This document shows positions 1 to 19,893 of a stretch of 19,893 nucleotides of DNA, piece by piece (positions within the stretch are counted from its first letter, which is position 1; every line of letters begins with the position of its first letter). Origin of the DNA: Hormoscilla sp. (GTDB lineage: Bacteria; Cyanobacteriota; Cyanobacteriia; Cyanobacteriales; Desertifilaceae); assembly GCA_051439505.1 (NCBI GenBank), contig JBFRWI010000109.1, positions 1 through 19,893 on the forward strand, in the 5' to 3' direction. A program made the position numbers and the translations under genes. A model generated the notes under the pieces. The model was not told the origin of the DNA and searched no databases. It was given only the letters and a program-made list of their open reading frames with translations.

Positions 1-23
1 AACGTACCTCGCAACGCTGCGCG

Positions 24-132
24 GTTCGTAGTTCGTAGTTGGGGATCTCCCGAACGCAATCATGCGGGTTTGAGGCATTTTCAACCGGATGAGAAATCAG
101 GGTTTTCCCATCCGTCGAACTCACGTCCCCAA
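24..132 (-). repeat. Dispersed ~110 bp MITE-like repeat, copy A (inverted relative to copy at 14042-14150)
   Basis: Reverse complement (TTTGGGGACGTGAGTTCGAC...GGTTGAAAATGCCTCAAACCCGCATGATTGCGTTC...GAGATCCC) aligns colinearly with 14042-14150. Confidence 0.8.
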
Positions 133-148
133 ACCACCCGAAGATGCG

Positions 149-200
149 GGGATCCCCCCCAAACCCCCCCTTCCAAAAGGGGGGGTTTGGGGGGGATCCC
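149..200. repeat. Perfect 24-bp inverted repeat with 4-nt loop (C/G-run palindrome)
   Basis: GGGATCCCCCCCAAACCCCCCCTT-ccaa-AAGGGGGGGTTTGGGGGGGATCCC read directly. Confidence 0.9.
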
Positions 201-430
201 TTGCAACAAATGCAGACCACACCCATGTGTAGCAGCTAAAAAAGCAGAAATCGAGGCGATCGGGTTGTGGAGACTTCAGGCGGGAGCAGTAAGCACCGGT
301 GGTATGGGTTGAACGAGGTCTGAGGGGAGAGATACCGAACCTGGAAGGAAAAGGGATGTTATTGTGAAGTTATATGAAAAACTGTTTCATAATTCTTCAT
401 GAAGACAGAGACCTCTAGGAGTCCATACTC

Positions 431-2017
431 ATGGCAAACCGGATTCTATACGTTCGTCTCCCCTGTAACCCCATCTTCCCGATCGGGGTTGTTTACCTAG
501 CGGATCACATTCACAAGCTGTTTGGGGAGGTGGAACAGCGGATTTTTGACCTGGGAACTGTGCCGCCGCTAGATTTTGCCAGTGCATTAGACCGGTGCAT
601 TGATGAATTTCAGCCGACGCTGCTAGTCTTCTCCTGGCGGGATATTCAGATCTATGCGCCGGTGGGCGGTAGAGGAGGCAATCCCCTGCAAAATGCTTTT
701 GAGTTTTACTATGCCCGCAATCCTGCGATCAAGTTGCGGGGGGCCTTGGGAGGATTGCGCTTGGCCAGTTCTTACTACGGCGAACTCTGGCGCAACCTGG
801 GATTAATTAAACGGGGACTCAAACGGGCCCGCAAATATCATCGGGACTGTCGCCTGCTGGTGGGAGGCGGTGCTGTGAGCGTGTTTTACGAACAGTTGGG
901 GGCCATGCTGCCAAAAGGCGCGATCGTCTCTGTGGGCGAAGGGGAAGTATTATTAGAGAAGATTCTGCGAGGTGAAGATTTCAGCGACGAACGCTGTTAT
1001 GTGGTGGGCGTTACCCAATCCCGTCAGCGGATGATCCACGAACAACCGGCCCCGATGGAGAAAACTGCCTGCAATTATGACTATATTGCTAGCATCTGGC
1101 CGGAATTTGACTATTATCTACAGGACCAAGATTTCTACTTGGGGGTGCAAACGAAGCGGGGTTGTCCCCATAATTGCTGCTACTGCATCTATACGGTAGT
1201 GGAGGGCAAGCAGGTGCGGATCAACCCAGCGGATGAGGTGGTCTCGGAAATGCGCCAGCTATACTCGCGGGGGATTAGAAACTTCTGGTTTACCGATGCT
1301 CAGTTTATCCCGGCCCGCAAGTTTATACCAGACGCGGTTGAACTGTTGCAGAAAATCCTGGATGCCGGGATGGAGGATATCCATTGGGCAGCATACATCA
1401 GGGCGGATAATTTGACACCCGAGTTGTGCGACCTGATGGTGAAAACGGGGATGAATTACTTTGAAATCGGCATTACTAGCGGTTCCCAGGAACTGGTGCG
1501 GAAAATGCGCATGGGTTATAACCTGCGGGTGGTGCTGGAAAACTGCCGGGATTTGAAAGCCGCTGGCTTTAATGACTTGGTTTCGGTCAACTATTCATTT
1601 AACGTGATTGATGAAACCTATGAGACCATTCGCCAGACGATCGCCTATCATCGGGAGTTAGAGCGGATCTTTGGCGCGGATAAGGTGGAACCCGCCATCT
1701 TCTTCATCGGCCTGCAACCCCACACCCATTTAGAACAGTACGCTTTCAAAAGTAATATCCTGAAACCGGGTTATAATCCAATGAGTATGATGCCCTGGAC
1801 AGCCCGGAAATTACTCTGGAATCCCGAACCATTGGGTTCCTTCTTCGGAGAGGTTTGTCTGGAAGCGTGGCGGCGCAACTCTAATGATTTTGGGCGGGAA
1901 GTGATGCAGATACTGGAGGAAAGATTGGGTTGTGCTCCCTTAGCAGAAGCTCTCAGAAGTGCAGTTAAAGTTCAGGAGACTCAGCAAAAGGAATTGGTTG
2001 CTGTATCATCAAAGTAA
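431..2017 (+). CDS. B12-binding-domain-type radical SAM protein (cyanobacterial 'photosystem II high-light acclimation radical SAM' family)
   Basis: 528 aa; CxxxCxxC motif (RGCPHNCCYC); N-terminal RLPCNPIFPIGVVYLADH typical of this family; AGGAG upstream of ATG. Confidence 0.85.
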   Translation: MANRILYVRLPCNPIFPIGVVYLADHIHKLFGEVEQRIFDLGTVPPLDFASALDRCIDEFQPTLLVFSWRDIQIYAPVGGRGGNPLQNAFEFYYARNPAIKLRGALGGLRLASSYYGELWRNLGLIKRGLKRARKYHRDCRLLVGGGAVSVFYEQLGAMLPKGAIVSVGEGEVLLEKILRGEDFSDERCYVVGVTQSRQRMIHEQPAPMEKTACNYDYIASIWPEFDYYLQDQDFYLGVQTKRGCPHNCCYCIYTVVEGKQVRINPADEVVSEMRQLYSRGIRNFWFTDAQFIPARKFIPDAVELLQKILDAGMEDIHWAAYIRADNLTPELCDLMVKTGMNYFEIGITSGSQELVRKMRMGYNLRVVLENCRDLKAAGFNDLVSVNYSFNVIDETYETIRQTIAYHRELERIFGADKVEPAIFFIGLQPHTHLEQYAFKSNILKPGYNPMSMMPWTARKLLWNPEPLGSFFGEVCLEAWRRNSNDFGREVMQILEERLGCAPLAEALRSAVKVQETQQKELVAVSSK

Positions 2018-2028
2018 GGTTGTCCTAA

Positions 2029-2053
2029 CTGCGACGGGCAGATCCCGTCGCAG
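2029..2053 (+). terminator. GC-rich hairpin after radical SAM gene
   Basis: CTGCGACGGG-cagat-CCCGTCGCAG, 10-bp perfect stem 11 nt after the stop; no U-tract. Confidence 0.5.
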
Positions 2054-2288
2054 GAGTGGGGCTAAACTCACCAGGATTGTTGCTGTAAGTATTAAAAAAG
2101 TCTAAAATGGTCTTGACATACGAAACTTTTTGACTAATGTACTCCTGGTGCTATAAAATGAGATCGAAACCGAACAGGGTAAGCGCAAGAATAAACAAGG
2201 GGCATATTCTCAAAGAGCCGGAGTTTTAAATGCGATCGCCCGGAAAATAAGAACAGAGTTAATGAATTAAGATTGAAGGAATATAAAG

Positions 2289-2846
2289 ATGTTGAGTGAA
2301 CTTTTGAGGAAAAAACACACGAAAAACTTTCAGGTGTACGATGTGAATAAAAATGGTTGCGTGGAGCAAGCAGATCTAGAGCTATGCGCTCAGAAGATTG
2401 CGGCGATGCGGGGCATACAACCGGGAGCGTCAGAATTTGAAGACATTCGGGGAAAATATGTAGCAATATGGAGTAATTTTTGGCAGGCAGCAGATGTAAA
2501 TGGGGACGGCAAAGTCGAATTAGAGGAGTATTTGAGTGTGGCAGAAAAATCGATTGCAAGTTTTGCAAGTTCAGTAAAACTTCAAGAAGCTCATGTTGCC
2601 AAAGCGAACACAATATTCGGCTGCTTGGATGCTGATGGGAACGGAGAAATTAGTTTGGCTGAATACAAGCAATTTTGCACGGCAGTTGGTATCGGCGAAC
2701 AGCTTGCTGAAGAGGCTTTCGCGCGGTTAGATGAAAATGGAGACGGTGTTCTATCCCGTGAAGAATATATGGAGCGAAGCAAGGAATTTCATACGAGTGA
2801 CGATCCTAATGCTCCTGGTAACTGGCTTTACGGGTCATATGAATAG
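2289..2846 (+). CDS. Four-EF-hand calcium-binding protein (calerythrin/sarcoplasmic calcium-binding protein-like)
   Basis: Loops DVNKNGCVEQAD, DVNGDGKVELEE, DADGNGEISLAE and DENGDGVLSREE; C-terminal DDPNAPGNWLYG motif; AAGGA upstream. Confidence 0.9.
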   Translation: MLSELLRKKHTKNFQVYDVNKNGCVEQADLELCAQKIAAMRGIQPGASEFEDIRGKYVAIWSNFWQAADVNGDGKVELEEYLSVAEKSIASFASSVKLQEAHVAKANTIFGCLDADGNGEISLAEYKQFCTAVGIGEQLAEEAFARLDENGDGVLSREEYMERSKEFHTSDDPNAPGNWLYGSYE

Positions 2847-2938
2847 CCATCTATCCCCACCCTAAAGGGTAGGAATACAGATGCAAAGCCCGCGCGGGCT
2901 GTGACCAGATATATTAGCAAACGTTTGAACAGTGGTAA

Positions 2939-2955
2939 GGTGGGCAGTGCCCACC
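2939..2955. repeat. REP-like palindrome GGTGGGCA(G/C)TGCCCACC, copy 1
   Basis: Same palindrome recurs at 5519-5535 and 8497-8513; all three are intergenic. Confidence 0.85.
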
Positions 2956-2980
2956 CTAGAGATGCTCTCAAAGTAAAACC

Positions 2981-4357
2981 ATGTTAAAAGATTCCATTTT
3001 AGAAAAGCTAGATCGGGCGCATCGGGGCAGTAAAAGACCATTAAACTTTGGGGTGTACTATAAAAATACCCTGGTGGCTCTGTGTCATGCTCTGGAAGAT
3101 TTTATTCTGGAGTCTGGGGGAAACCCGGTGACGATCGCGGCCTTTCAACAGGGGAAATGGTACATCCAAGAGGCCGATCGCTACGGAGAGATTGCCCGGG
3201 TTGCTTCTGATATTGTCATAATGGCAGCAGCTGGGACTGGGTTTAGCGAAAATCCTACCAGTCAGTTGGCAAATGTGACCTTGGTGGGCTTAGAACCAGA
3301 GGATCCGGTGGCGCAAGAGTGGCATTTGATGATTCTGTCGCCCCAATACACGGCAATGGTACTTTGTCAAGAGTTGTCGGCTGCTGATTATGGGGCAACA
3401 GGACAACCAAGTGAAGATAAAGAAAGGAAATTCTATGGTTTCTGGACTTTTGAACCAGATTTAGTCCGGGAAACGGTGGAACTGACGATCGCCCATATTG
3501 GGAGTTACAATAAAGAATTGGAACAGAAGTTAACGGCCCAATTACAGGGGATGACTAGCGGCCAGATGTCAGGGCATGATGTGGGGAAAGTGGTGTCCCG
3601 GGTAGTAAATTATCTGCAAGCGAGTCAGCAGGATTTACCGGATGCTAGCGATCGCCAAGTGCTAGATGATAATTTGGTTTCTAATGAAATGCAAGCATTC
3701 TTGCGGATGGCACAGTTGATCGATCGGGCGGATGCGAGAAATCCCCTGGCAGCAGCGGAGGTAGCGACGCTATCAGAAGCAATGGGGCAGATATTAGATC
3801 TGCCAGCATGGCAAGTGAAGCGTCTGCGTCTGGCGGGGTTACTGCATCGTCTGCCATCATTACAAGGTGTGGAGGAGACAATCTCTACAAGTAAATCAGT
3901 TGCCCAGCTTCAGGCGATGCAGCAGGGTGATAAAATGCCGAAAGCATCAATTTTGCGGATCATGCCCCAGTTACAGGCGATCGCCCAGATCGTGGCCCAT
4001 CAAACAGAATGCTGGGATGGATCCGGGCAACCAGATAGTTTAGCCTATGATGAGATTCCCTTAGAATCAAGAATATTGAGTCTGGTGGCAGAGTTTCAGC
4101 AGCAAGTGACAATATATAAAGGAGAAGAGTCCACCACAAATCCTTTGACTCGGGCATTAGCAGATTGTCAGGCCCAAGCGGGAGCCAAATTTGACCCCAA
4201 ACTGGTAGAAAGCTTAGAGTTGCTAGTCAGAGGATTGCAGCAGGGGTTAAGTTTGCATGCAACTCAACCGAAGATTGCAGCAGGGATGTGGTTACTAGAT
4301 GGCCAGTCCGAACCCGAAGCAAAACTTCCCCAACAGGCCAAGCTATTAGCAACATAA
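2981..4357 (+). CDS. DICT sensory domain plus degenerate HD-GYP-like phosphohydrolase domain protein
   Basis: N-terminal YYKNTLVALCHALED...FQQGKWY...EWHL (DICT); C-terminal AGLLHR...ECWDGSGQPD...IPLESRIL...KFDPKLV (HD-GYP scaffold). Confidence 0.85.
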   Translation: MLKDSILEKLDRAHRGSKRPLNFGVYYKNTLVALCHALEDFILESGGNPVTIAAFQQGKWYIQEADRYGEIARVASDIVIMAAAGTGFSENPTSQLANVTLVGLEPEDPVAQEWHLMILSPQYTAMVLCQELSAADYGATGQPSEDKERKFYGFWTFEPDLVRETVELTIAHIGSYNKELEQKLTAQLQGMTSGQMSGHDVGKVVSRVVNYLQASQQDLPDASDRQVLDDNLVSNEMQAFLRMAQLIDRADARNPLAAAEVATLSEAMGQILDLPAWQVKRLRLAGLLHRLPSLQGVEETISTSKSVAQLQAMQQGDKMPKASILRIMPQLQAIAQIVAHQTECWDGSGQPDSLAYDEIPLESRILSLVAEFQQQVTIYKGEESTTNPLTRALADCQAQAGAKFDPKLVESLELLVRGLQQGLSLHATQPKIAAGMWLLDGQSEPEAKLPQQAKLLAT

Positions 4358-4373
4358 TCAGATTGGCCTCATG

Positions 4374-4495
4374 GCCCGCCGTGGGTTAAAACCCTAAGGC
4401 TTTTAGCTCAAGTGGGTTAAAACCCACTGAAAGCATTGTCAGATGCGTTTAGCCCACGCCTTGTGTACTTTTGCTCTTAGCCTCTGTTTTAACCG
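4374..4495. repeat. Degenerate REP-like palindromic element
   Basis: GTGGGTTAAAACCC occurs at 4381 and 4412; near-palindrome AGTGGGTTAAAACCCACT at 4411-4428; right half is decayed. Confidence 0.55.
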
Positions 4496-4559
4496 TCCCT
4501 CATCTGACAGGAGATAAATCCGGTTTCTACAGAAATAGCCTACAAAAAAGGAGACATTT

Positions 4560-5456
4560 ATGCGCCGCAAACGTTCTTCTCCCTGGATTCATCGTCAGTC
4601 GCGTTTTATAATTGCGATCGTCGCCACTTTAGGTGCGGTGACAACGGCCTATCTGACTGCGGTTACTTTTGCAGGAGAATCTGCTGCCTGTCCCACGGAG
4701 GGTTGTGATAAAGTCCTGTCTAGTCCCTATGCCATTGTTTTTGGCTTACCTCTGGCATTGTTCGGTTTGTTAGCCTATGCTAGTATGGCGGGGATGGCAG
4801 TGTCGCCCTGGTTGCTCAATCCTGATTCCCAAAAGGAATTGCGTTCACAGCTAGAAAACTGGACGTGGTTGTTAATGTTCGCAGGCGGGACATCAATGGC
4901 CCTATTCAGCGGCTATCTGATGTACGTGATGGCATTTGAGATCAAGTCCCTTTGTCTGTACTGTATTTTTTCCGCTGTTTGCTCTGTGAGTTTAGCTATA
5001 CTGGCATTCATCGGTCGTGATTGGAAAGATATCGGGCAAGTGTTTTTCATCGGCGTGATCGTGGGAATGATTACTCTGGTGGGAACTTTAGCAGTTTATG
5101 CTCCCATTAATAATCCCCGGGCCGAACAAGGGGGAGGCTATGCGATTACGACTACTTCAACTCCGGCCAAAATTGCCCTAGCGAAGCATCTCAAAGCAGC
5201 GGGATTTAAAATGTATGGAGCATTTTGGTGCAGTCACTGTCAAGATCAAAAGACATTATTTGGAAAAGAAGCTGCTGCTGAATTAAACTACATTGAGTGT
5301 GACCCGAACGGGAAAAATCCGCAGATGGCTTTATGCAGAACGGCGGGGGTCCCAAGCTATCCGACTTGGGAAGTGAAGGGTCAGTTGTACCCAGGGGTGC
5401 AAGGGTTGGAACAGCTAGCAGAGTTATCGGGGTATACAGGCGATCGCAACTTTTAG
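4560..5456 (+). CDS. Vitamin K epoxide reductase (VKOR)-thioredoxin-like fusion, disulfide bond formation protein
   Basis: Loop cysteines CPTEGC, VLSSPYA motif, membrane CLYC motif, five hydrophobic helices, C-terminal MYGAFWCSHC thioredoxin-like domain. Confidence 0.92.
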   Translation: MRRKRSSPWIHRQSRFIIAIVATLGAVTTAYLTAVTFAGESAACPTEGCDKVLSSPYAIVFGLPLALFGLLAYASMAGMAVSPWLLNPDSQKELRSQLENWTWLLMFAGGTSMALFSGYLMYVMAFEIKSLCLYCIFSAVCSVSLAILAFIGRDWKDIGQVFFIGVIVGMITLVGTLAVYAPINNPRAEQGGGYAITTTSTPAKIALAKHLKAAGFKMYGAFWCSHCQDQKTLFGKEAAAELNYIECDPNGKNPQMALCRTAGVPSYPTWEVKGQLYPGVQGLEQLAELSGYTGDRNF

Positions 5457-5514
5457 CGCGGATCGATAAAGAATTAGGGACGTTGCACATTTTGGGGATG
5501 ATAGTTGTCAGTTT

Positions 5515-5535
5515 GTAGGGTGGGCACTGCCCACC
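5515..5535. repeat. REP-like palindrome, copy 2 (GTAG-headed)
   Basis: GTAGGGTGGGCACTGCCCACC. Confidence 0.85.
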
Positions 5536-5627
5536 AATTCAGTGGTCAGTGGTCAGTTGTCATTACCAAGAAGATAAGTTATGGTTGAGAAAAAACCAGC
5601 AGAATAGACAAACTAAGGAATACGGCC

Positions 5628-5915
5628 ATGTCAGAACAAATTACGCCAGCAATTAGCGATCGCATCTGCAAGCACATGAACGAAGACCACGCCTCGGCGA
5701 TCGCGCTTTACGCCCAAACCTTTGGCAATAGTCCCGAAACGACATCAGCGTACATGAACTCCATAGACCCCGAAGGAATGAATATTACAGCCCAAATCAA
5801 CGGTTCGGAGGTTCCTGTACGGATAAAATTCGACCATACTCTGGCCGATGCTGAAGACGCCCATCATACCCTAATCGCCATGGTTAAACAAGCACGACAG
5901 GCTACCCAAAAATAA
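5628..5915 (+). CDS. DUF2470 domain protein (HugZ/GluBP-related heme-associated domain)
   Basis: 95 aa; RICKHMNEDH and ID.EGM...VRIKFDH.L....DAHHTLIAM motifs; AAGGA upstream. Confidence 0.9.
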   Translation: MSEQITPAISDRICKHMNEDHASAIALYAQTFGNSPETTSAYMNSIDPEGMNITAQINGSEVPVRIKFDHTLADAEDAHHTLIAMVKQARQATQK

Positions 5916-5919
5916 GAGT

Positions 5920-5998
5920 CGTTCGTAGTAAGCACTTTAGTGCTTCGTTCGTAGTAAGCACTAAAGTGCTTCCGTTCGGAGTAAGCACTTTAGTGCTT
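5920..5998. repeat. Three tandem 26-bp palindrome-containing repeats
   Basis: CGTTCGTAGTAAGCACTTTAGTGCTT (5920-5945), variant with CTAAAG centre (5946-5971), third copy at 5973-5998; no spacers. Confidence 0.9.
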
Positions 5999-6003
5999 CT
6001 CAA

Positions 6004-7188
6004 TTAATCTCTCAAACAAGACATGCTCTCATGGAAATTTTCAGGTCTGCCTCCTATCAAGTTCATTGCCCAAATCTCGTCTAAACTATAGTCTATCAGC
6101 CATTTATCTAAATCTAGAGAGTCAGCCCAAGTCATAGTTGTCAGCCCAGAGACAGCATCACAAACTAGGATTTCTCTCGGATCGAGAAATCTAATTAACC
6201 TATCTGAATGGGTTGCTACAATCAACTGAGTGCGCTGAGCAGCTTCTCGCATGACATCCACTAGCAGTCGCAACAACTCTGGATGCAAGCAAACTTCTGG
6301 CTCGTCAATCATAGTAACAGCAGATAACTCCTGACTTTGTAAGAGAGTCACTAGCCAGAGAAACCGCAATGTTCCTTCCGATAGCTGCTCCATGTAAAAG
6401 GGTTCGGAAAAGTTTTTATCCTTCCAAGTCAATGCTAAGGTTCCTGCTGCTACTGGCGGAAACCCCAATCGCTCAAAATCTGTAAATGCCGCAGCTAAAG
6501 TATCTTGCACTACCTCAAAGCGATCGGGATTTGTTTCTCGAAGATAGTAAAGACAAGAAACCAAAGTCTCTCCATTTGCTCCTGGTAATTTAGCTGGACG
6601 CATCTGTTGGGGAAGACGCGCGGGGCTTCTAGGGGAAACATTTAAGTTTCCAGCAGTATAAAAAGCACAGTTAGCCAATCTAGTTCTGATATTTTCTGGC
6701 TGCTGATACATCTTGGGAACCTGAGATAGGGACGTTTCTAAAGGATTATGTTCCCAGTTAGGGCGCAATAGCTGCCCATCTTCGGTACTATAATACTTGA
6801 TATCCAAGCCACGAGAGTCGATGTACTGGATGGAGACTGCATCAGCACCCTGTTGGGTCAAAATTTCTCTAGCAATTTCATAGAACTGACCTTTGAGAAC
6901 GAGTTTAAGGTAGTAATGCAGCGGTTGCCCATCCGGTACGGGCACGGACAAGGAAATTCCTATAGCATCAGTCTTGTCTCGCGTCACTATTTGACTGAGA
7001 CCGCTCAATTCGGAAATTTGGGACTGCAACTGACCTTTTGCTGAAGCTGCTAGCAGAGAAAAGATTTCCAAGAAAGAAGTTTTCCCCACACCATTAGCAC
7101 CAATCATCACAGTCAGGGGTCGTAGCTCCAGATTCAGGTCAAACAAGCGCCGGTAGCCCTCAAGGGTAATTTGTGTAAATGCGTTCAT
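6004..7188 (-). CDS. Soluble ABC-type/AAA_21 family ATPase (COG4637-like)
   Basis: Walker A GANGVGKT, signature LSEGT, Walker B MIDEPE, H-loop ATHS; no transmembrane segments. Confidence 0.88.
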   Translation of the reverse strand: MNAFTQITLEGYRRLFDLNLELRPLTVMIGANGVGKTSFLEIFSLLAASAKGQLQSQISELSGLSQIVTRDKTDAIGISLSVPVPDGQPLHYYLKLVLKGQFYEIAREILTQQGADAVSIQYIDSRGLDIKYYSTEDGQLLRPNWEHNPLETSLSQVPKMYQQPENIRTRLANCAFYTAGNLNVSPRSPARLPQQMRPAKLPGANGETLVSCLYYLRETNPDRFEVVQDTLAAAFTDFERLGFPPVAAGTLALTWKDKNFSEPFYMEQLSEGTLRFLWLVTLLQSQELSAVTMIDEPEVCLHPELLRLLVDVMREAAQRTQLIVATHSDRLIRFLDPREILVCDAVSGLTTMTWADSLDLDKWLIDYSLDEIWAMNLIGGRPENFHESMSCLRD

Positions 7189-7252
7189 AACTGAAAATTC
7201 AGATGCTATGCTCCGAACGGTCAGGAACTGCGCTTTTTTGACTAGGCAAAAT

Positions 7253-7412
7253 TGTCATTGCGAGGGGGGGATAATTGAGAGAGCCTTGTGTTTTAGGAGT
7301 AACCCCCCCCCCGAAGCAATCTCCTGAGGTCTTGCTGGGTAGGAGATTGCTTCGGGGGGGATGGCGGTTGTGAATATCAGCAATCTCACAAAAACCCCCC
7401 CTCGCAATGACA
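7253..7412. repeat. 160-bp palindromic element with TGTCATTGCGAG/CTCGCAATGACA ends
   Basis: Outer inverted repeat TGTCATTGCGAGGGGGGG...CCCCCCCTCGCAATGACA; inner inverted repeat CCCCCCCGAAGCAATCTC...GAGATTGCTTCGGGGGGG. Confidence 0.9.
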
Positions 7413-7458
7413 TATTCAATAGCTGCAAAAAGCGCAAGTCGATCCCATTCCAAGTGTA

Positions 7459-7467
7459 TGCTATAAT
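7459..7467 (+). promoter_or_regulatory. Extended -10 element (TGnTATAAT)
   Basis: TGCTATAAT ends 7 nt before the ATG at 7475, which suggests a leaderless or very short-leader transcript. Confidence 0.5.
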
Positions 7468-7474
7468 TTTACCT

Positions 7475-7840
7475 ATGATTGACATTAACATTCTCTGGGA
7501 ATTCTCCAGGAACAACTGCATCGCCATTTGTGCCTTTCTGGTGCCAGCTAACCTGCTGGCAACCTTGCTGACTATGATTCTGGTGGCAGTCGATCGCCCT
7601 CGGATGCAAGTCTGGGGGGCAGCAGGCTTGGCTTCACTACCGGCGATCGCCATGTTTCTGCACGTGCTGAGTTGGTTCATCATTGGGGTAGTCATGGCAC
7701 CTACCTACATCCTGTTCTTTCTAGGATGCGTTTGTCTGCTGATTAATTTCTGGGCAGTTTCCGCACCCAAAACCATGTCTTACCTCTTGCGAGTTCCCTA
7801 TTACAAGCTCCGCTCTCTCGAAGGGCAGATTTCAGGATAA
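7475..7840 (+). CDS. Small hypothetical membrane protein
   Basis: Start moved from 7361 (inside the palindromic repeat) to ATG 7475 (MIDINILWEFSRNNCIAICAFLVPANL...); about three hydrophobic segments; ends 6 nt before the MerR gene. Confidence 0.75.
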   Translation: MIDINILWEFSRNNCIAICAFLVPANLLATLLTMILVAVDRPRMQVWGAAGLASLPAIAMFLHVLSWFIIGVVMAPTYILFFLGCVCLLINFWAVSAPKTMSYLLRVPYYKLRSLEGQISG

Positions 7841-7846
7841 ACTGTC

Positions 7847-8260
7847 ATGTTAAGCACCGAGCAGCAGCTACTGTTAATAGGTCAGGTAGCAAGCAAAAGC
7901 GGTATCCCCATTAAAACCATTCGCTATTACGAACAACTCGGTCTGATTAAAGCTTCAGACCGGACTTCAGGAGGGTTTCGGCTATTTGACCCCTCGGTAT
8001 TCACTCGTCTGGCTTTCATCAAGCGCAGCCAAGGTCTGGGACTCAGCTTACAAGAAATTGCTCAATGTCTGCAAGTATACGATCGCGGGGAGCTTCCCTG
8101 CGACGCTATCAAGCACAAGTTGCAAGCAAAACTGGTAGAAATAGAAGGAAAAATAGAACATTTGCAAGGTCTAAAAGCTGATATCTGCCAACTCCTGACT
8201 GCTTGGAAGCCAGTCTCAGAACAACAGGACAAAATTTGCCCAATTATTCAAAAAGATTGA
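7847..8260 (+). CDS. MerR-family heavy-metal-responsive transcriptional regulator
   Basis: IGQVA...IKTIRYYEQLGLI...RTSGGFRLF HTH, FIKRSQGLGLSLQEI, and Cys residues in LPCD and ICPI. Confidence 0.93.
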   Translation: MLSTEQQLLLIGQVASKSGIPIKTIRYYEQLGLIKASDRTSGGFRLFDPSVFTRLAFIKRSQGLGLSLQEIAQCLQVYDRGELPCDAIKHKLQAKLVEIEGKIEHLQGLKADICQLLTAWKPVSEQQDKICPIIQKD

Positions 8261-8316
8261 CTAATGGATAATGGATAATGGCTAATGGCTAATGGCTAAT
8301 GGCTAATGGCTAATAG
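8261..8316. repeat. Short tandemly repeated heptamer (STRR-type), 8 units of (C/A)TAATGG
   Basis: Read directly after the MerR stop codon; last unit is CTAATAG. Confidence 0.9.
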
Positions 8317-8442
8317 CGAGCATATTGCCATTAATTAACATTTATTCACCCTCGTCGGTCACTGGTGTATGGTGCAATGTCACAACTCATCGGTGTTCTT
8401 GTGCAACGCCAAGATTGACTGACTACAGGATTTAATGACTTA

Positions 8443-8484
8443 AGGGAAAAAGAACGATCGCCATCAGATCGATCTTTTTTCCCT
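8443..8484. terminator. Hairpin between convergent MerR and lipA genes
   Basis: AGGGAAAAAGAACGATC...GATCGATCTTTTTTCCCT imperfect inverted repeat. Confidence 0.5.
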
Positions 8485-8496
8485 AACAACTGACAT

Positions 8497-8517
8497 GGTG
8501 GGCACTGCCCACCCTAC
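8497..8517. repeat. REP-like palindrome, copy 3 (opposite orientation)
   Basis: GGTGGGCACTGCCCACCCTAC. Confidence 0.85.
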
Positions 8518-8523
8518 CAACTG

Positions 8524-9423
8524 TTATGCTTCTCCCGCGTGATAGGAACTGCGAACTAGGGGACCGGAACGGACGTGAGAGAAACCCATCTCACGGGCGA
8601 TCGCGCCCAATTTATCGAACTCCTCTGGCCTCCAGTATTTCTCCACTGGTAGGTGTGCCAGAGAAGGCCGCATATATTGACCGATGGTGAGGCGATCGCA
8701 CCCGACGGCCCGCAGATCGGCCATAGCTTCGATCGTTTCCGCTTCCGTTTCCCCAAGTCCCAGCATTAACCCCGACTTCGTAGGTATAGTCGGATCCAAC
8801 TCCTTGACAAAACGTAACACATCTAGGGAGAGATCGTACTTGGCCCCGCGACGCACCGGTCCTTGCAAGCGTCGTACCGTCTCCAAATTATGGTTATAAC
8901 AAGCCGGTTGAGCGCGGACCACCGTAGCGACCAATTCCTTTTGTCCCCAAAAATCCGGTGTCAGCACCTCAATTTCCGTTTCTGGGTTCAACTGGCGCAC
9001 CGCAGCCATTGTGGCCGCAAACCAACCCGCCCCCCGATCGGGCAAATCATCTCGGGCCACCGAAGTCAGCACCACATAGCGCAACCCCAGCAACTGCACC
9101 GACTCTGCCACCTTTTGCGGTTCCTGGGGATCTAGGGGCATGGGTGCGTGACCTTTATCCACTTGACAAAAAGCACAAGAGCGAGTACAAGTAGGCCCCA
9201 TCAGCAGAAAAGTCGCCGTCAGATTAGCATAGCACTCTCCCCGGTTGGGACAGCGTCCCTCCTCGCAGATCGTGTGAATTTGACGTTGCTTGATAATTCG
9301 CTGTACTGTAGAAATATCGCTAGCGTTACCGACGGGGCGTCGCAACCAAGGTGGGAGACGATCTCCTGAGGCAGGGCGCTGCCTGGCAGCGGACTGAGTT
9401 TGGTCAGATTTTGTGATTGACAT
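8524..9423 (-). CDS. lipA: Lipoyl synthase
   Basis: [12 protein letters not shown] auxiliary-cluster motif, CTRSCAFC radical SAM motif, C-terminal [10 protein letters not shown]. Confidence 0.97.
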
Positions 9424-9629
9424 ATAGCATATTCGGCCAACTTAGTACGTTAATATGTTGAAATAAGTTGATTAATTTCCCTTGGCCAGAGGGGATTCTA
9501 GTTGAAGTAGTGTAATTTTAACCCACCTGTCGGTCATGCTGATATTTTTAACAGCAACTGGGGCATCAATATCTTCAACCTGTGAACTCATAATATCATC
9601 TTTACACTCACCATTCCTAGGAGTCAGTC

Positions 9630-10238
9630 GTGGCACAAAAACACAAAATATTAGTTATCGATGACAGTAGAGTTATCCGGATGCGGGTGCGGGATATGTT
9701 GCCAGAAGGTAACTTTGAAGTCCTGGAAGCCAAAGATGGCGAAGAAGGACTGAATTTTATCCGCCAGCAAAACCCAAACCTGATCATGCTAGATTTCCTC
9801 TTGCCTAAGGTCAGTGGCTGGGATGTATTTCAGCATATTCGCGGCAATGCTAAGTTTCGGAAGATTCCCCTAGTGTTGATGTCTGGTCGCAAAGAAGAGG
9901 TGACCGAGAAAATCCCCGAACCCTTCGAGTTTTGGGAGTTCATCGAAAAGCCTTTTGAGCAAAAACAGCTGATTGGTGCCATCAAATCAGCCATGAAAAA
10001 GGCGACCAAGCCGCAACCACCACTAGAACAGGAAGCTCCCGCCCCAGCGATTACAACTGCACCATCCGGGGCCGCCACCACAGCTGGTGCTGGCTCGGCT
10101 GAGATCGAACAGCTCAAACAGCAGATGGCCAAAATGCAGGCTGAAATTGAAGCCTTGAAAAAACAGGTGGCCCAGATCGAGCCCTTGAAACAGAACGTGG
10201 CCAAGATTTTTAACTTCGTCAAACAGAAGGTGAAGTAA
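9630..10238 (+). CDS. Response regulator: receiver domain, Pro/Ala linker and C-terminal coiled coil
   Basis: ILVIDD, phospho-acceptor IMLDFLLP, FIEKPF; GTG start with AGGAG upstream. Confidence 0.9.
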   Translation: MAQKHKILVIDDSRVIRMRVRDMLPEGNFEVLEAKDGEEGLNFIRQQNPNLIMLDFLLPKVSGWDVFQHIRGNAKFRKIPLVLMSGRKEEVTEKIPEPFEFWEFIEKPFEQKQLIGAIKSAMKKATKPQPPLEQEAPAPAITTAPSGAATTAGAGSAEIEQLKQQMAKMQAEIEALKKQVAQIEPLKQNVAKIFNFVKQKVK

Positions 10239-10256
10239 TATCACAGCAACTATCTC

Positions 10257-10292
10257 CCCTGTATGGAAGTGATATATAAAGTCTGTACAGGG
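10257..10292 (+). terminator. Hairpin between convergent genes
   Basis: CCCTGTATGGA...TCTGTACAGGG pairs fully with G-U pairs on the + strand RNA. Confidence 0.5.
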
Positions 10293-10295
10293 TGA

Positions 10296-11027
10296 TTAAA
10301 CTGCTAGCAGCAGCACTGAGTAAAAGCCTGCACCGACAAGGAAAGACCAGAAACAACTTTCCCGATTTTCGGGTATTTCTTCTTTGAGGACATTCAGGAT
10401 TATCCCGCCAGCTACGAAGGCCCAGATAGTCGCGATCGCAGCGGAGTCAAGATGGATTGAGTTTCCCAGCACCCAGCCCAAAATAATCGCTCCTGCTAAT
10501 ACCCAGCGCCCCCTGCGATCGTAAGCATGTTTGTGGTGTTCTCGCAAGCTGTAGTCGTTAACAATGAAATGTCCGGCCAAAGCTACAAACAGCAGCAAGG
10601 CACTAACTAAGCCACGTTCTTCCGCATCGCTTAATAAGTTTCCTATGAGCGCATTATAAATCGCAAAAGAACCAATATGTACCCAGAAAACCCCAAGAGA
10701 AGTAGAGTCTGACTCTTGAGTCTTGCGGTTGGACTGGCGCGATCGCTGGGCTAATAACTCCAGCCCGTAGAAGGCCGCCAAACCGAGCAGAGCGAGAATG
10801 TAAACGTGCTTTTCCAGATATTCTACAATGGGGCTGCCAGAATGTTCGATTTCCTCTTGAGCTTTATGCAACTCCGGTAAGATGTCGAGAAAAATGTAGG
10901 CAATAGATATCCCTGCACCTAGGGAAAACCAGCGATAACGGGGCATGAGATCCAGCCAGCGCAGCTTCCCAGCAAAGAGATGCAAGAGAACCAGGCCCAT
11001 TGGCAGTAACAGATACAGAAAGCTCAT
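10296..11027 (-). CDS. Multi-pass membrane protein, ZIP-transporter-like
   Basis: AGISIAYIFLDILPEL motif, His-containing helices (VHIGSF, AGHF), AFVAGGIILNVLKEEIP; start inferred at ATG 11027 (MSFLYLLL) rather than 11168. Confidence 0.7.
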   Translation of the reverse strand: MSFLYLLLPMGLVLLHLFAGKLRWLDLMPRYRWFSLGAGISIAYIFLDILPELHKAQEEIEHSGSPIVEYLEKHVYILALLGLAAFYGLELLAQRSRQSNRKTQESDSTSLGVFWVHIGSFAIYNALIGNLLSDAEERGLVSALLLFVALAGHFIVNDYSLREHHKHAYDRRGRWVLAGAIILGWVLGNSIHLDSAAIATIWAFVAGGIILNVLKEEIPENRESCFWSFLVGAGFYSVLLLAV

Positions 11028-11075
11028 GAAATTATATCGGTGGAACGTTAATTGTCTCATGTCAAGGGACAGATG

Positions 11076-11095
11076 CGGCAGGTTAAAACCTGCCG
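11076..11095. terminator. Hairpin downstream of recR
   Basis: CGGCAGGTT-aa-AACCTGCCG perfect inverted repeat. Confidence 0.45.
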
Positions 11096-11160
11096 ATTTC
11101 CGAGGATACAACTGGCGAAAGAGATTTCTTCCGTACAGGGGAAACTTCCCGAGAGTAAGC

Positions 11161-11757
11161 TTAATCATCCAGTGCGCGGCGTCCTGCCAAAGCTCGTGCT
11201 AAAGTAACTTCATCAGCATACTCTAAATCGCCCCCCATCGGTAAACCAAAGGCGATGCGGGTGACTTTAGTAAAGGGCTTGAGCAGTTGACCGATATAGA
11301 GGGTAGTAGTTTCACCTTCAACGCTGGGGTTGATAGCCAAAATCACTTCTTGAATATATGGCTGACTGGCCCGCCGCACTAAGGCTTGAATGGTCAACTG
11401 TTCTGGACCAATGCCATCCATCGGAGAAATCATCCCGCCCAACACGTGATACTGACCGCGATATTCCCGGGTTTTTTCCAGGGCGATTACGTCCCGGGAG
11501 TCCGCCACCACACAAATGGTGTTTTTGTCGCGGTTCTGGTTGCGGCAAATTTCGCAGGTGGGTTCGGCGGACAGGTGAAAGCATATCTGACAGAGACCAA
11601 CTTGTTTTTTGGCCTCGACTAAGGCTTGGGCCAAGGCTTGCACCTCGGCTTCCGGTCGCTTCAGGATATGTAAAGCCAGTCGTTGAGCTGTTTTGGGCCC
11701 AACTCCAGGTAAGCGCTGTAATTGCTCGATCAGGCGAGCTAAAGGTCGAGTGTAAAC
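11161..11757 (-). CDS. recR: Recombination mediator RecR (198 aa, non-canonical GTT start)
   Basis: Frame extends upstream of the listed ORF as (V/M)[32 protein letters not shown]4 zinc finger and Toprim motifs ([25 protein letters not shown]); GGAGG 9 nt before GTT. Confidence 0.95.
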
Positions 11758-11843
11758 GGTTGTAGTCCTCCAGGGTAGAGTTCTATCCCGATCTTAAACT
11801 AAGGATGGTCCCTCTGACCCAATACCTCTCGGTTAAGCAGGGA

Positions 11844-11949
11844 GTAGGAGATTGCTAGCCCTCCTGCGTCGGGCCGCTGCGCTAACGGGGGGGGTCCACT
11901 CAATTGAGCATAAGTCCGAGGCGCTTGTTGCCCCCCCCTCGCAATGACA
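11844..11949. repeat. Half copy of the 7253-7412 palindromic element with an internal insertion
   Basis: GTAGGAGATTGCT...CGGGGGGG...CCCCCCCTCGCAATGACA matches the right half of 7253-7412. Confidence 0.75.
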
Positions 11950-12053
11950 ACCTATATCCAAAACCTACGAAGTGTTGCCCTTTGACCTTCCAGATCGGGG
12001 AATCTGATTGTATAATATCACTACTGATTCATAATATCTGATAACTCACAACT

Positions 12054-12671
12054 ATGGTAGAAACAATTTCAGCTAAAGACGTCACTCTGAAGCAATTAAA
12101 AACTATCTTCGATCTTCAACTGGCTGAAGATGAGCAAGTTTTCCGCGAGTGGCAAGACAACTTACCAGAAATTACTGATTGGCAAAAGCAAATGTTAGAC
12201 CGGGTAAAAGCTGGATATTTTAATTTACTCTATTACCCTCCCTTGCTAGAAAAGCCCGTCAATATGGCGATCGTCTCACCCCTGCTTTTTATCGGAGAAT
12301 TTTATCTTTCACCTTTTCACTTCAAAGCTGAAAAGGCTGTAGAAATTTCAGCGTCTGATGAAGAAATAGTAATCAAGGGTAGCATTGATACTCTGGTTTT
12401 GCAAGAGCACTTGTGGGTAATGGTAATCGAATCTAAACGGGCTAGCTTCTCCATAGAAGCTGGACTCCCACAAATTCTAGCTTATATGCTGGCCAACCCC
12501 GAGCGACAGAAACCGTGCTTTGGCATGATAACCACTGGCGGCACCTTTATTTTCATCAAATTAGTCAAAGGTGAAGCCCCAAGATACGCGACATCGGCTG
12601 AATTTTCCCTGCGCAACCCCGGGAATGATTTGTATCGGGTTCTGAGCATTCTTAAACGCCTCAGTTCGTAG
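12054..12671 (+). CDS. Stand-alone PD-(D/E)xK restriction-endonuclease-like protein (type I HsdR N-terminal-like)
   Basis: E...GSIDTLV...VIESKR...GLPQILAYM...FGMITTG motif pattern. Confidence 0.8.
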   Translation: MVETISAKDVTLKQLKTIFDLQLAEDEQVFREWQDNLPEITDWQKQMLDRVKAGYFNLLYYPPLLEKPVNMAIVSPLLFIGEFYLSPFHFKAEKAVEISASDEEIVIKGSIDTLVLQEHLWVMVIESKRASFSIEAGLPQILAYMLANPERQKPCFGMITTGGTFIFIKLVKGEAPRYATSAEFSLRNPGNDLYRVLSILKRLSS

Positions 12672-12760
12672 GTTTGGTTACATAAGGAAACAAAACAAAA
12701 AATCGTCGTATTCTTCGATATTAATTTGAACTAGCCATCAGTAGTAAATCAACGTAGTAA

Positions 12761-12800
12761 AACAAAAAGCGCCCCCCAGTAAAGGAGAGCGCTTTTTGTT
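12761..12800 (-). terminator. Rho-independent terminator of psbA copy 1 (probably bidirectional)
   Basis: Minus strand AACAAAAAGCGCTCTCC-tttact-GGGGGGCGCTTTTTGTT. Confidence 0.85.
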
Positions 12801-12814
12801 ATTTTAGCTAAATA

Positions 12815-13897
12815 TTAGCCATTGATCGCCGGAGCGGTCAAAGCAACAGGAGCAGCTTCACCGGAGGCCAAGTCTAAGGGGAAGTTGTGAGCATTGCGCT
12901 CGTGCATTACTTCCATCCCCAGGTTAGCGCGGTTCAGCACATCTGCCCAAGTACCGATCACGCGACCTTGAGAGTCAATGATGGACTGGTTGAAGTTGAA
13001 ACCGTTCAGGTTGAAGGCCATCGTGCTCACGCCCAAAGCTGTGAACCAGATGCCGATCACCGGCCAGGCACCCAAGAAGAAGTGCAAGGAACGGCTGTTG
13101 TTGAATGAAGCATATTGGAAGATCAAACGACCGAAGTAGCCGTGAGCTGCGACGATGTTGTAGGTTTCTTCTTCTTGACCGAATTTGTAACCGTAGTTTT
13201 GTGATTCTACTTCGGTTGTTTCACGCACCAAGGAAGAAGTTACCAAAGAACCGTGCATGGCGCAGAACAGAGAACCGCCGAACACGCCTGCTACACCCAG
13301 CATGTGGAAGGGGTGCATCAGGATGTTATGCTCTGCTTGGAACACCAACATGAAGTTGAATGTACCAGAGATCCCCAAGGGCATACCATCGGAGAAGGAA
13401 CCTTGGCCGATCGGGTAGATCAAGAACACTGCGGTTGCGGCGCTAACTGGGGCGCTGTAAGCAACACAGATCCAAGGACGCATACCCAAGCGGTAGCTGA
13501 GTTCCCACTGACGACCCATGTAGCAGCAAATGCCAATGAAGAAGTGGAAGATGATCAGCTGGTAAGGGCCACCGTTGTACAGCCACTCATCCAAGGAAGC
13601 TGCTTCCCAGATGGGGTAGAAGTGCAGCCCGATCGCATTTGAGCTGGGCACAACTGCACCAGAGATGATGTTGTTGCCGTACAGCAGAGAACCAGCAACC
13701 GGCTCCCGGATACCATCGATGTCCACGGGAGGAGCAGCGATGAATGCGATGATGTAGCAGGTGGTAGCGGTCAGCAGGGTTGGGATCATCAGGACGCCGA
13801 ACCAGCCCACATACAGGCGGTTGTCGGTGCTGGTCACCCAGTTGCAGAACCGGTCCCAAACGTTAGCGTTTTCACGCTGTTGTAAGGTCGTAGTCAT
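12815..13897 (-). CDS. psbA: Photosystem II D1 protein, copy 1 (standard form, Q130)
   Basis: 360 aa canonical D1; Mn4CaO5 ligand motifs and the HNFPLDLA processing site are intact. Confidence 0.99.
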
Positions 13898-13962
13898 GTT
13901 ATTTATGATTGCTATTTATTTTTCGAGGTTCGTTTGGTAGGTTGTTTTTCCTACCTGAATAC

Positions 13963-13992
13963 AGCATAGCTAACTTCATTGAGTTTTGTAAA
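13963..13992 (-). promoter_or_regulatory. psbA copy 1 promoter
   Basis: TTTACA-18 nt-TATGCT on the minus strand, the usual psbA promoter layout. Confidence 0.7.
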
Positions 13993-14041
13993 CCCCTGTT
14001 AATTTTTTTGTACTTATACCTCATATAAGCAGAGCTTATGC

Positions 14042-14150
14042 TTTGGGACGTGAGTTCGACAGCCGCGATAACCATTATTTCACGTCGGGTTGAAAATCTC
14101 TCAAACCCGCATGATTGTGTTCAAGAGATCCCGAACGGAGAACTCCGAAC
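14042..14150 (+). repeat. Dispersed ~110 bp MITE-like repeat, copy B
   Basis: Colinear with the reverse complement of 24-132. Confidence 0.8.
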
Positions 14151-14175
14151 TCCTTCCCTCCGAACTCCCAAAATG

Positions 14176-14261
14176 GGACTTACGCACAATATCCATATTT
14201 AGTGGTTTGTAGGGGTAGCGCCCCTGTGCCTACCCTACAAGTAGAGTAGGTGCGTAAGTTC
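14176..14261. mobile_element. MITE-like element with 12-bp terminal inverted repeats enclosing a REP-like hairpin
   Basis: GGACTTACGCAC...GTGCGTAAGTTC (one mismatch); internal TTGTAGGGGTAGCGCCCCTGTGCCTACCCTACAA. Confidence 0.6.
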
Positions 14262-14286
14262 TGAATCAGAAGCGATCGGGTCTGTG

Positions 14287-14315
14287 TTGACACTGTACGC
14301 ACAAAGCGTTATATT
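14287..14315 (+). promoter_or_regulatory. Sigma70-type promoter of the toxin-antitoxin operon with a candidate operator in the spacer
   Basis: TTGACA-17 nt-TATATT; the spacer carries the inverted repeat ACGC-acaaa-GCGT. Confidence 0.7.
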
Positions 14316-14354
14316 GGGAGAGATAAGCTTTTGTTAGTTAAGAGGGTGACAGTG

Positions 14355-14651
14355 ATGTCAGCGTCAGAAGTTGAAAAAGCAGCGAGTCAGACCCGTGATG
14401 TAAAAATCAACATTAGGGCTAAACAAAATCAACGAGATTTAATCGATCGCGCGGCACAAGTCCAGGGGAAAAGTCGCTCGGAATTTATGCTGGAATCAGC
14501 GTACCAAAAAGCCCAAGAAGTTCTTTTATCCGAGTGCTTTTTTGGGGTAGATGAAGTGAAATTTCAGCAATTTGTGGATCGGCTTGATGCCCCCCCAACG
14601 CGAAATGACAAATTACACACCTTGTTAACAACGAAGTCGCCGTGGGATTAA
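14355..14651 (+). CDS. DUF1778 ribbon-helix-helix antitoxin (TacA/AtaR-like)
   Basis: INIRA...RDLIDRAAQVQGKSRSEFMLESA...F...LDAPP...L..LLTTKSPWD; overlaps the toxin start; ATG 14355 preferred to TTG 14331. Confidence 0.9.
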   Translation: MSASEVEKAASQTRDVKINIRAKQNQRDLIDRAAQVQGKSRSEFMLESAYQKAQEVLLSECFFGVDEVKFQQFVDRLDAPPTRNDKLHTLLTTKSPWD

Positions 14652-14836
14652 ATCAAGAGCAAAACAAGCTGAATCCCCCAGAAAAGCTCAATTCATCGCA
14701 TCAAATTGACCAATTTGATTCCGGCAACAGCAAGCTAAATGACTGGCTGAAAAAGCGGGCTTTAAAAAATGAATTAGAGGGTGCTTCACGTACTTATGTT
14801 CTCTGCACGGGCCAAGTAGTTATTGCATATTATTGA
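14642..14836 (+). pseudogene. Truncated GNAT acetyltransferase toxin (TacT/AtaT-like), N-terminal 64 aa only
   Basis: H.IDQFDSG...LNDWLKKRALKNE..GASRTYV...VIAYY then stop; the acetyl-CoA-binding part is missing; the stop coincides with the end of the beta-barrel gene. Confidence 0.88.
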
Positions 14837-15702
14837 GCGTGAGAATTCATCAATTTATCATTAATAGAATAAGAAGGAATAACAGATGTAGTATTCTCAT
14901 CTTCGGGGATTTGGCGTTCCCTGGTAATAATTCCTCGACCTCCGAACTCAATGCTGATTCCTAATCTGGTATCTCCACCCCGCATACTAAGAGTGGTGCG
15001 TAGTCCAATATCTTGATTTCCTCGATCGTCCAAATTGTAACCAGTACGGAAGGACAAAGAAGTGACAGGCAAATTGGTATCGCCGATCGGGATGCTGTAG
15101 TTTGCATACCCACTGAAGCTGACTCTTTCATTGGCGACAAACCCCGCTCCGATGCCAAAATTTAAGCTATGATTATCGGACTCTAACGATTGAGAATATC
15201 CCAGAGAAGCTAAGATGATGACAGGATCTCTGATTAAACTCGCTTGACTTTGAACGGTGATTGTCCAAGGGTATGCAACACCGACGGAAAAACGAGGATC
15301 TATAGTAGAGCCAGGAGAAGGACGGTATTCTAAAGATAAATCAGTGCTAATGTCAGTGTCAGTTTCCGTTCTCGTTTCAGTCCGATCGCCAAAATCTCTT
15401 TTTTCCTTAAAAATGAACAAACTAGGGATGACGCTGGCGGAAATACTTACATAGGGGCTAAAACTGTAGCTTCCTGAACCAGAAAAGTTAATCAATTGAT
15501 TGAAAGTTTCAAAATTAAACGGAGTCCCATCTGGCTCAAAGTCAAATCCTTCTCTTCCATCGGGGATATAATTGATGCTGAAATTATAGATGTAGCTTCC
15601 CGTTTCTTCTTCTGGTAGTCGCAATGGGTCAATGGGAACTTGAGCGACTGCGGGTTGAGAGATTAACAAAGCGATCGGCAGAATCAACAGCCCCTTGTTC
15701 AT
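14830..15702 (-). CDS. Predicted outer-membrane beta-barrel, FapF-like transporter
   Basis: Signal peptide (..SQPAVA|Q); many alternating amphipathic beta-strands; DPVIILASLGY and GAGFVANERVSFS resemble FapF-family motifs as I recall them; ATGA overlap with the C39 gene. Confidence 0.7.
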   Translation of the reverse strand: MNKGLLILPIALLISQPAVAQVPIDPLRLPEEETGSYIYNFSINYIPDGREGFDFEPDGTPFNFETFNQLINFSGSGSYSFSPYVSISASVIPSLFIFKEKRDFGDRTETRTETDTDISTDLSLEYRPSPGSTIDPRFSVGVAYPWTITVQSQASLIRDPVIILASLGYSQSLESDNHSLNFGIGAGFVANERVSFSGYANYSIPIGDTNLPVTSLSFRTGYNLDDRGNQDIGLRTTLSMRGGDTRLGISIEFGGRGIITRERQIPEDENTTSVIPSYSINDKLMNSHAQ

Positions 15703-16346
15703 AATTTCCTTCTCAACGAGTTGAGGGTTACTAAACGGGACTCGGCCCAGCTTAAGGTTTCGTTTTGTTGTTCTTTTACAGTGAAAATTAAGTTTTCCGG
15801 TGGAACGGGTACAAGGGTTACACCACTAAAACCTTGTTCATTGACTAAAGCATCAAGGGGTTGAATGCGTCGTCCCCATGATGGATCGGCTAAAATGATC
15901 CAATCTCCTACCATACCGACAGCTAAAACGTAGTGCATTTGAGGTTTGGTGACGTGCAAAACTACCGGCAGTCCACCGTTACCAAAGTATTCGGCTAAGG
16001 ATGTGAGGGTTAGTCGCATTCCCCTAGCTTGAATGCCGCGATCGTCTAAAGCTTGTATTAATGCTAAAGCGGTGATTCCTGTTTCTTCTAGAATTTTGCT
16101 GCTTTCTGCCATTGCTGTTTCTGACAGTGCTAAAATCTCTGCTTCCGTGGTTGGGCGATCGTAGTAGTGAGTCAGCAAGGTGGCAACAGCCGCAGCACCA
16201 CAAGTGTAATAGGTAGTTTGACCGACGACTCCTTCATAGCGAAGAGTGCGGTAAGGTGTTATTGGATTAGCCAAACTAGGAGCCACTAAAATAAAGAAGT
16301 TAATTATCTGACATAATACACAAAAGTAAAAACAATATTTCAACAT
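15699..16346 (-). CDS. Stand-alone exported C39 cysteine peptidase (FapD/C39G-like)
   Basis: Signal peptide (..APSLA|N); VVGQ43TTYYTC49GAAAVATLL, H138YV and LAD154PSWG catalytic motifs; no ABC transporter domains. Confidence 0.92.
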   Translation of the reverse strand: MLKYCFYFCVLCQIINFFILVAPSLANPITPYRTLRYEGVVGQTTYYTCGAAAVATLLTHYYDRPTTEAEILALSETAMAESSKILEETGITALALIQALDDRGIQARGMRLTLTSLAEYFGNGGLPVVLHVTKPQMHYVLAVGMVGDWIILADPSWGRRIQPLDALVNEQGFSGVTLVPVPPENLIFTVKEQQNETLSWAESRLVTLNSLRRKL

Positions 16347-16375
16347 TTTTAAAATATTGGCGACCTCTTCTCAAT

Positions 16376-16413
16376 AAAAAAGCAATGGGTTGAAAATAGA
16401 CTCTCCAACCCAT
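16376..16413 (-). terminator. Intra-operon terminator/stabilising hairpin between precursor and peptidase genes
   Basis: Minus-strand RNA AUGGGUUGGAGA-gucua-UUUUCAACCCAU (12-bp stem with G-U pairs) followed by UGCUUUUU. Confidence 0.7.
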
Positions 16414-16469
16414 GCAATTTTCAGGTAAATTTCAATCTGGAAAAAAATTGCTTTTTCAGCAAAAGAAAA

Positions 16470-16811
16470 TTACCAACGCTGGCGGGACGAAAATCCTCTT
16501 TGTCGGCCTCCCATGCCTGGGCCTCCCATTTGTTGGCCTCGGGCTTGGCCTCCTTGTTGGCTTCCCATGCCTGGGCCTCCTTGTTGGCCTCCCATGCCTG
16601 GGCCTCCTTGTTGGCCTCCCATGGGTCGGCCTCCCATTGAGCCTTCAATTTCTGCGAGTTCGGCATCGGTCATCATTGCCCCTTCCGGTAGTACAATTTG
16701 ATTTTGTGTCTCCGGTTCAATTTCTGATGATAAAGAATCAGCAAAAGCAGGAGCGATCGCCACATTCGAGAGTAAAACATCTGTACCTGCTGCCATTAAG
16801 AACTTTTTCAT
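16470..16811 (-). CDS. Secreted precursor peptide: Sec signal, acidic double-glycine-type leader and Gly/Gln/Met repeat core
   Basis: MKK...APAFA|D signal; MTDAELAEIEGS leader motif; 55-aa core with MGGQQGGPG repeats; first gene of the C39/beta-barrel unit. Confidence 0.8.
   Translation of the reverse strand: MKKFLMAAGTDVLLSNVAIAPAFADSLSSEIEPETQNQIVLPEGAMMTDAELAEIEGSMGGRPMGGQQGGPGMGGQQGGPGMGSQQGGQARGQQMGGPGMGGRQRGFSSRQRW
16505..16637. repeat. Coding tandem repeat, 27-bp unit GGCCTCCCATGCCTGGGCCTCCTTGTT and variants
   Basis: Near-identical units at 16559-16585 and 16586-16612; degenerate units at 16505, 16535, 16613 and 16628. Confidence 0.9.
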
Positions 16812-16849
16812 TGGAACAACCGTTTAATTTGGGTCTGTCTCTATAAACA

Positions 16850-16879
16850 AATATAACTTCTATTTTTAGAGATTGCCAA
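16850..16879 (-). promoter_or_regulatory. Candidate promoter of the precursor operon
   Basis: TTGGCA-18 nt-TATATT on the minus strand, 38 nt upstream of the ATG. Confidence 0.45.
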
Positions 16880-16888
16880 GTCTGAAAA

Positions 16889-16980
16889 GTAGGATTTAGG
16901 ACATAAATTTCCGAAAAAGTTAAAAACTCATTTAGTAGGATTTAGTAGGATCTGGTTTACAAAGTAGGATTTGGTAGGAT
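16889..16980. promoter_or_regulatory. Five GTAGGAT direct-repeat boxes in the divergent intergenic region
   Basis: GTAGGAT at 16889, 16935, 16945, 16964 and 16974; two pairs have exact 10-bp spacing. Confidence 0.7.
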
Positions 16981-17020
16981 ATCGTTAATTGTTCAAGATT
17001 AAGTCTCTGTATTTATACTG

Positions 17021-18493
17021 ATGAAGCATATCGAAGAAGTGTTAGAGTGGGCTGAAAATGTAATCGTTGACCAAACCGGCGAACCTATCACACCGATAGA
17101 GGAAGCGATCCTCAAGGGTGTTTGGCAGCGACAAACCTATCCGCAAATCGCTGAAACTTTGAATTGCAGTCCATCTCACGTTAAGAAAGAAGCCGCGAAG
17201 TTATGGGATAAGCTGCGGGATGAGTTAGGAGAAGACCTGAATAAATATAATTTTCGTTCCAAGGTGGAAAAAAAACATAGAGTTTCTCAATCTTCACAAG
17301 CCAACCACTGTCTACAAGTTAATACTGTTAACCAAGTTGATACGCTTAACATTGATAGTAAATTAATACAAAGTATAAAAACTCCCAAAACCAGATCGCC
17401 CTCTGAGTCCTCTTCTCCCTCTTCAACCTCCACCGAAAATCGATCGCCCATCATTGACTTAACCGACGCACCAGAACTCACCGACTTTTACGATCGCACC
17501 ACCGAACTATCCACCCTGAAACAATGGATATTAAAAGACCATACCCGGTTAATCACCATCTACGGCTTCAGTGAAATTGGCAAAAGTACACTTACCCTCA
17601 AACTCATCGAACAAATCCATAATCAATTTGACTATATTATTTGGCGAAGCCCGAGCAATGTTCCCACATTGTCCGTTCTGAAAACAGAACTAAAAGAATT
17701 TTTTGCCCAGTCGCAACCGAACCCATTACCGACAGTTCTGGATTATTTTCGCTCCTCGCGCTGTTTAGTCATCCTCGATGATTTGCAGACTATTTTTCAA
17801 AGCGGTCAACTCGCCGGTGAATACTTAACAGGATATAAAGAATATGGCAAATTCTTGAAACAAATTGCCAGAAACCATCATCAGAGTTGTGTGATTCTCC
17901 TCAGTTGGGAAAAATCCAGAGAACTCGCTACCTTAGAAGGGAAAAACAGACCTGCCCGAACCTTACATCTGAAAGGATTAGAATCCGGGGCTGAGGAAAT
18001 TTTGCGAGAATACGGATTAACCGATGAAGAACGATGGCCGGAGTTAATTAACCTCTATCAAGGTCATCCGACCTGGTTAAATATTATCGCTTCAACTATC
18101 GTGGAACTATTTGACGGTAAGGTTTCTCTATTTTTAGGCGATTCCCCCCAACCCGATGGCGGGCCAATAAAAATTGATTCCTTTGATTCCCCCCTAGCCC
18201 CCCCAACTCCCCAAACCTGGGGGGAGTCAGCGGAGATATTTTTAGGGGACTTAGAACCGATTCTAGAATCTCAGTTAGAACGATTATCAGAATTAGAACA
18301 ACAGGTAATTTCCTGTTTCCGAGAAAATGAGGCGATCGCCCTTTCCCAACAACCGGCGAATTGTGAATTATCCCAATCGGAATTATGGTCAGCCATGCAA
18401 TCTTTAGTCAGACGAGGGCTAGTCGAAAAAATCTCAGAGGGAGGGCGAGGAATGTTTCTTCTCAATCCAATTTGGCAACAGTATATTAAATAG
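17021..18493 (+). CDS. N-terminal wHTH plus NB-ARC (STAND) ATPase, putative transcriptional regulator, no WD40/TPR tail
   Basis: EEAILKGVWQRQTYPQIAE...LWDKL HTH; FYDRTTEL..LKQWI, Walker A GFSEIGKST, IIWRS, Walker B LVILDD, YQGHP, RLSELE, SLVRRGLVEK. Confidence 0.85.
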   Translation: MKHIEEVLEWAENVIVDQTGEPITPIEEAILKGVWQRQTYPQIAETLNCSPSHVKKEAAKLWDKLRDELGEDLNKYNFRSKVEKKHRVSQSSQANHCLQVNTVNQVDTLNIDSKLIQSIKTPKTRSPSESSSPSSTSTENRSPIIDLTDAPELTDFYDRTTELSTLKQWILKDHTRLITIYGFSEIGKSTLTLKLIEQIHNQFDYIIWRSPSNVPTLSVLKTELKEFFAQSQPNPLPTVLDYFRSSRCLVILDDLQTIFQSGQLAGEYLTGYKEYGKFLKQIARNHHQSCVILLSWEKSRELATLEGKNRPARTLHLKGLESGAEEILREYGLTDEERWPELINLYQGHPTWLNIIASTIVELFDGKVSLFLGDSPQPDGGPIKIDSFDSPLAPPTPQTWGESAEIFLGDLEPILESQLERLSELEQQVISCFRENEAIALSQQPANCELSQSELWSAMQSLVRRGLVEKISEGGRGMFLLNPIWQQYIK

Positions 18494-18496
18494 GAC

Positions 18497-18632
18497 TTAC
18501 GTCAAGATCCTCCAGGCAACTGGACCGTCCAAATCTTAGGAAAAGACAATGACTTAACCTTAGAATTAATCTGTGGGGCTAACGGTGACAATGGCACAAA
18601 TTTATGAAGATGTCTTCAGCCCGGATGCGTGA
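18497..18632 (+). pseudogene. 3' remnant of a Uma2-family endonuclease gene, frameshifted
   Basis: Translates LRQDPPGNWTVQILGKDNDLTLE, then after 4 extra nt (TTAA, 18566-18569) SVGLTVTMAQIYEDVFSPDA*; resembles the Uma2 C-terminus (R...W....L.LES..L.....IYEDV); no 5' part. Confidence 0.7.
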
Positions 18633-18640
18633 ATTCAACC

Positions 18641-18680
18641 ATAAAAAAACGCCCCCCTTTCCAGGAGAGCGTTTTTTTAT
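18641..18680 (-). terminator. Rho-independent terminator of psbA copy 2
   Basis: Minus strand ATAAAAAAACGCTCTCC-tggaaa-GGGGGGCGTTTTTTTAT; homologous to the copy 1 terminator. Confidence 0.85.
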
Positions 18681-18715
18681 TTAGTTAGCTAAATTAGCTA
18701 ATTTTTAGCTAATAA

Positions 18716-19798
18716 TTAGCCATTGATTTGGGGAGCGGTCAAAGCCACGGGGGCAGCTTCACCGGAGGCCAAGTCTAAGGGGAAGTTGTGAGCATTGCGC
18801 TCGTGCATTACTTCCATCCCCAGGTTAGCGCGGTTCAGCACGTCTGCCCAAGTACCGATCACGCGACCTTGAGAGTCGATGATGGACTGGTTGAAGTTGA
18901 AACCGTTCAGGTTGAAGGCCATCGTGCTCACGCCCAGGGCGGTGAACCAGATACCGATCACCGGCCAGGCACCCAATAAGAAGTGCAAGGAACGGCTGTT
19001 GTTGAAAGAAGCGTATTGTAATATCAAACGACCGAAGTAGCCGTGAGCTGCGACGATGTTGTAGGTTTCTTCTTCTTGACCGAATTTGTAACCGTAGTTT
19101 TGTGATTCCACTTCGGTTGTTTCACGCACCAGAGAAGAAGTCACCAAAGAACCGTGCATCGCGCAGAACAGAGAACCACCGAAGACACCGGCAACACCCA
19201 GCATGTGGAAGGGGTGCATCAGGATGTTATGCTCAGCTTGGAACACCAACATGAAGTTGAATGTACCAGAGATACCCAAGGGCATACCATCGGAGAAGGA
19301 ACCTTGCCCGATCGGGTAGATCAGGAACACTGCTGTTGCGGCGCTTACTGGTGCGCTATATGCAACACAGATCCAAGGACGCATACCCAGACGGTAGGAC
19401 AGTTCCCACTGACGACCCATGTAGCAGCAGATGCCGATGAAGAAGTGGAAGATGATCAGCTGGTAAGGACCACCGTTGTACAGCCACTCATCCAAGGAAG
19501 CTGCTTCCCAGATGGGGTAGAAGTGCAGACCGATCGCATTTGAGCTAGGCACAACTGCACCGGAGATGATGTTGTTGCCGTACAGCAGAGAACCAGCAAC
19601 CGGTTCCCGGATACCATCGATGTCCACGGGAGGAGCAGCGATGAAAGCGATGATGAAGCAGGTGGTAGCAGTTAAGAGGGTGGGGATCATCAGAGTACCG
19701 AACCAACCGACATAAATGCGGTTGTTGGTGCTGGTTACCCACTGACAAAACTGTTCCCACAAGGAAACGCCAGAGCGTTGTTGTAAGGTGGTAGTCAT
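18716..19798 (-). CDS. psbA: Photosystem II D1 protein, copy 2 (Q130; distinct N-terminus; L260 and L274)
   Basis: 360 aa D1 with intact water-oxidation ligand motifs. Confidence 0.99.
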
Positions 19799-19865
19799 GT
19801 TGGTTATAATTCCTGTTTGGTTTTCGAGGTACGAATGATTGGTATGATGACCTAATCTTAGACTT

Positions 19866-19883
19866 TTTGTAAAGTATTGTAAA
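19866..19883 (-). promoter_or_regulatory. HLR1 (RpaB-binding) direct repeat overlapping the psbA copy 2 promoter
   Basis: TTTACAAT-ac-TTTACAAA fits the (G/T)TTACA(T/A)(T/A)-N2 direct-repeat consensus. Confidence 0.8.
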
Positions 19884-19893
19884 GGAATTTAAG

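Follow-up and report, generated by a model that had tools for sequence, protein, structure and literature searches.

A putative ABC-free cassette in the cyanobacterium Hormoscilla for the export of double-glycine-type peptides with interchangeable cores

The locus and its surroundings

The window that we analysed, a stretch of 19,893 nucleotides from a Hormoscilla contig, carries on its minus strand three co-oriented genes encoding a peptide precursor (16470..16811, 113 aa), a stand-alone C39 cysteine peptidase (15699..16346, 215 aa), and a β-barrel protein (14830..15702, 290 aa), the stop codon of the peptidase gene overlapping the start of the barrel gene in an ATGA. A previous sequence-only reading had recognised this arrangement, as well as a signal peptide on each product, with which pattern and hydropathy agree (basic N-terminus, hydrophobic stretch, and A-x-A; these alone were used to call signals). 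It had also seen no ABC transporter, HlyD, or tailoring gene within the cassette, and the list of open reading frames and Pfam searches bear this out. The unit comprises four genes rather than the three then proposed, including a divergent one for an NB-ARC-type protein.

This fourth gene (17021..18493, plus strand) encodes a 490-aa HTH and NB-ARC/STAND-type protein which, based on weak Pfam hits and on its linkage, is the probable regulator of the cassette: it adjoins the precursor gene in all seven other genomes recovered with a leader profile. It has no PADLOC match. Similar NB-ARC genes occur several times in the same genome beside unrelated genes, and the mixture of secreted and non-secreted proteins encoded next to these paralogues does not support a general rule. 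Five copies of TCCTAC, partly spaced by 10 bp, lie between the divergent genes (16886..16986) and form a candidate operator; this is the only cluster of at least four copies within 210 bp in the genome, and 7 of 12 relatives have two to five copies. A terminator-like hairpin (16385..16413, minus strand), overlooked in the sequence-only reading, occupies the 123-bp gap between precursor and peptidase genes. In all 10 relatives tried, a count that has no shuffle control, the corresponding gap likewise folds into a hairpin, although its sequence differs; such a structure may keep the precursor mRNA in excess. RNA runs contain at most 7% of the sequence words searched.

The left insertion junction is visible where the 3′ end of the barrel gene interrupts, at codon 64, the GNAT toxin gene of a TacA antitoxin–GNAT toxin pair (14331..14836, plus strand; Pfam), a pair without PADLOC match. 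In a genome of the same genus (G004), 97% identical over 14173-14835, the GNAT gene is whole (174 aa). Two psbA copies flank the region, one on the left (12815..13897, minus strand; Pfam) and one on the right (18716..19798, minus strand), with 92% identity between them. Most of the right copy is closer to the genome's own psbA copies (93-97%) than to that of another genome, G446 (83-90%), and comparison with both does not place a crossover point within it. The leader profile recovered the family in 8 of 401 genomes of the order, scattered among cyanobacteria and with one site each; in the other seven the regulator and C39 genes adjoin the precursor gene and a barrel gene is present, in line with the co-occurrence that the sequence-only reading anticipated. 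The cassette is rare in cyanobacteria and most likely mobile.

The precursor family and its variable cores

The precursor is composed of a predicted Sec signal peptide (residues 1-24; 16740..16811, minus strand) that ends in A-F-A and was called by pattern and hydropathy, a short pro-region, a conserved leader box (residues 39-58; 16638..16697, minus strand), and a variable core (16470..16637, minus strand). Alignment, position counts, and a model of the complex with the peptidase (see below) place the predicted cut after Gly57-Ser58. The family has a leader of the double-glycine type, with Gly(-2) in 27 of 27 sequences and Glu(-8) and Leu(-7) in 25 each, all three positions having belonged to the search pattern. 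A signal-peptide-like N-terminus precedes the leader in every precursor found, which was in part a condition of the search. Another feature that had escaped the sequence-only reading is an Asp at position 11, in the hydrophobic stretch of the signal. It is private to this allele: the five closest relatives (P0199-P0203) have Ala, also encoded there (position 16780) by near-identical strains represented by runs X4 and X6.

The 55-aa core is rich in Gly (39%), Gln (20%), Met, and Arg, with a pI of about 12, and is encoded by 27-nt repeats. Its hydrophobic residues amount to 16%, against 38-55% in 16 cyanobacterial-type relatives, 14 of which have a Cys pair that this core lacks. Such a Gly/Gln repeat core is absent from all relatives examined, and neither a source for it nor orphan precursors were found elsewhere in the same genome. 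We also considered a frameshifted core, since the +1 frame encodes Trp-Glu-Ala repeats, and rejected it: it overruns the normal stop, the core of the sister allele P0199 begins as in the present frame, and that stop is also the point where run X6 rejoins. Within the family, the core of this genome is an atypical allele with expanded repeats, and it may be inactive.

A related possibility, compatible with the interpretation that we prefer below, is that this whole copy is decaying, with a poorly exported precursor or an inactive core. Asp11 and the hydrophilic, repeat-expanded core devoid of the Cys pair point in this direction, as does the sister allele P0199, in which a piece of the leader is triplicated and the core is shorter than 20 aa. 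We nonetheless regard decay as the less probable state, since none of the four frames is interrupted, leader and catalytic residues are intact, the stop lies where the core of run X6 ends, and barrels lacking a coiled coil like this one are common (9 of 27).

Cores are exchanged by recombination at the leader border, as sequence comparisons at several distances show. The near-identical strains have other cores, joined at 16641 (X4) and 16650 (X6), and run X4 diverges from the window exactly after the Gly57 codon. P0200 and P0201 are 98% identical in their N-terminal part and 31% in their cores, whereas P0201 and a Coleofasciculus precursor are 81% alike in the core and 64% in the N-terminal part; over 91 pairs, mean identity is 66% at the leader end and 30% in the core. 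A constant N-terminal part with exchanged C-terminal cores is the organisation expected of polymorphic toxins. The sequence-only reading had taken the cargo for a low-complexity repeat precursor of Fap-like nature, a view that does not extend beyond this allele: the cores of its relatives are unrelated to it, with 0-13% Asn+Gln, and mostly hydrophobic and Gly/Ala-rich, those of related cyanobacteria being cationic and bacteriocin-like. One relative scores 24.6 with the class IIb bacteriocin model TIGR03949 (cut-off 21.5); 20 of the 21 proteins of the precursor set remain below every family cut-off, with weak PF10439 and TIGR03949 matches among them, and the best look-alike of P0200 in the Atlas is a ‘Bacteriocin’ cluster (0.93).

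Outside cyanobacteria, each precursor of the Thermus and Deinococcus relatives is paired with an immunity-like gene, some relatives have tandem precursor-partner arrays, and a plasmid of Deinococcus NW-56 encodes a leader fused to Ntox33, a DUF4279 protein, the C39 peptidase, and the barrel, with a histidine kinase and a response regulator divergent from the locus. Predicted membrane segments (2-4) were detected in the next ORF of 16 of 20 non-cyanobacterial precursors, an uncontrolled count for which the most hydrophobic candidate was chosen as the next ORF. Immunity-like ORFs follow none of the 17 cyanobacterial-type precursors, and the space that separates precursor from C39 genes contains no small accessory ORF.

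The peptidase, the barrel, and known systems

The peptidase scores 50.9 bits with PF03412 (Peptidase_C39; cut-off 22), has an N-terminal signal or anchor and an extra C-terminal helix (184-214), and its fold matches those of PCAT1, ComA, and 6MPZ. Q43, C49, H138, and D154, already noted as intact in the sequence-only reading, are all present and invariant among 61 aligned relatives. A search with the C39 profile returned 1066 representatives at E 0.001 or better. Modelling of the complex proposed there placed the leader in the C39 active site with a score of 0.78, compared with 0.02 for the best of three controls, above a mark reached by 116 of 157 solved pairs and 2 of 215 mismatched ones. 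At least 79% of contacts recur between runs, the partner pLDDT is at least 65, and the modelled interface includes C49, H138, and the leader residues around the cut, although this success may reflect the existence of solved structures of C39 with leader, 6MPZ and 6V9Z among them.

The barrel was modelled with 12 long strands (pLDDT 80-96) and starts right behind the signal with a conserved segment (21-30) that is a probable plug. The suggestion that it resembles the outer-membrane protein FapF holds for the fold: the six best Foldseek rows are all FapF (E 2e-10), and VIA-align superposes residues 22-257 of the model on FapF 97-406 (Z 19.9, rmsd 2.3, 205 residues, 19% identity). NanC, KdgM, and autotransporter barrels tie with FapF (Z 19.3-21.4), so that the fold by itself is no proof of export. 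Sequence signals are fainter, with an OMP_b-brl match below the cut-off (E 3.9e-5), FapF reached by a profile search of the PDB only at E 0.16, and a Cupriavidus Fap-type barrel matching the family profile in the coiled coil alone (probability 17%). Of 48 loci from distant groups, 42 have a C39 gene upstream of the barrel gene and one has an ABC-like ORF, on the opposite strand; in locus L052 the 5 kb upstream of the barrel match contain no C39.

Like the Fap system of Pseudomonas (PMC5557850, PMC3792158), the cassette has a signal-bearing stand-alone C39, a 12-strand barrel whose N-terminus forms a plug-like segment, and no ABC transporter. The peptidase scores 45.5 with the FapD equivalog NF058616, far short of its cut-off of 330. 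In contrast with the fapABCDEF operon, the cassette has no FapA/B/C/E, amyloid repeats, or other Fap family matches, and its cargo is a leader with a swappable core. Likewise, the periplasmic coiled coil that is N-terminal in FapF is absent here, a coiled-coil-like stretch being seen by eye at the C-terminus of 18 of 27 aligned relatives and neither in the other nine nor in this barrel. Fap has been reported only from Proteobacteria (PMC5557850, PMC3792158), where the target of FapD is described as unclear (PMC5557850), whereas the cyanobacterial cassette offers a plain candidate substrate.

The nap island of Neisseria, a nearer published parallel in that its cargo consists of peptides, also combines a C39 (NapP) and a FapF-related barrel (NapF), both signal-bearing, with adjacent genes for GG-motif peptides, cationic products proposed to be cut in the periplasm and then secreted (PMC11798529). 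In S1 Fig of that study, NapP and NapF are the only products marked as having signal peptides, and a holin is suggested to provide passage across the inner membrane (PMC11798529); our precursor, compared with that figure by eye, has its own Sec signal before a canonical leader. We found no napR/napI/napH accessory genes in the cassette, and a gonococcal C39 of this kind, paralogous to NapP, shares 27% identity and forms a separate branch in a C39 tree that lacks L020, L022, L010, and L013, whose C39 the search pattern missed. Naps are described as promoting stationary-phase autolysis, with no antibacterial activity and no killing of competitors (PMC11798529). The cassette belongs to neither Fap nor nap, its closest known systems.

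Its leader, of the L-S-x-x-E-L-x-x-V-x-G type, the Gly/Ala-rich cationic cores, and the membrane immunity proteins of Deinococcota-type loci recall those of class II microcins and of double-glycine bacteriocins, among them the seven cyanobacterial cluster groups (PMC12219008, PMC3140520). Such systems rely on HlyD and on an ABC transporter to which a cytoplasmic C39 domain is fused (PMC12219008, PMC3140520), whereas in the cassette the leader is internal, mostly ends in Gly-Glu or Gly-Lys, and has no linked ABC or HlyD gene. With polymorphic toxins it shares a constant N-terminal trafficking part, variable C-terminal cores, downstream partners, tandem cassettes, and Ntox33 (PMC3482391). Their published description tabulates Ntox33 under T2SS only, and we found no C39-plus-barrel route in it (PMC3482391); moreover, cognate downstream immunity genes are lacking in cyanobacterial copies, with candidates in non-cyanobacterial relatives. 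Our literature search found no published description of a Sec, leader, C39, and barrel cassette in cyanobacteria or Deinococcota.

A proposed export route and its alternatives

The FapF-like barrel, the stand-alone C39, their co-occurrence, and the fit of the leader make a Sec-then-barrel route the best reading of the locus, so that this part of the sequence-only proposal stands. We estimate at about 0.65 the probability that it is a mobile cassette which, without an ABC transporter, exports double-glycine-type peptides whose cores can be exchanged. To judge from their signal patterns, precursor, peptidase, and barrel would cross the inner membrane through Sec. The periplasmic C39 would then bind the internal leader, as modelled, and probably cut after the Gly57-Ser58 motif, and the freed core would leave unfolded through the 12-strand barrel, gated by its N-terminal plug, by analogy with FapF. 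Recombination at the leader border swaps cores, and the NB-ARC-type protein probably controls the precursor promoter. Judging by the bacteriocin-like cores, the Ntox33 domain, and the immunity-like partners in Deinococcota, the family most likely exports toxins or antagonistic peptides; since an immunity gene is lacking in the cyanobacterial form, this probably acts on other species.

More tentatively, and with rather less than even confidence, this would be a distinct, undescribed polymorphic-toxin route that combines Sec with a FapF-like barrel and a periplasmic peptidase of the double-glycine type, and that exports whatever core is swapped in, be it a membrane-active peptide or a nuclease-like domain. 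Cyanobacteria would have obtained it from a Deinococcota-like pool, lost the immunity gene as cores hit other species, and passed it from family to family, with psbA, which is conserved and present in several copies, serving as the anchor for recombination.

It is improbable that the cassette instead exports, as Fap does, a matrix or amyloid peptide for mats or biofilms, its Gly/Gln/Met repeat core forming fibres or condensates. Besides the FapF-like barrel, the FapD-like peptidase, the composition of this core, and the lack of a cyanobacterial immunity gene, this idea is favoured by the double-glycine proteins EbfG1-4 that enable Synechococcus biofilms (PMC4997328) and by the amyloid that Acinetobacter microcins form (PMC13188072). 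Against it, no relative has the repeat core, other cores are poor in Asn and Gln and are swapped, which is rare for structural subunits, and FapA/B/C/E-like genes are absent. Still more doubtful is a role of the cores as strain-specific pheromones, sensed through the NB-ARC-type protein or the Deinococcus two-component pair. A single precursor per genome, its variable core, the missing immunity gene, and the tight linkage of a divergent regulator would suit such signalling, as would the divergent kinase and response regulator of Deinococcus NW-56, but at 50-120 aa the cores exceed the usual length of pheromones, Ntox33 with its DUF4279 partner and the tandem precursor-partner arrays suggest conflict, and similar NB-ARC genes stand beside unrelated genes in this genome. 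Least likely of all, the precursor might remain periplasmic or leave through a peptidase-containing ABC transporter encoded elsewhere, the barrel serving the uptake or release of other substances: a C39-ABC transporter is encoded on another contig and small-solute 12-strand porins score level with FapF, but the constant signal-like N-terminus (partly a search condition), the adjacency of C39 and barrel genes across distant groups, and the lack of further leader sites in the eight genomes all speak against this reading.

If our preferred interpretation is correct, FapD/FapF-type machinery serves interbacterial conflict besides amyloid formation, and cyanobacteria have a class of secreted peptides largely missed by Pfam and NCBIfam. 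The minimal unit provides a periplasmic C39 together with a single, plain substrate whose cut site can be predicted, and a two-gene exporter accepting unrelated cores could become a compact secretion tool. Cultured carriers include Thermus thermophilus, T. oshimai, Deinococcus plasmids, and, for P0200, a strain of Planktothricoides raciborskii.

A stand-alone C39 peptidase and a predicted FapF-like barrel

ORF calling recovered, on the minus strand of the window, the three genes that the sequence-only reading had described: a precursor (16470-16811, 113 aa), a C39 peptidase (15699-16346, 215 aa) and a 290-aa protein (14830-15702), the last two joined by an ATGA overlap. Judged by pattern, all three products have Sec-signal-like N-termini, and Q43, C49, H138 and D154 are present in the peptidase as claimed. 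It is a stand-alone C39 protein that scores above the PF03412 cut-off but fails the FapD model (45.5 versus 330). A long conserved helix (residues 184-214), absent from PCAT C39 domains, closes the peptidase and could serve as a docking element on the barrel.

The 290-aa protein had been proposed to be a FapF-like barrel. AlphaFold2 indeed models residues 36-258 as 12 long strands, each block having a pLDDT of 80-96 (78.6 on average for the model, whose ends are disordered), and the top six Foldseek rows are all FapF chains (E 2e-10, TM about 0.53). VIA-align superposes the model on FapF with Z 19.9, rmsd 2.3 and 19% identity over 205 residues, from model residue 22 onwards, a score tied with those of NanC, KdgM, EstA, NalP and COG4313 (Z 19.3-21.4), among which FapF has the highest identity. 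PF13557 occurs in 24% of the members of one Atlas look-alike cluster of the barrel. In an alignment taking in 27 of the 47 matches, Q21, P23, I24, P26 and L27, directly after the predicted signal cut, are invariant, in keeping with a functional role for the processed N-terminus. The coiled coil of FapF is N-terminal and accompanied by a plug, according to the available text of PMC5557850; here, a coiled-coil-like stretch recognized by eye is C-terminal in 18 of these 27 sequences and missing from the window's barrel and eight others.

Conserved leaders and exchanged cores

Precursors consist of a signal peptide, a variable pro-region, a conserved box (residues 39-58 in the window) and a variable core. 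Of 27 non-redundant precursors, all carry Gly at -2 of the box, and 25 each carry Glu at -8 and Leu at -7, three positions that the search pattern itself contained; about 20 have Val-Leu-Pro-x-Gly from -19 to -15, outside that pattern. At -1, 17 precursors have Glu and seven have Lys. The spacing of the box agrees with the double-glycine consensus given in the accessible part of PMC3140520, and the predicted cut site of the window's precursor is Gly57-Ser58. In the sister allele P0199, a 9-residue leader piece is tandemly triplicated and the core is shorter than 20 aa. A complex model of the C39 protein with precursor residues 30-70 scored 0.78 (top control 0.02), the mark for this score being reached by 116 of 157 solved and two of 215 mismatched pairs. 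Contacts agreed between runs by at least 79%, partner pLDDT was 65 or more, and C49 and H138 lie inside the modelled interface. Because C39-leader complexes have already been solved (6MPZ, 6V9Z), we take this score as likeness, not binding.

Mean identity among 14 cyanobacterial-type precursors is 66% for the last 20 leader residues and 30% for the cores. The close relatives P0200 and P0201 share 98% of their N-terminal parts and 31% of their cores; the P0201 core is 81% like a Coleofasciculus core (N-parts 64%) and that of P0200 68% like one from a Microcoleus (N-parts 67%). Four sequencing runs, out of 20 listed, were compared with the window: X1 and X3 agree with it, and one may be its source, and X4 and X6 have near-identical barrel, peptidase and regulator genes with a replaced core. 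X4 departs at 16641, where the Gly57 codon ends; for X6 the break is at 16650, with a short side of 32 letters.

The "repeat precursor" description does not extend to the family, as the Gly/Gln repeat core, assembled from 27-nt units, was found in no relative. This core is 16% hydrophobic and lacks cysteine; the other 16 cyanobacterial-type cores measure 50-79 aa, have net charges of +4 to +8, are 38-55% hydrophobic and, in 14 cases, contain two cysteines. Such an odd core, together with Asp11 in the signal where P0199-P0203, X4 and X6 carry Ala, tentatively suggests that the window's allele may be decaying.

Distribution, relatives and the psbA-linked insertion site

The cassette is real and conserved. 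C39 lies upstream of the barrel in 42 of 48 loci collected by barrel search, several of them near-duplicates; among the six misses, four begin at most 30 bp from the end of a contig, a fifth is preceded by 460 bp of sequence and one (L052) is genuine. A leader profile detected eight of 401 genomes of the order, at one site apiece. The other seven all carry C39 and the divergent NB-ARC-type gene (probable regulator, 17021-18493, plus strand, in the window), with the barrel inside the locus in six and demonstrated separately in the seventh; four duplicate precursors already inside the profile, and G226, G422 and G446 are independent. Strong barrel matches occur in three of 401 genomes of the phylum and a close match in none of the four other genomes of the genus, so that the distribution, as judged from these searches, is rare and patchy.

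The nearest matches on named plasmids, at 37-47% identity, come from Thermus and Deinococcus. In Deinococcus NW-56 a divergent two-component pair precedes the precursor, DUF4279, C39 and barrel, the precursor combining the same leader with an Ntox33 domain (E 3.7e-23), which the available part of a polymorphic toxin survey places under T2SS (PMC3482391). Thermus oshimai has precursor, CAAX-protease-like membrane protein, C39 and barrel, and tandem precursor-partner pairs occur in two high-GC metagenome loci (L034, L045). After 16 of 20 non-cyanobacterial precursors, in a count without control, the next ORF has 2-4 predicted membrane segments; it is soluble in three (one doubtful) and a 61-aa hydrophobic ORF, missed by the script, in one. 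Among 17 cyanobacterial-type precursors, none is followed by a multi-pass membrane ORF and 15 directly by C39. A C39 tree of 31 rows groups the 13 cyanobacterial-type ones on one side of a branch (support 93/92), amid Thermus-like and high-GC rows and far from two proteobacterial C39s. Precursors at L034:341-916 and L027:7506-7934 have cores that are basic, rich in His and outside any Pfam family, candidates for new nuclease-type toxin domains. A Cupriavidus metallidurans megaplasmid (L067:3695-9313) bears a Fap-like locus; it encodes a secreted, Gly/Ala-rich protein of 511 aa and a small protein, together with C39 and a barrel whose coiled coil is N-terminal.

A terminator-like hairpin follows the precursor gene, and five TCCTAC copies, the genome's sole cluster of at least four, are located between the divergent genes (2-5 in the seven closest relatives, 0-1 in five distant ones). 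Directly repeated psbA copies (12815-13897 and 18716-19798) flank the cassette. In the same-genus genome G004, psbA and tacA are accompanied by a complete GNAT toxin gene (174 aa), with 97% identity to the window as far as 14835; in the window (14331-14836), TacA is intact and the toxin gene is interrupted at codon 64 by the barrel end. G006 has a single psbA and no cassette after recR. In G446, from another family, the cassette also lies between two psbA genes, and its barrel and peptidase are 92% identical to the window's at the DNA level, its psbA 84-85%. A psbA end adjoins the regulator in G462 and G643 too; none was seen in the fetched stretches of G422 and G342. Recent transfer of the cassette is well supported, and psbA may have served as the recombination anchor. 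Between two psbA genes G004 carries other cargo (a TA pair, a reverse-transcriptase-like ORF and a psbA fragment), and mobile DNA may use tandem psbA copies to land. In relatives, the position immediately after the barrel is often taken by TA genes. Relative to the left psbA product, the right one has 15 residue differences, most of them N-terminal, plus Phe260Leu and Phe274Leu, and may be a specialised D1 form.

Probable export route and neighbouring genes

The likeliest route (probability about 0.8) is that the precursor would leave the cytoplasm by Sec export and be cut in the periplasm behind its leader, the core exiting via the barrel, with cores probably exchanged at the leader border. 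Fap has the same machinery with different cargo; in the available text of PMC3792158 it is confined to Proteobacteria, with FapD and FapF assigned to larger families, and PMC5557850, as far as available, describes FapD's target as unclear. The Neisseria nap island shares C39, a FapF-related barrel, GG peptides and a proposed periplasmic cut, and its Naps did not kill competitors (accessible part of PMC11798529). In the available part of PMC3140520, every group of cyanobacterial bacteriocin clusters is described around a C39-ABC transporter accompanied by HlyD. Related literature includes PMC12219008, PMC2784325, PMC13188072 and PMC4997328. An antagonistic role of the family is our best guess, favoured only modestly because immunity is missing from the cyanobacterial loci and Neisseria Naps spared competitors. 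A matrix or amyloid cargo is unlikely, and a signalling one slightly more so. Least probable is export by another route; a C39-ABC transporter is encoded elsewhere in the genome. Of the 48 barrel loci, one has an ABC-like ORF, on the other strand.

Our search, covering few subscription papers, found no account of the cassette from either cyanobacteria or Deinococcota. The window adds a branch in these two groups, direct signs that cores are swapped at the leader, a polymorphic-toxin variant accompanied by partner genes, and an insertion site linked to psbA.

Elsewhere in the window, an AAA ATPase (6004-7188) strongly matches HEC-01A in PADLOC (E 2.9e-66) and is a candidate anti-phage gene. The recR ORF (11161-11643) is only 160 aa as called and TIGR00615 is matched from position 41, which could reflect a start further upstream or a split gene. 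A 205-aa PD-(D/E)xK-like protein (12054-12671) has several paralogues in the genome and genus.

Follow-up and report, generated by a model that had tools for sequence, protein, structure and literature searches.

Two described systems come closest to the locus reported here: the Fap machinery of Pseudomonas, with its peptidase FapD and its barrel FapF, and the nap island of Neisseria. The target of FapD and the signal by which it is recognized have been described as unknown (PMC5557850, PMC6173800), with FapF itself proposed as the target (PMC5557850), and pairs of fapD and fapF have been noted in five further phyla with their cargo unnamed (PMC6173800); these pairs may include cassettes of the kind described below. 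The Nap peptides are cationic and are reported to promote autolysis without having antibacterial activity (PMC11798529). Double-glycine leaders follow a rule that places Gly, Ala or Ser at position -1 (PMC6363468), and the C39 peptidases treated in PMC3482391 concern toxin domains, which belong to another system. A literature search whose scope took in a minority of subscription papers found no description of the present cargo family.

Here, we describe a cassette from Hormoscilla sp. with the gene order precursor, C39 peptidase, barrel. The window, by which we mean the whole 19,893-nt stretch of DNA analysed, carries it on the minus strand, and strains were compared through contigs of four (X1, X2, X5 and X7) of 20 sequencing runs. 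The features are as follows:

14830..15702, minus strand: outer-membrane beta-barrel of 290 aa with 12 complete strands and a predicted FapF-like fold (AF2 and Foldseek)
15699..16346, minus strand: stand-alone C39 cysteine peptidase of 215 aa with a hydrophobic N-terminus (Pfam PF03412, E 1.8e-13)
16272..16640, minus strand: exchangeable segment made up of core, intergenic DNA and peptidase N-terminal signal (comparison with the X5 contig)
16385..16413, minus strand: terminator-like hairpin of 12 pairs between precursor and peptidase (consensus scan)
16470..16811, minus strand: precursor gene (113-aa ORF; the plus-strand frame is interrupted by stops)
16740..16811, minus strand: Sec-type signal peptide, residues 1-24, with an AFA end and Asp11 within the h-region (pattern and homolog conservation)
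16638..16739, minus strand: acidic pro-region closing with a C39-type leader helix, residues 47-58, nt 16673-16638 (leader-position conservation and complex model)
16470..16637, minus strand: 55-aa Gly/Gln/Met (G/Q/M) repeat core with a basic-aromatic end, stop codon included (composition and repeat analysis)
16889..16979, plus strand: five GTAGGA direct repeats, a candidate operator in the divergent promoter region (repeat count)
17021..18493, plus strand: divergent HTH and NB-ARC/AAA ATPase of 490 aa, a candidate regulator (domain matches)

The initial annotation had read the precursor as a Sec signal, an acidic spacer and a low-complexity core, and this division holds. Minus-strand translation returns the 113-aa product; the signal at residues 1-24 agrees with the expected pattern and is conserved among homologs, so that the protein is presumably exported; residues 25-58 contain nine D/E and no K/R, and MTDAELAEIEGS occupies residues 47-58, as claimed. 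An acidic residue in the h-region, as at Asp11, occurs in the first 24 residues of two of 47 close relatives, namely the window copy and a row whose start is shifted, and the Ala11-coding base at 16780 is read in all depth in X2, X5 and X7, and not in X1. Searches of the precursor against Pfam and NCBIfam gave no matches, and its best score in the ESM Atlas, 0.79, lies below the useful range. That the precursor is no chance reading frame is indicated by a strict leader pattern, matched by it and by nothing else among the 77,594 six-frame ORFs of the genome, and by a leader profile built from homologs with the window sequence left out, which gave E 1.4e-9 for this precursor against 0.87 for the next match; among the same ORFs neither search found a second precursor. 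The leader-core junction is spanned by a contig of run X2, which comes from the same study as run X1.

Conservation across homologous precursors bears out the stacking of a C39-type leader behind a Sec signal. The initial annotation had staked this reading on retention of the leader motif in homologs, and in 50 distinct precursors (one fragment and one spurious second match having been dropped) Gly stands at -2 in all 50, Leu at -7 in 48, Glu at -8 in 43, and L, M, I or V at -12 in all 50. Gly57 (codon 16643-16641) is this invariant -2 Gly, and M47, E51, L52, I55 and G57 of the window leader fit the hydrophobic -12, -7 and -4, the Glu at -8 and the Gly at -2 of the double-glycine rule (PMC6363468). 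The residue at -1 is Glu in 39 of the 50 distinct precursors and in 43 of 47 close relatives; Ser occurs there in three of the 50, and the window precursor has Ser58. A Gly-Ser cleavage site, as first proposed, is therefore not the family form, which is Gly-Glu, and Ser58 itself sits inside the segment that strains swap. Since Glu lies outside the Gly, Ala or Ser expected at -1, the exact position of the cut is uncertain.

A complex model of peptidase residues 26-215 with precursor residues 33-70 scored 0.76, the best control reaching 0.02, with contact agreement of at least 84% and partner pLDDT of at least 64 across runs; the mark used for this score is attained, roughly and with an own alignment, by 116 of 157 solved pairs, and by 2 of 215 that were mismatched. 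The modelled interface places peptidase residues 46-50 and 136-139, which include Cys49 and His138, against precursor residues 52-60, with Leu52 and Ile55 docking. Because C39-leader complexes have already been solved (6MPZ is the top match of the peptidase profile), the model may score through likeness, and it shows likeness rather than binding. Conservation and the complex model favour the predicted cleavage by the adjoining peptidase, and loss of the acidic leader would then release a cationic peptide, as had been suggested, the core having a net charge of +6 (family median +4).

The peptidase carries the Gln/Cys/His/Asp set of an active C39 enzyme: Gln43, Cys49, His138 and Asp154 are invariant in all 45 homologs aligned (of 66 matches), their spacings equal those of LahT Gln21/Cys27 and His101/Asp117 (PMC6363468), and PF03412 is above its cut-off, all of which points to a functional peptidase. 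It falls short of the FapD equivalog NF058616 (45.5 bits, cut-off 330) and of TIGR03796 (41.5 bits against 853). The 123 nt between precursor and peptidase contain no gene; the hairpin located there is supported only by its position, as the scan found three such sites against 2.8 in shuffles.

The barrel gene overlaps the peptidase gene by 4 nt. Its AF2 model, made from a 33-sequence alignment, has a mean pLDDT of 85 and 12 complete strands, and in Foldseek FapF chains took ranks 1-9 (best E 5.4e-10, TM 0.59, 14% identity). In VIA, FapF came fourth (Z 20.9, rmsd 2.3, 208 aligned) behind the porins KdgM (Z 22.0), NanC (21.7) and GalP (21.0), so the predicted fold is FapF-like, though not exclusively. 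None of 33 family barrels matched the FapF HMM, and the barrel sequence had no match in the PDB. A C-terminal extension is absent from the window barrel, from two of 12 cyanobacterial homologs and from all 20 other homologs aligned. In ten of the 12 cyanobacterial barrels (L001-L004, L006, L008, L011, L012, L014 and L054) we noted, by eye and through weak coil-family matches, a C-terminal coiled-coil-like segment, at the end opposite to the coiled coil of FapF. Truncation of the window barrel as an artefact or damage was rejected: all 12 strands are present, X5 and X7 contigs cross the junction without a gap, and other homologs also lack the extension. The missing extension is not linked to the odd core.

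The cassette belongs to a wider family. A profile search of genome contigs gave 126 confirmed stretches, the best 80 of which yielded 79 loci that were kept, 60 of them belonging to the family and 19 being proteobacterial and FapD-like; five of these 19 were scanned and had FapD/FilB as top matches, below cut-off. The family loci come from Cyanobacteria, Deinococcota, Bipolaricaulota, Thermotogota and Bacillota, with single Chloroflexota and archaeal MAG records. A quick, midpoint-rooted tree covered 97 C39 domains, after removal of four duplicate loci and of identical rows and short matches, and named its groups after the origin of the loci; it carries a long-branch warning. In this tree 63 family rows lie on one side of a branch with SH-aLRT 97 and 19 FapD-like rows on another (91), both separate from 15 transporter-type or partial rows (93). 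Among related genomes, a strong ortholog was found in two of the 60 searched and in none of the four of the genus, 15 others giving weak matches only.

Together with seven metagenome loci the 60 family loci make a set of 67, in which a barrel follows 3' of the peptidase in 58; all nine misses have less than 900 nt of downstream DNA, at contig ends, and these counts rest on a hand-picked alignment rather than on an iterative profile, which was contaminated by overlapping frames. The profile found a precursor in 45 of the 67 (20 of 21 cyanobacterial, 25 of 46 other) and none in the remaining 22, where some divergent ones are visible by eye. The gap between precursor and peptidase measures 115-294 nt in 19 of 20 cyanobacterial loci, and an immunity-like membrane ORF occurs in this gap in none of the 20, nor at the window locus; outside cyanobacteria the gap is 317-1882 nt in 25 of 25 loci, and in 12 of them a strict filter finds a membrane ORF within it. 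Tandem triple precursors occur in two of these 25, and Bipolaricaulota-type loci (L046, L049, L064) have several tandem precursor genes with small membrane ORFs in between. In Bacillota/Limnochordales loci (L017, L024, L029, L036, L041, L043) peptidase and barrel are present and no precursor was found directly upstream; their cargo may be encoded elsewhere or be disrupted. Separately, secreted neighbours of FapD-like peptidases (L060, L068, L073, L077) show a leader-like motif with a Leu-Arg/His-Gly end soon after the signal, which a strict pattern finds in four of the 19 FapD-like loci, with more by eye, and nowhere in the genome background.

Behind this conserved leader the cores are hypervariable across three core sets, as the initial annotation had wished to see compared. 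In the 50-precursor set they are Gly/Ala-rich and hydrophobic, with a median GRAVY of 0.37 and, the window core set aside, 31-60% AVILFW residues. Among 1.84 billion representatives at 50% identity, 124 matched the leader profile, and 114 of these were scored after removal of three long proteins, six cores shorter than 10 aa and one without a leader match; of 49 close relatives 47 were scored, 44 with at least two Cys in the core. Several relatives' cores end in FGRGG-type tails, and cyanobacterial cores look modular, a shared N-terminal module being joined to different cationic tails and the reverse (P0195-P0228), which recalls the uptake domains of microcins. We infer a polymorphic bacteriocin-like system, a reading favoured by the hydrophobic cores, the Cys pair, the membrane ORFs, the tandem precursors and the patchy spread, and weakly backed by known models, since TIGR03949 (E 0.021) and a Gly-zipper model each matched two of 26 homologous precursors. 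As the cyanobacterial loci have no immunity genes, their cores may act in signalling or on non-self targets.

The window core departs from this pattern. After S58 it has 55 aa with 22 G, 11 Q, 6 M and 6 R and no D, E or C, exactly as first counted. It had also been described as built from MGGQQGGPG repeats: the core is indeed repeat-built, but that unit has only two exact copies, within six Met-started units of 15, 27, 27, 39, 15 and 42 nt, two of them identical and all in frame. TRF finds a period of 27 nt with 5.2 copies and 78% matches. All eight Gly-Gly pairs are written GGA-GGC, against 4.6% in long genome frames, and the GC content is 63% against 43% in the flanks, for which reasons the core looks like a young tandem repeat expansion at the DNA level. 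Compared with 49 other cores it has a GRAVY of -1.24 (others -0.18 to 1.44), 5% AVILFW (31-60%) and 20% Gln (at most 8%); its GRAVY is the lowest in three overlapping sets (49, 113 and 46 other cores), and its best 15-residue hydropathy is -0.67 against a family median of 1.69. It is thus not the hydrophobic Gly/Ala membrane-active core of class II bacteriocins. It has no Asn, Tyr or Cys, one Phe, one Trp, a Pro within each main unit and 47% Pro+Gly, which is the composition of disordered self-assembling elastomers and is described as blocking cross-beta structure (PMC5703643). Its aromatic/basic C-terminus is of the family type, an aromatic residue lying within the last four positions in 15 of 16 cyanobacterial cores. 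A degenerate pattern of the repeats matched nothing in 185,579 genomes. Two other origins of the core were rejected: a frameshift, as the other two frames give other repeats unlike family cores, and capture from elsewhere in the genome, as blastn of the core DNA found no match outside the window and the tblastn matches were low-complexity.

Strains exchange the core at a sharp point. The X5 contig, from a near-identical strain, matches 14378-16271 and 16641-16835, the 369 nt between being replaced by 473, and the break falls on the last base of the Gly57 codon, which assigns Ser58 to the swapped module; X7 and one X1 contig break at 16641/16642. Past the break X1 reads Glu-Trp-Val-Trp, a canonical core, and X7 reads Glu-Met-Ser-Trp-Arg, another polar start (both read by hand, with loose letters assumed to adjoin the junction). 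The window core itself is present in X1 and X2, from one study, X1 possibly being the source run and the X2 copy having Ala11 instead of Asp11. The allele nearest by peptidase N-terminus, P0068/P0003, carries one piece of the leader three times over and has a core of 16 aa.

The HTH-ATPase has a homolog in 16 of 21 cyanobacterial loci and in none of 46 others. GTAGGA occurs five times in 209 nt against a genome rate of 0.32 per kb on both strands, and at least twice in seven of 14 related intergenic regions; upstream of five HTH-ATPase paralogues checked, no such repeats were found. The HTH-ATPase family has 14 matches in the genome, one paralogue being divergent from a short Ala/Gly-rich ORF (G000 C100:32823-33083). 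On the other flank, 14331-14836 (plus strand) encodes a TacA-like antitoxin (PF08681, E 8e-24) and then a 64-aa ORF without a family match, which we take to resemble the start of a GNAT toxin. The end of this ORF overlaps the barrel stop, a junction common to X5 and X7, and the overlap suggests that one deletion clipped both. Two presumed psbA-like copies in direct orientation (12815-13897 and 18716-19798, minus strand) bracket the toxin-antitoxin pair, the cassette and the HTH-ATPase, and psbA also lies beside the HTH-ATPase in L004 and L005; recombination between such copies is a possible route for cassette gain or loss. The two psbA-like copies, as gene content, and the closest homologs mark the host as a cyanobacterium.

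The explanation that we prefer, at a probability of roughly 0.58 for the whole, is that the cassette exports peptides in two steps without an ABC transporter and is related to FapD/FapF and NapP/NapF, that the precursor is its cargo, and that the G/Q/M allele is degenerate. The export mechanism taken by itself is probable: the precursor would cross the inner membrane via Sec and lose residues 1-24, the periplasmic C39 peptidase would bind the leader helix through its hydrophobic -12, -7 and -4 positions and cut at or just after Gly57-x, and the core would exit through the 12-stranded barrel. The family core would be a polymorphic, exchangeable bacteriocin-like module, replaced through recombination in the stretch that separates the leader from the peptidase domain, both of which are conserved, and the window slot would hold an atypical allele from recent tandem expansion of short DNA units. 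Given this mechanism, degeneracy of the G/Q/M allele is somewhat better than an even bet. It is favoured by the lowest GRAVY, the uniform GGA-GGC pairs, an Asp11 private to the window copy and the triplicated leader piece of P0068/P0003, and opposed by the kept repeat frame, the family-like C-terminus and the X2 core behind an intact Ala11 signal. With the hydrophobic helices and the Cys pair lost, neither pore formation nor amyloid is likely for the core; it is most probably a degenerate cargo, low-cost and non-toxic.

Of the alternatives, the best placed, though unlikely, keeps the same export and makes the G/Q/M allele a functional, disordered cationic peptide, elastomer-like or coacervating, that binds acidic sheath polysaccharide as a matrix or adhesive. 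Its Pro+Gly content is that of elastomers (PMC5703643), its positive charge would come into effect once the acidic leader is lost, its repeat frame and C-terminal signature are kept, the X2 allele has an intact signal, no immunity gene would be required, the machinery is of Fap ancestry, and cyanobacteria offer a precedent in the EbfG proteins, GG-leader products that build the matrix of biofilms (PMC4997328, PMC9981879). Against this, the core is a singleton among all cores examined and without a repeat-pattern match in the genomes searched, its Gly-Gly pairs show no synonymous divergence, one Phe and one Trp are its only stickers in a mere 55 aa, and the window copy carries Asp11. A bolder form, which we hold to be slightly less likely again, has the bacteriocin-like slot of a Fap-type machinery turning into a matrix exporter, with an elastomer-like cationic core made by expansion, solubilised by the acidic leader, released by C39 and coacervating with the sheath; if true, it would link bacteriocin and functional-matrix export in one cassette, through a pore that takes any leader-tagged cargo. 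As the purpose of the locus, the amyloid or matrix of the initial annotation finds no support, since the homologous cores are hydrophobic, Gly/Ala-rich and mostly Cys-paired and the G/Q/M core is unique.

A shade more doubtful is a remaining bioactivity of the core, exerted by its Arg-rich aromatic tail; the core would then be a cationic peptide that acts against microbes, enters cells, signals or, like the Naps, promotes autolysis. Its charge is near the family median, its C-terminus is of the conserved type, with relatives that bear FGRGG-type tails, and cationic Naps promote autolysis without antibacterial activity (PMC11798529); against these points stand the want of any hydrophobic or amphipathic stretch and of a receptor or two-component gene in the cassette.

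Functional amyloid formation by the released core, as first suggested, is very improbable. Gln/Gly-rich repeats, a FapF-like barrel and a FapD-related peptidase speak for it, as do the amyloids formed by an Acinetobacter microcin (PMC13188072) and by EbfG1-3 (PMC9981879), but Pro+Gly at such a level, with a Pro in each main unit, no Asn or Tyr and few AVILFW residues, argues against cross-beta structure (PMC5703643), and the cassette has no FapA, FapB, FapC or FapE equivalents. The early remark that the core resembles no FapC repeat was apt: the FapC motif is Asn-based (PMC5557850) and the core has no Asn. Least probable of all is an incidental leader likeness, with the precursor secreted uncut and the peptidase directed at some other protein or at the barrel: for FapD, FapF itself has been proposed as the target (PMC5557850), and Glu at -1 is non-canonical, but conservation stops at the invariant Gly across five phyla, where the exchange point also lies, and the complex model scored well above its controls.

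On the preferred reading, the cassette is a minimal FapD-type version in which peptidase, pore and cargo each occur once. Because core exchange between strains sets in precisely at the end of the conserved leader, FapD-type recognition becomes directly testable, Glu at -1 included. The family points to more than 100 unannotated bacteriocin-like peptides in cyanobacteria, Thermus and other diderms, which would escape mining based on ABC transporters. It also points to a secretion route that works by leader tag and tolerates widely differing cargo. The G/Q/M allele is a natural test of this tolerance; it is not good evidence of a new amyloid.

Compared with known systems, the cassette shares its presumed Sec export, a presumably periplasmic C39 peptidase and a barrel modelled with 12 strands with Pseudomonas Fap as described (PMC5557850, PMC6173800), and its peptidase family adjoins FapD-like proteins in the quick tree. 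Unlike Fap, it consists of three genes with a polymorphic peptide cargo and no amyloid repeat subunits, scores below the FapD cut-off and without a FapF HMM match, and has its coiled-coil-like extension, where present, at the C-terminal rather than the N-terminal end. The nap island, in its published description, likewise pairs a signal-bearing stand-alone C39 (NapP) with a FapF-like channel (NapF) and small cationic peptides, has a variable middle between conserved peptidase and pore, and is proposed to cleave in the periplasm (PMC11798529). In that description NapF and NapP alone are given signal peptides, and a holin is suggested for crossing the inner membrane (PMC11798529), whereas here the cargo itself bears a Sec signal, followed by a well-conserved leader with GE or GS at its end; the phyla and the gene order also differ from the nap island (NapABC, NapI), and the cyanobacterial loci have no immunity gene. 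With double-glycine class II bacteriocins and microcins the family shares the -12/-8/-7/-4/-2 leader helix and hypervariable Gly/Ala-rich cores (PMC6363468) and, outside cyanobacteria, immunity-like neighbours. It differs from these and from the cyanobacterial clusters in an internal leader behind a Sec signal, a -1 residue that is mostly Glu and, in the window, a polar core. Cyanobacterial groups I-VII are described with an ABC-fused C39, HlyD and an N-terminal leader (PMC3140520), the cassette having a 215-aa stand-alone peptidase, no HlyD and a leader at residues 47-58. EbfG1-4 of Synechococcus elongatus are also cyanobacterial GG-leader proteins, with a matrix role, but are secreted with the peptidase transporter PteB, and are likened here by description, not by sequence (PMC4997328, PMC9981879). 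The cassette is accordingly a member neither of Fap nor of the transporter-based cyanobacterial bacteriocin groups; what it adds is a clade outside the Proteobacteria whose polymorphic cargo is of the GE type, a point of core exchange located at the leader Gly, and a single aberrant allele.
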